In this document: piece after piece, positions 1 through 64,000 of the stretch
Layout of the letters: the number at the start of each line of letters is the position of its first letter
Position numbering within the stretch: position 1 is the stretch's first letter
Source of the DNA: Dehalococcoidia bacterium
GTDB taxonomy: Bacteria > Chloroflexota > Dehalococcoidia > Lucifugimonadales > Australimonadaceae
Direction: 5' to 3'
Length of the DNA stretch: 64,000 nt
Assembly: GCA_965219845.1 (NCBI GenBank)
Contig: CBDCOP010000004.1
Location: 129,726 to 193,725 of the forward strand
The notes under the pieces: model-generated
Seen by the model: the letters and a program-made list of their open reading frames with translations, nothing else
Databases searched by the model: none
What the model was told of the DNA's origin: nothing
Made by a program: the position numbers and the translations under genes

Positions 1-372
1 GCCCCGAGAACACAGCTATGCGTGGCTTGGCCATCGTTGCCTCCTAGTCAGGTCCCTCGCGCGCGTAGAAATTCCGGCCTCATCTGGCATCATCTGGCAC
101 CATTCACTCGGGGTCACGGGGCTCCAGCCGAGGCCAATTCGGGACCGGGTGGGGCCAGTCTGAGGGCGATTTGACGCCACGATGAGGCCAAATGGAGCCA
201 GTGTTTCGCCCTCTTTCCTCGTTACCGTGTGCATCGGGGACAGAGCGCCGTGTGTCATCGCACGTACAGGGTACGCGGGCAGATGGCGTCGGCGTAAGGG
301 GCAGGTGGCACACCCGCTCGGCCCGCGCCCAGTCCCTGCTGCAGGTGAGGTAGCCGCCGCCGAGCGGCCTCG

Positions 373-708
373 TCATGACTGGCCTGCCCAGTAGTCATGC
401 ACGTGCTTCAACTCATCCACCCAGAAGGCATCCCTGTCGCTCCCCGTAAACTTTCCCATACTTCTTGCCAGCCCAAAGAAGCCCTCGCCTGGCCTGTTGT
501 TGACCTCAGATATGACAACTGCCGAAAGCATGTAGTTGCCGGAAACGGTGGACTTATTGATTCGGTCGAGCATGTCCGAGACCTGCTGTACAGCCCAATC
601 ACCGTCGAGTTCTATGCCCATCAAGTGGGCTACCGCACTGTAGGTCGTGGTCCCACGGGCTTTAGCGACTCGAATCAACTCTTCCGCTACTTCTGTTTGC
701 CTATCCAC
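373..708 (-). CDS. hypothetical protein
   Basis: 111-aa ORF with balanced, protein-like composition in a locally lower-GC stretch. I recognise no family motif. Confidence 0.4.
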   Translation of the reverse strand: MDRQTEVAEELIRVAKARGTTTYSAVAHLMGIELDGDWAVQQVSDMLDRINKSTVSGNYMLSAVVISEVNNRPGEGFFGLARSMGKFTGSDRDAFWVDELKHVHDYWAGQS

Positions 709-717
709 GCCCCCTCC

Positions 718-1176
718 TCACCCGCGCTTCGCCTTGCTGCGCGCCGACTCGTAGAACGAAAGGAAGTCGTCGACGCTCGTGCGTGCTATCGTCTCGCCGA
801 TCAAATCGAGCGGGAGGTCGGCGAGGCGTTTGAAGCGCACGCACGACTTGCCCATGTCCAGCCGCTTGCCGCTCGCCGCGTAGGCGGACGTGAACCACTC
901 CAGCGTCTGCGGGTCGCCGTAGACGTTGTTCAGGTAGACCGCCATGTAGCGCTTCTGCGACGCGAGCGCGGCAAGTTGCAGCGCCTGCTTGTTGTAGGTG
1001 ACCGGGTACCGGCTCAGCGGCACCACGTAGCCGATCATGCCGAACTGCATGCGCTCCTCGTAGCCGTCCGGCAGGTTGTCCAGCACCACCCGGCGCACCG
1101 CTTCTATCGCGTCGCGTCGCTCCTCCGGCAGTCCGGCAAGGTACTCCTCAACCGTTGCCGCCTCGCTCTTGACCAT
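718..1176 (-). CDS. DUF1801 (YdhG-like) domain protein
   Basis: 152-aa ORF. The N-terminal 'VEEYLAGLPEERRDAIEAVRRVV' and the overall size match the DUF1801/YdhG pattern. Confidence 0.7.
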   Translation of the reverse strand: MVKSEAATVEEYLAGLPEERRDAIEAVRRVVLDNLPDGYEERMQFGMIGYVVPLSRYPVTYNKQALQLAALASQKRYMAVYLNNVYGDPQTLEWFTSAYAASGKRLDMGKSCVRFKRLADLPLDLIGETIARTSVDDFLSFYESARSKAKRG

Positions 1177-1265
1177 GTGACGCTCCTCTCGCCGCGCCGC
1201 GCGCGGGTTTGTTGCACGGCGCGAAAGGTGTAATCTTCTGCCATCCGTCTGAGGGAGGGACAGCG

Positions 1266-2324
1266 ATGCCCATCATAGACGCTGACTGCCACGTTATCGA
1301 AAGCGAACAGACCTGGGAGTACCTCGACCCGGCCGACCACGCATACAAACCCGCCTCCATGTTCGATCCCAACCGGCCCGACAGGCCCATCTGGATCATA
1401 GACGGTAAACACCGCCAGCGGCCCTTCACCACCGGAGGGACCGGCTCCGCCGCCGAGGAACTCTCCGGCTTCTCAGAGACGTCGCAAGCGACACGGACAC
1501 TCGCCGACATCACCGCGCGCCTCGCCCACATGGACGAGCTCGGGGTCGACGTGCAGGTGCTCTTCCCCACTATCTTCCTCACCCGCATCTCCGAGAACCC
1601 CGCCGTGGAGCTCGCGCTCACCAAGAGCTACAACCGCTGGCTCGCCGACATCTGGGCCGAGAGCGACGGACGCCTCCGCTGGGCCGTCGTCCCGCCGCTC
1701 AACTCGATGGACGAGGTCGAGGAGCAGTTGCGCTACGGCAAGGAGAACGGCGCGTGCGGCATCTTCATGCGAGGATTCGAGGGCGACCGGCGCCTCGTGG
1801 ACCCGCATTTCGATCCGCTCTACGAGGCGGCGCAGGAGTACGACATGCCGGTGTGCATCCATGCCGGATGCGGCAACCCCGAGTTCGTCGGACTGACCGA
1901 GGCCGACGCCTACTCCCGGAACAAGCTGCCCATCATCAGCGCGTTCCACTCCATGCTCTACCGGGGCCTGTGGCAGCGCTTCCCGCGCCTGCGTGCCGGC
2001 TTCGTGGAGGGCGCGGCCAACTGGGTGCCTTACATCCTCAACGAGGTGCAGCACCGCGCACGCCGCGACGGCAACGCGTTCGACTCCGAGAACCTCATGG
2101 CCGACAGCCGCATGTACGTCAGCTGCCAGACGAACGACGACCTGCCCTACATCTTCGCGAACGCATCAGAGGACAACTTCATGATCGGCTCCGACTACGG
2201 CCACTCCGACACCTCCAGCGAGCTGGAGGCGCTCAAGTCGCTGAAGACGAGCGGCCTGCTGGAGCCCCGCATCGTCGACAAGGTCCTCTCGGACAACCCC
2301 GCGCGCCTCTACGCCATCGAGTAG
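1266..2324 (+). CDS. amidohydrolase family protein (amidohydrolase_2 / ACMSD-like)
   Basis: ORF track gives 1209..2324. I moved the start to ATG 1266, which is preceded by GGAGGGA. It has an 'IIDADCHV' N-terminus and a 'IGSDYGHSD' C-terminal motif, and is a paralog of 17711..18811. Confidence 0.85.
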   Translation: MPIIDADCHVIESEQTWEYLDPADHAYKPASMFDPNRPDRPIWIIDGKHRQRPFTTGGTGSAAEELSGFSETSQATRTLADITARLAHMDELGVDVQVLFPTIFLTRISENPAVELALTKSYNRWLADIWAESDGRLRWAVVPPLNSMDEVEEQLRYGKENGACGIFMRGFEGDRRLVDPHFDPLYEAAQEYDMPVCIHAGCGNPEFVGLTEADAYSRNKLPIISAFHSMLYRGLWQRFPRLRAGFVEGAANWVPYILNEVQHRARRDGNAFDSENLMADSRMYVSCQTNDDLPYIFANASEDNFMIGSDYGHSDTSSELEALKSLKTSGLLEPRIVDKVLSDNPARLYAIE

Positions 2325-2406
2325 CTCCACCAGGGGGGGCGCAGCCATCCGGAAAAAGGTTGGTGTCACCAGTCCGTACTGGTACAATGCTGCCAGGAGG
2401 CCTCCC

Positions 2407-3684
2407 ATGGCAAGAGTGCGAGGACGGGTGACAACAAAAACCGGGGCAGACGTGCAACTGGACACGAGCGATGAGCATCCCGCGTTGACGCCCGTGATGC
2501 GGCGGGTGGCAGGGGGGTACTGGGAGATCGTGAGGGCCAGGGCGGCAGAGCAGGCGCTCCCCATCGTCAGAGCGTGGCTGTGGCCATACCTAGACGTCGA
2601 AGGCACCTATGTCGTGTTCCTCGTCGTACACTTGGACGCCTTTGCCGAACGGGTGTCCGCATTCCACCACGGCCTCAACCCCGACCGCAGACACTGGTAC
2701 GCTCAACTCGACGCTGAAGACCAGAAAGCGAGTTTGCGGCTGGCGCTGACGCCGGTAGGGATCCGTGGCAGAGAAGCATCCGCCATGGCGCTTGACGGTG
2801 CGTCAATGAACCGTATTGATCTGGCAGACAATCTCAACGTCCTGCCCTGTATCGGAGATGGAGCGGCATCACTCATCTACATTGACCCTCCTTTCAATAC
2901 GGGCAAGGTGCAACGCCGTGAACGCCTGCGGACAGTACATGACGAGGAAGCAGGTGATCGCTCAGGCTTTCAAGGCCGCAGGTACCGCACGGCCAAACTT
3001 GGCGCTCTTGCCTTTCCCGATGTGTTCGAGGATTTTCTGGAGTTCATCAAGCCTCGGCTGGAACATGCTTACCGCATCCTCTCGCCAAGCGGATCTTTCT
3101 TCCTGCATATCGACTACCGAGAAGTCCACTACTGCAAAGTGCTCCTGGATTCCATCTTCGGCCACGAATGCTTCATGAACGAAATTGTCTGGGCATACGA
3201 CTATGGCGGACGACCGAAAGACCGATGGCCAGCCAAGCACGATACCCTGCTCTGGTACGTGAAAAACCCACGCTGCTATACGTTCAACTATGAGGCAATC
3301 GACCGTATTCCATACATGGCGCCTGGGCTAGTGGGACCAGAGAAGGCAGCCAGAGGCAAGACGCCAACCGACGTATGGTGGCAAACCATCGTTCCTACAA
3401 ATGGGCGGGAGCGGACAGGCTATCCAACGCAGAAACCACTCCCTATCCTAGAACGCATCGTGAAGGTGCATTCCAACCCGGGCGACTTGGTGCTGGATTT
3501 CTTCGCAGGCTCAGGTACTACAGGAGAGGCGGCAGCTCGCAATGGAAGGCGATTCTGGCTTATCGACAGCAGCCCTGACGCTGCTCGCGTTATGGCAAGA
3601 CGCCTCGCTTTCAGTAATCCAGAGTGCGTGGGATTTAGCCCTGAACATATAAACTCTCAGGCATCCTTGAAAGGGATTCTATGA
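2407..3684 (+). CDS. site-specific DNA methyltransferase, beta-class N4/N6 (PF01555-like)
   Basis: Carries 'IYIDPPFNTG' (DPPF catalytic motif), then 'YPTQKP' and 'DFFAGSGTT' (AdoMet site). GC drops after about 2790, so the real start may be ATG 2785 or 2806. The 126-aa N-terminal extension is of uncertain status. Confidence 0.85.
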   Translation: MARVRGRVTTKTGADVQLDTSDEHPALTPVMRRVAGGYWEIVRARAAEQALPIVRAWLWPYLDVEGTYVVFLVVHLDAFAERVSAFHHGLNPDRRHWYAQLDAEDQKASLRLALTPVGIRGREASAMALDGASMNRIDLADNLNVLPCIGDGAASLIYIDPPFNTGKVQRRERLRTVHDEEAGDRSGFQGRRYRTAKLGALAFPDVFEDFLEFIKPRLEHAYRILSPSGSFFLHIDYREVHYCKVLLDSIFGHECFMNEIVWAYDYGGRPKDRWPAKHDTLLWYVKNPRCYTFNYEAIDRIPYMAPGLVGPEKAARGKTPTDVWWQTIVPTNGRERTGYPTQKPLPILERIVKVHSNPGDLVLDFFAGSGTTGEAAARNGRRFWLIDSSPDAARVMARRLAFSNPECVGFSPEHINSQASLKGIL

Positions 3685-4232
3685 CACGGCGCCACATCCA
3701 AGACCCTGAAGTTCAATGGCTAGCAGCCATCGCTGCATCGATTGAGCCCGATTACACATCTGAAGAAGACGAATGGTTAGCAAGTCCGTTCGGTTGGATA
3801 AAACAAAAGCCATCACGTACAGTCGGAAAAATCTTTGAGCAACTAGTGGCTGGTTGGTGTGCTGCTAAAGAATTTGATGTGACTGCCCCACCAAACTCGG
3901 ATTCCGACAGAGTAATCGGTGGGCTCAGAGCTGAAATCAAGGGCTCCACTCTATGGAAGGGTGGTGGGCTCAAGTTCCAGCAGATACGAGATCAAGAGTA
4001 TGACATCGTAATCTGCCTAGGCATACATCCCTTCGACGCCCAATGCTGGATAATTCCGAAGAGTGTATTGATGCAACATCCCGAAGGAGTTGTTTCTCAA
4101 CACGGAGGACAAGCTGGTACGGACACTGCATGGCTTGGCTTCAGCGCAGACAATCCGCCACGATGGCTGAGTCAGTGGGGAGGAAGACTCTCGGACGCGC
4201 ACCAAGTCCTACGCAACCTTACCGGTAGTTGA
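3681..4232 (+). CDS. putative type II restriction endonuclease (PD-(D/E)xK-like)
   Basis: 183-aa ORF whose ATG overlaps the methylase stop (ATGA). 'SDRVIGGLRAEIKGS' gives D-x8-E-x-K. One 60-nt line I counted is 43% GC. Confidence 0.5.
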   Translation: MTRRHIQDPEVQWLAAIAASIEPDYTSEEDEWLASPFGWIKQKPSRTVGKIFEQLVAGWCAAKEFDVTAPPNSDSDRVIGGLRAEIKGSTLWKGGGLKFQQIRDQEYDIVICLGIHPFDAQCWIIPKSVLMQHPEGVVSQHGGQAGTDTAWLGFSADNPPRWLSQWGGRLSDAHQVLRNLTGS

Positions 4233-4265
4233 CCCATCCCCCCAGTGTTGGGCCGTTCAGGACGC

Positions 4266-4290
4266 GTGATTCCCGCTCCACGGGAATCAC
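4266..4290. terminator. 10-bp-stem hairpin between convergent genes (a variant of repeat family B)
   Basis: The sequence is gtgattcccg-ctcca-cgggaatcac. It sits between the stop at 4232 (+) and the stop at 4309 (-). Confidence 0.35.
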
Positions 4291-4308
4291 AGGAGGGCAC
4301 CCCGGTCC

Positions 4309-4944
4309 CTAGAAGCACGGAACGTCGATGCGGCTGATGCGCTCGTACGCCTCGGGGTGCGACCAGAGGAAACCAACGTACTCGTTTATGTTGCCTCCGG
4401 GCCTGCCGTTCGGTCGCGCTTCCGCGGCGCGGGCCAATTCGCCGACCACGACCCTCGTGGCATGCAGCTGGGCGTCGTAGTGATCGCGCACCTGGTCAGG
4501 AACGTCCATGGCGATCAGGAACTGCTCATACGCCCGGAACTTCTGTTCCAGCTCCGAGAACGAGGAGGTCGCGACGTTGAAGCTCGGCTTGCCTGCGCAG
4601 ACGTCCTCGACGTATCTCGCGACGAGGTCCGGCGTAGGTGTCGGCTCCGGCATTGGAGTAGGCGTGGGGGTAGCGGTCGGACGTCGCGTGGGCGTCGGGT
4701 CAGGGGGCCTGGTGGGGGGCATTGCCGTCGGCGTTGGGAGCGACGCTGGCTCGGGTGTTGCCGTCGGGGCAGGGGGCTCGGGTGTCCAGGTGGGTTCGGG
4801 GGTCGGCGTCGAGGTCGGCTCGGGCGTCCACGTCGGGACTGGGGTCGCAGTCGGAGCCGATGAGCAAGCCGTCAGTGCAACCGGCGCGAGGAGCAGCGTG
4901 AGGATCAGGAAACGGGCAACCGGCCTAAGAGACGTGTGAGCCAT
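4309..4944 (-). CDS. lipoprotein with Pro/Thr-rich linker, function unknown
   Basis: Start moved to Met88 of the 298-aa ORF. It has a '[13 protein letters not shown]' lipobox-like signal, then about 90 aa of PT repeats (TWTPEP occurs twice), then a globular C-terminus. Confidence 0.6.
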
Positions 4945-4984
4945 ACACCTACAGTATACCGGGTGCGCGACGTTCCCTGGGTCT

Positions 4985-5446
4985 CTAGAGTCTCCCGGAC
5001 TCCCGAGGGGCGGGTTTCGGGTCGTTGAAGGCGGGAACAGCGACGCCGAGGCGCTGCAGCATCGTGAAGTCGTCGCGGTCGCCCCATTGCTCGACGACGC
5101 GCCCGAGCTGAATACGGTAGACGTCGATGCGCCGCCACCAAGAGAGGTTCGCCCGCGGCGACGTGCCCATGCCCACGCCTTGGAACCCGCCGGTGAACGA
5201 GACACACGCCGCTACGCGATCCTCCGCCGCGATGAGGTCGTCCACCGTAACGTGTATCGAGGGGAACGCCGTTCTCGTCATCGTGACGAGTTGCTTGATG
5301 GGCTCCGGCCCGAAGGGGTCTTCGAGGATGCCGGCGATGTGGAGTTCCACGTCCGGCGCGTACAACTCGTCGATCAGCTCGATGCGCCCCTTGTTGTAGA
5401 CCTCCGCGTACAGGCGGCGGACGAACGCCTTGTTCTCCTCTGGCAT
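4985..5446 (-). CDS. ester cyclase / SnoaL-like (NTF2 fold) protein
   Basis: Start at Met26 (ATG 5446) with an upstream GGAGAG. '[29 protein letters not shown]' is the typical N-terminus of the predicted ester cyclase family. Confidence 0.75.
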
Positions 5447-5462
5447 CTCGCACTCTCCTTCG

Positions 5463-5699
5463 CTAGCGCGGCTCTTCCAAGTAGATGTAATTTCTTTCTT
5501 CACAGAACCTGCTGTACCCAATCACGCTTTTGCATCCCGCTGCTATTGCAGCATCGTCCCATTTGCCCAAAGTCACTCCTGCAGGCAGCCTATCCACCAG
5601 TATGTGCCACTTGCACCAGCGATACGTGCCTCCGTGCGAAGGGCATTCGGTCTTGAGAATACGAACTATCTTGTTTCGGCGTTGTCGATCCATAGTCAC
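5463..5699 (-). CDS. hypothetical small Cys/Trp-rich protein
   Basis: 78-aa ORF in a lower-GC pocket directly upstream of, and co-directional with, the ester cyclase. No motif recognised. Confidence 0.3.
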   Translation of the reverse strand: MTMDRQRRNKIVRILKTECPSHGGTYRWCKWHILVDRLPAGVTLGKWDDAAIAAGCKSVIGYSRFCEERNYIYLEEPR

Positions 5700-5790
5700 C
5701 TGCTATGACTCTACGCTACTAAGCTGCTCCCGCTCCGCGGCGCATTGTTGAGGAGCGGACGCGCAGCGTCAAGCGCGGCGAGGCTGCGGG

Positions 5791-5840
5791 GTTCCTGCCT
5801 CCGCAGGAACGACAGGAACCGTCGCGCTCCGCGCGACGGT
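5791..5840. repeat. two adjacent GC hairpins (a repeat family B unit plus a second hairpin)
   Basis: The first is gttcctgc-ctcc-gcaggaac (5791-5810). The second is accgtcgcg-ctccg-cgcgacggt (5818-5840). Confidence 0.6.
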
Positions 5841-5887
5841 TGACCCGGAGTGCTATAGTCCACTCACCCTGCAGCAGGAGGCGTCAG

Positions 5888-6850
5888 ATGCTCGCGATCG
5901 GCACGAACGACGGCATCGTCATGCTCGAAAGGAAGAACGGCGCGTGGGAAGTCGCCGCGCGGGCGCTCCCCGGCGTCCGGGTCGAGGGCGTCTGCTCGAC
6001 CCCCGAGGGCAGGATAGCCGCGACGGAGCAAGGGGTCTTCGAGAGCGGGGCGGACTCTGCGGAGTGGAAGCAGACGCTGCCGGACATCGACACCCGTTGC
6101 CTGACCGTGACGCTGGACGGGACGGTCTTCGTGGGCGCTGACAACGCGGTGCTCTACCGCCGGCGCGCTGCCGAAGAGCAGTTCTCCGAGGTCGAGAGCC
6201 TCAGGGACCTGCCAACCTACGCCACCTGGACGTTCCCCGTGTCGCCGCACATGCCGAACATCCGCTCCATCGCGGCCTCGCCGACCACACCCGGACGCGT
6301 CTACGTCGGCGTCGAGGTGGGCGGCGTCATGCTCACCGAGGACGGTGGGGAGACGTGGCAGGAGGCGCGCGAGAGCATCCACCCGGACATCCACTGCCTC
6401 GCGGTCGCGCCGGACGACGGCGCGCCGCCGGGTGACGGCGACCACGTCTTCGCGGTGACGGGCGTCGGCTTCTACCGTTCGCAGGACGCGGCGCGCTCGT
6501 GGCAGTCCCGCTGCGGCGGACTCGAGACGATGTACGCCGTCACGCTAGCGAACGACCCCACGGACCGGCAGCGGCTGTTCGCGGCGGCCACACTCGGCAG
6601 GCCCCGCAGCTGGAGGACGCGCCCCGAGGGCGCAGTGGCGAAGGTCTACCGCAGCGACGACGGCGGCTCGCAGTGGCGTCCGCTCATGGACGACGGCCTC
6701 GTACAGGCGGTCGACGCGTTAGCGGTGGACGCGGACGGCGCGGTCTACGCCGGCACGTACGGCGGGCAGGTGCTCGCCCGCGCCGCAGACGGCGACGCGT
6801 GGAGCGTTGTCGCGGACGGCCTCGCGCCGGTCAACTGCATCTCCGCGTAG
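5888..6850 (+). CDS. BNR/Asp-box repeat beta-propeller protein
   Basis: Start at ATG 5888, after GGAGG. Recurrent Asp-box-like 'DGGETWQ', 'QDAARSWQ' and 'DDGGSQWRP' motifs are present. Confidence 0.7.
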   Translation: MLAIGTNDGIVMLERKNGAWEVAARALPGVRVEGVCSTPEGRIAATEQGVFESGADSAEWKQTLPDIDTRCLTVTLDGTVFVGADNAVLYRRRAAEEQFSEVESLRDLPTYATWTFPVSPHMPNIRSIAASPTTPGRVYVGVEVGGVMLTEDGGETWQEARESIHPDIHCLAVAPDDGAPPGDGDHVFAVTGVGFYRSQDAARSWQSRCGGLETMYAVTLANDPTDRQRLFAAATLGRPRSWRTRPEGAVAKVYRSDDGGSQWRPLMDDGLVQAVDALAVDADGAVYAGTYGGQVLARAADGDAWSVVADGLAPVNCISA

Positions 6851-6891
6851 CAGAGGCTGGTACACATCTCTCTGAGGCGTAGACCCGATCT

Positions 6892-7128
6892 GTGCCGACC
6901 ATATTCAGACAGGGGCCGTACCGGTTCTTCTTCTACGCGTCTGACCGGAGCGAGCCGCCGCACGTACACGTCGAACGTGACAACCGGGTAGCGAAGTTCT
7001 GGTTGGTGCCAGTGAGGCTGCAAACCGGCGGCGGGATGAGCGGGTTGGAACTTCGTCGAATCGAGAGGATAATAGAGCAGCATCGGGATTCGTTCATGGG
7101 AGCGTGGGATGGCGGTTTCGACAACTGA
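6892..7128 (+). CDS. DUF4160 domain protein
   Basis: 'YRFFFYASDRSEPPHVHVE' is the hallmark of DUF4160. GTG start. Confidence 0.8.
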   Translation: MPTIFRQGPYRFFFYASDRSEPPHVHVERDNRVAKFWLVPVRLQTGGGMSGLELRRIERIIEQHRDSFMGAWDGGFDN

Positions 7129-7474
7129 GATCGAAGTCCCCGAGGCAACCAGCGTGATTGTCTCAGGTGACTCGCTTTCTGCCGTTCTGGCCGATGGGCG
7201 TGTCATCTCCGTGCCGCTGCACTGGTTCCCTCGGCTCCTTCATGCCACTCCGGAAGAGCGCACCAACTGGCGGCTCATGGGCGACGGTTCAGGCATCCAC
7301 TGGTCTGACCTGGATGAAGACATCAGCATCGAAGGACTCCTGGCCGGCCGTGCTTCCCTAGAAGGGCCACAATCCTTCCAACGCTGGCTGAAAGCGAAAC
7401 GTGCGGGAAGGGGCGTCAACCTGTACGAGGTCAGCCCGCACGAAGCCAACGTCGACAGCCCAGACAAGTCCTGA
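7109..7474 (+). CDS. DUF2442 domain protein
   Basis: 'ADGRVISVPLHWFPRLLHATPEERTNWRL...GIHWSDLDEDISIEGLL' matches the DUF2442 pattern. It overlaps the DUF4160 gene by 20 nt. Confidence 0.8.
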   Translation: MAVSTTEIEVPEATSVIVSGDSLSAVLADGRVISVPLHWFPRLLHATPEERTNWRLMGDGSGIHWSDLDEDISIEGLLAGRASLEGPQSFQRWLKAKRAGRGVNLYEVSPHEANVDSPDKS

Positions 7475-7483
7475 GCGCCCTGC

Positions 7484-7885
7484 TTACGCCCGGCTGCCGC
7501 CCGTCGCAGGGTAGAGTTGCAGGTTGATCCCGTTCGGGTCGCTGAAGTAGATCGTCTTCTGACCCTCGCGCTGCGTCACGCGCACGTCGACACCGCGCGC
7601 CTGCAGCCGCGACTCCGCCTCGTCGATGAACTCCGGCGTCGCCGTGACGGCGAGGTGGTTCAACGCGCCGATGGTGTCGCGCGTCGTGCCGCTCGCGCCC
7701 TGCGCCCCCTCGAAGAAGTCGAGCGTCCCCTCGCCGCCGAGGTCGAACGAGTAGTGCTTGTGGCCGGGCTCATCGTTCACGACCCTGCGGACCGACACGT
7801 TCAGCATCTCGCCGTAGAAGCTGGCCGTCTCCGCCATGTCCCGTGCTATCGCCGCCACGTGGTTCACACCGCTGATGCCGCCCAT
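7484..7885 (-). CDS. VOC (glyoxalase/bleomycin resistance/dioxygenase) family protein
   Basis: Start at Met18. 'GVNHVAAIARDMAETASFYGEMLN' and 'LNHLAV...YFSDPNGINLQL' are typical VOC modules. Confidence 0.8.
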   Translation of the reverse strand: MGGISGVNHVAAIARDMAETASFYGEMLNVSVRRVVNDEPGHKHYSFDLGGEGTLDFFEGAQGASGTTRDTIGALNHLAVTATPEFIDEAESRLQARGVDVRVTQREGQKTIYFSDPNGINLQLYPATGGSRA

Positions 7886-8007
7886 GCTGGACCTCCTGCG
7901 CTCCGTTTGCTGGACATATGGTACGACGCCGCGCAAGCGCGTGCGCTATGATGCGGACGCACGGTCGCACACGAACGCATCGGCTCATCACCAGGGAGGT
8001 GAACGTT

Positions 8008-8445
8008 ATGGCGCGCATCCGCCACATCGCCATCGGCACGGACGATCCTGAGGCAACGGCAAAGTTCTACATGGAAGGGCTGGGGCTGCAGCAGGTCGGC
8101 AGGGTGGACTCGCCGACCGCTGAGGGGTACTACCTGAGCGACGGCCACGTCAATCTGGCCGTGCTCAAGTGGCGCCAGGAGTGGGCGTCCATAACGGAGG
8201 GCGCACCCAAGCGCACCGGCGTCCACCACATCGGGTTCGGCGTCGAGGACATGGACTCCGCGCAGGCGCAGGTGCTGTCCGCGGGCGCGGTCGAGCACGT
8301 CGAGCCGAAGATCCGCGAGGAGTACAACCAGCGCAGGCCGGAGGAGACGGGCGGCGGCAACGTGGAGGTGAAGTTCACCGGGCCGGACGGCGTCACGTTC
8401 GACCTCTCCGTCCACGGCTGGGCGGGCACGGACCAGGCCGGGTAG
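8008..8445 (+). CDS. VOC family protein
   Basis: Start at ATG 8008, after GGGAGG. 'IRHIAIGTDDPEATAKFYMEGLGL' and 'VHHIGFGVEDMD' are present. It is divergent from the other VOC gene. Confidence 0.8.
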   Translation: MARIRHIAIGTDDPEATAKFYMEGLGLQQVGRVDSPTAEGYYLSDGHVNLAVLKWRQEWASITEGAPKRTGVHHIGFGVEDMDSAQAQVLSAGAVEHVEPKIREEYNQRRPEETGGGNVEVKFTGPDGVTFDLSVHGWAGTDQAG

Positions 8446-8458
8446 GGCGCCGAGGGAT

Positions 8459-8606
8459 TGTCATGTTGAGCGTAGCCGAAGCATCTCTCGGGGGACGCCG
8501 GTGTACCGCAGACACGTGCCCGAGAGATTCCTCGGCTTCGCTCGGAATGACAAACGAGGGGCTCGGATGGCAAACAAGAGGCGAGTTCCTGCTTTCGCGG
8601 GAATGA
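8459..8606. repeat. repeat family C long inverted repeat plus a family B-like hairpin
   Basis: The 34-nt arms at 8459-8493 and 8519-8552 are imperfect reverse complements (TGTCATGTTGAGCGTAGCCGAAGCATCTCTCGGG). They are followed by gttcctgc-tttc-gcgggaat at about 8585-8606. Confidence 0.7.
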
Positions 8607-8630
8607 CGAGAGGGGCTGCGCCCCCGCGCC

Positions 8631-8951
8631 TCAGGACGGGATGAGGAAGCTCTTGGAGTTTCCGCCGATGGCGATCAAGCCGTTGGAGTTCAAGCCGCCT
8701 ATCGCGATGAGTCCGACGGAGTTGACTCCGCCTACGGCAACGACGCCTATCGCATTGACGCCGCCCACGGCGACGATGCCTACAGAATTGACGACGCCGA
8801 ACGTGACGAGCCCCAGAGCGTTCAGCACGCTCAGAGCAGCGAGGCCGAAGGCGTTGAGCCCGCCCATGGCCACGAGGCCAACTGCGTTCCATTTCCCCGC
8901 AGCGACCTGACCGACGGCGTTAGCCCTGTACGTAAACGATGTGTCATTCAT
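8631..8951 (-). CDS. hydrophobic repeat protein (eight 11-residue N-x-x-G repeats)
   Basis: Start at ATG 8951 with AGGAGA upstream. After 10 residues the protein is NAVGQVAAGKW / NAVGLVAMGGL / NAFGLAALSVL / NALGLVTFGVV / NSVGIVAVGGV / NAIGVVAVGGV / NSVGLIAIGGL / NSNGLIAIGG. Confidence 0.55.
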   Translation of the reverse strand: MNDTSFTYRANAVGQVAAGKWNAVGLVAMGGLNAFGLAALSVLNALGLVTFGVVNSVGIVAVGGVNAIGVVAVGGVNSVGLIAIGGLNSNGLIAIGGNSKSFLIPS

Positions 8952-9041
8952 GCGGCGTCTCCTGTTTGTCTGGAGCACTTGGTTGGTTCAGACCGTACCG
9001 GCGTAACGCGGCAGCCGCAAACGCCTCTCCAGCGCCTTGCG

Positions 9042-9545
9042 CTAACGCCCGAACCATGGTTCGTACTTCCGCACCGTCTCCGTGAACCCCCGCGTGCCCG
9101 GCGGCCACATGACGCGCCAGTGCGTTCTCTCGCGCACCAGCTCCTCCGTGCGCGCACGGAGTGCACCGTCCGTGTGTTCCACCCACACGCCGATGACGGC
9201 GTTCTGGCCGAAGATGCGCTGCGAGCTGATACCCATGCTCTCGATCGTCCGTCCCCTGGAGAGGCCGTCCACGAGCGCCCGCCACGCCGCGGGACCCATC
9301 GCGCTCGCCCGCTCCTGGCCGTCGCGGTCGAGCAGTTCGAACGCGGCTTCGTAGTCGCCGTCCTGCGACGCCTGGTAGAGCGCCTCGAACGTGCCGCGCG
9401 GCGACTTCACCACCGACGTCACGCCGAGCCCGAGGCCGATCAACTGCCCCACGAGCACGACGACGACCGCCGCCAGCACCAGCGCCGTCCAGTGCTCGAC
9501 CGCGCACACCCACCGCAGCCCGCTGCGCACGCCGGTCATCTGCAT
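9042..9545 (-). CDS. membrane-anchored hypothetical protein
   Basis: Start at Met47 (ATG 9545), overlapping the upstream MFS stop (TGATG). It has an N-terminal TM segment 'ALVLAAVVVVLVGQLIGLGLGV' followed by a soluble domain. Confidence 0.55.
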   Translation of the reverse strand: MQMTGVRSGLRWVCAVEHWTALVLAAVVVVLVGQLIGLGLGVTSVVKSPRGTFEALYQASQDGDYEAAFELLDRDGQERASAMGPAAWRALVDGLSRGRTIESMGISSQRIFGQNAVIGVWVEHTDGALRARTEELVRERTHWRVMWPPGTRGFTETVRKYEPWFGR

Positions 9546-10822
9546 CACGCTTCGGCTGCCGCTTTCAGCCGGGCGGGAATGGGAGGCTTCCGCGACGCGA
9601 GGAAGAGGAGCGAGCCCACTCCCACGACGACCCCGATCGCCAGGAAGGCGCCGGTGTAGTCGCCGTACGTGTCGCTCATCCACCCCGCGAACGACGGGCC
9701 GATGAGCGGCCCCAACATCACGAGTACGTTCGAGTAGCCCGCGATCTGCCCGAAGTAGCGCCGCCCGTAGAAGTCGGCGCGTATCGCTATCATAAGCGGC
9801 CCGCGCGTCCCCCAGGCCACGCCGTGCAGGAGCGCCGCGAACACGACGACGGGGGCGCTGGAGGCGTACGCCAGGATCACCAGCGCAACCGCGTGCATGA
9901 GCATGCAGACGGCCGCCAGGCGCGCCTTGCTATAGCGGTCGCCGATGTACCCGCCGCCGACCTGGCCGACGATGCTCGTGACCGTCACGAGCGTCAGCAC
10001 TGCCTGTGCGGACGTCTTGCTCCAGCCGAGCCCCTCCACGAGGTGCGGGACGAGGTGCACGAGCACCGCGAACACGGCCATCATCGCCGCCCCGTGCCCG
10101 AGCGAGACGTACCAGAACGAACGGTCCCGTATCGCCTCGCCAACCGTGAAGTGGAGCTCGGAGTCCACAGCAGTGCCTGCCGCGGAACGGGCAGGGGATG
10201 GCGCGCCGTCCGGCAGCAACCCATACTCCTCCGGATAACCGCGCAGCAGCTGGCAGAGCGGCAGCCCGATGACGAGGACCGCGATGCCGGTGCCGGTGGC
10301 CGTGGACTCCCATCCGTGCAGGACGAGCGACCACGCAACGATCGTCGAGAGCGCCCCCGCGAGTCCGATACCCGTGGAACTGAGTCCCAGCGCGAGTGCG
10401 CGCTTGCGCCGGAACCACCGCGTCGTCACAGTCGTGAGCGTGAGCCAGCCCGACAGGTTCGCTCCGAGCGACAACACCATAATGACGGCGAAGAAAGCGA
10501 TGAACGTGTCCGCGAACGGCAGGGCGATGAAGCCCAACCCGAAGAATACGATGCCGGCCTGCATGATCGAGCGTGGGTGGAACCGGTCCAGCAGCCAGCC
10601 GTGCGCCGGGCTCAGGATTCCCGCTACCAGCAGGGAGCCGGAGTAGGTGCTCGAGATGGCGAACTTGCTCCACCCGAAGTGCTCTTCGATGCTGAGCAGG
10701 TACTGGCCGAAAGTGAAACCGAACGCTGCGCCGGATAGCCCGTGGAAGAGCACGGACGACAGCACGATCCACCAGCCGTAGTACGGCATGTGGAACCTCA
10801 GGTGTCTGCTCGCCGTAGCCAA
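9545..10822 (-). CDS. MFS transporter
   Basis: 425-aa polytopic protein with about 12 predicted hydrophobic helices. An alternative start is Met12 (10789). Confidence 0.85.
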   Translation of the reverse strand: MATASRHLRFHMPYYGWWIVLSSVLFHGLSGAAFGFTFGQYLLSIEEHFGWSKFAISSTYSGSLLVAGILSPAHGWLLDRFHPRSIMQAGIVFFGLGFIALPFADTFIAFFAVIMVLSLGANLSGWLTLTTVTTRWFRRKRALALGLSSTGIGLAGALSTIVAWSLVLHGWESTATGTGIAVLVIGLPLCQLLRGYPEEYGLLPDGAPSPARSAAGTAVDSELHFTVGEAIRDRSFWYVSLGHGAAMMAVFAVLVHLVPHLVEGLGWSKTSAQAVLTLVTVTSIVGQVGGGYIGDRYSKARLAAVCMLMHAVALVILAYASSAPVVVFAALLHGVAWGTRGPLMIAIRADFYGRRYFGQIAGYSNVLVMLGPLIGPSFAGWMSDTYGDYTGAFLAIGVVVGVGSLLFLASRKPPIPARLKAAAEA

Positions 10823-10828
10823 CTTTGG

Positions 10829-11488
10829 TCAGTCGCCTCTTCCGGGTTCAGGCGCCATCTCAGCCAAGCCCCACGACTCCCACTCCGCCGACTGCCGGCG
10901 CGCGAACAATTCTATCTTCCGCTGGTGGGGAAACATCCGCTCGATACGGTTGCGGACTTCTTCCGGTTTCGCGGAGTGCGGGCCGCGCGGTGCGCTCACG
11001 AGCTGGCGGACGTTCCTCGCGCCGCGGGGCTGCGGAATGGCGCCGCGCTTGAACACGAGGCAGAGTTCACACTGGCTCAGCGTGTAGAAGCCGGGGTTGA
11101 CGCGCTCCTTGTCCCAGACGAAGGCAACAGTCGCCCACGCGAAGCCCCACGCCTTCCCCAGGTCGATCGCCTGGTCCAAGTGCGGGTTCGTCGCCCACAG
11201 GAACAGCAGGCTGTCGTCCGCCGCGATGCCCGGCACGTCCAGTTGCTTCAGGTCGTCCAGCGTCACGGTAGGGTAGTGGCGCTCCGCGCCGCCCGTGTCC
11301 CCGCTGCCGGGTCCGGCGTGCTGCAACTGTCCCTTGTAGTCCCAGGGCGGGTCCGCGTAGATGATGTCGTAGACGCCGGTGGGCAGCGGCGGGAACTTTC
11401 CTTCGCCGGCACCGGTTTCGTAGGCGGAGTGAGCCTGCGGAAGAGACGCTCCTGCGGGCCGTTTACGCCTGGCCTGCGCGATGGTCAT
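10829..11488 (-). CDS. MT-A70 family adenine methyltransferase
   Basis: 'YDIIYADPPWDY' carries the DPPW catalytic motif. 'LLFLWATN' and 'WDK..' segments are typical of MT-A70. Confidence 0.85.
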   Translation of the reverse strand: MTIAQARRKRPAGASLPQAHSAYETGAGEGKFPPLPTGVYDIIYADPPWDYKGQLQHAGPGSGDTGGAERHYPTVTLDDLKQLDVPGIAADDSLLFLWATNPHLDQAIDLGKAWGFAWATVAFVWDKERVNPGFYTLSQCELCLVFKRGAIPQPRGARNVRQLVSAPRGPHSAKPEEVRNRIERMFPHQRKIELFARRQSAEWESWGLAEMAPEPGRGD

Positions 11489-11549
11489 GCCGACCGCCTG
11501 CCGCGAACCGGTTGCGAGTGGCGTGAGGGGAGCGGGGGCATCCGTCCCG

Positions 11550-13067
11550 CTATCCCTCGAATACGAGCGACTTCACCACCACCGGGATCGCCTCCACCGA
11601 TTCCAGCTGCTCGCCAAGATCAATGAAGTTGAACTCGCCGACGTTGATGCCGTCCACGACGATGACTTCCTGCTCAACCTTGAACTCGTTCTTGAGCATG
11701 GCCCCGACGAGGCCTGCGACGTCCGCGCTCAGCACGATCGTCCAGACATGGTCGTGGAACGGCGCGAGTGCGCTCGCTATCCCGCTGCACATCGCCTTGA
11801 TCGAGTCGTAGGTGGGGATCACCGGCCCGATCACCGCCAACGCTATGTGCTTACCGATGTCATCCTGGGCGATGTCCAGCCGCTCGAAACTCTGCGCTAT
11901 CGCCTCGTCCACCGTCTCGCGGGTCAGGTCGTTGGGGTCGTCCGGGAGGTACGCCGGCACGACCTGCAGGTCGAGGTACGGCAGCAGCTCCGGCTTCGAC
12001 ACGAACACCGTGCTGGACGACACCTGCACCGTGTACTGCGATGCGCCGATCACGGTCGCACGGATGCGCTCCGCGCTTCCGGCCAGCGGGATGCCGAGCG
12101 ACGGCAACCGCCGCCGCACTGCCGCGCCCAGCAGCGGCCCCATGTCGCCGTAGTCCTGCTGGTCGTAGTCGTAGACGTACTCCGCGACGCCGCCGGAGAA
12201 GCCGATCTCGTCTATCGGCCCGTCGAACGCGATCGGCCCTGAGATGAGCAGGTCCGTCGCGAGCTGTGAGTACTCGCTGCGGGTGAGCACCTCGAAGAGC
12301 AGGTCGGCCAGCTTCTCGGCCACCTTCTCCTTCTCATCTTCCTCCATGCGCTTGCCGACCTCGACCTCCACGCCGACGCTGTGGGCTATGGTGCGCCCCG
12401 CCTCCTCGACGCGCTCCACGACGCTGCCAGCGTCCCACGCGATGAGGCGCGCGCCGACATTGATGGTCATCGTTTCCGGGACCTTGCCGTTCTGGACGAT
12501 GGCGACCTTCGTGGTGCCGCCGCCCATATCCACGTTCATGCCTGCCCCGATCTTGAGGGAACGCGCAACCGCGCCGGAGCCGTGCGCGCCAAGGATGCCC
12601 TCCAGATTCGGCCCGGCGGTCGCGCAGACGAAACGCCCGCCTGCCGCAGCCAGCATCCGGATGATCGCTTCGGAGTTGTGCTTCCGCACGGCCTCGCCGG
12701 TGCAAATGACCGCGCCGGTGTCGATGTCGTCCGCCTCCAGTTCGGCTTCCGCGTAGCTCTGCTTCACGAACTCGCCGAGCGAGCCGGTGTCTATCGTGTC
12801 GGGGTCGGAGTAGGGGGTCAGGAGGATGGGCGAGCGGTAGAGCACCTGGCGGAACACCACCTCGAACTCGCTGGACATCTCCGTGCTGCGCCGCCGCATC
12901 ACCAGCTTGGAGAACATCAGGTGCGAGGTGGAGGAACCGATGTCGATGCCCACGCTCGTGAGCCGCAGCCAGTCCGGGTTTATGGGGAATCCGTCTTCCG
13001 CGATGGAACCGAAGACGACCTCGTCCTCAGCGCCGTAATGTCCGTGCTCCCAGGGATCGTCGTGCAT
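11550..13067 (-). CDS. EutA-family (ethanolamine ammonia-lyase reactivase-like) ASKHA ATPase
   Basis: Start at Met20. 'SVGIDIGSSTSHLMFSKL', 'NVDMGGGTTKVAIV' and the C-terminal 'IDLG...IPVVVKSLVF' parallel E. coli EutA as I recall it. Confidence 0.75.
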   Translation of the reverse strand: MHDDPWEHGHYGAEDEVVFGSIAEDGFPINPDWLRLTSVGIDIGSSTSHLMFSKLVMRRRSTEMSSEFEVVFRQVLYRSPILLTPYSDPDTIDTGSLGEFVKQSYAEAELEADDIDTGAVICTGEAVRKHNSEAIIRMLAAAGGRFVCATAGPNLEGILGAHGSGAVARSLKIGAGMNVDMGGGTTKVAIVQNGKVPETMTINVGARLIAWDAGSVVERVEEAGRTIAHSVGVEVEVGKRMEEDEKEKVAEKLADLLFEVLTRSEYSQLATDLLISGPIAFDGPIDEIGFSGGVAEYVYDYDQQDYGDMGPLLGAAVRRRLPSLGIPLAGSAERIRATVIGASQYTVQVSSSTVFVSKPELLPYLDLQVVPAYLPDDPNDLTRETVDEAIAQSFERLDIAQDDIGKHIALAVIGPVIPTYDSIKAMCSGIASALAPFHDHVWTIVLSADVAGLVGAMLKNEFKVEQEVIVVDGINVGEFNFIDLGEQLESVEAIPVVVKSLVFEG

Positions 13068-13213
13068 GAGCCGCCTTTCGGATATCGGAAAGCGCGGGCA
13101 TCCGCGTGTGCCGAAACGGGGCACAACCCGCAGTCAACCGCCGCGCATCCGGAGATGCGCTCAATCTTATTCCTGCACGCGTCCGGCGGCAAGACGAGCG
13201 CCCTACCTGCTCC

Positions 13214-14437
13214 TCAGAAGATGCGCCACCACGGCGCCGCGAGCACGTCCGGCGCGACCCACTCCGCTGCGTTGCCCGTGTGCAACAACAAACCGGAACG
13301 CGCATTGTCCCGGTACTCCCGCCGGAAGGTGCGCAGGTGCGTCGTATCCCTGAAGTGCGGCCTGCCGGACGCCTTGACCTCGATGGGCAGCAGGCTGTCG
13401 CCTGCCTCGATCACGAAATCCACCTCCTCCCCGAGCGTCGTGCGCCAATACAACACCTCGGCGCGGTTGCTCTCCGAGTCCCGCCACACGAGCAGGTCCT
13501 GCAGAACGAGGTTCTCCAGGTGCTCCCCCCGAGGCTCGGTCTCCTGCGCAATGTGCATCGCCACTCCTACGTCGCCCCAGTACAGTTTCGGCGATTTGAT
13601 GAGCCGCTTCGTGCGGTTGACGGAGTAAGGAGCAACGCGTACAAGCAGATAGGAGGTCTCCAGCAGGTTCAGGTAGCGGTGGGCTGTCGGCTGAGAGAGC
13701 GCCGCGTCCCGCCCGATTCCGGACTGGTTCGTCATCTGGCCGACGCGGAGGCTCGCGGCGCGCATCACGCGCCGGAAGTCGGGCAGGGCAGCTATGGAAG
13801 CGATGTCCTGCAGGTCGCGCTCCAGGTACGTTTGCACGTATCCATCGAACCAAATGGCCCGTTCCCGGTGCGAAGCGAGACTGATGGCGGGAGTGGGGAA
13901 TCCCCCGCGCCGCGCCAGCTCTCGCCAGTCCTCCGGTTCATCCGGTTGTGCATTGACGATTTCGAGCCATTCATCGTCGCGCGCCGCCAGCAGGTCGCTC
14001 CATATCCCGGCGCGGCCCATGCCTCGTTGCTCGCGGCGCGTCATCGGCCAGAGCGTCAGGTAGCTCGCCCTGCCTGCGAGTGATTCGGAGACCTTGTGCA
14101 TCAGCAACAGGTTGGCCGAACCCGTGAGCAGGAACCGCCCCGGTTCGCGGTTCCGGTCGACCTCTTGCTTCAGTGCGTGCAGCAGGCCGGGAGCGCGCTG
14201 TATCTCGTCTATCGTCAGCGGTACACTCTCTTCCAGGAGAGATTCGGGCTCATTGTTGGCCATGTCCAGGGCTGTGTTCTCGTCGAGGGAAAGGTAGCGC
14301 CTCCCGCCTGGCGTGAGGTCGCGGGTCAGTACCGTCTTGCCCGTTTGGCGCGCGCCGGTCACCACCACCGCAGGCATCACGCGGAGGCGCTCGGCGAGGC
14401 TCGCCGTAACGGAGCGGTGCAGCACGACATCGTCCAT
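13214..14437 (-). CDS. AAA+ ATPase with C-terminal DUF4143 domain
   Basis: Walker A 'VTGARQTGKT'. A later 'YLLVRVAPYSVNRTKRLIKSPKLYWGDVG' is a DUF4143 pattern. The start is uncertain: in-frame ATGs at 14437, 14461 and 14476 all lie inside the repeat array. Confidence 0.8.
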   Translation of the reverse strand: MDDVVLHRSVTASLAERLRVMPAVVVTGARQTGKTVLTRDLTPGGRRYLSLDENTALDMANNEPESLLEESVPLTIDEIQRAPGLLHALKQEVDRNREPGRFLLTGSANLLLMHKVSESLAGRASYLTLWPMTRREQRGMGRAGIWSDLLAARDDEWLEIVNAQPDEPEDWRELARRGGFPTPAISLASHRERAIWFDGYVQTYLERDLQDIASIAALPDFRRVMRAASLRVGQMTNQSGIGRDAALSQPTAHRYLNLLETSYLLVRVAPYSVNRTKRLIKSPKLYWGDVGVAMHIAQETEPRGEHLENLVLQDLLVWRDSESNRAEVLYWRTTLGEEVDFVIEAGDSLLPIEVKASGRPHFRDTTHLRTFRREYRDNARSGLLLHTGNAAEWVAPDVLAAPWWRIF

Positions 14438-14439
14438 AG

Positions 14440-14549
14440 GTGAATGATAATCATTCAGCATGTGAATGACAATCATTCTCTGCGTGAATAGATTTCATTC
14501 TCTGCGTGAATAGATTTCATGCACTGCGTGAATAGATTGCATGGAGCAG
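14440..14549. promoter_or_regulatory. five tandem 22-bp operator-like repeats (GTGAAT-N6-CATTC) with a Fur-box-like core
   Basis: TGAAT begins at 14441, 14463, 14485, 14507 and 14529, an exact 22-bp phase. Unit 1 contains the 8-1-8 palindrome TGAATGAT-A-ATCATTCA. Confidence 0.5.
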
Positions 14550-14610
14550 GCCACGGCCTCCTGCAGACATCCGGCCAGTCCTGTCAGCCATGTCCGGACA
14601 AGGCCGTTCC

Positions 14611-14639
14611 TTGACGCCCAACCCGCCCGATAGTACAAA
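14611..14639 (+). promoter_or_regulatory. candidate sigma-70-type promoter for the bicupin gene
   Basis: TTGACG (14611-14616), a 17-nt spacer, then TACAAA (14634-14639). It lies about 55 nt upstream of ATG 14693. Confidence 0.3.
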
Positions 14640-14692
14640 GCATGACAGCGGCGCCGCCCAACGCGGTACGTAGCCCACAGGAGGAACAACAC

Positions 14693-15829
14693 ATGACGCT
14701 ACTCAGCCCCAAGCCGGAAGTTACGGCGGACCAGCCCCGGCTCAACAAGATCAGCGCCTATGAGGCCTTCGTCGAAAGCGAGGGCATCCCCAACATCACC
14801 GGCTTCGCTGTGGACGACCTCCGCACCGTCGAGGTCGCGCCGTGGGCCCGCCTCGACTGCCTCGGCGCGTACATCAACCTCGACGGCAACGGCGGCACGA
14901 ACGACGCCTACGTCGCGGAGATCCCGCCCGGCGGCAAGATGGCCCCGGAGAAGCACCTCTTCGAGAAGAACATCTACGTTCTGCAGGGCAGGGGCGCGAC
15001 GCTCGTCGGCGACGACCCCAACAGCCGCACGTCGTTCGAGTGGAAGGAGGGGAGTATCTTCTCCGTCCCGCTGAACGTCTGGCACCAGCACCTGAACGGC
15101 TCCGGCGCCGAGGCCGCGCGCTTCCTCGCGGTGACCACCGCGCCCATCACGATGAACCTCTTCCACAATCCGGACTTCATCTTCAGCAACCCGTTCGTGT
15201 TCGAGGACCGCATCGGAGACTCCCGCCAGTTCCAGGGAGAGGGCTACATGTTCACCGGCAACACCGGCCGCGTGAACGTCTGGGAGACCAACTTCATCCC
15301 GGACATCGAGACGTTCACCACCTTCACCTGGAAGGAGCGCGGCGCTGGCGGCTCCAGCGTCATGTTCGAGTTCGCCGACAACACGCAGGCAGCGCACGTC
15401 TCCCAGTTCCCGGTCGGCACCTACAAGAAAGCGCACCGCCACGGCCCCGGCGCGCACGTCATCATCATCTCGGGCCACGGCTACAGCCTTCTCTGGCCCC
15501 GCAGCGGCAACGTTCCTGAGGACGTGGTCCGCGTCGACTGGAAGCCCGGCGCGATGGTCGTCCCGCCGACCGACTGGTTCCACCAGCACTTCAACGGCGG
15601 TACGACGCCCGCGCGCTACCTCGCATTCCGCTGGGGCTCGCAGAAGCACGGCTTCAGCCTCGGTGTCGCGATGGAGGGCGAGGCCGATGTCTCGGTCAAG
15701 CTCGGCGGCGCGCAGATCGAGTACGAGGACGAGGACCCCTGGGTCCACGACACCTTCGCCGAGACGCTCGCGCAGGTCGGCGGCGAGTCCAGGATGACCG
15801 ACTTCATCCCCCGCCTGCGCGAAGGGTAG
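14693..15829 (+). CDS. bicupin protein (gentisate 1,2-dioxygenase-like fold)
   Basis: Start at ATG 14693, after AGGAGGA. Two cupin modules are present: 'GGKMAPEKHLFEKNIYVLQGRG' and 'GTYKKAHRHGPGAHVIIISGHGYS'. Confidence 0.7.
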   Translation: MTLLSPKPEVTADQPRLNKISAYEAFVESEGIPNITGFAVDDLRTVEVAPWARLDCLGAYINLDGNGGTNDAYVAEIPPGGKMAPEKHLFEKNIYVLQGRGATLVGDDPNSRTSFEWKEGSIFSVPLNVWHQHLNGSGAEAARFLAVTTAPITMNLFHNPDFIFSNPFVFEDRIGDSRQFQGEGYMFTGNTGRVNVWETNFIPDIETFTTFTWKERGAGGSSVMFEFADNTQAAHVSQFPVGTYKKAHRHGPGAHVIIISGHGYSLLWPRSGNVPEDVVRVDWKPGAMVVPPTDWFHQHFNGGTTPARYLAFRWGSQKHGFSLGVAMEGEADVSVKLGGAQIEYEDEDPWVHDTFAETLAQVGGESRMTDFIPRLREG

Positions 15830-15862
15830 ACGTGGAGCGCCCCATCCAGAACTGACCGGCAC

Positions 15863-15994
15863 ATGGACACTTGCATTCAGATCATCGGAGTACTAACGCT
15901 CACGGCTTTCGTCTACCTCCTGCTGCCGGACGCCGTGCACAAGTTCTGCTACGGCATCCGTAGGCGCGTCCGTCGGCGCGGTGGTCTTGACTGA
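15863..15994 (+). CDS. possible 43-aa single-TM peptide
   Basis: ATG 15863 to TGA 15994. The product is MDTCIQIIGVLTLTAFVYLLLPDAVHKFCYGIRRRVRRRGGLD: a hydrophobic core followed by a basic tail. It is below the ORF-track cutoff. Confidence 0.2.
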   Translation: MDTCIQIIGVLTLTAFVYLLLPDAVHKFCYGIRRRVRRRGGLD

Positions 15995-16149
15995 CGACTA
16001 CCGAACCGGAGGGAACCCTGCAAGCCAGATCGTGCGGATCAGCAGAGCCGCCCCGTTGGCGGCGCGTTGCTCACGCCTAACGAGTGCCGCAACCCCACTG
16101 TGTGCAGAGGTGAACTATCACTGAACGTCCTATCCAGAACTGCTACTGG

Positions 16150-16641
16150 GTGGAGCCCGGCAAGCTGCTGGCGGGCGAATACCCCAGGGAGCCCGACCAC
16201 GCGCCCTCGCTCACGAAACTCCGTGCGCTGAGGGACGCGGGCGTCTCCGCCTTCATCGACCTCACCCAGGAGGTCGAGGCTCAGGCCTGGGGCTGGATAA
16301 AGCCGTATGCCGAGCTCCTCGACGGCGCGTCACACGAGCGGTTCGCTATCACCGACATGGCCGTGCCCGACTCGCCCGCGCTCACGACTGCCGTGCTCGA
16401 CGCCATCGACGGCCACATCGCCGAGGGGCGCACCGTCTACGTCCACTGCTTCGGCGGCGTCGGACGCACCGGCGTCATCGTCGGCTGCTGGCTCGTGCGT
16501 CACGGACGCTCCGGCGACGAGGCGCTCGAACGGCTGGACGAGCTGTGGCAGGACTGCCCGAAGTCGGCGCGCCACCCCCGCTCGCCGCAGATGCCGGAGC
16601 AGCTCGATTACGTCCACAACTGGCGGGAGAATGCCCGCTGA
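16150..16641 (+). CDS. dual-specificity / tyrosine protein phosphatase family protein
   Basis: 'VHCFGGVGRTG' is the HCxxGxxR(S/T) P-loop. GTG start; see the finding on the N-terminus. Confidence 0.8.
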   Translation: MEPGKLLAGEYPREPDHAPSLTKLRALRDAGVSAFIDLTQEVEAQAWGWIKPYAELLDGASHERFAITDMAVPDSPALTTAVLDAIDGHIAEGRTVYVHCFGGVGRTGVIVGCWLVRHGRSGDEALERLDELWQDCPKSARHPRSPQMPEQLDYVHNWRENAR

Positions 16642-16720
16642 CGGCTGGGCAGGGGACGCTTGGCCAGGCGCCAGCAGAGGCAGAGGGCGGGAACGCGTGC
16701 CGGTGTATCCTAGTCGTCCC

Positions 16721-17521
16721 ATGAGCGAACTCGCCGAACGCATGCAGCTCGCCGTCCGCATCGTGCGGGAGGTCGGCGCGCACGCCATCACCTACTACCA
16801 GCAGCAGGACATCGGCCTCGACTTCAAGCCGGACCGCTCGCCCGTCACCCGCGCCGACAAGGAAGGCGAGGAGCTCGCCCGGCGCATCCTCGACGCCGAG
16901 TGCTCCGCCGACGCAATCCTCGGCGAGGAGTACGGCGAGAAGCACGGCGGGTCCGGCTACCGCTGGTACCTCGACCCCATCGACGGCACCGAGTCGTTCA
17001 TCCGCGGCGTGCCGCTGTTCGGTTGCATGGCCGGACTCGAACACGACGGCGAGTCCGTCGCGGGCGCGGTCTGCTTCCCGGCCCTCGGCGAGATCGTCTA
17101 CGCCGCGACGGGGCAGGGCGCGTGGTGGGCCATCGGCATCGGCGCGCCGCAGGCCGCGCTCGAACCGCGCCCCGCGCGCGTCTCGTCCGTCGCCGACCTC
17201 GGCGAAGCCACGTTCTGCGCCACAGACTTCCGCAACTTCGCCCGCATCGGCAAGGCAGACGGCCTCGCGCGCCTCCTGGGCGCGGCGCCCCGGTCGCGCG
17301 GCTGGTCCGACTGCTATGGCCACTACCTCGTCGCAACGGGCAGGGTGGACGTGATGATCGACCCGCTGATGAACGTGTGGGACAACGCGCCGCTGCTGCC
17401 CATCGTGGAAGAAGCAGGTGGCCGCTTCAGCGGCCTGGACGGCGCGCACACCATCCACGCGCCCAACGCCGTCTCCACCAACGGCCTCCTCCACGACGCC
17501 GTGCTCGCCCTGCTGGGCTAG
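16721..17521 (+). CDS. inositol monophosphatase family protein (possibly histidinol-phosphatase type)
   Basis: Start at Met139 of the track ORF. 'ILGEE' and 'WYLDPIDGTESFIRG' are classical IMPase motifs. Confidence 0.85.
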   Translation: MSELAERMQLAVRIVREVGAHAITYYQQQDIGLDFKPDRSPVTRADKEGEELARRILDAECSADAILGEEYGEKHGGSGYRWYLDPIDGTESFIRGVPLFGCMAGLEHDGESVAGAVCFPALGEIVYAATGQGAWWAIGIGAPQAALEPRPARVSSVADLGEATFCATDFRNFARIGKADGLARLLGAAPRSRGWSDCYGHYLVATGRVDVMIDPLMNVWDNAPLLPIVEEAGGRFSGLDGAHTIHAPNAVSTNGLLHDAVLALLG

Positions 17522-17523
17522 TC

Positions 17524-17662
17524 GCTCCTCTCTCCCTGCGAGAAGACCCTTGCATTACCGTGAGGGGAGAGGCGGTGCCGGGTTATTCGATCCCTTCCCC
17601 CTCGATGGGGGAAGGATAGGATGGGGGTGAATCGGCGGGGTCTGGGGCGGTGCGGGTGAGGG
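17524..17662. repeat. composite palindromic repeat, copy R1
   Basis: About 135 bp, roughly 85% identical by eye to 18921..19058. It includes the hairpin cccttccccc-tcgat-gggggaagg. Confidence 0.7.
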
Positions 17663-17710
17663 CCTGCGCGCTGAGGGAGGGATTCAGCATCCCCCCGTGA
17701 GCGCCGCGCC

Positions 17711-18811
17711 CTACAGGTTGTAGAACGCCTTCGCGTTCGTTTCGAGTATCTTCCGCGCGACCGTATCGCTGATGCGGCCCTCGCTCGCCCACTTCTTGAC
17801 CTCGTCCAGCGCCGCGAGGTTCGCCGACGGGTCGGAGTGGCAGTAGTCGGTGCCGATGATGAGATTGTCCTCGGTGCCAAGGTCCAGCAGGTGCTCTATC
17901 TGGTCCATCGGGTCCATCGTCACGAACAAGCGGTCGGTGCGGAAGAGGTCCCTCTGCAGCTCGAATGTCGCCGAACGGTCGTGCAGCGCCAGCGACCGCT
18001 GCACCATCCCCAGGTTGGAGAGCGCGTAGGGGATCCACGCAGCCCCCGCCTCGATGAACCCGAACCTGAGGTTCGGGAACTTGCTCGGAAGCCTTCCGGA
18101 GACGACCGCGAGGAACGCAGCCATCACCGGGAAACCCCGGTCCCACTCGCGGCCGGGCAGGGGATGGCCGGTGTGGATGCAGAGCGGCATGTTCAGCGAG
18201 TCCGCCTCCTCGTATACAGGGAAGAAGTGCTTGTCGTTCACGGGTTTGTCGAGGTCGAACCCCCGCTTGAAGATGGCGCTCGCCCCGTTCTCCTTTGCCC
18301 ATCGCAACTCCGCGACCGCCTTGTCGGGGTCGAGCAGCGGCAGCACCGCCGCCCAGCGCAGGCGTCCGTTGCTCATCGCGCACCGGTCGGCGAGCCAGCG
18401 GTTGTACGCGCCCGTGAGGTCCGCCTCCGCGTCCGGGTCCTGCGCGCCGTAACGGATGAAGAACGTCGGGAAGATGATCTGGGCGTCCACGCCCATCTTG
18501 TCCATGTCCTTCAAGCGCCCTGCGACTCCTTCAGCGTCGTCCAGCTCCCGGTGCTCGCGCAGCGGGTGGTGTATCTCGTCGCGGACGAAGCGCGGCTGCA
18601 GGCGGTTCTCGACCAGCCACCAGCGGTTGCCGAGCGCCCCGGCGACGCGCACGCCCGCCGCTTCCGGGCGGTCCGCGACCGCCGCCTCCACTTGCGCGTC
18701 CGGCGAGATAGAGACCGGCACGTACTTGGAGCCCTTCTCCTCGAGGCTTTGCCACGTGGCCTCGTTCTCGTCCACGTGGGTATCGGCGTCGATAACACCA
18801 AATGTCGCCAT
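17711..18811 (-). CDS. amidohydrolase family protein (amidohydrolase_2)
   Basis: 'VIDADTHV' N-terminus and 'IGTDYCHSD' C-terminal motif. It is a paralog of 1266..2324. Confidence 0.85.
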   Translation of the reverse strand: MATFGVIDADTHVDENEATWQSLEEKGSKYVPVSISPDAQVEAAVADRPEAAGVRVAGALGNRWWLVENRLQPRFVRDEIHHPLREHRELDDAEGVAGRLKDMDKMGVDAQIIFPTFFIRYGAQDPDAEADLTGAYNRWLADRCAMSNGRLRWAAVLPLLDPDKAVAELRWAKENGASAIFKRGFDLDKPVNDKHFFPVYEEADSLNMPLCIHTGHPLPGREWDRGFPVMAAFLAVVSGRLPSKFPNLRFGFIEAGAAWIPYALSNLGMVQRSLALHDRSATFELQRDLFRTDRLFVTMDPMDQIEHLLDLGTEDNLIIGTDYCHSDPSANLAALDEVKKWASEGRISDTVARKILETNAKAFYNL

Positions 18812-18920
18812 GGCGCTGACCTTCCTTTACGTAAAATCCGCCGCCCGGCAACCCGGCTGGGCGACCTGTCCGCTATTCGACGGTAACTATACTACGGCGC
18901 TTTCGTGCGGGAGGTGGGAT

Positions 18921-19165
18921 GATCCCCTCTCCCTACAAGGAGACCTTTGCATAACCGTGAGAGGGGATGCGGAGCGGGGTTATTTGATCCCTTCCCCCTC
19001 GATGGGGGAAGGTTAGGATGGGGGTGAATCGCGGGGTGCGGGGGCGTTCGGTGAGGGTTATGCAAAGGTCCCTACAAGGGGAGAGGGTTGGGGTGTGGGT
19101 GGGGCGAGGGCCTGCGATGGGTTATGCAAGGGTCCCTACAAGGGGAGAAGGTCAGGGTGAGGGTG
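18921..19165. repeat. composite repeat copy R2 followed by two family A units
   Basis: R2 spans 18921-19058. It is followed by two copies of GTTATGCAA(A/G)GGTCCCTACAAGGGGAGA..GGGTG.GGG. The last unit runs into the 3' end of the MFS ORF. Confidence 0.7.
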
Positions 19166-20417
19166 AACCAGCGGGCCGGGGCTCCACCGGCGCCTTCCTC
19201 GGCTGTGTCGCAAACACCATCAGCACGAGCATCAGCACGGCGACGCACGCGAACAGGACAAACGCCCCCGTAAAGCTTTCCGTCTCGTCGCGGATGAGCC
19301 CCGCCAGCATCGGCCCGAACGGGCTGATCATGCGGAACGGCGCCGTAAAGCCCTTTATCGCACCCAGCGACGCCCGACCGTAGTAGTTCGCCAGCAACAG
19401 CACCTCGATGACGTTCCGCATTCCCGCCGCGACCCCGAAGATGACCGCCCACAGGACCGCGAGCGGAAAGCCCCCCGCCGGAAGCAACAGGAGCAGCATC
19501 GCCGTGAGCACCAGCACCGCCTGTACCATCGCTCCCAGCCGGACGTGCACGCGCTCCAGGATGAACCCCATCGGCATGATCGACGACACCGACGACATCC
19601 CGAAGATGGACACGATGGCCACCGCTTGTCCCTCAGTCAGGCCCCGGTCGTGGAAGATGGGCGCCATGTGCAGGTTCGTCGCGCCCTGCACGAACGGCGT
19701 GCAGACCAGGAACACCGTTATCAGCCAGAACGCCCGCGTCCCCCGCGCCTCCCGCAGCGTCCACGACTCCTCCTCGACGCGGCGCACGCCGGACTCGCGC
19801 GTCCCGGTAGCGTCGCGCAGGTCGGTTGCACCGTCCGGCAGCAGCCCGTGGCCCTCCGGCTGGCTGCGCATCAGCACCAAAGCGGGCGCGATGATGGCCA
19901 GGCACGCGAACCCGGACAGCGCGACGTAGGCCGTCCGCCAGTCGGACGCGTCCATGATGAGGAAGCTCACGATGGGGAGCACGACCTGCCCCGAGCGCTG
20001 ACCCATCGCCTTCAACGCAAGCGTTCGCCCGCGCTGCCGCACGAACCATTTCGCTATCGCGACCGACGACCCGATCTCTATGCCCGCTATCACCGACCCC
20101 CGCGCCAGTCCAAAGAACGTCCAGAAGTGCCACGGCTCCTGTATCGTCGACAGCCCCACCAGCGCCCCCGCGAGCCCCACTCCCCCCAGCGCGACCACCA
20201 CGCGCGGCCCGTACTTGTCGACCAGCCACCCCGTGAGGCTCGACGCCAGCGCCCCCGACGCGCTCCCGATGAGGAACCCGGTCGAGATCGTCGTGTACGA
20301 CCAGCCCAACTCGTCCTGGATCGGCTTGACGAAGATGGTGAGCACAGGGCCGAAGCCAGGCACCTCCGCGAATGTCGCGATAAACGCCGCCCCAACGATC
20401 GCCCAGCCGTAGAACAC
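19152..20417 (-). CDS. MFS transporter
   Basis: 421-aa polytopic membrane protein. Its last ~15 codons are repeat-derived. Confidence 0.85.
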   Translation of the reverse strand: MFYGWAIVGAAFIATFAEVPGFGPVLTIFVKPIQDELGWSYTTISTGFLIGSASGALASSLTGWLVDKYGPRVVVALGGVGLAGALVGLSTIQEPWHFWTFFGLARGSVIAGIEIGSSVAIAKWFVRQRGRTLALKAMGQRSGQVVLPIVSFLIMDASDWRTAYVALSGFACLAIIAPALVLMRSQPEGHGLLPDGATDLRDATGTRESGVRRVEEESWTLREARGTRAFWLITVFLVCTPFVQGATNLHMAPIFHDRGLTEGQAVAIVSIFGMSSVSSIMPMGFILERVHVRLGAMVQAVLVLTAMLLLLLPAGGFPLAVLWAVIFGVAAGMRNVIEVLLLANYYGRASLGAIKGFTAPFRMISPFGPMLAGLIRDETESFTGAFVLFACVAVLMLVLMVFATQPRKAPVEPRPAGSPSP

Positions 20418-20475
20418 GCGGCGGTAAGGCCAGAAGCGAGGTATCCCCGGGGGGCGGGAACTCGTATCGACGGGA

Positions 20476-21609
20476 TTACGCAGTGCCGAACGCCTTCCGC
20501 AGCTCGCCTGCCGCCTCGTTGATGGCGTCCCACGTCCGCGTGAACGGGACCCCCGCGTTGAACAACGCGTGGACCTGCCCGTCGTAGCGGCTCAGCACCG
20601 TCGGCACGCCCGCCTCGCGCAGCCGCTCCGCGTACGCCTCCCCCTCGTCGCGCAGCGGGTCGTACTCGCACGTCAGCACGAACGCCGACGCCAGGCCGGA
20701 CAGGTCGTCAGCCGCCATCGGAGCGACGTACGGGTTGGAGGCGTCCGCCTCGGTGGACACGTAGCAGTCCCAGAAGTAGCGCATCGTATCGTAGGAGAGG
20801 CCGTAGCCCTCCGCGTTCTCCACGTAGGACGGACGCTCGAAGTCGTTGTCGACCACCGGACAGATGAGCGACTGGTGCACGAGACGTGGCCCGCCCTCGT
20901 CCCGCACGCGCAGCGCCACCGCCGCGGCGAGGTTCCCGCCCGCGCTCGAACCGGCGACCGCCAGCCGCGACGGGTCGCCGCCGAGGGATGCCGCGTTCGC
21001 AGCCGCCCACTCCGTCGCCGCATAGCAGTCGTCGAGCGGGACCGGGAACCTGTGCTCGGGCGCCAGCCGGTAGTCCACGGACACGACTATGCTGCCCGAT
21101 CTGTTCGCGAGCGCCCGGCACGTCGGGTCGTTCGTCTCGATGCTGCCGACCACCCAGCCGCCGCCGTGGAACCACACGCACACAGGCAATCCCGTCGTGT
21201 CGAGCGATCCCGTCGTGTCGAGCAATCCCGTCGTTCCTGCGGAGGCAGGGACCTCGCCCCCGCCGCCGTCATTCCCGCCTTCACCTCCGTCATTCCCGCG
21301 AAGGCGGGAATCCAGTGTGCCCCTCTCTCCCCCTGGGAGACCCTGCCTGTTCCCCTCTCCCTCTGGGAGAGGGTTAGGGTGAGGGCCAACCGGAACGTAC
21401 ACCCGCACCGGTACGTCGCCGTGCGGCCCCGGCGCGGCGAGGTCGCTCACGGACGCGACCTCCGGCCCGGGGATGCGCGGCTGCGCCTCCGACATCGCGC
21501 GCGCCTCCTCGGGGCTCACCTCGTGTTGGGTGGGCAAGCCCATGGCGGCTTGCTTCTCCAACGAGGCTTTCGCTTCAGGGTCGAGCGGCAAGACGCGTCT
21601 CCTTCGCAC
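20476..21609 (-). CDS. alpha/beta hydrolase, HSL-type esterase/lipase
   Basis: 'WFHGGGW' oxyanion motif and 'GSSAGGNLA' nucleophile elbow. It carries a repeat-derived low-complexity insert just N-terminal of HGGG. Confidence 0.85.
21188..21390. repeat. intragenic composite of repeat families A and B plus an 18-bp tandem repeat
   Basis: It contains gtcgttcctgcggaggcaggg, attcccgcgaaggcgggaat and cccctctccctctgggagagggttagggtgaggg, all inside the esterase ORF. Confidence 0.75.
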
Positions 21610-21653
21610 CGGCTGCGCCGGAGTATACGCGAGGAACGCTGAAATCGTAGGCT

Positions 21654-21694
21654 GATCCCCTCTCCCTACAAGGGGAGAGGGTTAGGGTGAGGGT
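21654..21694. repeat. repeat family A unit
   Basis: Sequence is gatcccctctccctacaaggggagagggttagggtgagggt. Confidence 0.8.
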
Positions 21695-21737
21695 ACTGCG
21701 GGGGCGGAGTGGGGTGTCTGCGATGTGAAGGGTTGCC

Positions 21738-22791
21738 CTACGCGGTGCCGAACGCCTTCCGCAGTTCGCCGGCTGTCTCGTTGATGGCGTTCCACGTCCG
21801 GACGAACGGCATCCCCGCGTTGAAGAACGCGTGGATCATCCCGTCGTACCGCGTCAGCTTCGTCGGCACGCCCGCCTCCCGCAAGCGCGCCGCGTACGCC
21901 TCTCCCTCGTCGCGCAGCGGGTCGTACTCACACGTCAGCACGAACGCCGGAGGCAGACCGGACAAGGTCCTCCGCAAGCATCGGCGCAACGTAGGGATTG
22001 GACGCGTCCGCCTCGCTGGACAGGTAGCAGTCCCAGAAGTAGACCATCGACGCGTAGGAGAGGCCGTAACCCGCTCCGTTCTCGGCATAGGACGGTCGGC
22101 TGTAGTCCTTGTCTGTTACCGGGTAGATGAGCGACTGTTGCACGAGAGGTGGCCCGTTCTCGTCGCGCGCCCGCAGGGATATCGTTGCCGCGAGGTTCCC
22201 GCCCGCGCTCGCTCCCGCGACCGCGAGCCGGGACGGGTCACCGCCGAGCGACGCCGCGTTCGCCGCCGCCCACACCGTCGCCGCGTACGAATCGTCGAAC
22301 GGGATGGGGAACCGGTGCTCCGGCGCCAGCCGGTAGTCCACCGAAACGACGATGGCGCCTGACGCGTTCGCCAGCGCCCGGCACGTCGCGTCGTTCGTCG
22401 CAACGCTGCCGATGACCCAGCCGCCGCCGTGGAACCACATGCAGACGGGCAGCCCCGTCGTTCCTGCGGAGGCAGGAACCCCGCCCCCGCCGCCGTTATT
22501 CCCGCCTTCACCTCCGTCATTCCCGCGAAGGCGGGAATCCAGTGTGCCCCCCTCTCCCCCTGGGAGAGGGTTAGGGTGAGGGCGAGCCGGAACGTACACC
22601 CGCACGGGCACGTCGCCGTGCGGCCCCGGCGCAATGTGGTCGCTGACGGACGCCACCTCCGGCCCCGGCAGGTTCGGCCGGGCCGCCTGCAGCGCGCGCG
22701 CCTCCTCCGGGCTCGACTCATGCGGCTCGAGCACGCCCATCTCGACACGCTTCTCCAACGACGCCTTCGCTTCAGGGTCCAGCGGCATCAC
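21738..22791 (-). pseudogene. HSL-type esterase paralog interrupted by a 1-nt frameshift
   Basis: ORF 21928..22791 carries HGGG and GASAGGNLA and ends just after '[12 protein letters not shown]'. ORF 21738..22088 continues '[21 protein letters not shown]' in another frame. Compared with copy 1, there is an extra base at about 21964 (acaagg versus acagg). Confidence 0.7.
22451..22585. repeat. intragenic composite of repeat families A and B, shorter version
   Basis: The same elements sit at the same position as in copy 1, but it lacks the 18-bp duplication and one partial family A unit. Confidence 0.75.
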
Positions 22792-22840
22792 GCCCTCCTG
22801 TAGACCGGATGCGCGGGATTATACGCGGGGGATCGACTCC

Positions 22841-22890
22841 GTCGTTCCCGCGAAAGCGGGAATCTCGCCCCTGCTTGGCGTGGGGGCGAC
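22841..22890. repeat. repeat family B unit, long form
   Basis: Sequence is gtcgttcccgcgaaagcgggaatctcgcccctgcttggcgtgggggcgaccttggttgggg. Compare 24078-24140. Confidence 0.7.
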
Positions 22891-23032
22891 CTTGGTTGGG
22901 GTCCTGTCTGCCCAGCGCTTCAGCGCGTCCTCTTCCGGCTGAGGAAGTGGACTGGGGGTGAGGGTGTACAGGGCAGGGTAGTGCCCACCGCGTATCATGA
23001 GTCAAGGTTAGTTCCCAAAGAAGGAGGCGACG

Positions 23033-23992
23033 ATGCCTGATTCCTACGGACCGCCAACACCACCGGTGCTCAGCAGGTCGCGACTCGCGCTGGAGATCGC
23101 TTCGCAGCTGGTGGGGACGGACGGGTGGCCGTTCCTCCGGGCGCACGTTGATCTTCGCCAAAGCGACTTCGACGAGACCGGCTTTCGCCTGATCGGCAGT
23201 GGGAGCGCGGATGGCATCGACGAAGTCGCGGAGGGCAGGGCCGGGCTTGCGATGATCAACCCGTCCGCGATGCTGACGATGGCCTATCGAGGGACGGGAC
23301 CGTTCAGCAGGCAGTTGCCGGTACGAGTCGTCGCCGTGCTGCCGTCGTACGACCAGATCACGCTTGGCGTGATGGAACGGACGGGCCTCCGGTCATTCGC
23401 CGACATCCGCGAACAACGCTACCCGCTCCGCGTGTCCGTCCGCGGCCCCAGGGAGAACTCGGTGCCGATGGTCGCGAACGAGATCTGCAAAGCGCACGGG
23501 TTCACGCTGGACGACATCGAATCGTGGGGTGGGGAGGTGTCGTACTACCGGCGGCTGCCGGGGGCCCGGCTGCCCGACATCGAGAAGGGCGAGGCGGACG
23601 CCATCTTCGACGAGGCCGTGCGGCAGTGGGTCGACCCCGGCGCGGGGATCGGCATGCGCTTCCTGGAGCCCGAGGACGAGGCGCTCGCGAAACTGGAGCC
23701 GCTGGGCCTGCGCCGAGGCGTGGTGCTCAAGTCCGATTTCCCCAACCTCCCGGCCGATTTCCAGGCGGTGGACTTCTCCGGGTTCCCGGTATTCACCAAC
23801 GAGGCAGTTCCCGATGAACAGGTGCGGGCGCTCTGCGCCGCGTTGGAGGCCCGTCGGGACCGCATTCCATGGGAGGGCGTTGGCCCCCTCCCACTCGAAA
23901 GCATGAGCCGCGATACGCGGGAAGGACCGCTGGACGTGCCGCTGCATCCCGCCGCCGAGGCCTACTGGCGTGAGCGCGGCTACCTCGCCTGA
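23033..23992 (+). CDS. TAXI/NMT1-like solute-binding-fold protein (no signal peptide seen)
   Basis: 319 aa. The 'LRVSVRGPRENSVPMVANEICKAHGFTLDDI' and 'EADAIFDEAV' segments resemble the TAXI-family receptor pattern. No adjacent permease. Confidence 0.4.
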   Translation: MPDSYGPPTPPVLSRSRLALEIASQLVGTDGWPFLRAHVDLRQSDFDETGFRLIGSGSADGIDEVAEGRAGLAMINPSAMLTMAYRGTGPFSRQLPVRVVAVLPSYDQITLGVMERTGLRSFADIREQRYPLRVSVRGPRENSVPMVANEICKAHGFTLDDIESWGGEVSYYRRLPGARLPDIEKGEADAIFDEAVRQWVDPGAGIGMRFLEPEDEALAKLEPLGLRRGVVLKSDFPNLPADFQAVDFSGFPVFTNEAVPDEQVRALCAALEARRDRIPWEGVGPLPLESMSRDTREGPLDVPLHPAAEAYWRERGYLA

Positions 23993-24286
23993 TCCCCTCT
24001 CCCTCGAGGGGAGAGGGTTAGGGTGAGGGTGAACCGGCGGGGCCTGTGGGGGAGCGTGTCATGCAGAACGGAGGCTCGGTCGTTCCTGCGGAGGCAGGAA
24101 CCTCGCCCCTGGCTGGTGTAGGGGCGTCCCTTGTGGGCGCCCGATCCCGTCATTCCCGCGCAGGCGGGAATCTCGCCCCCCTGGCGGGTCTGATCCCCTC
24201 TCCTGGGGGAGAGGGTTAGGGTGAGGGCGAATCGGGGCTGGTGTGGGGTGCCTGTCATTTCAAGCGTAGCCGAGAAATCTCTCGGG
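23991..24286. repeat. dense cluster of repeat units in the order A, B, B, A, C-half
   Basis: A at 23991-24030, B at 24078-24110, B at 24149-24180, A at 24192-24227, and a C half-element at 24253-24286. Confidence 0.75.
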
Positions 24287-24415
24287 ATGCGCGCCTGTAA
24301 ATCGCGTCGTCCCTCGTGAGCCTCACCAACTCTGCCATCTGCCTCTTGCGCCATGGCGTACCGTTTGCGATAGGGTTATGGGGCAAGAGAGAATCGTCAG
24401 TGGCAGCAGGTTCCC

Positions 24416-25298
24416 ATGGTAATCACAGCATCTCCGATTCCGGCAGTGAACGTGGCCGCAGTGCCGCAGCGCAGCCCATTGCGTTACCCTGGCGGTAAGA
24501 CGTGGCTCATTCCTCATATACGTGTCTGGCTCCGTTCCATAGAACGGCCTCGGTTGCTCATTGAGCCGTTCGCAGGCGGCGGCATCGTCTCACTCACAGC
24601 GGTCATGGAGAACCTCGCCGACGAATCACTGATGGCAGAACTCGACGAAGACGTGGCGGCCCTGTGGAAGGCAGCCTTGCACCACAGTTCGGAACTGGCA
24701 GACCGAGTACGCGAGTTCACACCAACACGCGAGTCAGTTGATCAGCTCTCCCGTCTACACCCTGCGGATGTCGTGGAGCACGGCTTCCGAACGTTGGTCC
24801 TAAACCGTACACAGCGCGGAGGCGTCCTCGCGCACGGGGCGTCCTTCACCCGATACGGGGAAAACGGGGCAGGGCTTGCGGTCGCGCTGGTACCCTGACA
24901 CCCTCATCCGTCGACTGCGCGCTATTGCCGAGTACGCATGCCGCATCACCTTCCACGAGACAGACGGTATGCAGATGCTTGCCTCGCTGCTCGACCAGCC
25001 CCATGACGACGTGGCGTTGTTCATTGACCCGCCATACACGGGAGACGGGGGAAAACGCGCAGGGAGACGCCTCTACGCGCACAACGGCGTTAATCACGCC
25101 CGCCTCTTTTCGATGCTCGCAGAAAGCAGTGCAAACTTCCTGATGACCTATGACCGCTCTCTCGAAATCGAGTCTTTGATTGAGTCATACGGGTTTCAAG
25201 CCGTCCAAGTAGTGATGAAGAATGGGCACCACGCCTTACTGCCGGAGCTTGTGATTACTCGATACCCGGCCTTCTCAAAGGGACTTACTCTTGCCTGA
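24416..25298 (+). pseudogene. Dam-like (D12 class) N6-adenine DNA methyltransferase, frameshifted
   Basis: 'PLRYPGGK' and 'EPFAGGG' lie in frame 1 (24416..24898). 'RSRWYP' and 'FIDPPYTG' lie in the ORF 24876..25298. One extra base at about 24876-24879 would join 'GENGAGL' to 'RSRWYP'. Confidence 0.7.
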
Positions 25299-26163
25299 GC
25301 GCTATGGCATCGCTGAGTGGTACGGGCAGCCGCTCTTGGGGCTCTCTCCATCCCAACGCCGCGATTTGGCATTGGTGGCTTCCAGAGGAGGAGATGAGAT
25401 TCCGCCGTGCCCCTTCAAGCAGAACGAACCTACCTGCAGCAAGAAGGGCGGGGTCTGCTCCCTGCGGCGCTACGCGCAAAGCGAAGACGGGCGGCTTGGC
25501 GAACCTGTCGGTGAACCCGTTATCGTCTGTCCCGCGAGGTTCGAGGAAGAGCGCTTACTCGTCTTCTGGTTGGCTGAGATTGTCGGATTCGCACCTGCGG
25601 ATGCACTAGTGGCCCGTGAGATTCCATTCATGCAGGGAACCAAAACGAACAAGCCGGCCGGAAAGATTGACTTGGTCGTTGCCAAGACCTCCAACGGGGG
25701 CATCCTGTGGCATGGGCTGGAGATTCAGGCAGTTTACTTCTCAGGGAAGGGAATGGAGTCTGAATTTCGTTCCTTGCAGGACGACACACACGAAACGCCT
25801 TCGTTCCCAACGGCAACCCGTCGCCCCGATTGGCGTTCATCCAGCGCCAAGCGACTGATGCCCCAGTTGTAGATCAAAGCGCCGACGCTACGCCGGTGGG
25901 GTTCCAAGCTTGCCGTCGCGGTAGACCGCCCGTTCTTTGAATCGGTTGGAGGTCCCAGTCCAAACCCAAGCCATGACCTCAATGATGGAGACATCATCTG
26001 GATGGTGCCTGAGCTCGTCGGAGATGGACGACGCCATCACTTGTCCCGCGGGCACTGGGAAGTGCTAACCTTGGAAGCTTCTAACGAGAAACTCCTTGCA
26101 GCGTCTACCATCCAACGCGAATTGTTCGAACGAACCCTCCTATCGAAACTGGAGCCTGTCTAA
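25291..26163 (+). pseudogene. NotI-family-like restriction endonuclease with an in-frame TAG
   Basis: 'IAEWYG', 'CPF..(7)..C.KKGGVCS', 'VCPARF' and 'LEIQAVYFSG' resemble NotI as I recall it. A TAG at 25870-25872 is followed by 96 further sense codons in the same frame, ending at TAA 26161-26163. Confidence 0.6.
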
Positions 26164-26227
26164 CGACCGCTGACCCTCTGCCATCCGCCCCTTCTGTCAT
26201 CGCCCCAACACCTGGTATCATGGGTGT

Positions 26228-27794
26228 ATGACAACATCCACGCTCACCCCTCAGGAAGAAGCCTACATCTGGCGCATAGGACGCGCCCTCCGCTGTGGCA
26301 ACCCGGACTGTGGCTGCGCCCCGTCTCCGACGGACCGCCTCCACTGTCCCGTGCACCCGCATCCCTACGTCCCCACCCTCAGCGTCCGCTATGAACCCGG
26401 CTTCGGTTTCACCTTCACCTGCTCCTCCGGATGCCCCTCGGAGAAGATCAACGATGCCCTCTCGCGGCGTGGGCTTCCCCTCGAGTCCGCCCTCTTGACA
26501 GCCACCGGCGCATCCGAGCTCGGCCTTCACCCTTACGAACTCCTCATTCCCCAACCCACCGACTGGCTCTGGCCCAACCGCATCCCCATGGGCGAGCTCA
26601 CCGTCGTCGCCGGGTACCCCGCATCCGGCAAGACCGGCGGTCGCCCTCGATGTCGCAACGCGCGTCTCCCTCGGTGCGGACACCCCTGACCAGCCCGGTA
26701 CGAAGTTCGTCAGGGCGCCCGTCGTCATCGCGGCGCCGCTCAAGAACCCCCGGGCGTCGCTCCTCCCGCGTCTCAGGAGCCTCGGGGCCGACCTCAACCT
26801 CATCTACCACGCCGACCTCCTCTCTCCGATGCACCTCGCGGACTTCCCCGAGGAAGCGGGCGTCGAGAGCCTCGAAGATGTGACCAGGGACGCCAGTGCC
26901 GGCGGAGTGCCCCACTTCTTCGACCCCTTCGCTCCACCGCCTCCGCCTCCTGAACGTCCCGAACTGCCCCCTGAACCGTCGCTCCGCTTCGTCATGAACC
27001 GCCTTGCCAGCCTCATTGCCCGCGGGAGCGCCGCGCTCCTTGTCGTCGACCAGATCGAGCACCTCGCCCTCATCCACAATGCCAGGGTCTCCCACGTCGC
27101 TGGGATGCTCAACTCCCTCGCTGCGCGCACCGGCGCCGCCGTCATAGCCCTCGCGCACAACCCCGCCCACTCACTCCTTGCCGCCGCCCGCTACATGCAG
27201 CCGCGCCTCGGCATGGCCGGGACCGTCTTCACCATCGCCCTCGTCGGCGAAGACCGCGCCCGGTTCCTCGTCCCGCTCAGCCCGCCCATGCACGACGCTC
27301 TCCCGCCCATACCCTTCGCTCTCAATGAAGCCCCGCCCATCGCCTGGCGTGAGCCTATTCCCCAGGAGCGCCTTCTCGCCCTCAACGCCTCTAAAGCGTC
27401 CCGGCCGCAGCGCACGGACATGACCGGCTACGCAAGCCGCTTCCTCACCGGCGCGCTCGCCCACGGCCCGAAGCCTGCCGCCGAACTCACCAAGCGCGCC
27501 CGCGACCTTGGAATCTCGCGCCACCACCTCTCCCGTGCCCGCATCGCCTGTAACGTCACTACCGCTCGATTCAATCCCGCCGGTAGCCCGCCGGGCAGTG
27601 GCTATTGGCTCTGGTCACTCGCACAGCACACCACACCCCCCTCCGGCTCTGCTCTTGGATTCTGGAACCCGGAACAAGGCCGTGGCCTTCCGGATCAAGA
27701 ATCCAAGAAGCCAAACAGCACTTCGCACCACGAGTGTGCGCCTGCAGAAGGATATGCAGAAGAACGAGCGGAAGAAGAAGCGTATGGATGTTGA
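26228..27794 (+). pseudogene. AAA_25/RepA-like (RecA-fold) ATPase of mobile-element type, frameshifted
   Basis: It has an N-terminal Cys/His cluster, 'WLWPNRIPMGELTVVAGYPASGKT' in frame 1, then 'AVALDVATRVSLG...' in the frame of ORF 26829..27794. There is an extra base at about 26636. The C-terminus is HTH-like: 'ELTKRARDLGISRHHLSRA'. Confidence 0.55.
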
Positions 27795-27857
27795 CCGCAA
27801 CACCCGCGCCGGAACTTGCCGCGTGCGGCACGATTCCCGCCATCCGGCCCCTTCTTT

Positions 27858-27893
27858 CCCCTCTCCCCCTTGGGAAAGGGCTAGGGCGAGGGT
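27858..27893. repeat. repeat family A unit, diverged
   Basis: Sequence is cccctctcccccttgggaaagggctagggcgagggt. Confidence 0.6.
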
Positions 27894-27993
27894 ACTCCGG
27901 GGCGAAGGGGACGGGTCAGTAGGGCTCCCGCGGCAGGGCCGCCCCGACATTAGCCGGTTGACCGAGCGCCCTCCGCTCCTTAGCATCGTTTCC

Positions 27994-29361
27994 ATGGCCG
28001 AACCCGGACCGAGCCGCGCGCTCTTCGCCGACCTGTACGAACTGACGATGGCGCAGGCGTACTGGCAGCACGGCCACAACGCCTCCGCCACGTTCAGCCT
28101 CGCCTTCCGCAACCTGCCGCCGGACCGCGGCTACGCTGTCTTCGCCGGACTGGAGGACGCCCTCGGCCACTTCGAGGCGCTCCGCTTCACCGACGCCGAC
28201 GTCGACTACCTCCGCTCCCTCGGCCTCTTCGACGCCGCGTTCCTCGACTGGCTGCCGTCGTTGCGGTTCACCGGGGACATGCGGGCGATGGGCGAGGGCG
28301 AACTCGTCTTCCCGGAGGAGCCGGTAATCGAGGTCACGGCGCCCATCATCGAGGCGCAGCTCGTCGAAACGGCGGTGATGAACGCCATCGGCCTGCAGAC
28401 GATGCTCGCCACGAAAGCAGCCCGCGTCTGGTACGCGGCGCAGGGCAGGGGGGTCGTCGAGTTCGCGGCGCGCCGCACCCAGGGAGAAGAGGCGGCCGAC
28501 CGGCTCGCCCGCGTCAGCTACATGGTGGGGTTCGCGGGCACGAGCAACGTCCGCGCCGCCTCCCGCTACGGCATCCCTCCGGTCGGCACCATGGCGCACT
28601 CCTTCATCTCCAGCTTTCCCACCGAGGCCGAGGCCTTCGACGCCTACGCCGACTCCTTCCCGGACACAAGCACGCTGCTCGTGGATACCTACGACACGGT
28701 CGAGGGAGTCCGCCGCGCCGCGGAGGCCGGTAAGCGCCTCCGAAACGCAGGCCACGCCCTGCGCGCCATCCGGCTCGACAGCGGCGACCTCCTCGCGCTC
28801 TCCCTTGCGAGCCGCCGGATCCTCGACGACGCGGGCCTGCCGGACGTGCAGGTCCTGGCCAGCGGCGGCCTCGACGAGTTCGACGTAGAAGCGCTGCTTG
28901 CGGCCGGCGCGCCGATAGACGGCTTCGGCGTCGGCACGAGGCTCGGCGTCTCCGCCGATGCGCCGTGGATGGACTGGGCGTACAAGCTCGCCGAGTACGA
29001 CGGCACGCCCGTGCTCAAGCTCAGCGAGGGCAAGGCTTCGCTGGCCGGACGCAAGCAGGTCTACCGCCGGACCGGCAGCGACGGGACATACGCTGGCGAC
29101 CTGCTCGCCCTCGCGGACGAGCGGCTGCCGGACGGAGACGGCGCGCCCCTGTTGGCGCCCGCCATGCAGGGCGGACGGCGCATTGTTCCCGCGCTACCGC
29201 TCGCGGAGCTGCGAGAACGCTTCGCCGCCAACTTCGCACGCCTCCCGGAGCGGTACAAGGCGCTGCGCTCGCCTGAACTCTACCCGGTGCAACACACCTG
29301 GGCGCTGGAGGAGGAGCAATGGGGAGCGACGCAGAACACGCTTGCACGGCAGCAACGCTGA
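27994..29361 (+). CDS. pncB: nicotinate phosphoribosyltransferase
   Basis: Start at ATG 27994. 'LFADLYELTMAQAYW' N-terminus and 'GTMAHSFI' motif. The upstream part of the track ORF crosses a repeat and the preceding gene. Confidence 0.9.
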   Translation: MAEPGPSRALFADLYELTMAQAYWQHGHNASATFSLAFRNLPPDRGYAVFAGLEDALGHFEALRFTDADVDYLRSLGLFDAAFLDWLPSLRFTGDMRAMGEGELVFPEEPVIEVTAPIIEAQLVETAVMNAIGLQTMLATKAARVWYAAQGRGVVEFAARRTQGEEAADRLARVSYMVGFAGTSNVRAASRYGIPPVGTMAHSFISSFPTEAEAFDAYADSFPDTSTLLVDTYDTVEGVRRAAEAGKRLRNAGHALRAIRLDSGDLLALSLASRRILDDAGLPDVQVLASGGLDEFDVEALLAAGAPIDGFGVGTRLGVSADAPWMDWAYKLAEYDGTPVLKLSEGKASLAGRKQVYRRTGSDGTYAGDLLALADERLPDGDGAPLLAPAMQGGRRIVPALPLAELRERFAANFARLPERYKALRSPELYPVQHTWALEEEQWGATQNTLARQQR

Positions 29362-29387
29362 CGCGGCAGCAGGGCGAGTGAGGGAGC

Positions 29388-30005
29388 CTACTCCTCGGCC
29401 AGCGTTTCTTCCGTCGTGGCGAGCACTGCGCCGTTGAGCTCCATCAGGTGCAGCGCGCGGTCGCCGTCGCCCGACTCGACGTTCACCGCCGCGACCGCGT
29501 CGGACAGCACGTACGTCTCGTACCCGTTGCCGAGCGCGTCCACCACCGTGTTCACGACGCAGTAGTCGGTCGCGAGTCCGCCCACGTACACCCGCGTGAT
29601 GCCGCCGGCCTTGAGTTGCGCGTCGAGGTCGGAGTCGACGAATCCGGAGTAAGCGTCCTTGTCTAAACTTGCGCCCTTGCGGATCACTCGCGTCCCCTCC
29701 GGCAACTCCAACTCCGCATGGAACGCCGCTCCGTGCGAGTCCTGCACACAATGGTCCGGCCACTGTCCGCCCTGCGACGCGAACGAGGAATGTCCCGCCG
29801 GGTGCCAGTCCTGCGTCGCGAACACCTTGCCGCCGCGCTCGGCGAACGTCTTCGCAGTGGCGCTCATCTTCCGTGCGACTGAGTCGCCGCCCCGCACGCC
29901 GAGCGAGCCGCCGGGACAGAAGTCGTTCTGCACGTCGACGACGATCAACGCGTCCAGGTTCGTGATCCGCACGGCGCACCTCCTCGCGGGATTTACCCCC
30001 CCCAT
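29388..30005 (-). CDS. pncA: nicotinamidase / pyrazinamidase (isochorismatase family)
   Basis: 'LIVVDVQNDFCPGG', 'QDWHP' and 'GLATDYCV' are present. It is convergent with pncB. Confidence 0.85.
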   Translation of the reverse strand: MGGVNPARRCAVRITNLDALIVVDVQNDFCPGGSLGVRGGDSVARKMSATAKTFAERGGKVFATQDWHPAGHSSFASQGGQWPDHCVQDSHGAAFHAELELPEGTRVIRKGASLDKDAYSGFVDSDLDAQLKAGGITRVYVGGLATDYCVVNTVVDALGNGYETYVLSDAVAAVNVESGDGDRALHLMELNGAVLATTEETLAEE

Positions 30006-30073
30006 GGTACGCCCGCTGACACCCGCTGCAGGAAGGGCAGGGGGTGGCCTATGGTAAAATAGCCTTGCTTTCT

Positions 30074-30171
30074 CCCCTCTCCTGAGGGAGAGGGTTAGGG
30101 TGAGGGCCCCCGGTGGGGTGGAGTGGACGGGTTGTGCAAGGGTCCCTCTGGGAGAGGGTTAGGGTGAGGGC
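30074..30171. repeat. two repeat family A units
   Basis: Units at 30074-30107 and 30131-30171. The second is of the GTTGTGCAAGGGTCCCT subtype. Confidence 0.75.
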
Positions 30172-30229
30172 TCACAGGGCAGGGTAGGTAGGTTACACAT
30201 AGGTCCTAACTGACAGGCGAGGCTCCAGA

Positions 30230-31132
30230 ATGCACTTCACGAAACTCCAGGGCGCGGGCAACGACTACATCTTCGTCGACGGCCTGAACGAGCAGCGCGA
30301 CTGGCCGGAGATGGCGCGGCGGGTGTCCGACCGGCACTTCGGCATCGGCGCGGACGGCCTCATCGTCGTCGCGCCGTCGGAGCGCGCCCCGGTGCGGATG
30401 TGGATGTTCAACGTCGACGGCTCCGAGGGCGAGATGTGCGGCAACGGCATCCGCTGCTTCGCCAAGTTCGTGCTGGAGAGAGGCATGGTTCCCGCCAACG
30501 GCAGCACGCTGGACGTGGAGACCGGCGCCGGCGTGTTGAGCATCGCTCCCCACTGGAGCGATGACCGTGTCGTCGGCGCACGCGTGAACATGGGAGAACC
30601 CATCCTCCGCGCCGCGGACGTGCCGGTCGACGTCTCGAAGATGGGCCCCAGCGACTACTCCGCGCTGGACGCCGGCCTCGTCGAATCGCTTGGACTACGG
30701 CCCGGCGAGCTGGCGTTCGATGCGCCGGTCGAGGTGAACGGCATTACGTTCGTGCTCACTGCGGTCTCGATGGGTAACCCGCACGTAACGGCCTTCATCG
30801 ATGAGCCGGTGAACAGCGTGGAACTGGACAGGGTCGGGCCTCGCATGGAACACCACGAGGCGTACCCGCGCCGGATCAACTTCCACCTCACGAACGTCGT
30901 TGCGCGTGACCACCTCATCTCGCGGACGTGGGAGCGCGGCTCCGGCCTGACGCTCGCATGCGGAACGGGCGTGAGCGCGATCGTAGTCGCAGCGCGCCTC
31001 CACGGGCTCGTGGACGACGAGGTGCGCGTGGACGTGCCCGGCGGCGAACTCACGATCGCCTGGCCGGGCCACGGCCCCGTGTTCATGGACGGCGACGCGG
31101 TCGAGGTCTTCTCCGGCGAGTGGCCGGACTGA
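30230..31132 (+). CDS. dapF: diaminopimelate epimerase
   Basis: 'FTKLQGAGNDYIFVD', 'GEMCGNGIRC' and 'LACGTG' match the two-cysteine DapF pattern. Confidence 0.9.
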   Translation: MHFTKLQGAGNDYIFVDGLNEQRDWPEMARRVSDRHFGIGADGLIVVAPSERAPVRMWMFNVDGSEGEMCGNGIRCFAKFVLERGMVPANGSTLDVETGAGVLSIAPHWSDDRVVGARVNMGEPILRAADVPVDVSKMGPSDYSALDAGLVESLGLRPGELAFDAPVEVNGITFVLTAVSMGNPHVTAFIDEPVNSVELDRVGPRMEHHEAYPRRINFHLTNVVARDHLISRTWERGSGLTLACGTGVSAIVVAARLHGLVDDEVRVDVPGGELTIAWPGHGPVFMDGDAVEVFSGEWPD

Positions 31133-31141
31133 GGCTGCATA

Positions 31142-31744
31142 GTGCACGTAGCAATCCAAGTCCGCATAGACAACCTCAACGCAGAGCAGATTGTGGCCTG
31201 CCTAAGGGATGCTTTCACGGATGCAGTTCCGATAGAGCAGGCCAGAGAAAACAGCAGTGTCCTGAATGCTGGTCAGAAGTCGGCCTCTACAATCAAGTAC
31301 GCCTGCCGTCCAACCAATGAGTCAATAGCGCTGTTCTCAATGCCGGGTGGGGGAATGGTCGGGTGCGTCCTGGAGTTCGTTTACTCATCGAACGAGACGC
31401 TGCTTGCCTTGACAGAATACACAGTCGACGTCATCGAGCGGCAAGTAAAGCGCAGTAGAGGCAAGTTCCATTTCTTGAAGGCCCGACTCGAAGACGTAAG
31501 TTCTCTGGGAACAGCGGTCGAGGGCACACCCTTACATTGGTTCAACCGCGTTCGCATGCACGTTGCGCAGCGCGACCTGCTGAATAAACTAGTGGTGGTT
31601 ACAACACTGGTAGGGATTGGTTCTTTCATGACCGACCTGAAAGCAGGCGCGGTGCTTGCAGGGGTTGGCGTAGCTGTGTCCCTGGCAGTGTCACTCGCTC
31701 AAGCGGCTTGGGAGCGACGCAGAGTCGAATGGAGGATCAGATGA
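31142..31744 (+). CDS. hypothetical protein with C-terminal transmembrane segment(s)
   Basis: GTG start 10 nt after the dapF stop. About 145 aa are soluble and unrecognised, followed by 'LVVVTTLVGIGSFM' and 'AVLAGVGVAVSLAVSLAQAAW'. Lower GC. Confidence 0.5.
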   Translation: MHVAIQVRIDNLNAEQIVACLRDAFTDAVPIEQARENSSVLNAGQKSASTIKYACRPTNESIALFSMPGGGMVGCVLEFVYSSNETLLALTEYTVDVIERQVKRSRGKFHFLKARLEDVSSLGTAVEGTPLHWFNRVRMHVAQRDLLNKLVVVTTLVGIGSFMTDLKAGAVLAGVGVAVSLAVSLAQAAWERRRVEWRIR

Positions 31745-32148
31745 ACCTACAAAAAGGGCTAGTGCATGAGCGCGCCGTGACTCAAAGCCTAGCAGAGTAC
31801 TTCAGAGCAGGCGGCTTTGAAGTGGCCAAGGAGGAGCGCTTACCTTGGGGAGGCCGAGCTGACCTCCTCGTCTACCTGCCGCATAACCGCATTCTGCTCT
31901 TCGAGGTCAAGACTGGCACGAAGGGTGATTACTTGGACATGCTCACCACGTTCGCGCGGATTGAAGGATACAAGGACAGGGTCAAATACGCGCACCCGGA
32001 TGCAGAAGTGACGGAAGCTGTCGTCACGAACATGATTGTCGGAGAGAATCTAGCTGATTTCTTTGACAAATCAGGAGTGCACATCGTCCGGATTCAAGAT
32101 GAGAACGATAGCCTAGAGGCTAAACTCGCCCCGCTGCTGTCAGCGTAG
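31741..32148 (+). CDS. small PD-(D/E)xK nuclease-fold protein (YraN/Hjc-like)
   Basis: ATG 31741 follows GGAGG and overlaps the upstream stop (ATGA). 'HERAV...GGRADLLVYLPHNRILLFEVKTG' gives E..D-x13-E-x-K. Confidence 0.55.
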   Translation: MNLQKGLVHERAVTQSLAEYFRAGGFEVAKEERLPWGGRADLLVYLPHNRILLFEVKTGTKGDYLDMLTTFARIEGYKDRVKYAHPDAEVTEAVVTNMIVGENLADFFDKSGVHIVRIQDENDSLEAKLAPLLSA

Positions 32149-32174
32149 ATCCACGACTTGGAGGTTCCTTCCGT

Positions 32175-33353
32175 ATGCAACTCGCCAACCGGCTCGACCA
32201 GCTCCCGCCGTATATCTTCCTGGAGATCAGCCGGAAGATCGCAGAGAAGCGCGCCCAGGGGATGGACGTCATCAGCTTCGGCATCGGCGACCCGGACATC
32301 CCGACGCCAGAGCACATCCTGACCACTCTCAAGACGGCCTCCGACGACCCGCCCAATCATCGCTACCCCGAGTCCGACGGCCTGCCGGAGATGCGACAGG
32401 CCATCGCCCGTTGGTACACACGGCGCTTCGACATCGAACTGGGCGACAAGGAGATCGTGCCGCTCATCGGGGCCAAGGAGGGCATCGGCCACATGGCGCT
32501 GTGCCTCATCGACCCCGGCGACATCGCGCTCGTGCCTGACCCCGCGTACCCGGTCTACTCGGTCGGCACCATGTTCGCGGGCGGAATCTCCCACAGGATG
32601 CCGCTGCTGGAAGAGAACGCCTTCCACCCGGACCTTTCGCAGATACCGGAGGACGTGGCGCGTAAGGCGAAGGTGCTCTGGTTCAACTACCCGAACAACC
32701 CCACGGGAGCGCTCGCGACGCCTGAGCTGTTCCAGGAGGTCGTGGCGTTCGCCAAGGAGTACGACATCGCGGTCTGCCACGACGCTTGCTACTCCGAGGT
32801 AACGTTCGACGGCTACGTCGCGCCGAGCTTCCTGCAGACGCCCGGAGCAATCGACGTGGGTATCGAGTTCCACTCGCTCTCCAAGACCTACAACATGACG
32901 GGCTGGCGCATCGGCATGGCCGCAGGCAACCAGCAGCTCATCGACGCGCTCATACGGGTGAAGTCCAACCTGGACTCCGGCATCCCGCAGGCGGTGCAGT
33001 ACATGGGGATCGAGGCGTTGGACAACACCACGCCCGAGTGGCTGGCCGCGAACAACGAGATATACCGCAGGCGGCGCGACCGCGTGGTGGACGCGCTCAC
33101 GGCCATCGGGCTGCAGGTGAACCGGCCCAAGTCCGGCTTCTACATCTGGGCGCGCTGCCCGGACGGCTGGACCTCGGCGCAGCTGGCAACCGAGCTTCTG
33201 GACAAGCACGCCGTCGTCGTCACGCCGGGTCGTGGCTACGGTGAGGCCGGAGAAGGCTACATACGCCTCTCGCTCACGACACCGGACGAGCGCGTGGACG
33301 AGGGCCTGCAACGGCTCGAGGGCTGGCGTCTGCCGGACGCGCCAGCGGTTTAG
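32175..33353 (+). CDS. dapL: LL-diaminopimelate aminotransferase-type class I aminotransferase
   Basis: 'LPPYIFLEISRKIAEKRAQGMDVISFGIGDPDIPTP', 'YPNNPTG' and 'SLSKTYNMTGWRIG' are present. The dapF neighbourhood supports the call. Confidence 0.75.
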   Translation: MQLANRLDQLPPYIFLEISRKIAEKRAQGMDVISFGIGDPDIPTPEHILTTLKTASDDPPNHRYPESDGLPEMRQAIARWYTRRFDIELGDKEIVPLIGAKEGIGHMALCLIDPGDIALVPDPAYPVYSVGTMFAGGISHRMPLLEENAFHPDLSQIPEDVARKAKVLWFNYPNNPTGALATPELFQEVVAFAKEYDIAVCHDACYSEVTFDGYVAPSFLQTPGAIDVGIEFHSLSKTYNMTGWRIGMAAGNQQLIDALIRVKSNLDSGIPQAVQYMGIEALDNTTPEWLAANNEIYRRRRDRVVDALTAIGLQVNRPKSGFYIWARCPDGWTSAQLATELLDKHAVVVTPGRGYGEAGEGYIRLSLTTPDERVDEGLQRLEGWRLPDAPAV

Positions 33354-33378
33354 GACACCGGCTCCTTCTCCGCACGGC

Positions 33379-34623
33379 GTGGCAGCGGGTAGAATCGTAA
33401 TCACCAAACCGGAGCGCTCACCCATAGCACGGCAATCGAGAACGGTGGAAACGGCCCAACTGCAGGAGCAGGCGCTGCTCGTTGGCGTGGGCATCAAGGG
33501 GCGGCGTTCGCCTTGGACGATAGCCGACTCGCTCGAAGAGCTCGCGCAGCTCGCCGACACGGCAGGCGCAGAGGTCGCCGGAACGGTCTCCCAGCAGTTG
33601 GAAGCGCCGTCGCACACGTACGTCGGCAAGGGCAAACTGCAGGAGATCGCCGACGCGCGACGCGCAATGGGCTTCGGCACGTTGATCTGCGACGACGAAC
33701 TGACCCCCACGCAGCAGCAGAACCTCGAGCGCGCACTCGGCGAACACGTGAAGGTGATCGACCGCACCGCGCTCATCCTGGATGTATTCGCACGGCATGC
33801 AAGAACGCACGAGGGGCGCTTACAGGTGGAACTGGCACAGTCGGAGTACCTGCTGCCGCGCCTGGCGGGCCAGTGGAGCCACCTGGAGCGTCTCGGCGGC
33901 GGCATCGGCACGCGCGGCCCCGGGGAGACGCAGATAGAAACTGACCGGCGGCTTGTCGGACAGCGTATCCAGCGACTGAAGCAGGAGTTGGAGAAGGTAC
34001 GCCGCCATCGCGCCCAGTACCGGGCCCGTCGACACAGGAACAGGCTGCCCGTTGTCGCGCTCGTGGGCTACACGAACGCGGGCAAGAGCAGCCTGCTGAA
34101 CGCGCTCTCCGGCGCAGGCGTGCTTGCGCGCGGTCAGCTCTTCTCGACGCTGGACCCGGTGACGCGCAAGGTGCGCCTGCCGGACGGCAGCGACGCGTTG
34201 CTCACGGACACGGTGGGCTTCATCCAGAAGCTACCCACGACGCTCGTCGCGGCCTTCCGCGCGACGCTGGAGGAGGTGCAGGAGGCCTCGTTCTTGTTGC
34301 ACGTGGTTGACATCTCGCATCCCAACGCGGCGGAGCAGGTCGAGGTCGTCGAGGACATCCTGCGCGACCTGGGTCTCACCGACACGCCGCGCGTGCTTGC
34401 GCTCAACAAGGTGGACCTGCTGGACTCCGGTGGCGATGCGGGCTTCGTGCCGGAAGCGGAAGGCATCAGGGCGGTTCTTACGTCGACGGTGACGGGAGCC
34501 GGACTGCAGGAGCTGTTGCAGGCAGTGTCCGCGCAGGTGAACGATGATGTACCATCCGGCACCGAAGCGGCGCTTGCAGGCGCGAGAGCAAAACGAGGAG
34601 CGACCCACAGGAACCATGGCTGA
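33379..34623 (+). CDS. hflX: GTPase HflX
   Basis: 'GKGKLQEI', 'VIDRTALILDIFA'-like, 'LGGGIGTRGPGETQIE' and 'VALVGYTNAGKSSLLNAL' are present. The start is uncertain, GTG 33379 or GTG 33445. The upstream part of the track ORF overlaps dapL. Confidence 0.85.
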   Translation: MAAGRIVITKPERSPIARQSRTVETAQLQEQALLVGVGIKGRRSPWTIADSLEELAQLADTAGAEVAGTVSQQLEAPSHTYVGKGKLQEIADARRAMGFGTLICDDELTPTQQQNLERALGEHVKVIDRTALILDVFARHARTHEGRLQVELAQSEYLLPRLAGQWSHLERLGGGIGTRGPGETQIETDRRLVGQRIQRLKQELEKVRRHRAQYRARRHRNRLPVVALVGYTNAGKSSLLNALSGAGVLARGQLFSTLDPVTRKVRLPDGSDALLTDTVGFIQKLPTTLVAAFRATLEEVQEASFLLHVVDISHPNAAEQVEVVEDILRDLGLTDTPRVLALNKVDLLDSGGDAGFVPEAEGIRAVLTSTVTGAGLQELLQAVSAQVNDDVPSGTEAALAGARAKRGATHRNHG

Positions 34624-34963
34624 CGATGAACTCTTTCAACTGCCGGAGCATCCTTTCTACAGTTGCGATGAGGACTGTTTCCTCGTTGCCGACGGATCGC
34701 AGATGGGCACGGCGGCAGCCATCCTGGCTCTCGAGCCGCTGCTCAAGCTGATGGTCGGCGAAGGCAACATCTTCGAGCGGCGCCCGGTCAAGGTCACGGA
34801 GAAGGAGGGCCTGCAGGTCAGCGTGGAGTGCGAAGGCGGCGGGTCCGTGCACATCGACTTCGATTCGCTGACGGCGCGCAAGACGACGCCGGACGGCGAG
34901 TTCCTGTACCGGGGCGGCCTCGAGGATGGCAACGACGGCATGGGATACCTCCGCGCGCGCTAA
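34616..34963 (+). CDS. hypothetical protein
   Basis: 115 aa from ATG 34616, overlapping the hflX stop by 8 nt. Acidic, balanced composition. No motif recognised. Confidence 0.4.
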   Translation: MADDELFQLPEHPFYSCDEDCFLVADGSQMGTAAAILALEPLLKLMVGEGNIFERRPVKVTEKEGLQVSVECEGGGSVHIDFDSLTARKTTPDGEFLYRGGLEDGNDGMGYLRAR

Positions 34964-35353
34964 GCGAGTTCGCGGCGCTGCGTGGACCGCAGTCGGACCG
35001 GACCGGTGGACGGGCCTCAACGGAGGCCGGATGACCCGGAGTTCAGGGCGGAGCCATACAAGAGGCTTCGCGCAGGCAGGATGGACTTGCCGTCAGGTGC
35101 GAGCTGCCGAAGAGCCTCCATGGGGGCTGGAATGCGTTCTCCAAAGTGACGGCGCACTATTGTTGTTATGTAAAGTGAGCGACGATGCAAGCCGGCCGGC
35201 CCATCGGACCTCCTCCCCCCTTCCGACAACCGCGTCACCACGACAAGGAAGGCGCCCAGCCATGACCAGCCCGCCGCGTGGCGTATCCTTGGAAGATACG
35301 GGCTCGCGCAGCGGAAGCCGCACAGCCCATCCCTGTTCGCTGGAGCATTCGGA

Positions 35354-36646
35354 ATGGCGAGGCAGATGTCCGGGACATGCGCAGCGGTATGCGCTGCCGT
35401 CGTGGCTGCCGTGCTCCTCTCCGCTGCTGCTTGCGCCCAGGAGGAGAATGGCGAGTTCATCGAAGTGGTGGAGGTGCTGCAGCGAGATTTCGTCGACCGG
35501 GACAAACTGTCGGCAACGGAGATGGAGCGTGCGGGCATCAAGGGGCTCCTGGAGTACCTGGACGACCCCTACACCACATACCTCTCGCCCGAGCGCTACG
35601 CGGCCTTCAACAGCGCGCTGCAGGGACACGAGCCCGACTTCGAGGGCATCGGCGCAAGCGTTACCGAGGTGGAAGGTCAGATCGTCGTGCTGGGGCCGCT
35701 CCCCGGCTCGCCCGCATTCCACGCCGGGTTGATGGCGGGCGACGTCCTTGTCAGCGTGGACGGAGTATCCATAGAGGAGTTCACATTGGAAGAAACGGTC
35801 GCGCTGATACGCGGCCCGACAGGTACAGAGGTCGTGCTGGGCGTCTCGCGCGCCGGCATCTCCCGCCCCGTGGAGATCCCCATCGTACGGGACACGATAA
35901 GCGTCAGTTCCGTTCACGCCCATCTCCTCCCCAGCGGCTTCGGTTACGTGCGTCTCTCCTCGTTCGATGCGGCAACCGGCGCCGACCTGCGCGCCGCCAT
36001 AGCCGACCTGCGCGGGCTTGGCGCTTCGGGGCTTGTGATGGACCTGCGGAACAACGGAGGCGGACTCGTGAACGCTGCCGTGAGCGTCGTCTCCGAGTTC
36101 GTGGAGGAAGGTGAAGTATTGCGCTGGCATAACGCGCACGACGATCAGACCGTGCTGAACGTCAACGGCGAAGGGACAGCCTACGACCTCCCGCTCGTGG
36201 TCATCGTGAACGGGTTCAGCGCGTCGGCCTCGGAGGTCGTGTCCGGGGCATTGCAGGACCACGAGCGCGCCCCTATCGTCGGCACGCGCACGTTCGGCAA
36301 GGGCGCGGTCAATCTGCTGCACGAGTTGGAGTCGGGCGCGGGGCTGAACCTCACCATCGCTCGGTGGCTCACGCCAGGTGGACGAACGATCGAGGGAGAC
36401 GGCATCGAACCGGACGTACGCGTGGGGCCTGAGGTGAACGTGCGGGCGCACGGACGCATCGGCGAGCTGACACGCGACCTCTGCGCGGAATACATGGAGG
36501 AGGCGGATTCCCTGGGGCGATCGGGCGTATTGGAAGGTGCACTGGAGGAGCTTTGCAGCATCCAACCCGAGCCGGCCCCCGTCTCCTACCCCGATGAGCA
36601 GCTCGATGCCGCGGTTGCCGAACTCAGACGGATGACAGGCGGCTGA
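35354..36646 (+). CDS. ctpA: S41 family C-terminal processing peptidase
   Basis: Signal peptide, a PDZ segment 'GSPAFHAGLMAGDVLVSVDG', 'DLRNNGGG', 'NGFSASASE' and 'GTRTFGKG' are present. Confidence 0.85.
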   Translation: MARQMSGTCAAVCAAVVAAVLLSAAACAQEENGEFIEVVEVLQRDFVDRDKLSATEMERAGIKGLLEYLDDPYTTYLSPERYAAFNSALQGHEPDFEGIGASVTEVEGQIVVLGPLPGSPAFHAGLMAGDVLVSVDGVSIEEFTLEETVALIRGPTGTEVVLGVSRAGISRPVEIPIVRDTISVSSVHAHLLPSGFGYVRLSSFDAATGADLRAAIADLRGLGASGLVMDLRNNGGGLVNAAVSVVSEFVEEGEVLRWHNAHDDQTVLNVNGEGTAYDLPLVVIVNGFSASASEVVSGALQDHERAPIVGTRTFGKGAVNLLHELESGAGLNLTIARWLTPGGRTIEGDGIEPDVRVGPEVNVRAHGRIGELTRDLCAEYMEEADSLGRSGVLEGALEELCSIQPEPAPVSYPDEQLDAAVAELRRMTGG

Positions 36647-36649
36647 GCG

Positions 36650-37156
36650 ATGCCTCCCAAACGCAAAAAGAAGAGACAGCCGGAGCAGCAACGGCCCGGC
36701 CAGCCCCGCATCCGAACCGTCGCGGACAACCGGCGAGCGCGCTTCGATTACGACATCCTCGATCGCATCGAGGCCGGCATAGTGTTGACCGGCACGGAGA
36801 TCAAGTCCGTGCGTGACGCACGGGTCGCCATCCGCGACGCCTACGCGCAGGCGCGCAACGGCGAGATGTGGCTGCACAACATGCACGTCGCCGCGTGGAC
36901 GAGCGCAGGTCCGTGGGGACACGAGCCGACACGCTCCCGGAAGCTGCTGATGCACGCGCGTGAGATAGACCGGTTCAGCCGTGCGGCGGGCCAACGCGGC
37001 CTGACGATGATCCCGTTGCGTGTGTACATCAAGGGACACCACGCAAAGGTGGAACTGGCCCTGGCGAAAGGCCGGCGGCACTACGACAAACGGCAGGCCA
37101 TCATGCGACGCGAGTCGGACCGGGAGATAGCACGCGCTCTCCGTCGCGAGGACTGA
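36650..37156 (+). CDS. smpB: SsrA-binding protein
   Basis: 'NRRARFDYDILDRIEAGIVLTGTEIKS', 'KLLMHAREI' and 'YDKRQAIMRRESDRE' are present. Confidence 0.9.
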   Translation: MPPKRKKKRQPEQQRPGQPRIRTVADNRRARFDYDILDRIEAGIVLTGTEIKSVRDARVAIRDAYAQARNGEMWLHNMHVAAWTSAGPWGHEPTRSRKLLMHAREIDRFSRAAGQRGLTMIPLRVYIKGHHAKVELALAKGRRHYDKRQAIMRRESDREIARALRRED

Positions 37157-37223
37157 GTGACTGGTGCGGTTTGACCACCCCCCCGCGGGAGTAGTAGGAT
37201 AGTAGGTGCAACTGGTCTGCTGT

Positions 37224-37573
37224 GGGGATGCGTGGTTTCGACAGGGGATCAGCTTGGCAGGATTGCAGGCCGAGTTCGCCGCCTACTCGCTAATCAGACG
37301 GCAAAACATCAACTGCCGACGAACCAGTCGCACTGGCTGCCTAACAACGTAGCCACGCCCCGATAGCCCACTCCGGCGGCTACCGGAAGCGCCATACAGC
37401 CGGGGTGCAGTGGCTCTGACGCCGCTGCGAGCCACTCAAGACTTCGCGGCAGGTGGCGGGACGGCCCGCCGGTGGGCCCACCCAGTCACCGAACAAAACG
37501 CCGGCTAAGCCTGTAGTACATCCGCGCTGAGCGTCTTCTGGACGGGGAGTTCGACTCTCCCCCATCTCCACCA
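37224..37573 (+). ncRNA. ssrA: transfer-messenger RNA (tmRNA)
   Basis: The 5' GGGGATGCGTGGTTTCGACAGGGG and the 3' GGACGGGGAGTTCGACTCTCCCCCATCTCCACCA form a tRNA-Ala-like acceptor with a G3:U pair. The tag frame 37315-37344 reads ADEPVALAA-stop. It lies directly downstream of smpB. Confidence 0.9.
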
Positions 37574-37629
37574 CAGACGAGCCACGGGCTCAGAGTCCCC
37601 TTGGCTTTGCAGAGATCGGAGGACTTGGG

Positions 37630-37848
37630 ATGACAACGAAGGCACAGCCGAAGATAAACGTTGAGGCAAGCTACTGCGAGGCATCTCCCACCGGGGCGCA
37701 TCACTGGATCGTCGGTTCACCGAGCGCCACGATGGCCGGCGAATGCAAGTACTGTCACGAAGCACGAGAGTTTCACCCGTTCGAGGACAACATCGGCTTC
37801 AACAACAGCCCGAAGAAGAACCGCGCCGCTGCAACGACGGGCGAATAG
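37630..37848 (+). CDS. hypothetical small Cys/His (zinc-ribbon-like) protein
   Basis: 72 aa, with GGAGG 8 nt upstream. It carries 'C-x7-HH' and 'CKYCH' motifs. GC is lower than in the flanks. Confidence 0.35.
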   Translation: MTTKAQPKINVEASYCEASPTGAHHWIVGSPSATMAGECKYCHEAREFHPFEDNIGFNNSPKKNRAAATTGE

Positions 37849-37928
37849 CTCTCCAGGGTCCGCCCGCGATACTCCGAACGGCCTGTTGTCCGTATAATCC
37901 GCGCCATCCCGCCCCTGAGTGAGGAGGT

Positions 37929-38693
37929 ATGCCCTCTGCGATCCTGCGCGTGCGCGGGCTGGTGATGGACTTCGGCGGCGTGCGCGCCGTCGATAACTGC
38001 TCGCTCAACGTGGATGAGGGCTCCATCACCGGCCTCATCGGCCCGAACGGCGCGGGAAAGACGACGCTGTTCAACCTCATAGCGGGTTTCCACAGGCCTA
38101 CCGCGGGACGAGTCACCTTCCGCGACGAGCGGATAGACGGTCTACCTTCCTACCTCGTCTTCCGCAAGGGCATCGTCAGGACGTTCCAGATACCTCGCGA
38201 GTTGAAGCGCATGAGCGTCCTGGAGAACCTCATGCTCGTCCCGTCCAATCAGGCTGGAGAGAGCATGTGGCGCGCCGTCGCAGCCCGTTGGCTCATCGAG
38301 CGCCAGGAACGGGCGATAGAGGAACAGGCGCGGGGGGTGCTCGAATTCACCGGGTTATCGGAGGTGGCGGACCTGCCGGCGGAGCGACTCTCCGGCGGAC
38401 AGAAGAAGCTGCTGGAGCTCGCGCGCACGCTGATAGCCAAACCGCGGATGGTGCTGCTGGACGAGCCGGGCGCGGGCGTGAACCCCACGCTGCTCGGGCG
38501 TTTGGTCGGCGGCATTCGCAGGGCGCGCGAGGAACTGGGCATCACGTTCCTCATCATCGAACACGACATGGAGCTCGTGATGCGCTTGTGCGACCACGTC
38601 ATCGTGATGAGCGAAGGCACGGTGCTCACGCAGGGGCCTCCCGCCGCTGTGCAGCAGGACGAACGGGTCGTCCGGGCTTATCTGGGGGCCTGA
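37929..38693 (+). CDS. livG: branched-chain amino acid ABC transporter ATP-binding protein
   Basis: 'GLIGPNGAGKTT', 'LSGGQKKLLELAR' and 'LLDEPGAG' are present. First of two ATPases. Confidence 0.85.
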   Translation: MPSAILRVRGLVMDFGGVRAVDNCSLNVDEGSITGLIGPNGAGKTTLFNLIAGFHRPTAGRVTFRDERIDGLPSYLVFRKGIVRTFQIPRELKRMSVLENLMLVPSNQAGESMWRAVAARWLIERQERAIEEQARGVLEFTGLSEVADLPAERLSGGQKKLLELARTLIAKPRMVLLDEPGAGVNPTLLGRLVGGIRRAREELGITFLIIEHDMELVMRLCDHVIVMSEGTVLTQGPPAAVQQDERVVRAYLGA

Positions 38694-38697
38694 GCCG

Positions 38698-39405
38698 ATG
38701 CCGCTCCTCGATGCAACGGGCGTACGGGCCGGATACGGCGACACCGAGATAATCCATGGCGTGGACATGCGCGTTGACGCGGGTGAGGTTGTGACCATCA
38801 TCGGCCCGAACGGTTCCGGCAAGTCAACGATGATGAAGGCGATCGTCGGCATCGTGCAGGCGTCGTGCGGAGAGATCCGGTTCGACGGCCGCCGTATCGA
38901 TGGGCTGGGCGCCGACCGCCGCATCCCGCTGGGGCTCTGCTATGTCCCGCAGACGGACAACGTCTTCCCTACCCTGACCATCACTGAGAATCTCGAGATG
39001 GGCGGATTCCTGCGGAGCGACAGACTGGACGGCCGCATCCGGGAGATGTTCGAGCTCTTCCCTGACCTGGCGGAGAAGCGCAACGCGAAGGCCGGTTCGC
39101 TCTCCGGCGGACAGCGGCAGATGATGGCCATTGCGCGCGCCCTGATGCTGGAGCCGAGACTGCTGCTGCTGGACGAGCCCACCGCGGGCCTCTCGCCACT
39201 GCTGATGGAGACGGTGTTCGGGATGGTGCGGGACATCAACGCCACCGGCGTCGCGATCCTGATGGTGGAGCACAACGCGAAGAAAGCGCTCGCCATCTCA
39301 CACCGGGGTTACGTGCTGGCGTTGGGAGAGGTGCGTTTGGAGAATACAGGGCCGGAGTTGGCCAACGACCCGCACGTGGGGCGGCTGTACCTGGGGAGCG
39401 AGTAG
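38698..39405 (+). CDS. livF: branched-chain amino acid ABC transporter ATP-binding protein
   Basis: 'IIGPNGSGKST', 'LSGGQRQMMAIAR' and 'LLDEPTAG' are present. Confidence 0.85.
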   Translation: MPLLDATGVRAGYGDTEIIHGVDMRVDAGEVVTIIGPNGSGKSTMMKAIVGIVQASCGEIRFDGRRIDGLGADRRIPLGLCYVPQTDNVFPTLTITENLEMGGFLRSDRLDGRIREMFELFPDLAEKRNAKAGSLSGGQRQMMAIARALMLEPRLLLLDEPTAGLSPLLMETVFGMVRDINATGVAILMVEHNAKKALAISHRGYVLALGEVRLENTGPELANDPHVGRLYLGSE

Positions 39406-39414
39406 GCGGGCGCG

Positions 39415-40422
39415 ATGTTCTTCACTGCACGCACGATGAACAGCCCGGCGGCGGCACGGGTGAGCCGCGCGGCGCAGGCAGTGCTCGCCATCGTCTTCGT
39501 TGTGCTTGCGCTGAGCGAGGTTGGGCTCGCTGTGAACGGCATCTTCCTCGGCAGCATCCTCGCGCTTGGAGCCGTCGGCATCACGCTGGTCTTCGGCGTG
39601 ATGCGGTTCGCCAATATAGCTCATGGCGACATGATGACGATGGGCGCATACGTGGCGTTCTTCCTGCTCGTAAGCGTACTGCCGGAGCAAACGGGGCTGG
39701 GGCCGTTCACGTTCGGCTTCCCGCTGCTCATCGCGATCCCGCTGAGCATGACTGCGGTAGCGGCTATGGCTGTTGGTATGGACCTGCTCGTCTTCCGCCG
39801 GCTTCGCCTGCGGCAAGCGAATATCGTCACGATCGAGATTGCCTCGCTCGGCATCGCCATCTCGATACGGGGCTTAATCCAGATGATATGGGGCACGCCG
39901 GTGCGCTACTTTCCTAACGAGGGGCGTCAGCACTTCTCCCTGCCGGCCGAGATCAGCATCGCGCCGAACCACCTGTTCGTGAGCGGAGCGGCGCTCGTGC
40001 TGGCTGTCGCGCTGCACCTGCTGCTCACCCGTACGAAGCAGGGCAAGGCGATGCGCGCCACCTCCGACAATCCTGACCTGGCGCGTGCCAGCGGCATCAA
40101 CACGGACCGCGTGCTGCTGTGGACGTGGGGCATCGCCGGGGCGCTGGCAGGTGCGGCTGGTGTGTTGCTCGTCATATTCAATGCGACCTCTCAGCTGAAG
40201 CCGACCATCGGCTTCCAGCTGCTCATACCGCTCTTTGCCGCAGTGGTCGTTGGCGGCATCGGCAACCCGTACGGTGCGTTCCTTGGGGCAATGCTCATCG
40301 GCATCTCGATGGAAGTCTCTACGGCGTGGGCTCTGGCGACGTACAAGCCTGCGATAGCGTTCACCGTCATGGTGATCGTGCTGCTCTTCAGACCGCGTGG
40401 GATACTGGGGAGTAGAGGCTGA
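39415..40422 (+). CDS. livH: branched-chain amino acid ABC transporter permease
   Basis: Polytopic. 'GAVGITLVFGVMRFANIAHGD' is the typical LivH signature. The N-terminal extent is uncertain. Confidence 0.85.
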   Translation: MFFTARTMNSPAAARVSRAAQAVLAIVFVVLALSEVGLAVNGIFLGSILALGAVGITLVFGVMRFANIAHGDMMTMGAYVAFFLLVSVLPEQTGLGPFTFGFPLLIAIPLSMTAVAAMAVGMDLLVFRRLRLRQANIVTIEIASLGIAISIRGLIQMIWGTPVRYFPNEGRQHFSLPAEISIAPNHLFVSGAALVLAVALHLLLTRTKQGKAMRATSDNPDLARASGINTDRVLLWTWGIAGALAGAAGVLLVIFNATSQLKPTIGFQLLIPLFAAVVVGGIGNPYGAFLGAMLIGISMEVSTAWALATYKPAIAFTVMVIVLLFRPRGILGSRG

Positions 40423-41432
40423 TGCTGGAGTTCCTCACCGCCTTCGCCATACTGGTCGGCATCTACTCCGTGTTCGTGCTCGGCCTCAACGTGCATTGGG
40501 GCTATACCGGGCTGTTCAACATCGGCGTGGCAGGCTTCTTCGCTCTCGGCGCGTATGCCGCTTCGCTCCTGACCATCCGTCCGCCACTGTCGGCGCAGGT
40601 TGACGACTACCTCTTCGCCGGCGACCTGGCCAACCGGCTCGACGCATTGCCCGTTATCGGTGTGCTGGACCTGTGGTTCGTGGCCGGGTTGCTTGCGGCA
40701 TCGCTGGTAGCCGCGGCAGTAGCGCTCGTGGTCGGCACGATAACCATCCGGCTGCGGGATGACTACCTAGCGATAGCGACCCTGGGCATAGCGGAGAGCG
40801 TTCGGCTGGTATTCCTCAACGAGCGATGGCTGGGCAACGGAAGCAAGGGGCTGTACACGATCCCCCGGGTGTTCGACGGCATCGTCGCTCCACAGGACTA
40901 CGACCGCGTGTATCTGGTGGTGGTGCTGGTGGTATTCGTCACGTTGTTCGCAGGCGTACGAGCGCTTGTGCACTCGCCATGGGGGCGCGTGCTGCGCGCG
41001 ATACGCGAGGACGAAGTGACCGCTGAAGCGAGCGGCAAGCACGTTTTCCGCTTCAAGCTCCAGGCATTCGTCCTTGGCGCGGTGATCATGGGCATCGGCG
41101 GCGCACTGTACGCCTTCAACCTGCGCGCCATCTCCCCGTCCGCGTTCACGCCGCTGCTCGGCACGTTCATCATCTGGGCAATGCTGGTGGTGGGCGGGAG
41201 CGGACGGCTCTACGCTCCCATCGTGGGGGCGTTCATCGTGTGGGGCATCTGGAGCGGGTCGCAGTTCTTGCCGGACCCGTTGGGTTCCCCTAACGTGCGC
41301 TACTTCTCGATCGGCGCGCTGGTGGTTCTGGTGCTCGTGTACGCCCCGGACGGCATCACGCCGCAACTGTCGCGCGTACGGGAGCGGTGGCTGGCGCGCC
41401 GCCGACCGCAGAGCGCCGCTGCTGACGAATAG
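40422..41432 (+). CDS. livM: branched-chain amino acid ABC transporter permease
   Basis: Polytopic. 'GYTGLFNIGVAGFFALGAY' and 'DYLAIATLGIAE' are present. The start overlaps the livH stop (TGATG). Confidence 0.85.
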   Translation: MLEFLTAFAILVGIYSVFVLGLNVHWGYTGLFNIGVAGFFALGAYAASLLTIRPPLSAQVDDYLFAGDLANRLDALPVIGVLDLWFVAGLLAASLVAAAVALVVGTITIRLRDDYLAIATLGIAESVRLVFLNERWLGNGSKGLYTIPRVFDGIVAPQDYDRVYLVVVLVVFVTLFAGVRALVHSPWGRVLRAIREDEVTAEASGKHVFRFKLQAFVLGAVIMGIGGALYAFNLRAISPSAFTPLLGTFIIWAMLVVGGSGRLYAPIVGAFIVWGIWSGSQFLPDPLGSPNVRYFSIGALVVLVLVYAPDGITPQLSRVRERWLARRRPQSAAADE

Positions 41433-41505
41433 ACCTGCGCCCGCTCGCCCCCAGCTTGCTGGAGGACGAACGGGCGCTCCCCGATCGACAATTCACGACG
41501 CAGGG

Positions 41506-42732
41506 CTACTCAGTAACGATGCGCTCGGTGACGAGTTTGCCGTTGACGATCTTCCAGATGCCCATCGCGCCGGTTACGTCGCCGTTCTCGTCCACGTCGA
41601 CAGGCCCTGAGGCGCCCTGGTAGTTGATCTCCTTACCGTCGCGGAGGAGTTCGAGCGCGCGCCTGATCTCGTCCACGCCGGGGCCGATCTCCTCGCCAGG
41701 CGGTGCGGAGACAGAACGTATGGAGTCTCGAATGGCCGTAGGGTCTGATGAGCCCGCAGCCTCGGCGGCGAGGGCGAAGATGACTGCCGCGTCGTAGGAC
41801 TCGCGGATGAACGGCAGTGACAGGTCGTTGTTGTAAGCGGCCATGTAGTCGCTGTCGAACTGAGCGCGGTCTTCGTTCTCCAGCGCCTCAGGAGCGGTGC
41901 CATACATCCCTTCGAGGTGCTCTGCGCCCACGGCGTCTATGAGGTCGTTGGACTTGCTGCCATCCACGAAAAGGAAGGTGTCGGCTGCGCCGCTCTCGAT
42001 CGCTTCGCGGATGTAGACGCCCGCACTGACGGGGAAACTGATGGCCAGGAGCACGTCGGGGCCGCCCGCAGTTGCCTTGGCCAGTTCGGAGGCGTAAGAA
42101 GGCTGCTCAGGCTCGTGTGGGACCGTTACGACCTGCCCTCCCAGCGCGGTGAAGGACGCCTCGAACTGGTCGGCGAGGCCTTGTCCATAGGCGTCATTGA
42201 TGTAGAGCGCGCCTGCGGAACGGTAGCCGAGATCGTTGTACGCGAGTTTGGCAAGCACGACGCCCTGGAATGCGTCCGAGGGGGCGGTGCGGAAGACAAA
42301 GTTGTTGTCGTCCAGCACGGTGATGGTGGGAGACGTGGCCGATGGCGACATCAGGGGCACTTCCCCGTCAATCGTAACCGCGCGTGCGGTCGCCTGTGTA
42401 TGGCTGCTGCGCAGGGGGCCAACGATTGCGGAGACGCTGTCCACGTCCACGAGCTTGCGGGCGGCGTCCACAGCAGTGATGTCGGTGGTGCCTGCGTCCT
42501 CGGAAACGACCTCGACCTGGCGTCCGCCGAGCACCCCTCCGGCCTCGTTGACCTGGGTAGCGGCGAGCATGACGCCTTGGTCCATCAGCGTTCCGAACTC
42601 TGACAACTCACCTGTGAACTCCATGAGGGAGCCGATTTTTACCGGTTCGTCCTCCCCACATGCTGTCATCAACATGCCCATGGCCATGACCAGCGCGACA
42701 ACTAATCCTATACGGACTGACCTTGCGCTCAT
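41506..42732 (-). CDS. ABC transporter substrate-binding lipoprotein (type 1 PBP, Liv-like)
   Basis: Lipobox 'LMTACGEDE' and 'VKIGSLMEFTGELSEFG' are present. It is convergent with the liv permease genes. Confidence 0.8.
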   Translation of the reverse strand: MSARSVRIGLVVALVMAMGMLMTACGEDEPVKIGSLMEFTGELSEFGTLMDQGVMLAATQVNEAGGVLGGRQVEVVSEDAGTTDITAVDAARKLVDVDSVSAIVGPLRSSHTQATARAVTIDGEVPLMSPSATSPTITVLDDNNFVFRTAPSDAFQGVVLAKLAYNDLGYRSAGALYINDAYGQGLADQFEASFTALGGQVVTVPHEPEQPSYASELAKATAGGPDVLLAISFPVSAGVYIREAIESGAADTFLFVDGSKSNDLIDAVGAEHLEGMYGTAPEALENEDRAQFDSDYMAAYNNDLSLPFIRESYDAAVIFALAAEAAGSSDPTAIRDSIRSVSAPPGEEIGPGVDEIRRALELLRDGKEINYQGASGPVDVDENGDVTGAMGIWKIVNGKLVTERIVTE

Positions 42733-42762
42733 CGCCGACCTCCTTCAGGGTACGTGGGCCAT

Positions 42763-43893
42763 TTACCACTGAACGAACATTGGCATGACGACGTGGACGT
42801 ACTCGCCGCCGTCGTCCACGGGGCGGATAACCCCCGGACTCGACGAAGTGGTCATTTCCAAAGCGACCTTATCCTTGCCGATGACGCTGAGCACGTCGCT
42901 CAGGTAGCGGCTGCTGAACGCGATCTTCCCTTCGGCCCCCTCAACGTCCGCTTCGAGGTTGCCTGTGTTATCGCCGACTTCCTCCGCCCTCGACGATATC
43001 GTGAGCGCCCCGGTCCCTTCACCTTCCGCGCTCATCTGCAGCCGGATGATGCCGGAGCCATCCTTCGCAAAGATGGCGGCGGTGCGCGTCGCCCGTTGTA
43101 GCTCGCTGAGCGCGATGATAGCGCGCGTGCCGTGCTCCTGCGGGATGAGCTGGGCGTAGTTGGGGAACGTTCCCTGGATGAGCTGCGACACCACCTCGAC
43201 GTTCTTGAAGCGAAAGAGGATCTGGCTCCGCTGTGTCGTCACCACGATGTCGACCGGATCGTCGCCGTCAAGGAGGCGCTCGATGTCGGAGAGCGTGCGG
43301 GCCGGAACGATGACCGAGACTTTCTCGTTGGCGGGTTCCAGCAGTTGCGCCTTGCGTACGGCAAGGCGGAAGCCGTCAGCGGCGGCGAACGTGACGTTCG
43401 TGCCATCGAGCTCGATGTTGACGCCCGTCAGAACGGGGCGGGAGTCCTCGACTGCCGCGGCGAGCACGACCTGGTGGATCGCATCGCGCAGCGCCCTGCC
43501 CGACATCTTCGTGGAGACGCCCTGGTCTATCGCGGGGATGGGCGGGAACTCCTCCGCAGCAGTGCCGTTGATATTGGCCTTCGTCCTGTCGCCTTCTATG
43601 GCGATGCCCCCTCCCTGGGAGGCAGTCTGGACCTTGATGGTCTGCCGCCCGAGCGAGTTGACGAAGTCGGTCAACAGCCGTGCCGGGATCGTTACCGCGC
43701 CTTCCTCCTGGATGTCGGCGCCTATCCACGTGCTTATCGCAACTTCCAGGTTGGTGGCAGAGAGTTTCAGCCGGCCCTCGTCCGTGGAGAGCAGCACGTG
43801 CTGTGTGATCGGCAGCGTGGTACGCGTGGCGACCGCGGGCTGAACGACGCTCAACCCCTGGCTGAGATTCTCCTGCAAGCAGTGCAACTGCAT
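42763..43893 (-). CDS. dnaN: DNA polymerase III subunit beta
   Basis: 376 aa. 'LPITQHVLLSTDEGRLKLSATNLEVAI', 'IPARLLTDFVNSL' and the C-terminal 'VVMPM' are present. Confidence 0.9.
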   Translation of the reverse strand: MQLHCLQENLSQGLSVVQPAVATRTTLPITQHVLLSTDEGRLKLSATNLEVAISTWIGADIQEEGAVTIPARLLTDFVNSLGRQTIKVQTASQGGGIAIEGDRTKANINGTAAEEFPPIPAIDQGVSTKMSGRALRDAIHQVVLAAAVEDSRPVLTGVNIELDGTNVTFAAADGFRLAVRKAQLLEPANEKVSVIVPARTLSDIERLLDGDDPVDIVVTTQRSQILFRFKNVEVVSQLIQGTFPNYAQLIPQEHGTRAIIALSELQRATRTAAIFAKDGSGIIRLQMSAEGEGTGALTISSRAEEVGDNTGNLEADVEGAEGKIAFSSRYLSDVLSVIGKDKVALEMTTSSSPGVIRPVDDGGEYVHVVMPMFVQW

Positions 43894-44056
43894 CTTGAAA
43901 CCTCAATACGTTGTGGTTTTGCGGAAGGGAAAACCTCTGCCGCACTTGGGAGCGCAGTATAGGCGACGCCCTGAGAGGGGTCAACGAACAGATTGAGAGA
44001 AACCGGGCAATGCCTCGTGCGTCGTCCCAGTGTTCATATTGAGCCGTCTCGAGTTG

Positions 44057-44542
44057 CTACTGCCCTGACAGGAAAGTGACGAGCGTGTCCAACTCATCGG
44101 CGGAGAGTTGCGTCGCGAAGTCCTGCGGCATCAGGCCATCCTCGTAGCCTTCGACGACTTCGGCGGACGGGGTCAGGATTGATTCGCGGATGTAGTCCGC
44201 GCCCTTCGTCCCGACGCCTGCAAGCTTGGGACCGTCGCTGCTGTCCTTTGACTGTGGAACCGCGTCCAATTCGTGGCAGGTGGCGCAGGCGTACGTAATG
44301 AACAGGATCTTGCCATCGTCTCCGTCCCCACCCAGAGCTGGCGTGGGTGTGGGGGTCGGCTGGACAGTCGCCCCGGGAGGCGGTTCACAATCGGCGCCTG
44401 CAGCCCCCACAACCTGCCCTTCCTGGGCGAGATAGCACTCGGGGGTGACAACGGGGCTGCCACCGCATGCCGAAACGACGGCGAACACGGCCAAGGCTGT
44501 AATGGTGAGGAGTATGGGAAGTGTTGGACGGGAGAGTCGCAC
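44057..44542 (-). CDS. c-type cytochrome (class I), lipoprotein-anchored
   Basis: Signal peptide with 'VVSACGGS' and a single heme motif 'CATCHE'. Confidence 0.75.
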   Translation of the reverse strand: MRLSRPTLPILLTITALAVFAVVSACGGSPVVTPECYLAQEGQVVGAAGADCEPPPGATVQPTPTPTPALGGDGDDGKILFITYACATCHELDAVPQSKDSSDGPKLAGVGTKGADYIRESILTPSAEVVEGYEDGLMPQDFATQLSADELDTLVTFLSGQ

Positions 44543-44668
44543 GCGGCCTCTACATCGGAGGAACAGGGGCAGTTGTGATTTCTATCACGTTGTATCACCC
44601 GCCGCTTCGCCATGTCAAGGAAGCGAATACCGTGCACGCATGGCTCACATGGCTAGCGACGAACAACA

Positions 44669-44717
44669 AGAGAGGCGGAGCGGCGTTGTCTCCCCAGACC
44701 GCCGGTCCGCCTCTCTT
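44669..44717 (-). terminator. strong hairpin downstream of the small HTH gene
   Basis: aagagaggcgga (44669-44679) pairs with tccgcctctctt (44706-44717), and inner gcggcg/cgccgg pairing extends the stem. On the minus strand a T-rich CTTGTTGTT follows. Confidence 0.35.
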
Positions 44718-44734
44718 CACGTCAGGGACGCTGG

Positions 44735-44959
44735 TCAGCTTGCTCGTTTGACCTCGAGGGTCTCCCCCGGAGCAAGTGCAACACGCCGGACGTTGATGCC
44801 GAGCTTGAGAAGCCAGTACCCAAGTGTCGCCTTGGAGACTTCCAGCTCAGCCGCTGTGGCCGAGAGGCCATTCTCATTGATCTTCTCTGGCAACAGACGT
44901 TCCAGCGGTTGGTGGAACCGCTCCTCCACCTGTTGCATGAGCCGGGTCTTGCGCGCCAT
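44735..44959 (-). CDS. small helix-turn-helix protein
   Basis: Start at Met26, after GGAGGG. 'LSATAAELEVSKATLGYWLLKLGI' is HTH-like. It sits in a lower-GC pocket. Confidence 0.45.
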   Translation of the reverse strand: MARKTRLMQQVEERFHQPLERLLPEKINENGLSATAAELEVSKATLGYWLLKLGINVRRVALAPGETLEVKRAS

Positions 44960-45125
44960 GTGCTTACCCTCCTCTGCTGAGTGTTCGGGGCAGATTCTAC
45001 ATCCCCGCATGGCATGAGTGTCAATGTTTAGCATACGACTTTTCCGGACTTTAGCTTAGCCAGAGGTTTATACAAAGTATAAGAATCGTCCAGAACGCAC
45101 CGCGTTCCACTCCTGATTCGCTACA

Positions 45126-45647
45126 ATGAGTCCCTCTCATCCACTCACGAGCCACGTACCTGCCAGCCGAGGTTGCTCCTTGCCCGACGAACTGATCGTA
45201 CTCCTCACAGCGATGACGCCCATCGGTGAACTGCGCGCCTCCATACCCCTCGCCATCACCTCCATGGAGATGCCCTGGCCCCGGGCGCTCGGCTTGTCCA
45301 TCGTCGGCAACATCATTCCCGTGCCGTTCATCCTCTATGCACTGCGTACCGTTGGCGCTCGCATCGAGGCGCAGCAGAACGTCGCCGGGCGCATCCTGCG
45401 CTGGCGCACCGCCCGTATCCAGCAGTCTTGGGGGCCGCGGGTGCAGCGCTATGGCTTCCTCGGTATCGTGCTCGCGGTCGCCATTCCCTTGCCGCTCACC
45501 GGCGCATGGACCGGCGCACTGGTCGTTTGGACGCTGCACGAGCCTGTCCGCCGCGGACTACCGGCGATCGCGGTCGGCGTCGTGATAGCAGGCGTCATCG
45601 TAACGAGCCTGACGCTCGCCGGCATCGAACTCATCCGCCTTACATAG
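45126..45647 (+). CDS. small multidrug export-like membrane protein (COG2426 type)
   Basis: 'LTAMTPIGELRASIPLAI' is the family signature. A TTG at 45180 (after GAGG) is an alternative start. Confidence 0.65.
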   Translation: MSPSHPLTSHVPASRGCSLPDELIVLLTAMTPIGELRASIPLAITSMEMPWPRALGLSIVGNIIPVPFILYALRTVGARIEAQQNVAGRILRWRTARIQQSWGPRVQRYGFLGIVLAVAIPLPLTGAWTGALVVWTLHEPVRRGLPAIAVGVVIAGVIVTSLTLAGIELIRLT

Positions 45648-45796
45648 GCGCCCTATTCGTAGGTGCCCGCACGTCGTCGCTGTGCCATGTGCCCCTTGAC
45701 AGCTGCACCTGAGCCACTGCCCTGCCCTACCGGTCCCGACGACCCGACTTGTGGACGTATACAATCGGGGAACGGCATCCGTTGCCGTGGAAGAGA

Positions 45797-46291
45797 ATGT
45801 TGAATCCTTGGGGAAAGACGAAGCGCAACCACGGGCTGGAGCACGCGACGATCGCGCTGCTGCTCTTGCCGTCGGTCAGTGGCAGGCCGATGGCCGGCTA
45901 TTCCATACCGACGGGGTTCCTGGTTCTCGGCGACATCCCCACCGAGCAGGTGGAAGAATCGGCGCACGAGGCGCTTCGGCGTATGCAGGCGGGAGAGGGC
46001 AGCCTGGCTGTTTCTCCGTTCTGCGGGACCAACATCGTGGTGGGCGCGGGCCTGGCGACACTGGCATCCCTGGCGGGCTACCGCATGGCCGGAGGCGGAA
46101 GCCGGGGAATGAGCCGCGCCTTCTCGAACACGATGTTCGCCATCGTTGCTTCGCGTCCCCTCGGGCGGATCGTCCAGGAGCGTTGCACGACGTCAGCGGA
46201 CGTCGGAGGGATGTCCATCCTGAGCGTGAAACGTCACCGTCTGGGGCCGGTCACCGTGCACTGGGTGGCAACGCGGTTCGGGCCCGGCTGA
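45797..46291 (+). CDS. conserved hypothetical protein
   Basis: The 'NHGLEHATIALL' and 'SPFCGTN' segments look like a conserved family I cannot name with certainty. The track start GTG 45749 is also possible. Confidence 0.45.
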   Translation: MLNPWGKTKRNHGLEHATIALLLLPSVSGRPMAGYSIPTGFLVLGDIPTEQVEESAHEALRRMQAGEGSLAVSPFCGTNIVVGAGLATLASLAGYRMAGGGSRGMSRAFSNTMFAIVASRPLGRIVQERCTTSADVGGMSILSVKRHRLGPVTVHWVATRFGPG

Positions 46292-46307
46292 GGAAACTTC
46301 CGCGCCG

Positions 46308-47090
46308 TTACCGTCCGACGAAGACCGGCGGACGCTTCTCGACGAACGCAGTGTGGCCTTCCCGCCTGTCCTCGGTGAGCGCAAGCATCGCCGAGCAGCG
46401 CTGCTCGTACTGGATGCCGCTGTCCAGGTCCACGTCCATCGCCACGTTGACCGCGTTCTTGATGCTGGCGAGCGAGAGCGGCGGGAGCTCCAGGAGCCGC
46501 GCCGCCCAGGCGCGCGCCTCGGTCATCAACGCCCCTGGCGACGAAACTGCGTTCACGAGCCCCCATGTGTTCGCGGTCTGCGCGTCGATGAACCTACCGA
46601 AAAGCATCATCTCCTTGGCGCGCGCAGGGCCGACGAGGCGGGGCAGGCGTTGCGTCCCGCCCGCGCCCGGCAGGATGCCGAGCGTCAGCTCCGGCAGGGC
46701 CATGCGTGCCTCGGAGCTCGCGACCCGCAGGTCGCACGCCATCGCCAGCTCGAGGCCGCCGCCCGCGGCGACGCCGTTGACTGCCGCGATGCTCACCTGG
46801 TTGAGACGCTCCAAGCGCCGGAACGTAGGAGAAATGACCGCGGACGTACGCGCCAGCGAGAGATCGTCCAGGTTCTCGGCGCGCTCTTTGATGTCCGCGC
46901 CTGCACAGAACGCCCGGCCTGAGCCGGTCACGATCAGGACACGGACATCCTCGTTCGTCTCCAGGTGTGTGACGAGGTCCTGGAGCTCCTCGGTGACCTC
47001 ACGGCTGATGGCGTTCAAGCGCTCCTGCCGGTTGAGTGTCAGCACGCCGAGGCGCCCCTCGGTCTCGAACTTGATCGTCTGGTAGGTCAT
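46308..47090 (-). CDS. enoyl-CoA hydratase/isomerase (crotonase) family protein
   Basis: Start at Met103 (ATG 47090). 'VLTLNRQERLNA', 'GSGRAFCAGADI' and 'AAVNGVAAGGGLELAMACD' are present. The upstream part of the track ORF overlaps the tRNA. Confidence 0.85.
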   Translation of the reverse strand: MTYQTIKFETEGRLGVLTLNRQERLNAISREVTEELQDLVTHLETNEDVRVLIVTGSGRAFCAGADIKERAENLDDLSLARTSAVISPTFRRLERLNQVSIAAVNGVAAGGGLELAMACDLRVASSEARMALPELTLGILPGAGGTQRLPRLVGPARAKEMMLFGRFIDAQTANTWGLVNAVSSPGALMTEARAWAARLLELPPLSLASIKNAVNVAMDVDLDSGIQYEQRCSAMLALTEDRREGHTAFVEKRPPVFVGR

Positions 47091-47191
47091 GGGATGCACC
47101 GCCTCCGCGTCTTGTGAAGGATACAAGCGTAACCGGAGCGCACGGAGGGTTGATTGACCCCCATGCGCCCCGGCACTATAGTCGAAGAGAG

Positions 47192-47268
47192 GCCCCAGTA
47201 GCTCAGTAGGATAGAGCGGCTGCCTTCTAAGCAGCGGGTCACGGGTTCGAATCCTGTCTGGGGCACCA
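47192..47268 (+). tRNA. tRNA-Arg (anticodon TCT)
   Basis: Acceptor stem GCCCCAG/CTGGGGC, D stem GCTC/GAGC, anticodon stem GCTGC/GCAGC with loop CT-TCT-AA, T arm ACGGG-TTCGAAT-CCTGT, and an encoded CCA. Confidence 0.9.
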
Positions 47269-47277
47269 CTCCCCGCC

Positions 47278-48027
47278 TCACACGTCCAGTTGACCTCCCA
47301 GGTCGAAGTCCATGCCTTCGAAGAGCGGCAGCGCGGGTTCGGCGGAGGATTCGCGGCGCATCTCCGCCTGCATCGCGCGGAGGAGGCTGATCGCAACGTC
47401 TATGTACTCGGCCGTAAGCGGGACCGAGAGCCGTCGCCCGGCAGCCGCGATGTGAAGCCCGTCGGACGATAGCTCTTCCGGCGGCGGCTCAGGAGCAGCA
47501 CCCAGAGATTCCGTAGCAATCCTCTGGCGGTCAACAGAATGTTCTGCCTTTTTCTCTGCCCTGGCAGGCCGGCCCAGAACACGGATGGCGTCGGTCAGGT
47601 GCTTCTGTATGAGCGGAGCCCGCTTGACGATCTCGTCTCGGGGTGCGCGAGAGATCTCCTCGAGCCCCACCAGGAGGCTCATGTCGTCGGGCACCTCACC
47701 CTCAAAGCGCGTGTAGAGCTGGCTCAGTAACTCGACACGCTGGAACGCTTCTGCCGTTGCTTCGAGGCCCTCCTCAGAGTTTGTAGGGTGGAGGACCCGC
47801 TGGGCCAGCTGCGAGACGCGGAGCTCGCCGCGGCCTTCCACGAGACCGAAGTCGCGCAGCGCGGCGACCTTTGCGAACAGGGTACCGCTCCCCTCGGCCA
47901 TCCCCAGTTCCCATGCGAGTCCCTTGACGCTCACCGTGCCCTTGAACTTGTTCAGGATCCGGTTCGCTATCTCGACTGCGTCGCCGAACCTGATGTCCGG
48001 GTAGCTGTACTGCCCCAGTTTCGCCAT
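47278..48027 (-). CDS. hypothetical protein
   Basis: 249 aa with balanced composition. Its stop is 9 nt from the tRNA 3' end. No motif recognised. Confidence 0.5.
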   Translation of the reverse strand: MAKLGQYSYPDIRFGDAVEIANRILNKFKGTVSVKGLAWELGMAEGSGTLFAKVAALRDFGLVEGRGELRVSQLAQRVLHPTNSEEGLEATAEAFQRVELLSQLYTRFEGEVPDDMSLLVGLEEISRAPRDEIVKRAPLIQKHLTDAIRVLGRPARAEKKAEHSVDRQRIATESLGAAPEPPPEELSSDGLHIAAAGRRLSVPLTAEYIDVAISLLRAMQAEMRRESSAEPALPLFEGMDFDLGGQLDV

Positions 48028-48465
48028 TTCCTCTCCCTCCGCTTCTGTTCATTCTGCCGCGACCCAGAGTTTCTCTGCGCGCTTGGAGAATTCTGCAGGA
48101 GCGGCGCAGACAAAACAACAGGGTATTGCTACGGGTTTCTCTGTGTTTCTCTGAGGCCTTATCTGGAAACTGCTACGTGCACTCCTGCAAACCGCTCCAC
48201 AGAACCCTGAATCTTCCGGTTTCCGCCTGCCATCCCGCCTGTCATTCAGGGCTTGCGTGTTCGGCCGAGCGCGTGCTTGCGAAGTATGGCCGAAAGGAGC
48301 GCACGGAAGCGTTTCAACGCACCAGAGATGGCCTGGAATGTCGTTACATCCCGATGGAGGCGCCGTACGAGGGTCCACAGGCGTGCGGACTTGTCCTCGG
48401 GTACCTGCGGACTTACGATTGCCCTAGGAATATCGCTTCCCCGGGGACGTCTGCAGGAGGAGTTG

Positions 48466-48918
48466 ATGGTCAAGGTTGGCGAAGTGGCGCCTGATTTCAC
48501 CGCGGCGGCGGACACCGGTGCGGACTTCACGCTCGGGTCGATGCGCGGCAGGAAAGTGGTCCTCTACTTCCACCCCAGGGACAACACTCCGGGTTGCACG
48601 CAGGAGGCCTGCGACTTCCGAGACCTCTCCCCTACCCTCTCTGAGAAGAACACGGTCGTCATCGGGGTCAGCACCGACAGCGTGATGTCGCACCAGAACT
48701 TCAAGAGCAGGTACTCCCTGCCCTTCACCCTCGTTGCGGACCCGGAAAGGAAGATCGTCAACCAGTACGGAGTGTGGGTCGAGAAGAAGAACTATGGGCG
48801 CTCCTACATGGGTGTGGCCCGCACGACCCTCGTCATCGACGAAGCGGGCATCATCGAGCGGATATTCGAGGACGTAAGGGCCAAGGGTCACGTCGGCGCA
48901 GTCCTTGGATCGCTCTAG
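48466..48918 (+). CDS. bcp: thioredoxin-dependent thiol peroxidase (peroxiredoxin Bcp)
   Basis: Start at ATG 48466, after AGGAGGAG. 'VVLYFHPRDNTPGCTQEAC' is present. Confidence 0.85.
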   Translation: MVKVGEVAPDFTAAADTGADFTLGSMRGRKVVLYFHPRDNTPGCTQEACDFRDLSPTLSEKNTVVIGVSTDSVMSHQNFKSRYSLPFTLVADPERKIVNQYGVWVEKKNYGRSYMGVARTTLVIDEAGIIERIFEDVRAKGHVGAVLGSL

Positions 48919-49759
48919 CGCAGTGTTGCCTGCACCGATACGAGGCCGAAGCGGCCTCTGCGATACGCTGTGGCAGGGCGCCTTCGCAGCCGCGCTACCG
49001 TTGATGCTCCTCGGTACCGCGTGTACGTCAACTCCTGAGAGCGAGCCTGTCCTGCTGGCAGGTGTCGCCACGAGTATCCGGCCGGTCGTCGCCGAACTGG
49101 CGGAGCGATTCGAGGCCGATCACGGAATATCCGTAACGCTCGTCGCCGGCGCGTCCGGCACACTGGCTGAGCAACTGCGCCAGGGCGCCCCCCTCGATCT
49201 GATCATCTCGGCGGACAGTCGATACACGTCCGCTCTCGCAGCTGAGGGTCTGCTCGACCCGGACAGCATAGCTGTGCTTGCAACCGGCGAACTGATCGCC
49301 ATCACGAACCGCGACGACCCTGCGGACGACGCCGCGACGCTATTGCGCGACAGCACGGTCCAACACGTGGCGCTGGCGAACCCGGACCTCGCCCCATACG
49401 GCGATGCGGCGAGACGCTACCTCCAGGACCAGCACCTCTGGAAAGAAACAGCGGAGCGCGTCGTGTACGGCGAGAACGTCGCGCAGGCGTTCCAGTTCGT
49501 TGCCAGCAGCAATGCGGAGTTGGGCTTCGTCCCGCGTTCCCTGTTGGTCGCTTCGGATGCTCGAGGTATACGCGCGCTGGCTCCGCTGCCCCCGGAGGCG
49601 AGCGCCAACCTGCAAGTCACCGTGGGTGTCAGCGTGAAGTCGGACTCCGCCGATGCGGCCGGTCGCTTCATTCAGTCACTGGGCGATGAACGTGCGCTCG
49701 AGACCTGGCAACGGTTCGGCTACGCGTTCCATGTTGGTAAGGTTGACGGCGCGGAGTAA
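48905..49759 (+). CDS. modA: molybdate ABC transporter substrate-binding protein
   Basis: Lipobox-like 'LMLLGTAC', 'VTLVAGASGTLAEQLRQGAPLDLIISAD' and 'LANPDLAPYG' are present. The TTG start is uncertain. Confidence 0.8.
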   Translation: MDRSSAVLPAPIRGRSGLCDTLWQGAFAAALPLMLLGTACTSTPESEPVLLAGVATSIRPVVAELAERFEADHGISVTLVAGASGTLAEQLRQGAPLDLIISADSRYTSALAAEGLLDPDSIAVLATGELIAITNRDDPADDAATLLRDSTVQHVALANPDLAPYGDAARRYLQDQHLWKETAERVVYGENVAQAFQFVASSNAELGFVPRSLLVASDARGIRALAPLPPEASANLQVTVGVSVKSDSADAAGRFIQSLGDERALETWQRFGYAFHVGKVDGAE

Positions 49760-49761
49760 CG

Positions 49762-50430
49762 ATGGACTGGGACGCCCTCAGACTGAGCCTGCAGACCGGC
49801 CTTGCGAGCACCATGCTCGCATTGGTTGTCGGCATCCCGGTTGCCTGGGGGCTCTCGCGTTTACACGGTTGGGCGCACGACCTGCTCTCTACCGCCGTGC
49901 TCGTCCCCATGGTGCTGCCGCCCACTGTGCTGGGTTACTACCTGCTGCTGGCGGTCGGGCGCAACTCTCCCCTCGGCGGAGCGCTGGATGCCTTGTTCGG
50001 CTTCAGTTTCGTTTTCGAATGGAGCGGGGCGGTGCTCGCGGCCTTCTTCGTTTCGGCGCCATTCCTCGTACGGACCGCGCAGGCGGGGTTCGAGTCGGTG
50101 GACCATACACTGGAAGACGCGGCCCGCACGCTTGGGCAGACCGAGTGGAGCGTCTTCACCCGGATAACGCTTCCTCTCGCCTGGCGCTCGGTGATGACCG
50201 GCGTCAGCCTTGCGCTCGCGCGGGCTGTCGGCGAGTTCGGCGCAACGCTCATGGTGGCGGGAAGCATCCCCGGACGCACGCGCACGATGCCCATCGCCAT
50301 CTACGAGGCCGTGCTGACCGGACGGACGAGCGAGGCGCAGGTGCTCGCGCTCACCCTCACCCTCGCTGCCAGCGGCCTGCTCGTCGCCGTTGCGTTCGGG
50401 ATGCGACGGAGAGGCGTGCGCCTGCGCTAG
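49762..50430 (+). CDS. modB: molybdate ABC transporter permease
   Basis: 222 aa. 'EDAARTLGQTEWSVFTRITLPLA' is the EAA loop, and 'GEFGATLMVAGSIPG' is present. Confidence 0.85.
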   Translation: MDWDALRLSLQTGLASTMLALVVGIPVAWGLSRLHGWAHDLLSTAVLVPMVLPPTVLGYYLLLAVGRNSPLGGALDALFGFSFVFEWSGAVLAAFFVSAPFLVRTAQAGFESVDHTLEDAARTLGQTEWSVFTRITLPLAWRSVMTGVSLALARAVGEFGATLMVAGSIPGRTRTMPIAIYEAVLTGRTSEAQVLALTLTLAASGLLVAVAFGMRRRGVRLR

Positions 50431-50518
50431 CCTGGACGCGAAGGGACAGCGAGCCTCCTTGTTCCGACAGACGTATCATATAGAGAGACAGCCAGCACTC
50501 CTCGTGCGGAGGGACTGA

Positions 50519-51421
50519 ATGATGCGTGCCGCGGTACAGAACATCCGCTGGGAGACGGCGTTCCCCGTTCTCGCATTCGTGGGCGCGATGGCTGTCGCAG
50601 TCATCGGCGCATTCATCACGGGAACCGAGATCGGAGCCGTCACCGGGAGAGTGGAATCGGTGTCCGCGCAGTCCGGCAACCTGCTCGGCGATCTGGGCGA
50701 CCTGTTTCCCTTTGGCTTCGCGTTCAGCGCCGGCATGGTCTCCTCCGTCAACCCGTGCGGGTTCGCGATGCTCCCCGCCTACCTCGGTCTCTACCTCAGC
50801 GAGGGCGAAGCGGCAGATGCCACCGTAGGCAGCACCGCTTCGAGGCTGCGTCGAGCCCTTCTCGTCGGCGCAACGGTATCGGTGGGGTTCGTCGTCCTCT
50901 TCGCCGCCGTCGGCACCCCCATCGGGCTTGGGGCGCGAGGGATAGCGGACGCTTTCCCTTGGATCGGCCTCATCATAGGCGCGCTGCTCGTCCTGGCCGG
51001 GGCGTATCTCCTCTCGGGGGGCAAGCTCTACAACAACTTCGCGGCAAGCATCTCCGGGCGCTTCGGCAACGCGAACAGCAAGAGCGTGCGGAGCTACTTC
51101 ACGTTCGGCCTTGCATACGGCACCGCCTCACTCAGTTGCACCCTCCCCATCTTCCTGGCGGTGATCGGCGGCACTTTCACCGCTGAGACATTCCTGGACT
51201 CGGTGCTGCAGTTCGTCCTGTACGGACTGGGCATGGGCTCCGTCATACTGGCCCTGACCATCGGCATGGCCCTGTTCAAGGGCGCGATGACGGGCGCACT
51301 ACGGAAGGCGCTCCCGCATGTGGGCACGATAAGCGCCGTGATGCTGCTCGTCGCCGGCACGTTCATCGTCTACTACTGGTTGACGATCGGCGAGCTGCTG
51401 GAGCGCATCCGGGGCGCATAG
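50519..51421 (+). CDS. ccdA: cytochrome c biogenesis CcdA/DsbD-type membrane protein
   Basis: Polytopic, with 'VNPCGFAMLPAYL' and a second Cys in 'SLSCTLPIF'. Confidence 0.7.
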   Translation: MMRAAVQNIRWETAFPVLAFVGAMAVAVIGAFITGTEIGAVTGRVESVSAQSGNLLGDLGDLFPFGFAFSAGMVSSVNPCGFAMLPAYLGLYLSEGEAADATVGSTASRLRRALLVGATVSVGFVVLFAAVGTPIGLGARGIADAFPWIGLIIGALLVLAGAYLLSGGKLYNNFAASISGRFGNANSKSVRSYFTFGLAYGTASLSCTLPIFLAVIGGTFTAETFLDSVLQFVLYGLGMGSVILALTIGMALFKGAMTGALRKALPHVGTISAVMLLVAGTFIVYYWLTIGELLERIRGA

Positions 51422-51576
51422 TCCGCCCCGGTCCATCGGGCGATGCCCCACGGATGCTCATCGGCGCAGCGCGGCCACAGACCGCGACCTGTTGGCTTGT
51501 GTCCCACACGGCCTCGCCTCATGGTGAAACGTCCGCCCCGGCAGTCTTGTTACACTTCCTACGAGCGTATGCAGCC

Positions 51577-51609
51577 CCTTAATGCTCCGTTAAGCGTCCG
51601 CTTGCGTAG
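51577..51609 (+). promoter_or_regulatory. candidate Pho box: three 11-bp phased direct repeats
   Basis: The repeats are CCTTAATGCTC / CGTTAAGCGTC / CGCTTGCGTAG. They are followed by TACAAT at 51616-51621 and the regulator ATG at 51667. Confidence 0.3.
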
Positions 51610-51666
51610 TGGTCATACAATTCTGCAAACCCACAGGGGCTATCAGCCCCGAACGGAGCCAACTGC

Positions 51667-52356
51667 ATGACGGACCGCTCTGTGTTGGTGGTGGAAGACG
51701 AGGAGAACCTCGTAGAGGCGCTCCGTTACAACCTGGAGCACGAGGGTTATCGGGTGTTTACGGCGGCCGACGGCGGCAGCGGACTCGAAACGGCTCGTAC
51801 TGCCCTTCCCGACCTCGTCATCCTCGACGTGATGCTCCCCACCCTGGATGGACTCGAAGTCTGTCGCATCCTGCGGCGCGAGACTGACGTGCCCATCCTC
51901 ATGCTGACCGCGAAGGGTGAGGAGATAGACCGCGTCGTCGGGCTCGAGATCGGCGCGGACGACTACGTCACGAAGCCGTTCAGCATGCGTGAATTGATGG
52001 CCCGTGTCCGCGCTATGCTCAGGCGACCGCGCAAGACCGCGGTTAGCGAGATGGCTGAGCCCCTGCGCTCGGGGTCGCTTGCCGTGGATGTGGAAGCGCA
52101 TCAGGCTTCCCTCAACGGCGAGGAACTACGGTTGAAACCCCGGGAGTTCGACCTGCTCGCCCTCTTCATGCGGAACCGCGGTCGCGCTTTCACGCGTGAC
52201 CAGATGCTGGAGCAGCTCTGGGGGCATGACTACATCGGCGACGTCAGGACTGTTGACGTGCACGTGCGCTGGCTCCGTGAAAAGATAGAGGCTGACCCGT
52301 CGACTCCCGCGCGCATCATCACGATCCGGGGGGTCGGCTACCGCTTCGAAGGCTGA
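51667..52356 (+). CDS. phoB: OmpR/PhoB-family response regulator
   Basis: A receiver domain ('VLVVEDE', 'DLVILDVMLP', 'LTAKG') plus a winged-helix domain ('LRLKPREFDLL', 'IITIRGVGYRF'). The pst context supports the PhoB role. Confidence 0.8.
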   Translation: MTDRSVLVVEDEENLVEALRYNLEHEGYRVFTAADGGSGLETARTALPDLVILDVMLPTLDGLEVCRILRRETDVPILMLTAKGEEIDRVVGLEIGADDYVTKPFSMRELMARVRAMLRRPRKTAVSEMAEPLRSGSLAVDVEAHQASLNGEELRLKPREFDLLALFMRNRGRAFTRDQMLEQLWGHDYIGDVRTVDVHVRWLREKIEADPSTPARIITIRGVGYRFEG

Positions 52357-52368
52357 GGTGAGCCGCGC

Positions 52369-53739
52369 ATGGCCGGATTGCGGGGCGCTGCAATTGTCCT
52401 GGGAGCCCTGGCTTCCCTTTCGTTCCTTGTCGGAACGCTGGCTGTCGCCGCCTCTGAACCACTTATCGCACTCCTCTCTTTCCTTGTAGCTGCCGGCTTG
52501 CTCGTTGTGCTGGTCTGGGAACGCAGGATCGGCGCCGTCGCTGCCAGGGAGACGCGTGGGGCCGTAGCGGCGATGCGGCGCATCGCCGCAGGCCACTTCA
52601 ACGTGCAGACCGAGGAGTTCACCTCCACCACGCTGAGCGGCCTGCAGGCGCCATTCGCTGCGATGACAGAAGCGTTGGCCGCGCTCTTCGCGCAGCTCGC
52701 CGACCACCGCGAACAACTCACCGCTGTCCTCGACACGATGGCGGACGGCGTCATTCTGGTCGATCCCGAGAACCGCATCGCGCTTTCCAACCCCGCCGCG
52801 CATGAAATGCTCGCTACCGAAGCGCCCATCGGTACACCGCTGAGCTCCATACTGCGCGACCATGAGCTACGAGACCTCCTGGCGCTCTGCAGGGATTCCG
52901 GTGAACGCCAGCACGCGGAGCTCTCCCTTTCCAGCCCGCGGCGGAGCCTGAGTGCAACGGCGACCCCCATCACTGCCGAACCCGGCGAGACCGAACCGGA
53001 CGAGCCGGCAGCGTCCGTCCTCCTCACGCTGCACGACCTCACGCCCGTACGTCAGTTGGAGACCACCCGGCGGGAGTTCGTCGCCAACGTCTCCCACGAG
53101 CTGCGCAATCCTCTGGCATCGGTCAAGGCAATGGTCGAGACGCTGGAGGGCGGCGCTGTCAGCGACTCCGCAGCAGCGCCCGACTTCCTGGCACGCATCA
53201 ACCGTGAGGTCGATCGCATGAACGCCATGGTCAACGACCTGTTGGAGCTTTCGCGGATAGAGTACGGACAGTCCGGATTGCACCGGGAGCCTGTGGATGC
53301 CGCCGCCACTATCGCAGCTGTGCGCACCGACATGGAGCACCGTATCGCTGAAACGGGCGTCGCGGTGACCGTCAGCGTCCCTGGCGGGGTGGTCGCGCTT
53401 GGAGACGAAGAGAAACTGCGTCAGGTCGTAGCCAACCTGCTGGACAATGCACTGAAGTTCACCCCGCGCGGCGGCACGATAGAGCTGCACGCAAGCGACT
53501 CGGAACGGGACGGCGTGCTGGTCCAGGTGCGGGACAGTGGCCCCGGCATCGCGCCCGAGCATCTCCCTCACCTCTTCGAACGCTTCTACAAGGCGGACCG
53601 ATCGCGACGCGATCGGGGCACCGGGCTCGGGTTGGCGATAGCGAAGCACATCGTCGAATTGCACGGCGGCGAGATCGGTGTTGAGAGCAGCCAGGGCGCT
53701 GGCTCCACCTTCTGGTTCACGCTTCCCCGCGCTGCCTGA
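52369..53739 (+). CDS. phoR: sensor histidine kinase (PhoR-like)
   Basis: Two N-terminal TM helices, a HAMP/PAS-like region, H-box '[13 protein letters not shown]' and ATPase motifs 'NLLDNALKF', 'DSGPGI', 'GTGLGLAI'. Confidence 0.8.
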
Positions 53740-53768
53740 GGTCTATCCATACTGGAAACCTCCAACGC

Positions 53769-53790
53769 TGTTAATGTCCCGCTAAAGAAG
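53769..53790 (+). promoter_or_regulatory. candidate Pho box: two 11-bp phased repeats
   Basis: TGTTAATGTCC / CGCTAAAGAAG lie 68 nt upstream of the pstS ATG. Further CGTTAAC, GCTAAC and CGTAAC copies occur at 53802-53839. Confidence 0.25.
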
Positions 53791-53857
53791 CCCGTCGCTC
53801 GCCGTTAACCTCGCCTCCCTACGCTAACAACGTAACCCAACCCCTCAGGGAGGCAGG

Positions 53858-54784
53858 ATGATACCGACCAGATTCCTCAGACTCAGTGGGTTTTTGCTCA
53901 TCCTCACGGCGCTCGCCGCTTTCGTCAGCGCATGTGGCGACTCAACGCCGGGCCCAGCCCCGATCCAGATCGACGGTTCGTCTACTGTCTTCCCGGTAAC
54001 CCAGGCGGTCGCGGAGGAGTTCCGGAAGGAACAGTCCGACGTGCAGGTCAACGTCGCCGTCTCCGGCACCGGCGGAGGCTTCAAGCGCTTCACGGTCGGC
54101 GAGACCGACATCTCCAACGCTTCCAGGCCCATCAAGGACTCCGAGGCCGAGGCCGCTGCGGCCAATGGCATCGAGTTCATCGAGATGCGCATCGGCACCG
54201 ACGGACTCTCCGTGATGGTCAACACCGAGAACGACTTCGTGGAATGCCTCACCGTCGGGGAGCTCAATGAGGTCTGGAAGCCCGGCTCTACCATCAACAA
54301 CTGGCAGGACGTCCGCTCAGGGTTCCCTGACCAGCGTCTCCGACTTTACGGCCCGGACACCGACTCCGGCACGTTCGACTACTTCACGGAGGAGATCAAC
54401 GGTGACGCGCAGGTCTCCCGCGCCGACTACACCGCGTCTGCCGACGACAACGTGCTCGTCCAAGGCATCGCCGGCGACCGTGGCTCGCTCGGCTACTTCG
54501 GCTACGCCTACTACCAGGAGAACAAAGACAGCCTCAAGGTCATCGGTATCGACGACGGCGACGGCTGTGTCGTCCCGGAGTCCTCGACCATCGAGGATGG
54601 CTCCTACAAGCCCCTCTCCCGGCCGCTCTTCATCTACGTCAACGTTGCAAGCTTCCAGAAGCCTGAGGTACTCGCCTTCGTCGAGTACTACATGGACAAC
54701 GGCTACCAGCTGACCGGCGAGGAGGGCTACGTTCCTGTCGAGCGCAGCATCTACGCCGCCAACAAGGCTGCGGCCGGACTCTAG
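53858..54784 (+). CDS. pstS: phosphate ABC transporter substrate-binding lipoprotein
   Basis: Lipobox 'FVSACGDS', 'IDGSSTVFP', 'SGTGGGFK' and 'ASRPIK' are present. Confidence 0.85.
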   Translation: MIPTRFLRLSGFLLILTALAAFVSACGDSTPGPAPIQIDGSSTVFPVTQAVAEEFRKEQSDVQVNVAVSGTGGGFKRFTVGETDISNASRPIKDSEAEAAAANGIEFIEMRIGTDGLSVMVNTENDFVECLTVGELNEVWKPGSTINNWQDVRSGFPDQRLRLYGPDTDSGTFDYFTEEINGDAQVSRADYTASADDNVLVQGIAGDRGSLGYFGYAYYQENKDSLKVIGIDDGDGCVVPESSTIEDGSYKPLSRPLFIYVNVASFQKPEVLAFVEYYMDNGYQLTGEEGYVPVERSIYAANKAAAGL

Positions 54785-54895
54785 GGGCAGCGTCCCCTGT
54801 GGGGCGGTGGCCTTCCTCCCACGAGCAATGCTCGATGTGCCACCGCCCCACCTCCCTTTCGCTGGTCACCGGCACTGGACGAGACGAGGAATGTA

Positions 54896-55879
54896 ATGGA
54901 CACTACCGCACGAGATGGCTTCGCAGCACAGATCGGACAGCGCCAGGCAACCATGCAGTTGAGCCGGAACCGCAAGCGAGGCGCGCTGCAGGGCCACATC
55001 GTTCATTGGCTCTTCTTCGCCTGCGCGGTGATGTCCGTCATCACCACCTTCGGTATTGTTGTCAGCCTGCTGAGCCAGTCGCTCGGCTTCTTCCGGGAGA
55101 TTCCGGTCTGGGACTTCCTCTTCGGCACGAACTGGTCTCCCATCCTGAGGGACGCAGAGGGCAATCGGCACTACGGCGTGCTGCCGCTCGTAAGCGGCAC
55201 GCTCCTCGTCGCTTCCATCGCAGCGGCGGTTGCAGTGCCTGCCGGACTGGCGATAGCCATCTACCTCTCCGAGTATGCGCCGGACAAGGTCCGCCGCACC
55301 ATCAAGCCGGTCCTGGAAGTGCTTGCGGGCATCCCCACCGTCGTCTACGGGTACTTCGCTCTCACGTTCATCACCCCTCTGCTCCGAAGCATCCCGATTC
55401 GCGTTTTCCAGGAAGACCTGATCGTCTTCAATGCGCTGAGCGCCGGTCTGGTGATGGGCCTGATGATCATCCCCATGGTTTCGTCTCTCAGTGAGGACGC
55501 GATGGTCGCGGTGCCCCGGTCGCTCCGCCACGCAGCGTACGCTCTCGGCGGAACGAGGCTCGAGGTCTCGCTTCGAATAGTCGTGCCCGCCGCGTTGTCC
55601 GGCATCGTCGCCTCGTTCATCCTGGCGTTCTCACGCGCTATCGGCGAGACGATGTTGGTAACCATCGCCGCGGGCGCAACGCCGCGCCTGACCTTCAACC
55701 CCATCGAAAGCATCCAGGCGATGACTGCGTACATCGTGCAACTGGCGCACGGTGAAACCCCGCACGGCTCGCTGGAGTACAACACTATCTTCGCGGTGGG
55801 GCTGCTCCTCTTTGCCTTCACGCTCGGCATGAATGTGCTGGGGCACTTCCTGGTCCGCCGCTTCCGGGAGGAGTACTAG
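54896..55879 (+). CDS. pstC: phosphate ABC transporter permease
   Basis: Polytopic. '[12 protein letters not shown]' and the EAA-type loop '[21 protein letters not shown]' are present. Confidence 0.85.
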
Positions 55880-55880
55880 T

Positions 55881-56768
55881 ATGGCCAGGGCAGAGGTTAC
55901 AGCGCTGCTCAATCCGCGCCTTGCCGTACGCAAGCGCATCGGCACGGTGGCGTACATCGTCTTCATGTTGGCCATCCTGCTCGGACTTGCCGGACTCGCG
56001 GCGCTGCTCCTGCGCGTGCTCTGGCAGGGAGTGCCCTGGCTCAGCCTGCACTTCCTGACGGACTACCCCTCACGCTTCCCGGAGCAGGCCGGCATGAAGT
56101 CCGCAATCTTCGGAACGATATGGATCATGGCCCTCACCGGGCTGTTCACGGTGCCCGTGGGCGTTGGCGCGGCCGTCTACCTGGAAGAGTACGCGCCCAA
56201 GAACTGGTTCACCCGGATCATCGAGGTCAACATCTCCAACCTGGCGGGCGTGCCCTCGATCGTCTACGGTCTGCTCGGCCTTGCCGTATTCGTGCAGATA
56301 CTCTCCATGGGCCGAACGGTCATCGCAGGGGCGCTGACGATGTCACTCCTCGTGATGCCCATCGTCATCATCGCCTCGCGCGAGGCGATACGCGCCGTCC
56401 CGTCGACCTACCGCGAGGCGTCCTATGGTCTGGGCGCCACGAAATTCCAAACCGTGAAGGACATCGTGCTGCCGCAAGCGACGCCCGGCATCATGACAGG
56501 GACGATCCTCGCAATGTCCCGGGCCGTGGGAGAAGCGGCGCCCATGATTGCCATCAGCGCGCTCGTCTTCCTCACCTTCATCCCCACCGATCCGCTGGAC
56601 GAGTTCTCCGTGATGCCCGTACAGATCTACAACTGGGTGCAGCAGCCACAGGCCGGCTTCCGGGGCATCGCCGCCGCGGGCATCATCGTCCTCCTGGTTG
56701 TCCTGCTCTCGATGAATGCAGTGGCGATCTACATCCGCAACCGTACGCAGAAGAGGTCAGAGGAATGA
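55881..56768 (+). CDS. pstA: phosphate ABC transporter permease
   Basis: Start at Met17 (ATG 55881), right after the pstC stop. '[22 protein letters not shown]' is present. Confidence 0.85.
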
Positions 56769-57556
56769 CAACGACGATGGAAACCACAGCAACCGACACG
56801 ACCCTTAGCATCTCCAACCTGGACATGTACTACGGCTCGTTCAGGGCGCTGCGGGACATCAACCTGGAGATTAAGCGGAACGCCGTCACCGCTCTCATCG
56901 GTCCTTCAGGGTCCGGCAAGAGCACGCTCCTGCGCTGCTTCAACCGCATGAACGACCTCGTTCCGGGGGCCCGCGTAGAGGGTCAGGTGCTCTTCAACGG
57001 GGAAGACATCTACCACGCCAGCATCGACCCCACGGAGATACGGCTCCGCATCGGGATGGTCTTCCAGAAACCCAACCCCTTCCCCAAGTCCATCTACGAC
57101 AACGTCGCTTTCGGGCTCCGCATCAACGGCTTCCGGGGCAACATGGACGAGGCGGTAGAGCGCTCCCTCCGAAGGGCTGCCCTGTGGGACGAGGTGAAAG
57201 ACCGCCTCAAGGCGAGCGGCCTTACCCTCTCCGGCGGACAGCAGCAGCGCCTCTGCATCGCGCGCGCCGTCGCGGTCCAGCCGGACGTGATCCTTATGGA
57301 CGAGCCCGCCTCCGCCCTCGACCCTATCTCGACCCTCGCGATAGAAGACCTCATGCGCGAACTCTGCCGCGAGTACACTATCATCGTGGTCACGCACAAC
57401 ATGCAGCAGGCAGCCAGGGCGTCCGACTGGACGGCCTTCATGACGATGGGTGAGGACCGCGCAGGCTATCTCGTCGAGGTCGGCCACACCCAGCAGATAT
57501 TCACCAACCCGCAGGACGAACGCACCGAGGGGTACATCACCGGCAGGTTCGGCTAA
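56765..57556 (+). CDS. pstB: phosphate ABC transporter ATP-binding protein
   Basis: ATG 56765 overlaps the pstA stop (ATGA). '[11 protein letters not shown]', 'GPSGSGKST', '[14 protein letters not shown]' and '[10 protein letters not shown]' are present. Confidence 0.9.
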
Positions 57557-57587
57557 ACCGCACATCGGCGTGCCAGGAGAAGGTGAA

Positions 57588-58280
57588 ATGATGACGAACC
57601 CGATTGGCAGGCACCCGCGAGCAGTCTTCGACCGGGACCTCCAGAACCTCCAGGACGACCTCCTTGCACTCGGTAGCATGGTGGAGAAAGCCACGATCAA
57701 GTCTGTCGAAGCGCTCAAGACGCGAGACCTCGCCATGTCCCGGCAGGTCATACGCGACGACGACATCATCGACAGGAAGCGCGCCGAGCTGGAGGAACGC
57801 GCTGTCGACCTGATAGCCATCCAGCAGCCCGTCGCGTCCGACCTCCGCATGCTCATCGCCGCCCTCCACGTCTCGATGGAGCTCGAACGCATCGGCGACT
57901 ACGCGGAAGGCATCGGTAAGATCAGCCTCATGATGGGCGACCAACCGCCGATCAAGCCGCTGGTCGACATCCCCCGCATGGCCGAGAAGTCCACGGCGAT
58001 GCTGCGCGCCTCCCTCGACGCTCTGGTCAAGCACGACGTCGAGAAGGCCTACCAAGTGCTGGCTGACGATGACGAGGTCGACGCTCTCTACGACCAGGTC
58101 TACCGCGAACTGCTCCTCCTCATGGTGCAGGACCCCAAGGTCATCGAACGGGGCACCTACCTCCTCTGGACCGCCCACGACCTGGAGCGCATCGCCGACC
58201 GCGCAACGAACATCGCCGAGCAGGTGGTCTACCTCGTAACCGGCAAGCAGGTGGACTCCAGCCGCGTGTCCAAGTACTGA
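57588..58280 (+). CDS. phoU: phosphate signaling complex protein PhoU
   Basis: Start at ATG 57588. 'DDIIDRKRAELE' and two 'ELERIGDYA' / 'DLERIADRA' repeats are present. Confidence 0.9.
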   Translation: MMTNPIGRHPRAVFDRDLQNLQDDLLALGSMVEKATIKSVEALKTRDLAMSRQVIRDDDIIDRKRAELEERAVDLIAIQQPVASDLRMLIAALHVSMELERIGDYAEGIGKISLMMGDQPPIKPLVDIPRMAEKSTAMLRASLDALVKHDVEKAYQVLADDDEVDALYDQVYRELLLLMVQDPKVIERGTYLLWTAHDLERIADRATNIAEQVVYLVTGKQVDSSRVSKY

Positions 58281-58424
58281 TCCCCATCTCCGATGGAGGA
58301 CCCGAGCTGGCAACGGAACGCCCCTTCCCTGCTCGGGTTGCGCCGCTGGCGCCTGTATCGCGGCAAGCGCGTTGCCCGAGCACGCCGCATCGTCCCGGCG
58401 TCTTGTTCCTGTACGGCTACGCCT

Positions 58425-58991
58425 CTACGCGCCCGTCGATCTTGAGCGGGGACGCCTCCTCCGGGGAGCGAACGCCAGCCAGAGGATGGGCAGCACGATG
58501 CCGACACCCGCGGCAAGCGCCGCCCACGGGAACCCTCTACCCCCAGCGACATCAACCGGGAGCGTGAGCGTCGTGCTCCCCGGCTCGCCGTCGATATTGA
58601 CCGTTATCGTCCACTCGCCCGGCTCCCCCGGCTCCAGGACCGCGGTGTATTCGTTGGCGCGCAAGGATAGTGGCCGGGTAGCCGTGGCCGGCCCTGCCCG
58701 TTGTTCCCTGCGCTCGGCTTGGACAACGACGCGAGGGGTGTACGGTAACGAGATATCCGGCGTATCCGGCGCAAAGACGACGGTTACCTCCAGGAAGCCG
58801 ACGCGCGGCACGGCGGCAACGAGCACATCGTAGGGCCCGCTGGCTCCTCTGTGGATTTCGACGCTGCCCTCGTGCCTGCTGTGCGTGTGCGCCTGTGGAA
58901 CACCCAGCGTCAGGATGCAACATACGGCGCAAGCCGCAGCAAGCGCGAGCGCAGCGGCACGGCGCAGTCTGCCTTCCGCGATGCCAGGCAT
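58425..58991 (-). CDS. hypothetical exported protein with C-terminal TM anchor
   Basis: It has an N-terminal signal-like segment, a beta-rich middle and a C-terminal 'WAALAAGVGIVLPILWLAF' followed by an Arg-rich tail. It starts 4 nt after the EVE gene stop. Confidence 0.45.
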   Translation of the reverse strand: MPGIAEGRLRRAAALALAAACAVCCILTLGVPQAHTHSRHEGSVEIHRGASGPYDVLVAAVPRVGFLEVTVVFAPDTPDISLPYTPRVVVQAERREQRAGPATATRPLSLRANEYTAVLEPGEPGEWTITVNIDGEPGSTTLTLPVDVAGGRGFPWAALAAGVGIVLPILWLAFAPRRRRPRSRSTGA

Positions 58992-58995
58992 CGGG

Positions 58996-59460
58996 TTACT
59001 TGGCGTCCCCCAGGTGGAGCACCGTGTGGAACTCTTCCTCGGTGACGGGTGTGATGGAGAAGCGGTTGCCGCGCTTGAGCACGATCATGTCCGCGAGCGT
59101 AGGGTTCTCCCGCAACTCCCCCATCGTCACGATGTCCGCGAACTTCCGGTCAGCCTTGAGGTCCACCATGAACCAGAGGGGCTTATCGGGTGTGCTCTTC
59201 GGGTCGGGATGGTCGGAGTCCGGGACCCAGGCGGTGTGGTCGGGATACCCTTCCCGCACGACGGTTGCTGTGCCCACGACCCCTATCGGCTTCGCGCTCG
59301 AATGCCAGAATAGCACCCCGTCGCCCGGCTTGATGTCGTCCCGCAGCCAGTTCCGCACCTGGAAATTACGGACGCCGTCCCACTCCGCGACCCCATCGCG
59401 CACGAGGTCGTCGTAGGAGTACGTCGTCGGCTCGGACTTGAACAGCCAGTAGCGGGGCAT
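58996..59460 (-). CDS. EVE (PUA-like) domain protein
   Basis: 'RYWLFKSEPTTYSYDDL....WDGVRNFQVRNWLRDDIKPGDGVLFWHS' matches the EVE family pattern. Confidence 0.8.
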   Translation of the reverse strand: MPRYWLFKSEPTTYSYDDLVRDGVAEWDGVRNFQVRNWLRDDIKPGDGVLFWHSSAKPIGVVGTATVVREGYPDHTAWVPDSDHPDPKSTPDKPLWFMVDLKADRKFADIVTMGELRENPTLADMIVLKRGNRFSITPVTEEEFHTVLHLGDAK

Positions 59461-59492
59461 CGTGTGCTCTCTCTCCTCTCGCGGTCACATGT

Positions 59493-60449
59493 CTACGCGA
59501 ACTGCGGAGCAACTTCCTGTGCGAAACGCTCCATGATCCGGCGGTCGAACGGGCGCGGCGTCATGAGGATGAAGTGGTCTATGCCGGCGTCCACCCACCT
59601 GCCGAGCTGGTCCACGATCGCACCCGGTGGGCCGAGCAGCATGCTGTCGCGCACCTGGTCTTCCGGCGTGGTGTAATAGGAGGTCTGTTGCGTCGCGAGC
59701 GTCGCGCCTCTGGCCACGGTCGCCTCCACCTCGGACGCGTCGTCGGTCAGCTTGATCTGTATCTGCACTGAGTGGCGCATGCCGGAGAAGTCGCGTCCCG
59801 TCTCGTCGCAGACCGCTTGCATCCGGCCCATGTTCACCTTCACCTGTTCCAGCGGCGCGATCTGGTTGTAGTCGGTGGCGTGTTTCGCCGCTATCTGCAG
59901 CGTCCGGTCGCCGAGCCCCCCGACGATGATGGGTGGGTGCGGTTGCTGGACCGGCTTTGGCATCTGCGGGGCCTCGTCCAGCGAGTAGTACGTACCCTGG
60001 AATGAGGCAGGCTCCTCGGTCCATATCGCCTTGATGACAGACAACGCCTCATCCAGCCGGTCGACGCGCTCCTTGAACGGCGGGAACGGGATGCCGTGGA
60101 CGTCGAACTCGTGCTTCACGTTCCCGCTGCCGATGCCGAGTTCGGCGCGCCCGCCGGAAGCGTGGTCGATCGTGTTGACCATCTTTGCAGTTATGACGGG
60201 GTGCCGGAGGTTATTGTTTATCACCAGCATGCCCAGCCGAAGGTTCTTCGTGTGACCGGCCATTGCAGCCATCACGGTCAGCCCCTCCAGCCGCGCGGGC
60301 GTCGCCCCCCGGCCCGGGTTGATCTGCATCAGGTGATCCGACGGATAGAAGCCGTGGAAGCCGAGTTCGTCGCAGGTCTGGCATATCTCGAGGAAGTCGC
60401 TCCACTCGAGCCCCGAGCTCCCGCCGACGCTGAAGAGAACCTTGCCCAT
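59493..60449 (-). CDS. LLM-class flavin/F420-dependent oxidoreductase
   Basis: Start at Met23, after GAGGGGG. 'GFHGFYPSDHL', 'LGIGSG' and 'IVGGLGDRTLQIAAKHA' fit the luciferase-like pattern. Confidence 0.8.
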   Translation of the reverse strand: MGKVLFSVGGSSGLEWSDFLEICQTCDELGFHGFYPSDHLMQINPGRGATPARLEGLTVMAAMAGHTKNLRLGMLVINNNLRHPVITAKMVNTIDHASGGRAELGIGSGNVKHEFDVHGIPFPPFKERVDRLDEALSVIKAIWTEEPASFQGTYYSLDEAPQMPKPVQQPHPPIIVGGLGDRTLQIAAKHATDYNQIAPLEQVKVNMGRMQAVCDETGRDFSGMRHSVQIQIKLTDDASEVEATVARGATLATQQTSYYTTPEDQVRDSMLLGPPGAIVDQLGRWVDAGIDHFILMTPRPFDRRIMERFAQEVAPQFA

Positions 60450-60598
60450 GTGCGCCCCCTCGTTTGGTGTCGGGAGCATTGTAACCTCCCGCCGCGCAGG
60501 GCGAAGACTGGGCATGCGCCTGGGGGAGGGCGAAGAAGGGGGTCGGACACCGGTCCGGCCCCCTCCTTGCTCTGCGCAACTCTACCAGAGGACGCGCG

Positions 60599-61492
60599 TT
60601 AGAGCGCCATCACCCCGACGCCGGCCGTCACCAGCAGGGCGGATGCCCAGCGAGCGCGTCCCTGGCCGAACGAGGTCCTCCTGCCCAGCACGGCGCGCAC
60701 GCTCATGCCGCTCGCCACAACCCAAAACAGCAGCAGTACGGGCCTCGTCGACATGATTGCCGTGCTCAGCGATATCGGCCCCAGATCGAAGGCCATGAAC
60801 GACGCGAAGAAAGCGACAAGGATGATTGCCTGCGACCCTCCGATGGCAATGAGTGCGGGCCGCGACGTGAGCGCACGGCGCACGTTGGTCCGATTCCCGA
60901 ACCACGCCGTGCCCGCCAACCAAGGGATCGAGAACGTCCAGGACACCGCGTACATCTGCCAGATGGACATATCCTCCACCGCGGCCTTCGCCAGCACGGA
61001 ATACAGCGCCATGGCAAGGGCAGCCCCCAGGACGGCCACCAAGGAACGGTTCAGTCTGATCCGCGCGCCCGGCAACGATTGGTGCCACGACGCGACCATG
61101 ACGCCGACGGTCACGAGGACTGCAGCGCCCGCCTTCAGCGGGGTCAGCGACTCGCCCAGCAGCACGACCGCCATGACGAGCACGACCAGCGGAAATGCAT
61201 CCATGACGGGAACGACGCGTGAGATGTCCGCTTCCCTGCGGAATGCATAGCCACTGAGCAGCTGGATGGCTGCATGCAGCATCCCCGCAAGGGCCATCGC
61301 GAGAACAGGCCACGAGAACCAGTCGGGAGGAGACACGAGCAGAATAACGGCTGCAATCAGCCCATGCGGGATGCAGGCAAGCGCCGCAAACGTGGACGCC
61401 CCGTCCACGTGCCGGTCCAGCACGTACTTCTGGATCAACGAGTATGCGGTGAAGGCCACCGCGGTAACCAACGATAACACTACCCAATCCAT
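60599..61492 (-). CDS. EamA/DMT family transporter
   Basis: 297 aa with about 10 hydrophobic helices in two EamA-like halves. Confidence 0.8.
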   Translation of the reverse strand: MDWVVLSLVTAVAFTAYSLIQKYVLDRHVDGASTFAALACIPHGLIAAVILLVSPPDWFSWPVLAMALAGMLHAAIQLLSGYAFRREADISRVVPVMDAFPLVVLVMAVVLLGESLTPLKAGAAVLVTVGVMVASWHQSLPGARIRLNRSLVAVLGAALAMALYSVLAKAAVEDMSIWQMYAVSWTFSIPWLAGTAWFGNRTNVRRALTSRPALIAIGGSQAIILVAFFASFMAFDLGPISLSTAIMSTRPVLLLFWVVASGMSVRAVLGRRTSFGQGRARWASALLVTAGVGVMAL

Positions 61493-61647
61493 CTCTCTTC
61501 CTTCCCTCTCGCTTGGGCTGTGCTATGCGCTGTACCAAGTACGAGCACGCCTGTTCAGGGATGAACGCGTGCCCGGTTGGGGCGTCCGCCCCGGGACTGG
61601 AGCGGGCCGGTGGGTGTGCCTCCCACCGGAGCCGAGGCGCCAAAGCG

Positions 61648-61953
61648 TTATTCTGTTCCCTCTTCGTTCTCCTCGCCGTCCGGGTTCTCTTCCAAGGCCC
61701 CGGTTTGCACCAGGGCCTCGAGGTCAAGCACCTCGCGGATACCCGCGTAGTTGACGCCCTTGTCGGATAGCTCCGCTATGCGCACCACCAGACTCACATC
61801 GAAGTCCGAGTACAGCCGCGTACCTCCCTCCGTACGCTCGGGCTCGATGAGCCCTGCTGACTCGAATGCGCGAAGCCGGTGCTCCGGTACGCCAGTGAGT
61901 CTTGCCACTACGCTGATCGGGTACTTCCCCGTATTCTCGTCCGCGTCGACCAC
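61648..61953 (-). CDS. MerR family transcriptional regulator (HspR-like)
   Basis: 'YPISVVARLTGVPEHRLRAFESAGLIEPERTEGGTRLYSDFDV' is a MerR-type wHTH. Confidence 0.8.
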   Translation of the reverse strand: MVDADENTGKYPISVVARLTGVPEHRLRAFESAGLIEPERTEGGTRLYSDFDVSLVVRIAELSDKGVNYAGIREVLDLEALVQTGALEENPDGEENEEGTE

Positions 61954-62032
61954 ACAAGTAATCTAACAGCGCCAGAGAGATTATGCAATACCCACCCTCA
62001 GGATTCCATCGGGTTAACCTAACGATAATCTG

Positions 62033-62054
62033 GATGTTACAGGCAGGTTACATC
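62033..62054. promoter_or_regulatory. imperfect inverted repeat in the merR-uvrC divergent region
   Basis: GATGTTAC-aggcag-GTTACATC, with 7 of 8 arm positions complementary, in an AT-richer spacer. Confidence 0.2.
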
Positions 62055-62150
62055 TCCATAGCCATCAGATAGCTCTGCCGGGAGGCGGATGCGTGCACTT
62101 CTCCGCTCCGCACGGCGGAAAGCGCTCATCGCACGCGGTACACTTGGAGC

Positions 62151-64000
62151 ATGACAACCCGCGTCCGAACAGAACCGCGCGCGCCGGAGTTCGGGAATCG
62201 CCTGGGCGCCCTGCCCGCCCAGCCCGGCGTCTACCTGATGAAGTCCGCAACCGGAGCGATCCTCTACGTCGGCAAGGCTGCGAGCCTCCGCAACCGCGTG
62301 CGCTCCTACTTCCAGACGCCGCACGGCAAGGAGCCCCGCATCCAGGCGATGGTGCGCCACATCGCGGACTTCGAGTTCATCGTCACCGAGTCTGTGCAGG
62401 AAGCGCTGCTGCTGGAGAACCTGCTCATCAAGCAGCACAAGCCCTTCTACAACGCCCGGCTCAAGGACGACAAGACCTACCCTTACATCAAGATAGACCT
62501 CACGGAGGAGTTCCCGCAGGTCTACTTCACACGCCGAGTGCTCGCCGACGGCGCGCGCTACTTCGGCCCGTTCGCCAGCGCAAGCTCCGTGCGCAAGACG
62601 ATGGACCTGCTCAAGAAACTCTTCCCCTACCGCTCCTGCACGAAGGTCATCACCGGCAACGACGAGCGCCCCTGCCTCGAGTACTTCATCCACCGCTGCG
62701 TCGGCCCGTGCGTCGGCGCGGTGGATGCGGGCGGCTACGGCGAGGTGATACGCCAGGTGCTCCGCTTCCTCGAGGGCGACTCCGAGAGCGTGGAGATGGA
62801 GTTGCGCGTGAACATGGAGCGCGCCTCCGAGTCCCTCGAGTTCGAGCGCGCCGCCGTCCTGCGCGACCAGCTCCGGGCCATCGAGTCCGTCTCGCAGAAC
62901 CAGAAGGTCGTCTCGAACCGGAACGAGGATTCGGACGTCATCGCTCTCGCCTATGACAAGGGCGAGGCATGGGTCGAGCTCTTCCGCGTGCGGCGCGGCA
63001 AGCTGATCGGGCGGGACCACTTCGTGATGGAGGGCGGCGAGGCCGAAGACGAGCCCGCCCTGCTGGAGCACTTCGTCCAGCAGTTCTACGAAGCGTCCAC
63101 AGACGTGCCGGGCGCGCTGCTCATGCAGCACGACATCGAGAACGCGGCGGCCGTCGCGGACTGGCTCAGCGGCAAGCGCGGCAGGCGCGTGTCGGTCTAC
63201 CGTCCGCAGCGGGGCGAGAAGCGGCAACTCGTGCAGATGGCCGCGGCCAATGCCGTGGAGGCGCTGACGCAGCGGCGCATCCAGTGGCTCCACGAGTCGG
63301 ACAAGGTGCTGCAGGCGCTGGTGGAGCTGCAGGAGGCGCTCAATCTGCCGGAGCTGCCGCGCCGCATCGAGTGCTACGACATCTCGAACATCCAGGGCAC
63401 GAACTCGGTCGGCAGCATGGTGGTATTCGAGAGCGGGCGCCCGAAGAGCGGACACTACCGCCGGTTCCAGATAAAGGGCGTGAGCGGGGTAGACGACTAC
63501 GCCTCCATGCAGGAGATGCTGCGGAGGCGGTTCCGCAGGCTGGGCGAGCAGCGGCGGGCCGAGGCGACCGCTCCCCTGCCCGACGGCGCAGACACGACGA
63601 ACGGACCCGACGGGCCGCCCGACGATGGGCGAGCTTCGCAGAACTCGTTCGGGTTCGTGCCGGGTCTCGTCATCATCGACGGGGGCAAGGGACACCTGAA
63701 TGCGGCGCAGCAGGTGTTCCTCGAGCTGGGGCTGACCGACATCCCGCTCTGCTCGCTGGCGAAGCGTGAGGAGGAGGTATTCCTGCCGCATGTGCCGGAG
63801 CCGGTGCTGCTGCCCCGGCGCTCGCAGGGTCTGTACCTCGTACAGCGCGTGCGGGACGAAGCGCACCGGTTCGCCATCACGTACCATCGCCAGCGACGCT
63901 CGCGGGCCGCCACGCGCTCGCGGCTCGACGACGCGCCAGGCATCGGGCCGAAGCGCCGCCGCGAGCTGATACGCCGCTTCGGCAGCGCTGCGGGTGTCCG
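62151..64000 (+). CDS. uvrC: excinuclease ABC subunit C (3'-truncated by the window end)
   Basis: My own translation from ATG 62151 reads 'PGVYLMKSATGAILYVGKAASLRNRVRSYF' (GIY-YIG), then 'FERAAVLRDQL' (UVR) and 'IECYDISNIQG'. It has no stop before 64000, which is why it is absent from the ORF track. The 616-aa minus-strand ORF 62037..63887 is its shadow. Confidence 0.9.
   Translation, partial: MTTRVRTEPRAPEFGNRLGALPAQPGVYLMKSATGAILYVGKAASLRNRVRSYFQTPHGKEPRIQAMVRHIADFEFIVTESVQEALLLENLLIKQHKPFYNARLKDDKTYPYIKIDLTEEFPQVYFTRRVLADGARYFGPFASASSVRKTMDLLKKLFPYRSCTKVITGNDERPCLEYFIHRCVGPCVGAVDAGGYGEVIRQVLRFLEGDSESVEMELRVNMERASESLEFERAAVLRDQLRAIESVSQNQKVVSNRNEDSDVIALAYDKGEAWVELFRVRRGKLIGRDHFVMEGGEAEDEPALLEHFVQQFYEASTDVPGALLMQHDIENAAAVADWLSGKRGRRVSVYRPQRGEKRQLVQMAAANAVEALTQRRIQWLHESDKVLQALVELQEALNLPELPRRIECYDISNIQGTNSVGSMVVFESGRPKSGHYRRFQIKGVSGVDDYASMQEMLRRRFRRLGEQRRAEATAPLPDGADTTNGPDGPPDDGRASQNSFGFVPGLVIIDGGKGHLNAAQQVFLELGLTDIPLCSLAKREEEVFLPHVPEPVLLPRRSQGLYLVQRVRDEAHRFAITYHRQRRSRAATRSRLDDAPGIGPKRRRELIRRFGSAAGV

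Follow-up and report, generated by a model that had tools for sequence, protein, structure and literature searches.

A phased array of palindromic repeats spans the predicted promoter of a DUF4143 ATPase-nuclease gene and may serve as an operator for the gene's own product

The Rep initiators of iteron-containing theta plasmids, such as R6K pi, pPS10 RepA, RK2 TrfA, and P1 RepA, are autoregulated, bind DNA through winged helices, and have sites that overlap their own promoter. Leaderless repressor genes are known from mobile elements, including lambda cI and Tn1721 tetR, in which the start codon follows the -10 hexamer by 6-7 nt without a Shine-Dalgarno sequence and the gene resides on a horizontally moving unit. 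Archaeal Orc1/Cdc6 proteins (PDB 2qby) combine an AAA+ core with a following winged helix and have repeated origin recognition boxes beside their own gene, and the classical Fur box (GATAATGATAATCATTATC), an AT-rich and palindromic operator, has GATAAT hexamers as its building blocks. Operator arrays of such a kind are known, but their attachment to PDC-S01, a major uncharacterized family of putative defense proteins, is not described in the searchable literature, in which we also found no description of upstream repeats or autoregulation for DUF4143 or PDC-S01. PDC-S01 (AAA_14 + DUF4143) is reported to rank fourth in abundance among the defense candidates of all prokaryotes, ~39,000 genes having been detected, and still awaits experimental validation (PMC12988326). 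The DUF4143 domain has been classed as PD-(D/E)xK (Steczkiewicz et al., 2012; PMC3424549). Expression of a Thermus member of the family, TT_P0211, is up 6.6-fold when a plasmid and Argonaute are both present (PMC4406477), which indicates only that the expression of such genes can change.

Here we analyze a member of this family and its upstream DNA in a 64,000-nucleotide stretch of a Dehalococcoidia genome, which we refer to as the window. The gene, its predicted promoter, and the repeats that precede it are arranged as follows (positions are those of the window):

13214..14437, minus strand: ATPase-nuclease gene (407 aa), with an AAA_14 ATPase, a winged helix-turn-helix, and a C-terminal PD-(D/E)xK nuclease fold (DUF4143)
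14435..14437, minus strand: start codon ATG of the ATPase, placed by the alignment of orthologs from residue 1; putative start of a leaderless mRNA
14441..14457, no strand assigned: unit 1, the proximal box, a perfect palindrome, TGAATGATAATCATTCA
14444..14449, minus strand: -10 hexamer TATCAT, in unit 1, from a promoter scan
14463..14479, no strand assigned: unit 2, TGAATGACAATCATTCT, carrying the -35 of the predicted ATPase promoter
14467..14472, minus strand: -35 hexamer TTGTCA, in unit 2, from a promoter scan; the difference between unit 2 and unit 1 is kept in the genus
14485..14501, no strand assigned: unit 3, TGAATAGATTTCATTCT
14507..14523, no strand assigned: unit 4, TGAATAGATTTCATGCA, a recent duplicate of unit 3
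14529..14545, no strand assigned: unit 5, a distal half unit, TGAATAGATTGCATGGA, whose only conserved arm is the ATPase-proximal one

A preliminary description of this DNA claimed five units with an exact 22-bp period in 14440-14549. This was borne out by TRF, which found a 22-bp period at 14440-14536 (4.4 copies) and at 14473-14543 (3.2 copies, 93% matches), and by the motif GTGAAT-N6-CAT, which was named in the same description and which recurs with 0 mismatches at 14440, 14462, 14484, 14506, and 14528 and at no other position within the 64-kb window. Unit 1 is, as had been proposed, a perfect 8-1-8 palindrome (TGAATGAT-A-ATCATTCA at 14441-14457), with a single-strand fold at z = -5.8 versus shuffles. 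Each unit is laid out as a 17-bp palindrome with arms TGAAT and ATTCA and a 5-bp variable spacer (on the minus strand, 5' to 3', TGAAT-N7-ATTCA(C) and ~5 variable bases), and because of this layout the half-sites are spaced alternately by 12 and 10 bp on one helix face. When the units are compared with each other, unit 5 keeps only the arm on the ATPase side (ATTCAC on the ATPase strand). These features support the earlier suggestion of an operator-like array, in which phased, palindromic sites would be presented on one face of the helix. Across eight arrays from the genus and its relatives, the arms hold 0.9-1.8 bits per position and the spacers 0.15-0.57. The number of units is five here, compared with four in five genus orthologs and in L007 and three in L010; the fifth unit is explained by a recent duplication of unit 3 together with its spacer, given the high TRF match rate and the sister genomes having one unit fewer. 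When G000 is compared with G017 or G004, nucleotide identity is 84% in the array, 70-74% in the gene, and 47-69% in the DNA beyond the array, and we therefore conclude that this non-coding DNA is under purifying selection. A GC-rich palindrome just past the array was considered as a structural element and rejected, its fold being no better than that of shuffles (z = 0.8 here, -0.2 in G017).

The two units closest to the gene supply the elements of a promoter. An independent promoter scan identified TTGTCA-17-TATCAT on the ATPase strand (14472..14444; 10/12 matches), in which the -35 comes from unit 2 and the -10 from unit 1. The array thus contains the -35 and the -10 of the ATPase gene, in agreement with the proposal that it controls this gene. 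In minus-strand reading, unit 2 is always GATTGTCATTC and unit 1 is always GATTATCATTC, or GACTATCATTC in one array (eight arrays; L010 has diverged), and the G/A difference between unit 2 (GATTGTC) and unit 1 (GATTATC) is preserved in all genus orthologs. The -10 hexamer ends 6 nt from the ATG at 14437, and no Shine-Dalgarno sequence precedes this ATG, whereas the neighboring bicupin gene has GGAGGA. The close -10 and the absence of a Shine-Dalgarno sequence imply a leaderless ATPase mRNA, and transcription should therefore begin at the A of the ATG at 14437. Among 84 family loci, TANNNT hexamers show a sharp peak at -13/-12 relative to the start codon (43 loci; background ~1 per position) and 6 loci have a Shine-Dalgarno-like motif, which together suggest that the leaderless design is family-wide.

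The start codon itself required some correction of the preliminary description, in which all three candidate ATGs were read as the CAT of a repeat. This holds only for 14476, which uses the core CAT of a unit, whereas the ATGs at 14437 and 14461 fall within the 5-bp spacers, with their phase unchanged. Of the three, 14437 is the true start, from which orthologs of many phyla align from residue 1. An alternative in which a longer ATPase is encoded across the repeats did not hold up: the homologs start at residue 1, the open frames beyond 14437 extend only 13-19 codons further, and the 22-bp period shifts the reading frame from unit to unit. The repeats are non-coding.

Compared with the systems described above, the array resembles iterons in that phased direct repeats of ~22 bp adjoin the gene of the presumed binder, which would likewise contact DNA through a winged helix, and appear to overlap its promoter, as expected for autorepression. 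Unlike iteron initiators, the ATPase (AAA_14 + DUF4143) has no Rep domain, we see no sign of an origin, and the array locus is chromosomal and syntenic with genomes that lack the cassette. Most relatives, moreover, carry only ~1.5-2 units, and the long array is therefore a local elaboration. An iteron-type origin was rejected because no Rep gene is adjacent and because the locus is a chromosomal indel between conserved genes. We also rejected a transposon end of the Tn7 or Mu type, as there is no inverted array at the other end (in the window, or downstream in 48 loci) and no target duplication. The resemblance to lambda cI and Tn1721 tetR lies in the short distance from the -10 to the start codon, the lack of a Shine-Dalgarno sequence, and the horizontal movement of the gene; unlike these genes, the ATPase gene has a leaderless start that is deduced from sequence only, and its product is an ATPase-nuclease and not a simple repressor.

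The array and the ATPase gene come and go together. The ATPase is present in only 16 of 61 related genomes, and in eight sister genomes (G001, G003, G005, G013, G014, G018, G019, and G020) the EutA-like gene is followed directly by an intact bicupin promoter (TTCCTTGACGC...GATAGTACAAAG), with neither the ATPase gene nor TGAAT repeats in the intergenic DNA. Conversely, the repeats are present in all six genomes (6/6) that have the ATPase at the EutA-bicupin locus. Since the repeats are absent where the ATPase is absent while the bicupin promoter is kept, the array belongs to the ATPase cassette. The same comparison bears on the bicupin gene, which had been considered as another target of the array. 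Its promoter, TTGACG-17-TACAAA, was confirmed at 14611-14639, 66 nt past the last unit, but control of this gene by the array is not supported, since the eight sister genomes keep the promoter intact without ATPase and repeats. At the EutA-bicupin locus of G017 (L011 / L032), the ATPase is 66% identical to that of the window, the adjacent bicupin 95%, and the array ~84%, which indicates that the protein has either evolved very rapidly or been replaced by a diverged allele. Next to the cassette in the window are genes for a stand-alone EutA-family ATPase (11550-13124) and an MT-A70-family methyltransferase (10829-11488), with no ethanolamine lyase genes nearby.

Outside the genus, relatives were sampled as one genome per species (80 loci). 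ATPase relatives that are 50-71% identical come from more than 10 phyla and carry the same 17-bp palindrome, TGAATGATTATCATTCA; they include Dehalococcoidia, Latescibacterota, Binatia, Acidimicrobiia, Acidobacteriota, Gemmatimonadota, Planctomycetota, Methylomirabilia, Thermotoga, Alpha-, Beta-, and Gammaproteobacteria, and others. Allowing up to 3 mismatches, the palindrome is found in 41 of 48 loci with the same recognition-helix type, 20-21 nt before the start codon in nearly all of them, and outside that position it has one match in 238 kb of flanking DNA of the 48 loci. This off-position match lies ~58 nt after the ATPase stop in L090, with 2 mismatches. No flanking gene is common to the clade loci outside two syntenic groups. 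In 10 distant genomes of 3.3-6.2 Mb, TGAATGA-N3-TCATTCA (7-3-7) occurs exactly once per genome, at the ATPase. The cross-phyla consensus reads ATTCAC-N4-TGAATGATTATCATTCA-N5-(A/G)TGAA, so that the half-sites cover the -35, the -10, and the start codon. In this comparison the arms hold 1.3-2.0 bits and the -35 hexamer at most 0.8 bits, and promoter elements alone therefore do not explain the conservation. TRF detected tandem arrays upstream of the gene in 16 of 84 non-redundant loci, but in none of 79 downstream regions and within none of 84 genes; twelve loci have a period of 22 bp and two a period of 23 bp. The locus studied here has a clade-specific repeated box that abuts the start codon and contains the -10. 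One ATPase sub-clade has a single box, CGTGAATGACTATCATTG (L006, L008, L009, L017, L019, L020, L055, and L056); it lies inside a larger repeated element with ~250 bp of common upstream DNA, which is found in several genera and in several copies per genome (three in G028).

The protein encoded behind the array matches AAA_14 (1.7e-24) and DUF4143 (1.1e-36) of Pfam, both above cut-offs, and is a clear member of PDC-S01, with a full-length match to the PADLOC candidate model PDLC04790 (E = 4.7e-109 over residues 4-404). Among 73 sequences, G28 and K34 (Walker A), D77 and E78 (Walker B), D340, and K355 are invariant, and E353 is nearly so. An AlphaFold2 model built from the 73-sequence alignment (pLDDT 92.3, pTM 0.93) shows an AAA+ core, a winged helix-turn-helix, and a C-terminal alpha/beta domain with D340...E353-x-K355. 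In this model the winged helix-turn-helix consists of helices 218-229, 238-244, and 249-261, followed by a beta wing, and the recognition helix corresponds to residues 249-261 (...SQPTAHRYLNLL...). No solved relatives were found by sequence. The fold matches include the Pyrococcus Walker-type ATPase 2qen, Orc1/Cdc6 on origin DNA, RuvB, and clamp-loader subunits, all with low TM-scores; 2qby_B is among the best (E = 4.4e-5, TM-scores of 0.26-0.28). Like Orc1/Cdc6, the ATPase has an AAA+ core and then a winged helix, with repeated boxes beside its own gene; unlike Orc1/Cdc6, it carries a PD-(D/E)xK nuclease as an additional domain at the C-terminus, its gene is not in the context of a replication origin, and the boxes cover the promoter and the start codon. 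The only paralog of the ATPase in the genome (C6:539337-540134, 33% identity) looks degraded, with an N-terminal frameshift and truncation at ~265 aa, and is preceded by a 17-bp inverted repeat, GAGAACCATGCAGATTG...CAATCTGCATGGTTTCTC.

Other ATPase clades carry different repeats at the same place, and each of these goes with a different recognition helix:

helix SHPTAHRY, box GTGAAATGATTTATTTCAC
helix PRTTVQRH, box GCGATAATCGCC
helix SRPTIGDY, box TTGCAATTGGAC
helix xSTLKRY, box TGGTTGAAATTCAACCA
helix D.KTAARY, box ATTCCGATATTTACG
helix THNTAKEW, box GGACAAATTGTAAAT

In G056, two ATPase paralogs have two different arrays. Box similarity correlates with recognition-helix identity when the rest of the protein is taken into account (partial Mantel r = 0.21, p = 0.001), a modest correlation in which co-variation between a gene and its adjacent cis-element is partly expected from co-inheritance and to which start-codon calls add noise.

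We propose that the winged helix of the ATPase binds the array and represses the gene's own promoter, a reading that we consider probable, although with clear reservations. The ATPase is the likely binder because, housekeeping factors aside, it is the only protein that always accompanies the box, and because its recognition helix changes with the box. Support also comes from the structural model, with its high-confidence AAA+, winged helix-turn-helix, and nuclease domains and best fold matches that include AAA+/winged-helix proteins such as Orc1/Cdc6. According to this proposal, the array would be the cognate cis-site of the adjoining AAA+ ATPase-nuclease, whose winged helix would bind the palindromes as dimers or as higher AAA+ oligomers. 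Binding would spread cooperatively over three to five phased units and occlude RNA polymerase, so that the protein would keep its own nuclease, which is potentially toxic, at a low and fixed level; in this genus, cooperativity would be increased by the additional upstream units. Gene and site would then form a self-contained cassette that needs only a sigma-70-type RNA polymerase from its host, and the lack of any further host-specific need fits the spread of the cassette across phyla. A leaderless mRNA needs no Shine-Dalgarno match and a self-operator needs no host regulator, both of which would suit a gene that moves between phyla. Three observations qualify the proposal. Long arrays are not general, as most members of the clade have only ~1.5-2 units; a second 7-3-7 copy lies at a TetR-family gene in this genome, and another regulator may therefore cross-bind here; in addition, an orphan array persists without the gene, so the sites could be doing something other than autoregulation. 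A box that is private, position-locked, and shared across phyla is a first concrete handle on what a PDC-S01 protein recognizes and on its restraint, and the locus offers natural comparisons: filled and empty sites in one genus, arrays of 1.5 to 5 units, an orphan array without a gene, and a period of 22 bp as opposed to 23 bp.

Several other readings of the array have to be weighed. In one of these, which goes beyond a repressor site, the array would act as a docking strip where the ATPase-nuclease is assembled, in register, into an AAA+ oligomer that is inactive; release from, or titration of, this address by invading DNA would arm the nuclease and at once derepress the gene. A few positions of the recognition helix (248, 252-254) would suffice for each clade to read its own box, and the orphan arrays would be extra addresses or scars of cassette turnover. 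We regard this scheme as unlikely; if it were true, PDC-S01 would be a huge family of sequence-programmable ATPase-nucleases, each with a 'self' address. Somewhat more doubtful is the idea that the array is a homing, integration, or excision site for the PD-(D/E)xK nuclease or for a recombinase, either instead of or besides an operator, the latter being compatible with autoregulation. Such a role would agree with the patchy distribution of the gene among the relatives and the indel at the EutA-bicupin locus, with the wide spread across phyla and the several copies in G028, with the divergence of the G017 ATPase next to a conserved bicupin, and with gene-less orphan arrays that look like scars. 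However, no inverted or second box is present at the other end of the gene (48 loci) or elsewhere in the window, comparison of filled and empty sites shows no target-site duplication at the junctions, and a box that is fixed in place over the -10 and the start codon speaks for a role in transcription. The array could also be a portable strong promoter (UP-like, -35, and -10) whose repeats arose by slippage and which has no dedicated binding protein. While units 2 and 1 do form a 10/12 sigma-70 promoter and this genome acquired its additional unit by a recent duplication, we judge this explanation improbable, since conservation is higher in the parts of the arms that fall outside the hexamers (TGAATG, and TCA downstream of the -10) than in the -35 itself, units 3-5 are not part of the promoter and yet have arms that are conserved across species while their spacers vary, and each clade places a different palindromic box around a similar -10.

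Binding by a host regulator would be a further explanation, for which two candidates come into view. One is the TetR-family protein at C8:36444-37136, whose own promoter carries TGAATGA-ACC-TCATTCA, with the same 7-nt arms as unit 1 and a chance expectation of 0.003 per genome. This promoter (C8:36408-36444, L136; palindrome at C8:36417) reads TTGACA-AATGAATGAACCTCATT-CATTAT, and the palindrome is probably the TetR protein's own operator. We nevertheless consider a regulator of this type a very improbable binder of the array: no second site exists in the ten distant genomes or in five of the six sister genomes with the cassette, and the second copy in G011 sits in a relic array and not at a regulator gene. 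A TetR-type regulator thus cannot explain the conserved box and would at most account for local cross-talk. The other candidate, put forward in the preliminary description, is a Fur/Zur-family repressor, by which a host metal sensor would bind the palindromes and bring the ATPase, the bicupin, or both under metal control. The likeness behind this idea is real: the 19-mer of the E. coli Fur box matches at 14 of 19 positions at 14440, the 13-nt core AATGATAATCATT is identical in unit 1 (13/13 at 14443) and nearly so in unit 2 (12/13), and the genome encodes four Fur-family proteins. Units 3-5, however, do not match the Fur-box consensus, and other clades likewise lack Fur likeness in their boxes. 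When the whole genome was searched for the palindrome, the E. coli 19-mer, the Bacillus 7-1-7, and an actinobacterial Zur box, the matches were the array itself, one orphan copy, and chance-level matches inside genes, and no TGAATGATAATCATTCA-like or Fur-box-like site was found before any metal gene in the 3.54-Mb genome. Two of the Fur-family genes (C7:875444 and C7:894351; L051 and L054) share a different upstream motif, TTATTGATACAA(A/T)GTATTGACAA, which is unlike the array and is a candidate for the Fur-family operator of this organism. Furthermore, the box travels with the ATPase through more than 10 phyla, once per genome in the ten distant genomes checked; it is tied to the adjacent gene rather than to a host regulator and is absent from empty sites, and the sister genomes without the array keep the bicupin promoter. 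We therefore give the Fur/Zur reading hardly any credence, the least of those considered. In summary, the array is like the classical Fur box in the identical 13-nt core of unit 1 and in being a palindromic AT-rich operator on GATAAT hexamers, and unlike it in having no regulon or metal-gene link and in being private to the ATPase cassette. The resemblance can be explained by a palindromic operator that wraps a TATCAT/GATAAT -10, much like the GATAAT-based Fur box, and it serves as a warning for annotation that an AT-rich palindrome surrounding a -10 can be identical to a Fur box over 13 nt and still belong to no metal regulon.

The orphan array mentioned above (2.5-3 units, C1:178195-178245, L135) lies in a convergent intergenic region without an ATPase gene and has orthologous sites in G021 (L149) and G011 (L150). 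G011 and G021 have it intact, G006 and G003 have a single half-site left, and G014 lacks it; in G000 it is adjoined by a HicB-like gene. It resembles what would remain of a cassette copy that has been lost. Elsewhere in the window, the tmRNA gene (37224-37573; 135 bits) comes directly after smpB (36650-37156), and a tRNA-Arg(TCT) is located at 47192-47268; the search for RNA families in the window returned nothing beyond this tmRNA and one tRNA. Three 1-kb stretches (3001-4000, 25001-26000, and 31001-32000) have a lower G+C content (0.53-0.58, compared with ~0.65) and are possibly acquired DNA.

Follow-up and report, generated by a model that had tools for sequence, protein, structure and literature searches.

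In-frame mosaics of REP-type repeats in a loop of paralogous HSL-family esterases from a genus of Dehalococcoidia

The esterase locus and its repeat units

The window, i.e., the whole stretch of 64,000 nt from a Dehalococcoidia bacterium that was analyzed, carries two paralogous esterase genes, in each of which a mosaic of repeats is translated in frame:

20476..21609, minus strand: esterase copy 1, an intact ORF from GTG at 21609; paralog clade c; HSL/family IV, Abhydrolase_3
21190..21390, minus strand: in-frame repeat mosaic of copy 1; ~201 nt, residues ~74-140
21738..22788, minus strand: esterase copy 2, full length to the normal stop apart from a frameshift; paralog clade b
22453..22587, minus strand: in-frame repeat mosaic of copy 2; ~135 nt, ~45 residues

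The likely true start of copy 1 is the TTG codon at 21589-21591, which has GAAGGAG 8 nt upstream and yields a protein of 371 aa (MPLDP..., as in the orthologs). Copy 2 contains, in this assembly, one extra base near 21963 (gene strand 'gacctt-g-tccggt'), a 1-nt frameshift that divides it into two ORFs, 21928..22791 and 21738..22088; thus, decay may be under way in at least one of the insert-bearing copies. By their profile matches and, for copy 1, the motifs and predicted α/β-hydrolase fold with an N-terminal cap, both copies are HSL/family IV esterases, with ester hydrolysis as the predicted activity. Copy 1 scored 259.5 bits against the Pfam Abhydrolase_3 profile (PF07859; cut-off 25), and the N and C parts of copy 2 scored 188 and 63 bits, respectively. 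The motifs of copy 1, HGGG (148-151), GSSAG (220-224, with S222), DPLRD (with D317), and H347, were identified, and HGGG, GSSAG, D317, and H347 are invariant or nearly so in the esterase alignment. The closest solved structure is Est8 (4ypv, E 2.5e-79), and the AF2 model of copy 1 (pTM 0.75), apart from the insert, matched it in Foldseek with E 4e-28 and TM 0.87 (normalized to the target). The fold, HGGG, GxSxG, and the DPLxD/His triad are shared with Est8, EstDL136 (6aae), and EST2 (1evq) at ~40% identity. A profile search of the contigs of other genomes returned mostly distant HSL esterases of other phyla, the best with 70% identity.

Both inserts are localized between the strand VRVYVP and LPVC(V/M)WFHGGGW. 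The earlier note on this DNA had placed them within 2-3 nt of the boundaries listed above, and the translations it quoted and the absence of stop codons from both inserts were confirmed. Its statement that this loop is otherwise short also agrees with the alignments: in Est8, '..VRIYTPVA' and 'AALPVLVYFHGGGW' are just 3 residues apart, and homologs outside the genus have 23 aa from VRxY to HGGGW. The β2-β3 connection comprises 3-6 residues in solved HSL members, whereas here it contains 45-67 repeat-encoded residues that are predicted to be disordered. In the copy 1 model, residues 81-138 have pLDDT <50 and lie between strands 64-72 (β2) and 141-147 (β3). The insert is thereby modeled at the N-terminal end of the 7-residue β3, and the HGGG oxyanion loop at its other end. 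From α/β-hydrolase topology and the order of secondary structure elements, we infer that the insert would be situated at the sheet edge opposite the catalytic site.

Three repeat families (A, B, and C) make up the inserts. Their units in copy 1 and further occurrences nearby are as follows:

21227..21258, plus strand: REP A unit in copy 1; CGTC tag, 8-bp stem GTTCCTGC/GCAGGgAC, loop GGAG; core exact at 21230-21249; the gene strand encodes 10 residues
21287..21315, plus strand: REP B unit in copy 1; CGTC tag, stem ATTCCCGC/GCGGGAAT, loop GAAG, tail CCAG; exact at 21292-21311; encodes 10 residues
21343..21385, plus strand: repeat C unit in copy 1; CCCCTCTCCC-loop-GGGAGAGGG with tail TTAGGGTGAGGG; exact at 21365-21385; encodes 11 residues
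21654..21693, plus strand: repeat C in the intergenic region between both esterase genes; exact at 21673-21693
23993..24230, plus strand: intergenic mosaic C-A-B-C, its strand matching that of the units in the esterase genes

On the gene strand, the copy 1 insert is composed of C, a 30-nt partial C duplicate, B, half-B, A, and two 18-nt tandem units ('acgacgggatYgctcgac'), and the copy 2 insert of C, B, half-B, and A. With 3 or fewer mismatches allowed, the window contains 4 matches to unit A (GTCGTTCCTGCGGAGGCAGG, exact at 21230 and 22457), 5 to unit B (ATTCCCGCGAAGGCGGGAAT, exact at 21292 and 22519), and 10 to unit C (GGGAGAGGGTTAGGGTGAGGG, exact at 21365 and 22562), the chance expectation being 0.01 per unit. 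The exact matches to all three units in both copies bear out the initial observation that the inserts are built of intergenic repeat families. Genome-wide, family A has 269 copies, B 97, and C 273 (up to 2 mismatches); at up to 3 mismatches, the three families give 818 matches in 500 clusters, mostly intergenic. The consensus of the 269 A copies is CCGTCGTTCCTGCGGAGGCAGGAACCTCGC, i.e., CCGTC-GTTCCTGC-GGAG-GCAGGAAC-CTCGC, and that of the 97 B copies is CCGTC-ATTCCCGC-GaAG-GCGGGAAT-CCAG. Stem and loop measure 8 bp and 4 nt, respectively, in both A and B, and family C has neither a CGTC nor a GTAG tag. Reading frames are open in all six phases of A, five of B, and about half of those of C.

When the copy 2 insert was searched by BLAST against the whole genome, the complete composite turned up solely in the two esterase genes. 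Elsewhere there are partial sub-combinations, and the best match beyond both genes is the intergenic mosaic at 23993..24230 (68.6% identity over 153 nt). Neither a TIR pair nor a target-site duplication was found flanking the esterase inserts. With TIRs and a duplication lacking and the composite not recurring as a unit, we rejected the reading of the insert as a MITE, and the 'MITE-like composite' proposed at first is better described as a mosaic in which each REP unit is repeated on its own. The RAYT/Y1 transposase profile (PF01797) had no match in this genome and scored in 6 of 14 control genomes; RAYT was therefore rejected as the mobilizer of the repeats.

In-frame repeats are not confined to the esterases. 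Approximately 23 repeat clusters lie inside long ORFs whose GC3 is of the coding type on either side of the cluster, the other genes concerned (~23) including LigA, PyrG, and IleRS. PyrG and a DppD-like ATPase are further variable hot spots, in each of which one nucleotide position is refilled by different units; every PyrG insert begins at the same position, after 'gcgcag'. The PyrG ortholog L174 has the direct repeat GCGCAGCAC around a 57-nt unit, which could equally be a target-site duplication or a tandem duplication. The same repeat peptides occur in unrelated proteins, read in different frames.

Variation and selection across the genus

The survey covered the genome of the window (G000) and 21 genomes of related species, with 47 esterase gene copies in total. 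More than one-half of these copies (28/47) are free of inserts, and the insert-free loop VYVPVTDDAGPLPVC occurs in all three paralog clades; orthologs lacking the insert, proposed at the outset as a check, thus exist in numbers. The remaining 19 copies have inserts of +6 to +117 aa with differing unit combinations: A only, C only, C+B, C+A, C+B+A, and C plus a fourth REP type (in G005). Across 13 species and all three paralogs, inserts are found at this one loop and in a single orientation throughout. The gene tree resolves paralog clades a, b, and c with support of 100, 99, and 94, respectively, which marks the locus as an old three-paralog array whose clades are older than the radiation of the genus. 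Insert state changes at least 12 times on this tree, at least 6 of the changes being forced by well-supported branches, with the number of independent events uncertain since many branches inside the paralog clades are poorly resolved. Identical inserts were observed in different paralogs of sister species (b of G003 and c of G006; b of G011 and c of G003). REP A copies are more numerous in genomes with esterase inserts (Mann-Whitney p = 0.04).

The inserts of copies 1 and 2 are ~96% identical, two indels of 30 and 36 nt aside, versus ~80% for the coding DNA that flanks them, which suggests that the composite was probably copied between the paralogs. The difference of ~4% between the inserts compares with a core dS of 0.48 for the rest of the two genes; the shared composite is therefore young. 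The 90-nt flanks in the G000 paralogs are identical at 77/90 and 76/90 positions, as against 67-80 and 73-79 in other genomes. A long gene-conversion tract was rejected, the G000 flanks being no more alike than elsewhere; with flank similarity so unremarkable, a conversion tract would have to be very short and bounded by conserved motifs. Parallel insertion of the same mosaic into both G000 copies would be a conceivable alternative to conversion.

Judging from dN/dS, the insert-bearing genes are under purifying selection. The ratio ranges from 0.11 to 0.20 for pairs involving insert-bearing copies and from 0.06 to 0.14 for insert-free pairs, and equals 0.16 for copy 2 and its G008 ortholog. 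The ratio in insert-bearing copies, 1.2-1.7 times that in insert-free ones, could reflect a mild cost or relaxed constraint. Nothing in the sequences or the model indicates a selected function for the insert: its length and content vary, it is predicted to be disordered, and most orthologs lack it, which speaks against the exaptation suggested in the earlier note.

Proposed origin and turnover of the inserts

In our view, the CGTC-REPs A and B and the hairpin family C quite likely land in the β2-β3 loop repeatedly and turn over there, with the insert being tolerated. An insertion or expansion of a length divisible by three would simply be translated, given that most frames of A and B and about half of those of C are open, and its product would be a disordered surface loop, rich in Gly, Pro, and Glu, at the β-sheet edge away from the catalytic site. 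Once seeded, an insert could grow by the addition of further units, lose parts by deletion, and acquire partial-unit duplicates by slippage, such as the additional 30-nt segment and the two additional 18-nt segments of copy 1. Short-tract gene conversion, bounded by the near-identical VRVYVP and LPVC.WFHGGG segments, may shift inserts between tandem paralogs, which would explain why both G000 copies share one young composite. Throughout, the enzyme would remain functional, with the insert tolerated and not recruited. The same process may operate genome-wide and genus-wide, e.g., in PyrG, the DppD-like ATPase, LigA, and IleRS.

It appears rather unlikely that the loop is targeted. In that case, the CGTC-tagged end of REPs A and B would be imitated by the empty allele ..ACGGACGACGCGGG.. 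(antisense CGTCGTCCGTC), which would provide a landing pad for REP-moving machinery or anchor, through its homology, gene conversion templated by REPs. PyrG and the DppD-like ATPase, each with its repeatedly refilled position, behave in the same way. The presence of CGTC at empty sites was rejected as proof of targeting, since GACG/CGTC is too common at 65% GC and three hot spots are too few. If the site were in fact targeted, the genus would constitute a natural system for studying how CGTC REPs, which have no known mobilizing enzyme, spread without a dedicated transposase.

The resemblance of the empty site ..ACGGACGACGCGGG.. to the tagged end of REPs A and B (GGAACGACGGGG) could also be read as a footprint. 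A single ancient seeding in the common ancestor of the REP-rich species, perhaps predating the split into a, b, and c, would then have been followed by diversification and by precise or near-precise loss that left TDDAGP behind; the empty loop is indeed 2 aa longer than in the REP-poor basal G007 (PEGSGPFP) and in outgroups, and the common starting position of the PyrG inserts fits as well. We nevertheless regard this scenario as improbable. It requires many independent, nearly identical, clean, in-frame deletions that all end in one and the same loop of 25 aa, across 28 copies and three clades, the fourth REP of G005 and the A-only and C-only states are not interconvertible by loss alone, and the likeness of the footprint is effectively one observation in a genome of 65% GC.

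Selection for the loop itself, as a disordered tether or an element of solubility, oligomerization, or localization, possibly tuned in length, seems very doubtful. Recurrence at one loop of three paralogs in 13 species and in a single orientation would be expected of an adaptive loop, as would intact frames, dN/dS well below 1, and the similar loops in essential enzymes. Yet amino acid conservation does not extend beyond the DNA repeat consensus, most orthologs have no insert, and dN/dS is slightly higher, not lower, where one is present; moreover, the appearance of the same peptides in unrelated proteins in different frames is what would be expected of tolerated selfish DNA. Finally, the scenario of the earlier note, in which one REP/MITE-like composite was inserted before the duplication and became, by exaptation, a loop with a function at the entrance to the active site, accounts for the in-frame C-B-A composite common to both G000 copies and for purifying selection, but is hardly credible given that the paralogs diverged long before the insert arose (dS 0.48 versus ~4%), most orthologs of both paralogs are insert-free, the composite is not repeated elsewhere in the genome, and the insert varies freely (+6 to +117 aa) and is predicted to be disordered and at the far end of β3. 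What holds from that scenario is the tolerance of a surface loop, to which purifying selection points; its placement next to the active-site entrance is not supported by the predicted strand order.

On the preferred reading of recurrent landing and turnover, the locus offers an unusually clear comparative series for in-frame selfish palindromic repeats, a known and sparsely documented source of new protein loop sequence. It includes alleles that are empty or contain one or several units, probable slippage products, and probable transfer between paralogs, and it points to fast loop turnover at low cost to the enzyme (dN/dS <=0.2). In these Dehalococcoidia MAGs, repeat-derived low-complexity segments such as those in PyrG, LigA, and IleRS can interfere with annotation, alignment, and structure prediction.

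Comparison with known repeat systems

REPs tagged with CGTC or GTAG, with stems of 8-9 bp and loops of 4-5 nt, were previously described by Di Nocera, De Gregorio, and Rocco (2013, BMC Genomics 14:522, Table 1; PMC3733652). Some of these tagged REPs are located wholly inside ORFs, where they encode 20-80 aa; their host genes include DNA ligase and tRNA synthetase genes, and in Xanthomonas recB different REPs occur at about one site (PMC3733652). Families A and B are CGTC-REPs as defined in that study, with the same tag, 8-bp stem, 4-nt loop, and short tail, and they are likewise high-copy, mostly intergenic, and without a RAYT. The Dehalococcoidia genus and its CGTC REPs were not described there, and Chloroflexi are mentioned solely as one of the phyla with GTAG repeats (PMC3733652). 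Compared with that study, the present case adds one hypervariable loop followed across 47 copies of three paralogs in 22 genomes, mosaics with a third, untagged hairpin family, partial-unit tandem expansions, and probable paralog transfer. Beyond PMC3733652, no literature on hot-spot behavior of intragenic REPs in Chloroflexi was found.

Rickettsia palindromic elements (RPEs) are likewise inserted into protein-coding genes with the reading frame preserved (Ogata et al., 2000, as cited in PMC3733652). Both RPEs and the esterase inserts appear as selfish palindromes that occur in frame in many unrelated, often essential genes and are tolerated as surface peptides. RPE-1 elements are single units of ~100-150 bp, many of them old and conserved among species. 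The esterase inserts, in contrast, are mosaics of hairpin units of 25-40 nt with rapid turnover between close species. Thus, they behave like RPEs and, judging from their mosaic organization, are not members of that group.

In Enterobacteria, BIMEs are mosaic clusters of REPs in which the number and order of units vary, units are duplicated and deleted, and the location is extragenic by definition. The esterase inserts share with them the dynamic mosaic of REP types and differ in lying within coding sequence and being translated. The phenomenon itself is already known from other bacteria, and this locus is a well-documented further case.

Esterase genes and the repeats they carry

The window (C4:129726-193725 of a 3.54-Mb genome with 65% GC and 9 contigs) contains two esterase genes with in-frame inserts, and the named homologs come from Chloroflexota/Dehalococcoidia MAGs.

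20476..21609, minus strand: esterase copy 1, HSL-type (Pfam Abhydrolase_3, 259 bits)
21190-21390, minus strand: in-frame insert of copy 1, a loop of ~67 residues
21738..22788, minus strand: esterase copy 2, HSL-type, in tandem with copy 1
22453-22587, minus strand: in-frame insert of copy 2, a loop of ~45 residues
23993-24230: intergenic mosaic of units that also make up the inserts, arranged C-A-B-C

Copy 1 matches the solved HSL-family esterase Est8 (PDB 4ypv; E 2.5e-79), and its catalytic residues are conserved in the alignment. Its mechanical ORF starts at GTG 21609; since orthologs open with MPLDP, equivalent to TTG 21589-21591, and a GAAGGAG box lies upstream of this codon, the protein probably starts there and has 371 residues. 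In copy 2, one extra base near 21963 places the C-terminal 100 codons in another frame and yields two ORFs (21928..22791 and 21738..22088). This base lies outside any homopolymer and is thus not a typical long-read error; the split may reflect a genuine, recent frameshift or a mistake in the assembly. The remainder of copy 2 looks constrained (dN/dS of 0.16 versus its closest ortholog). A Dam-like adenine methyltransferase (window 24416-25298; RYPGGK ... DPPY) also occupies two overlapping frames, split near 24876, probably by another single-base frameshift.

Three residues separate VRIYTPVA from AALPVLVYFHGGGW in Est8, and homologs outside the genus have 23 aa from VRxY to HGGGW. The DNA of both inserts is composed of three repeat families, A, B, and C, with 4, 5, and 10 matches in the window (0.01 expected by chance) and 269, 97, and 273 copies genome-wide at ≤2 mismatches. 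This recurrence, which includes the mosaic at 23993-24230, confirms the earlier note's view that the inserts are built from intergenic repeat families. Judged by their consensus sequences, families A (CCGTC-GTTCCTGC-GGAG-GCAGGAAC-CTCGC) and B (CCGTC-ATTCCCGC-GaAG-GCGGGAAT-CCAG) match the definition of CGTC-tagged REPs, which have a stem of 8-9 bp and a loop of 4-5 nt (Di Nocera et al., 2013; PMC3733652), whereas family C (CCCCTCTCCC-loop-GGGAGAGGG-TTAGGGTGAGGG) forms a hairpin of another type that lacks the tag. No Y1/RAYT transposase gene was found in the window's genome, and CGTC REPs are likewise described without one (PMC3733652). The reported absence of stop codons from the inserts also holds and is explained by the openness of the units in six of six (A), five of six (B), and about half (C) of the reading frames.

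Turnover of the inserts across the genus

Within the genus, the window's genome (G000) was surveyed together with 21 related species genomes (G001-G021), giving 47 esterase gene copies in total. Up to three old paralogs lie in tandem at the locus: a (313 aa), b (311 aa), and c (311 aa). A gene tree computed without the loop columns recovered them as three clades (support 100/99/94) and placed copy 1 in clade c and copy 2 in clade b. Of the 47 copies, 28, drawn from all three clades, have the short loop VYVP(V/I)TDD(A/P)GPLPVC; the remaining 19 have inserts that differ in content and in length (+6 to +117 aa).

Repeat content of esterase inserts, by genome and paralog clade
A only: G021c, G003b, G006c, G012
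C only: G017c
C+B: G020a, G003c, G011b, G016c, G008a
C+A: G008b, G008c, G010, G018c
C+B+A: both copies of the window's genome
C + fourth REP: G005, all three copies

The presence or absence of an insert changes at least 12 times on the gene tree, and at least 6 of these changes are forced by well-supported branches. Orthologs lacking the insert, which the earlier note had suggested seeking, are therefore at hand (28/47), and their occurrence in all three clades together with these state changes speaks against its proposal that the insertion predates the gene duplication. Two metagenomic relatives of copy 1 (93-95% identity) differ in that P0003 (388 aa) contains the composite with three A units and P0004 (351 aa) without A units; even at this short distance, turnover can be seen. 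A related genome (L001; ERZ25069580 contig, 2.8 Mb, 1004-3936) bears the full three-paralog array (313, 311, and 311 aa) free of inserts. The MFS transporter gene next to the esterases in the window also follows this array, which makes it a clean "empty" reference locus.

The inserts of copies 1 and 2 are ~96% identical, two indels aside, compared with ~80% for the surrounding coding DNA (core dS 0.48), and a genome-wide search for the whole composite gave no occurrence outside the two esterase genes. The same insert is also found in different paralogs of sister species (G003_b and G006_c; G011_b and G003_c). These patterns would be best explained by gene conversion spreading the composite between tandem paralogs, anchored in the near-identical VRVYVP and LPVC.WFHGGG codons. 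Any such tracts would need to be short, since the 90-nt flanks of the two copies have no excess similarity. The extra segments of copy 1 relative to copy 2, a 30-nt partial duplicate of C and two 18-nt units, look like products of slippage at unit boundaries.

REP A copies are more numerous in genomes with an esterase insert (Mann-Whitney p = 0.04). Their number varies between 0 (G009), 3 (G002 and G004 each), 236 (G006), and 251 in the window's genome, the highest load in the genus; these REPs have thus expanded recently and unevenly among species of one genus.

Effect on the esterase

The AlphaFold2 model of copy 1, built with alignment A1, has a pTM of 0.75 and a TM of 0.87 to Est8; between its strands at residues 64-72 and 141-147, residues 81-138 have pLDDT <50. 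The insert is predicted to join the N-terminal end of β3, and HGGG follows the C-terminal end of this 7-residue strand. Given the α/β-hydrolase topology, the insert would therefore lie at the edge of the sheet away from the catalytic site, rather than beside the active-site entrance as previously suggested. Selection on insert-bearing genes is clearly purifying and slightly relaxed, with dN/dS of 0.11-0.20 for pairs with insert-bearing copies versus 0.06-0.14 for insert-free pairs. No evidence was found for the proposed exaptation.

In-frame repeats in other genes and known systems

Approximately 23 long ORFs contain A, B, or C units in frame, with coding-type GC3 required on both sides. The repeat-bearing LigA, PyrG, IleRS, and DppD-like ABC ATPase were confirmed by Pfam; others resemble an Lhr-like helicase, methylmalonyl-CoA-mutase-like and formate-dehydrogenase/NuoG-like proteins, and an EamA-like transporter (translations by eye only). 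Two of these sites, surveyed across the genus, are as variable as the esterase loop. In PyrG (CTP synthase; G000 C7:419980-421848 and orthologs L158-L178), FMLR and DVVLVE are 15-93 aa apart, the REP units between them and the frames in which these are read vary, and every insert begins directly after "gcgcag"; a 57-nt unit occurs twice in ortholog L174, with a GCGCAGCAC direct repeat flanking it. In the DppD-like ATPase (G000 C4:286687-287757, outside the window, and orthologs L134-L155), 32-154 aa separate QLME from EVLRM, and the loop contains 21-nt partial-REP tandem arrays encoding GAGTTEK-type heptads.

Multi-copy putative terminase-like ORFs (by eye; GANGSGKDW ... GVDVARFG) carry REP A in frame in the same linker, read in two frames (PSFLRRQEP and VVPAEAGTS), and a P-loop ATPase-type gene from a mobile element is present in three copies, all with an A/B hybrid hairpin at the same position, translated as VIPAEAGIQ.

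G000 C1:118508-119987, C7:1051133-1052636, C7:410736-412362, C1:666057-667770, C6:611174-612914: terminase-like ORFs with REP A
G000 C1:470758-472642, C6:194367-195975, C7:171384-173040: P-loop ATPase-type gene

The empty esterase site resembles a tagged REP end, which is not enough evidence to attribute the refilling of the same nucleotide position to targeting. In-frame REPs are already known as Rickettsia RPEs and as intragenic GTAG/CGTC REPs in Opitutus, Thauera, Xanthomonas, and others, including one case, Xanthomonas recB, in which distinct REPs occupy roughly one site (PMC3733652). In-frame REP insertion as such is therefore known, and the esterase loops add a further case, in which hot-spot turnover and paralog-to-paralog transfer are documented by unusually extensive comparisons.

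Follow-up and report, generated by a model that had tools for sequence, protein, structure and literature searches.

The junction between dapF and dapL is a micro-hotspot for small modules across Dehalococcoidia. In the window, by which we mean the whole stretch of 64,000 nucleotides of a Dehalococcoidia contig (CBDCOP010000004.1) that was analysed, this junction is occupied by an accessory, promoterless two-gene module at positions 31142-32148. The first gene of the cassette, ORF1, encodes a novel protein whose N-terminal part is soluble and alpha/beta in structure and whose C-terminus forms a two-helix hydrophobic hairpin. The second, ORF2, encodes a protein that its modelled fold and its motif confidently place in the PD-(D/E)xK superfamily. 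Between strains, the varying feature is which deeply diverged allele occupies the slot. As an overall explanation we propose, with a probability of roughly 0.5, that the pair is a coupled membrane-protein/nuclease conflict module which is exchanged at the dapF-dapL micro-hotspot via its flanks.

Anatomy of the dapF-dapL segment

The annotated features are as follows.

30230-31132, + strand: dapF (diaminopimelate epimerase), the left core-gene anchor (TIGR00652, E 3.5e-76; Pfam DAP_epimerase, E 4.9e-54)
30641-31140, + strand: dapF 3' half, more divergent between strains at 83-95% identity (96-100% in the part before it; sliding 100-nt comparison with loci L003-L005)
31131-31134, + strand: ribosome-binding site GAGG of ORF1, overlapping the dapF stop codon (31130-31132) and lying 7 nt 5' of the GTG
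31142-31744, + strand: ORF1, 200 aa, GTG start
31583-31711, + strand: hydrophobic helix pair of ORF1 (codons 148-190), a membrane hairpin predicted from hydropathy
31731-31744, + strand: translational-coupling element, comprising the Shine-Dalgarno sequence GGAGGA (31731-31736) and the ATGA start/stop overlap (31741-31744)
31741-32148, + strand: ORF2, 135 aa, a minimal, stand-alone PD-(D/E)xK nuclease-fold protein
31861-31863, 31903-31905 and 31909-31911, + strand: predicted catalytic codons of ORF2 (D41, E55 and K57, respectively)
32149-32174, + strand: spacer of 26 nt between ORF2 and dapL, with the dapL ribosome-binding site GGAGG at 32160-32164; here the variable segment ends sharply on its right side
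32175-33353, + strand: dapL (LL-diaminopimelate aminotransferase), the right core-gene anchor (NF006756, 585 bits against a cut-off of 507 bits)

A sequence-only reading of this DNA had described lysine-pathway flanks separated by about 1 kb of lower-GC DNA, and our analysis recovered both the coordinates and the drop in GC and GC3. The gap has a GC content of 0.53-0.57; in 300-nt windows GC falls from 0.66-0.70 to 0.53-0.58 over approximately 31100-32300, and GC3 is 0.61 in ORF1 and 0.63 in ORF2 versus 0.90 in dapF and dapL. Codon usage of the cassette is non-native in all alleles. Since cassette GC lies about 10 points below host GC in both lineages that carry it, the low GC gives no date for the event.

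In all related loci dapF is found directly 5' of the cassette, and the TGAG(G/A) arrangement that joins the dapF stop codon to the ORF1 ribosome-binding site is kept. The start of ORF1 is supported by alleles that carry either ATG or GTG at the identical position, followed by a conserved CACGT. The coupling of the two frames, with a plausible ribosome-binding site for each (GAGG and GGAGGA), had also been claimed from the letters and holds. The GGAGGA of ORF2 sits within the final ORF1 codons (E-W-R-I-R), 4 nt before the ORF2 ATG, and TGGAG(G) plus ATGA is kept in 13 out of 13 loci examined, including L093 and L094. On the right side, a GGAGGTTCCTTCCGT-ATG stretch 5' of dapL is common to loci with other cargo.

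No promoter-like site was found in 29900-33500, and the only terminator-like site in this region is weak and lies within ORF1 (31359-31373), versus 2.3 such sites expected by chance. A search for an integron attC site 3' of the cassette was negative, and the spacer holds neither an inverted repeat nor a terminator-like site; its 26 nt, which include the dapL ribosome-binding site, leave no space for a terminator, a promoter or an attC-like site. Placed between the dapF stop codon and the dapL ribosome-binding site, the cassette is presumably co-transcribed with the dap operon.

The two proteins

ORF1 founds a family of its own. As the earlier reading had anticipated, its N-terminal domain cannot be placed: searches against Pfam, NCBIfam, PADLOC and PHROGs gave no match. 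The family comprises about 10 clusters (9 among 5.8 billion proteins), an exhaustive HMMER search of 1.84 billion proteins returned 5 representatives, and no relatives were detectable outside this tiny family. Residues Y53, C55, T58, E78, R144 and W197 are invariant. The C-terminal transmembrane helices previously suggested correspond to two hydrophobic segments at approximately aa 148-166 and 168-190 (Kyte-Doolittle 19-residue maximum 2.1), and 19-residue windows of at least 1.6 occur in every family member, the distant P0022 and P0023 included. In the AF2 model (pLDDT 54) helices appear at 133-160 and 166-190 with low confidence. Insertion of ORF1 into the membrane is predicted from hydropathy. 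No DNA-binding or other antitoxin-like domain was found in ORF1, and hhalign shows it to be unrelated to the HicB-like proteins of the dapF-dapL slot (probability 0.1%).

Gene decay was considered for several ORF1 copies and rejected. The shortened calls of 126-134 aa in L088, L089, L096 and L097 are start-codon choices in intact frames, and in L002 and L003 the frame is broken by homopolymer indels, which occur in clusters in long-read assemblies of 18-25x coverage and are probably assembly errors.

For ORF2, the catalytic core recognized from the letters is matched by the predicted structure. The protein carries the motif GGRAD(41)-x13-E(55)-V-K(57), and R39, D41, E55 and K57 are invariant in 10 ORF2 sequences, down to 26% identity. 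The AF2 model (pLDDT 86, pTM 0.84) has an alpha-beta-beta-beta-alpha-beta topology (helix 2-23, strands 27-33, 39-46 and 50-57, helix 64-84, strand 89-96), with the catalytic D on strand 2 and E-x-K on strand 3; a non-nuclease fold was not obtained. ORF2 shares this core, including the positions of both motifs, with the PD-(D/E)xK superfamily, and differs from its relatives there in being a stand-alone protein of 135 aa without a sensor or partner domain. Strong conservation is also seen in its C-terminal beta-alpha-beta-alpha half (residues 88-135). The Mg2+-type catalytic motif is intact, and we infer that ORF2 has nuclease activity.

All top Foldseek matches in the PDB and in BFVD are PD-(D/E)xK nucleases. 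Those in the PDB include AF1548, NucS/EndoMS, the R2 RLE domain, Can2/Card1/Cdn1 and XisH, with probability 1.0 and TM scores of 0.57-0.65 for AF1548 (1y88), NucS/EndoMS (2vld/5gke) and the nuclease domains of Can2/Card1/Cdn1; those in BFVD are PD-(D/E)xK, Mrr and MmcB-like proteins. At the sequence level the window ORF2 matches Pfam PDDEXK_9 (PF08011) with E 1e-4 and 22.7 bits, below the 25.5-bit cut-off. Half of the 10 family members match the same profile at E up to 0.1 (best E 2.7e-6), and the relative P0005 has a precomputed PF08011 match that is flagged weak; some of the remaining members match MmcB-like (PF06319) and VRR_NUC, weakly in the case of MmcB-like. Because the PDDEXK_9 score is borderline, ORF2 is filed at superfamily level only. 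Profile-profile comparison found no relationship of ORF2 to Uma2 or to the slot ORF of L033, and neither the ORF1 nor the ORF2 family profile matched any PDB sequence.

Neither protein could be assigned to a named system, in agreement with the sequence-only reading: PADLOC-DB v2.0.0 gives no model match for either, and the marginal match of ORF2 is to the nuclease part of Csx1 (E 0.0077).

Cargo and alleles at the junction

The ORF1 and ORF2 families occur together at every locus examined, as had been expected of a module. Both are extremely rare, with about 10 and 11 clusters, respectively, among billions of proteins; the ORF2 family is closed at these 11 clusters plus 2 distant members, and a second profile search added none. 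The pair is narrowly spread, with nearly all copies at one chromosomal position in two Dehalococcoidia lineages: it lies at the dapF-dapL junction in almost all cases, including those from a lineage with a DapF of just 46% identity. The single ectopic copy (L092) was considered as an independent second genomic context and rejected, since it still has some 65 nt from the 3' end of dapF and is therefore derived from a dapF-linked copy. No diverged copies or paralogues were found by hmmsearch with extended profiles among all ORFs of 95 loci and the window, and no copies in viral contigs scanned with both profiles. A JGI metagenome scan with the soil subfamily brought up nothing beyond that same sequence (L095).

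Purifying selection acts on both genes: omega is 0.12-0.31 for ORF1 and 0.07-0.26 for ORF2 (together 0.07-0.31, over saturated synonymous divergence), and its values show no trace of diversifying selection on the cassette genes. Conserved homologues under purifying selection show that both ORFs are more than chance reading frames.

Among the approximately 49 Dehalococcoidia species representatives scored, dapF and dapL lie no more than 100 nt apart in 23, and about 26 carry cargo of 0.25-3 kb. The junction is empty in L008 and 22 other representatives, and dapF and dapL are adjacent in the nearest other species. The slot of L007, a close relative, holds Nmad3/Nmad2 only. A comparison of dapF-dapL synteny in relatives, proposed earlier as a check, thus finds the cassette absent from L008 and L007, as it is from every other Dehalococcoidia species representative scanned. 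The claim of a horizontally inserted module must accordingly be divided. Its accessory nature stands, with empty junctions in some genomes, other cargo in L007 and non-native codons in the cassette itself. A simple recent insertion does not, given that the pair occupies the junction in every related contig recovered and in the lineage with the 46%-identical DapF. Three outcomes had been named beforehand as contrary to the module idea, namely a vertically inherited native locus, a non-nuclease ORF2 and a lack of co-occurrence, and none of the three was found.

Within the genus, the slot is configured as pair only (as in the window), pair plus Nmad (L001, L087, L088), Nmad only or decayed Nmad. 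Elsewhere in Dehalococcoidia it carries HicA (E 5.6e-16), Gp49/HigB-like (E 4.9e-13) and Uma2 (E 7e-26) genes, and further HicB-like, EEP nuclease and Nmad3/Nmad2 genes; many slot ORFs are without assignment, and the slot cargo matched no PADLOC model. NMAD-domain systems appear among validated and predicted defence systems (PMC13092281); a literature search for Nmad2/Nmad3 by name returned nothing relevant. In L001 the cassette adjoins dapF, with Nmad between it and dapL; in L093 it adjoins dapL, with Uma2 between it and dapF. The slot contains no integrase or transposase, and no att-like repeats were seen at the junctions.

This arrangement resembles the core defence hotspots cDHS1 and cDHS2 of Pseudomonas aeruginosa, for which cargo exchange via conserved flanks has been proposed (PMC10250203). 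Both have constant core flanks, cargo of lower GC that varies from one close relative to another, no mobile-element scars, and homologous recombination via the flanks as the likely route. Unlike cDHS1 and cDHS2, the dapF-dapL slot is embedded in a biosynthetic operon, where a stop codon bounds it on one side and the following ribosome-binding site on the other, and it measures 0-3 kb versus a median of 26 kb for cDHS1 (PMC10250203). Its cargo consists mostly of predicted toxin-antitoxin genes, small predicted nucleases and unknowns, and not of recognised defence systems.

Exchange is evident among close relatives. Strains whose flanks are 97-100% nucleotide-identical carry cassettes that are only 51-75% identical (the window versus L003, L004 and L005), and the dapL protein of the window is 97-99% identical to that of L003-L005, which bear the divergent cassette allele. 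At the spacer between ORF2 and dapL, identity to these loci jumps from 75% to 96-99%. On the left side the divergent tract reaches into the 3' half of dapF; this is probably the left recombination tract, or else divergence linked to the cassette alleles. Between the window and L005, dS is 1.5-1.9 in the cassette, 0.22 in dapF and 0.058 in dapL. Cassette and flank phylogenies are incongruent, L001 being more distant in its flanks and closer in its cassette, and both allele classes are present on a single contig from one sample. Contig ctg246004 of sample ERZ25072076 has two copies of the locus, at about 14 kb and 3.444 Mb, which may be overlapping ends from two strains or a true duplication. 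Part of the excess cassette dS could come from weaker synonymous constraint (GC3 0.63 versus 0.90), but neither a 25-fold excess nor the incongruence of the trees can be put down to it. Diverged alleles in near-identical flanks, with both genes under purifying selection, point to ancient alleles swapped by recombination.

Possible functions of the pair

According to the proposed mechanism, the C-terminal two-helix hairpin would tether the soluble domain of ORF1 to the cytoplasmic side of the membrane. Both proteins would be made in a fixed ratio through translational coupling, because the ORF2 Shine-Dalgarno sequence lies within the final ORF1 codons. They may then bind each other in a complex, with ORF1 holding the nuclease in check, positioning it or triggering it, and the pair would act as a conflict-type module, either in toxin-antitoxin-like addiction or in abortive-infection-type defence. 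The cargo would be swapped by homologous recombination via the conserved flanking genes, without integrase or repeats, and such recombination would put anciently diverged cassette alleles into near-identical genomes.

Judged by its genomic setting, a toxin-antitoxin or defence role of the pair is plausible. Like the type II toxin-antitoxin systems HicAB and HigBA/Gp49, the pair consists of two small genes with a 4-nt overlap, a patchy accessory spread, a lower GC content and a niche at dapF-dapL. It differs from them in matching no toxin or antitoxin family and in its first gene, which encodes a 200-aa predicted membrane protein without a DNA-binding domain; the search revealed no promoter belonging to the pair, and the spread of the pair is extremely narrow and not promiscuous. 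In Kiwa and Zorya, a membrane-embedded component is encoded beside a cytoplasmic DNA-targeting effector. The likeness of our pair to these systems is one of concept only: the PADLOC search gave no homology, both of our proteins are far smaller, and the hydrophobic part of ORF1 is limited to a two-helix hairpin.

Several observations speak against a conflict role. No PADLOC model matches, the distant pair of L093 included; ORF1 is without an antitoxin-like domain, and no promoter of the pair's own was detected. Also, its rarity, its near-single position and its absence from viral contigs are unlike typical toxin-antitoxin or defence families, and its omega values do not point to diversifying selection. 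A stronger version of the conflict reading, namely a new two-component immunity or addiction system of a membrane-tethered sensor/inhibitor and a minimal DNase, kept as ancient balanced alleles at an operon-embedded hotspot, is put forward only tentatively, and we regard it as somewhat unlikely.

If the pair is a conflict module, ORF1 would be a new protein family, and the translational coupling of a membrane hairpin protein with a lone PD-(D/E)xK domain would be a new architecture among bacterial toxin and defence systems, in a host class that is uncultivated and little studied. Whatever the function, a tiny scar-free hotspot in an essential biosynthetic operon gathers toxin-antitoxin and nuclease cassettes class-wide, and deeply diverged alleles are shuffled among near-identical strains. 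The dapF-dapL junction is therefore a good place to look for new small systems in Chloroflexota metagenomes and can serve as a natural marker of strain-level recombination.

The alternative that survives best is a lineage-specific cellular factor, i.e. a nuclease complex for DNA processing or repair that is associated with the membrane, is comparable to NucS/EndoMS or MmcB-like repair nucleases and resides in the dap operon; in a variant, the membrane would be the site where the nuclease acts on DNA. Such a role agrees with the presence of NucS/EndoMS repair nucleases (2vld, 5gke) among the best structural matches, with the weak MmcB-like Pfam matches, with the steady purifying selection on both genes and with the retention of one chromosomal position across very deep divergence, and also with the lack of nearby mobile-element genes, of PADLOC matches and of viral-contig copies. 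We nevertheless consider it unlikely, given that the pair is missing from L007, L008 and the other Dehalococcoidia species representatives scanned, that codon usage is non-native in all alleles, that allele swapping is decoupled from the genome backbone and that toxin-antitoxin genes occupy the same slot elsewhere.

A more radical version of the immunity or addiction reading holds that the nuclease itself targets the dapF-dapL junction and so drives homing of the cassette: ORF2 would cut unoccupied junctions, and the cassette, plus some flank, would spread when the break is repaired from an occupied copy. Free-standing homing endonuclease genes in phages spread by such cut-and-repair, flanks included, and PD-(D/E)xK homing endonucleases exist, e.g. 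I-Ssp6803I. A selfish cassette of this type could account for the occupation of the same junction beside a DapF of only 46% identity, for the raised-divergence tract in the dapF 3' half, which resembles co-conversion, for the dapF 3' end brought along by the ectopic copy L092, and for a promoterless cassette between conserved genes. Still, the immediate neighbours of the cassette differ between L001 and L093, so no constant target junction is preserved; the unrelated cargo in the same slot points to a general hotspot, the membrane-anchored partner has no part to play, and the right flank is without a co-conversion tract. Homing is thus quite improbable.

We give even less credit to a role in the dap operon itself, in which the pair would, for example, regulate diaminopimelate or lysine synthesis or serve it as an envelope-linked factor, having been inherited vertically and lost many times. 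The pair is tightly embedded, shares its transcription signals with the operon and is linked to dapF-dapL in two very distant lineages. However, no nuclease is known to have a part in the DapL route, most genomes with the same operon are without the pair, cassette phylogeny is incongruent with that of the flanks, the operon genes differ widely from the cassette in GC3, and toxin-antitoxin and Nmad genes can take the place of the pair in the slot. Finally, a functionless remnant of an old insertion, kept because its deletion would harm dapL expression, might explain a tiny family wedged into an essential operon without a promoter or terminator of its own, but is hardly credible for two intact frames with omega 0.07-0.31 over saturated synonymous divergence, with catalytic residues and coupling signal conserved at 26% identity, and with homopolymer indels in low-coverage long-read assemblies (L002, L003) as the only apparent disruptions.

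One further likeness, to XisH/XisI of cyanobacteria, concerns ORF2 in particular. The pair differs from XisH/XisI in gene order and in the type of partner, which is not XisI-like, and the Pfam XisH profile matched none of the 10 ORF2 family members at E up to 0.1. XisH and XisI are likewise small paired genes of unclear function, and ORF2 has the size of XisH and superposes on it with a TM score of 0.53-0.55 (2inb, 2okf).

The interval between dapF and dapL

The two genes ORF1 and ORF2 lie in the following gene order.

pncB: ends at 29361, + strand
pncA: 29388-30005, - strand
dapF: 30230-31132, + strand (TIGR00652, E 3.5e-76)
ORF1: 31142-31744, + strand, 200 aa, GTG start
ORF2: 31741-32148, + strand, 135 aa
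dapL: 32175-33353, + strand, LL-diaminopimelate aminotransferase (NF006756, 585 bits, above cut-off)
hflX: next gene after dapL

The sequence-only reading had described a lower-GC insert of two ATGA-coupled ORFs with ribosome-binding sites between dapF and dapL, and coordinates, GC and sequence confirm every one of these elements. The identity of both flanking genes is secure. Across exactly the two ORFs GC falls from 0.66-0.70 to 0.53-0.58, and GC3 is 0.61 in ORF1 and 0.63 in ORF2 versus 0.90 for dapF and dapL. The GTG of ORF1 follows the dapF stop by 9 nt, with a GAGG overlapping that stop; ORF2 starts within the ATGA overlap, with GGAGGA upstream inside the last ORF1 codons; and the 26 nt between the ORF2 stop and the dapL ATG contain the dapL ribosome-binding site. 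A scan assuming sigma-70-type signals found no promoter-like site around the pair, and the only terminator-like site, a weak one inside ORF1 (31359-31373), compares with a chance expectation of 2.3. Because of this tight packing, the missing promoter-like site and the sub-chance number of terminator-like sites, the pair is most simply read as two additional cistrons of the dapF-dapL transcript.

The ORF covering pncB (27508-29361) was called mechanically as 617 aa with a long low-complexity N-terminal extension; since homology to the NAPRTase of relatives (456-461 aa) starts near 28000, the true start probably lies about 160 codons downstream of 27508. In the pncA-dapF spacer (30006-30229), about 117 bp are not present in the related loci L001 and L005 and include two direct copies of GAGAGGGTTAGGGTGAGGGC (30088-30107 and 30152-30171). 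Further copies lie at 19081, 19145, 21367, 21675, 22564, 24011 and 24209 (+) and at 50347 (-). With 10 occurrences in the window at up to 3 mismatches (0.01 expected), nearly all on the + strand, GAGAGGGTTAGGGTGAGGGC resembles a small interspersed repeat of the REP/MITE kind.

The encoded proteins

ORF2 matches Pfam PDDEXK_9 below threshold (E 1e-4, 22.7 bits; cut-off 25.5 bits) and MmcB-like more weakly still. When all members of the extended family were scanned, PDDEXK_9 was matched by 5 of 10 (best E 2.7e-6), MmcB-like by 5, VRR_NUC by 3, and SfsA and RmuC by a single member each; we take all of these to be PD-(D/E)xK-type families. The AlphaFold2 model is confident (pLDDT 86, pTM 0.84) and has an alpha-beta-beta-beta-alpha-beta core. 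Foldseek against the PDB returned PD-(D/E)xK nucleases only (TM 0.5-0.65), namely AF1548, NucS/EndoMS, the R2 restriction-like endonuclease domain, Can2/Card1/Cdn1, MspJI and XisH, and a search of a viral structure library agreed. R39, D41, E55 and K57 are invariant, also in homologues of 26-29% identity, and residues 88-135, the C-terminal half, are the best-conserved part among close alleles. The nuclease core first read from the motif is thus borne out by the model: as fold and motif agree, ORF2 is assigned to the PD-(D/E)xK superfamily with its predicted catalytic residues intact, and because its matches stay below threshold we do not place it in PDDEXK_9 or another named family.

ORF1 has no match in Pfam, NCBIfam, PADLOC, PHROGs or PDB sequences, in line with the earlier failure to place its N-terminal domain, and its AlphaFold2 model is unreliable (pLDDT 54). 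Where one or two C-terminal transmembrane helices had been proposed, hydropathy gives every family member, distant ones included, two adjacent hydrophobic helices (about 148-166 and 168-190). This would leave the N-terminal domain and the basic tail at the C terminus together on one side of the membrane, presumably the cytoplasmic one. Y53, C55 and T58, which make up a Y-x-C-x-P-T motif, do not vary across the family, nor do E78, R144 and W197. The conserved E/Q-W-R at the C terminus reflects nucleotide constraint at least in part, since its TGG-AGG codons form the ORF2 Shine-Dalgarno sequence, an arrangement kept in 13/13 loci examined.

Distribution, allele exchange and the slot

The pair is rare. 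ORF2 forms 11 clusters among 5.8 billion proteins, to which a profile search adds none, and ORF1 forms 9 in the same cluster-level search; when 1.84 billion representatives were searched exhaustively with an HMMER profile, only 5 ORF1 proteins came up, 2 of them distant (P0022, P0023). Neither family is present in IMG/VR contigs. In every locus recovered ORF1 and ORF2 are adjacent and overlapping, and behind each distant ORF1 relative comes an ORF of 141-150 aa that overlaps it by the same 4 nt. In the soil contig L093 this ORF is genuinely homologous to ORF2 (hhalign probability 96%, E 3e-9, 27% identity, motif retained), and in L094 it matches the extended ORF2 profile. Because the genes adjoin in all loci, and distant ORF1 relatives also carry an ORF2-like gene, the pair is an obligate unit.

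Three close relatives (L003-L005) share 97-100% nucleotide identity with the window in the flanks (PncA protein 98-100%, DapL 97-99%) but only 51-75% across 31141-32140 (ORF1 about 50%, ORF2 57%). The divergence ends sharply at the ORF2 stop on the right; on the left it tapers off within dapF, the 3' half of which is 83-95% identical. Against L005, dS is 1.5 for ORF1 and 1.9 for ORF2, versus 0.058 for dapL and 0.22 for dapF, with omega 0.16-0.27; extreme flank GC3 probably lowers flank dS somewhat, which cannot explain the 25-fold gap or the incongruence. The latter is seen in L001, whose flanks are more distant (DapF 91%, DapL 95%) and whose cassette is closer (ORF2 81%). One 3.49 Mb linear contig (ENA ERZ25072076, ctg246004_10x_l) carries the whole pncB-hflX locus twice:

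L096: 10864-17271, the window's exact allele, at about 14 kb
L004: 3437749-3450156, the divergent allele, at 3.444 Mb

The offset of the copies implies a terminal overlap of about 64 kb. On the simplest reading they may be overlapping ends of an uncircularised contig from two co-existing strains, the alternative being a real duplication. By these comparisons the cassettes are old alleles in a young background, not products of rapid adaptive change, which is ruled out because synonymous divergence is saturated, and deep alleles have been exchanged by recombination.

By a DapL-based scan with one genome for each GTDB species, the window belongs to Dehalococcoidia. dapF and dapL are at most 100 nt apart in 23 species representatives; in about 26 the slot holds 0.25-3 kb of cargo, often of lower GC, with Pfam matches to HicA toxin, HicB-like antitoxin, Gp49/HigB-like toxin, Uma2 endonuclease, EEP nuclease and Nmad3/Nmad2. 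In the nearest other species (L008, DapL 77%) the gap is 14 nt. Within the window's genus the slot takes these forms.

Pair only: window, L002-L006, L091
Pair + Nmad3/Nmad2: L001, L087, L088
Pair + decayed Nmad3: L089
Nmad3/Nmad2 only: L007

No integrase, transposase or terminal repeat was seen at the slot junctions examined. L093 reads dapF-Uma2-ORF1-like-ORF2-like-dapL with a DapF 46% identical to the window's, and the relatives nearest to it by DapF (72-74% identical) carry other cargo without the pair. The pair lies about 10 GC points under its host in both lineages, so its low GC is a lasting property. Of the proposed horizontal insertion, the accessory nature therefore stands, the pair being absent from the junction in L008 and L007, while low GC does not mark the pair as a recent arrival. 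The one ectopic copy, in L092, sits on a different backbone in a 3.6 kb low-GC island; because about 65 nt from the 3' end of dapF remain fused upstream of ORF1, it derives from a dapF-linked copy. The island (1200-4800; GC 0.48-0.58 vs 0.65-0.76 in the flanks; contig coverage only 2x) further contains a Trypsin_2-like protease gene (4019-4690) and several small ORFs without annotation.

In another Dehalococcoidia clade the commonest cargo directly upstream of dapL is an unannotated family of 219-416 aa (L032 5295-5954; L047 5244-5930; L050 4146-5984; L052 5247-6002; L053 4890-5993; L056 4628-5878), with no Pfam match for L032 and no PADLOC match for L032, L053 and L056. In L100-L102 (NCBI GCA_002238425.1) dapF-ORF1-ORF2 runs into at least 4.4 kb of ORFs without assigned identity, and there is no dapL. 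Upstream of dapF, replacing pncA and pncB, they encode a 425-aa protein (L100 1372-2649) consisting almost wholly of leucine-rich repeats (LRR_1, E 2.9e-49). Repeat proteins of this eukaryote-like kind are a typical trait of host-associated symbionts, e.g. of sponges. A second variable region lies directly upstream of pncB in close relatives (L003 592-2157; L004 1-2191; L005 1-3770; L006 1-3739), corresponding roughly to the window upstream of 27800. It contains AAA_25 ATPase genes, NotI or XhoI restriction endonuclease genes and an IS110-family transposase; in the L005 and L006 gene calls AAA_25 is apparently fused to pncB.

Proposed function and known systems

The pair is translationally coupled, co-inherited and selectively maintained, in a slot that elsewhere holds toxin-antitoxin modules and small nucleases. 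We propose a complex of both proteins at the membrane: ORF1 would hold the nuclease back, position it or set it off, which would give an addiction or abortive-defence module. Confidence is high for the evolutionary description and moderate for the functional reading, and stands at about 0.5 overall. Four observations count against the functional reading: PADLOC has no match for the pair; ORF1 has no antitoxin-type domain and, by hhalign, no relation to the HicB-like slot proteins; the sigma-70-type scan gives the pair no promoter of its own; and the pair is far less widespread than defence or toxin-antitoxin families usually are. Rival readings take it for a repair or DNA-processing complex specific to the lineage, a homing-type cassette, an accessory factor of the dap operon or an inert remnant.

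The addiction or abortive-defence reading likens the pair to small toxin-antitoxin or defence modules in its manner of working. The pair does not qualify as a member of any named system, just as the sequence-only reading could not match it to one. What emerges is an accessory module, with its hotspot, that is clean and well supported; its partner protein is uncharacterised and its functional role putative, and current expectations are not yet overturned. Core-gene-flanked defence hotspots have been described in Pseudomonas (PMC10250203); the dapF-dapL site behaves alike but is miniature and lies within an operon. PMC13092281 counts NMAD-domain systems, with the Nmad family left unspecified in the passages concerned, among defence systems, validated as well as predicted, which makes Nmad3/Nmad2 a plausible defence neighbour of the pair.

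Nmad3 and Nmad2 (PF18754, PF18753) occupy the slot at these positions.

L001: 6427-7827
L087: 5428-6850
L088: 5427-6863
L007: 3169-4429

The module stands alone in L007 and is elsewhere stacked after the ORF1-ORF2 pair; in L089 Nmad3 has decayed to a 44-aa remnant (5427-5561). Downstream of the module follows a spacer of 400-500 nt with a CCTGTATAATC box that precedes dapL by about 45-60 nt.
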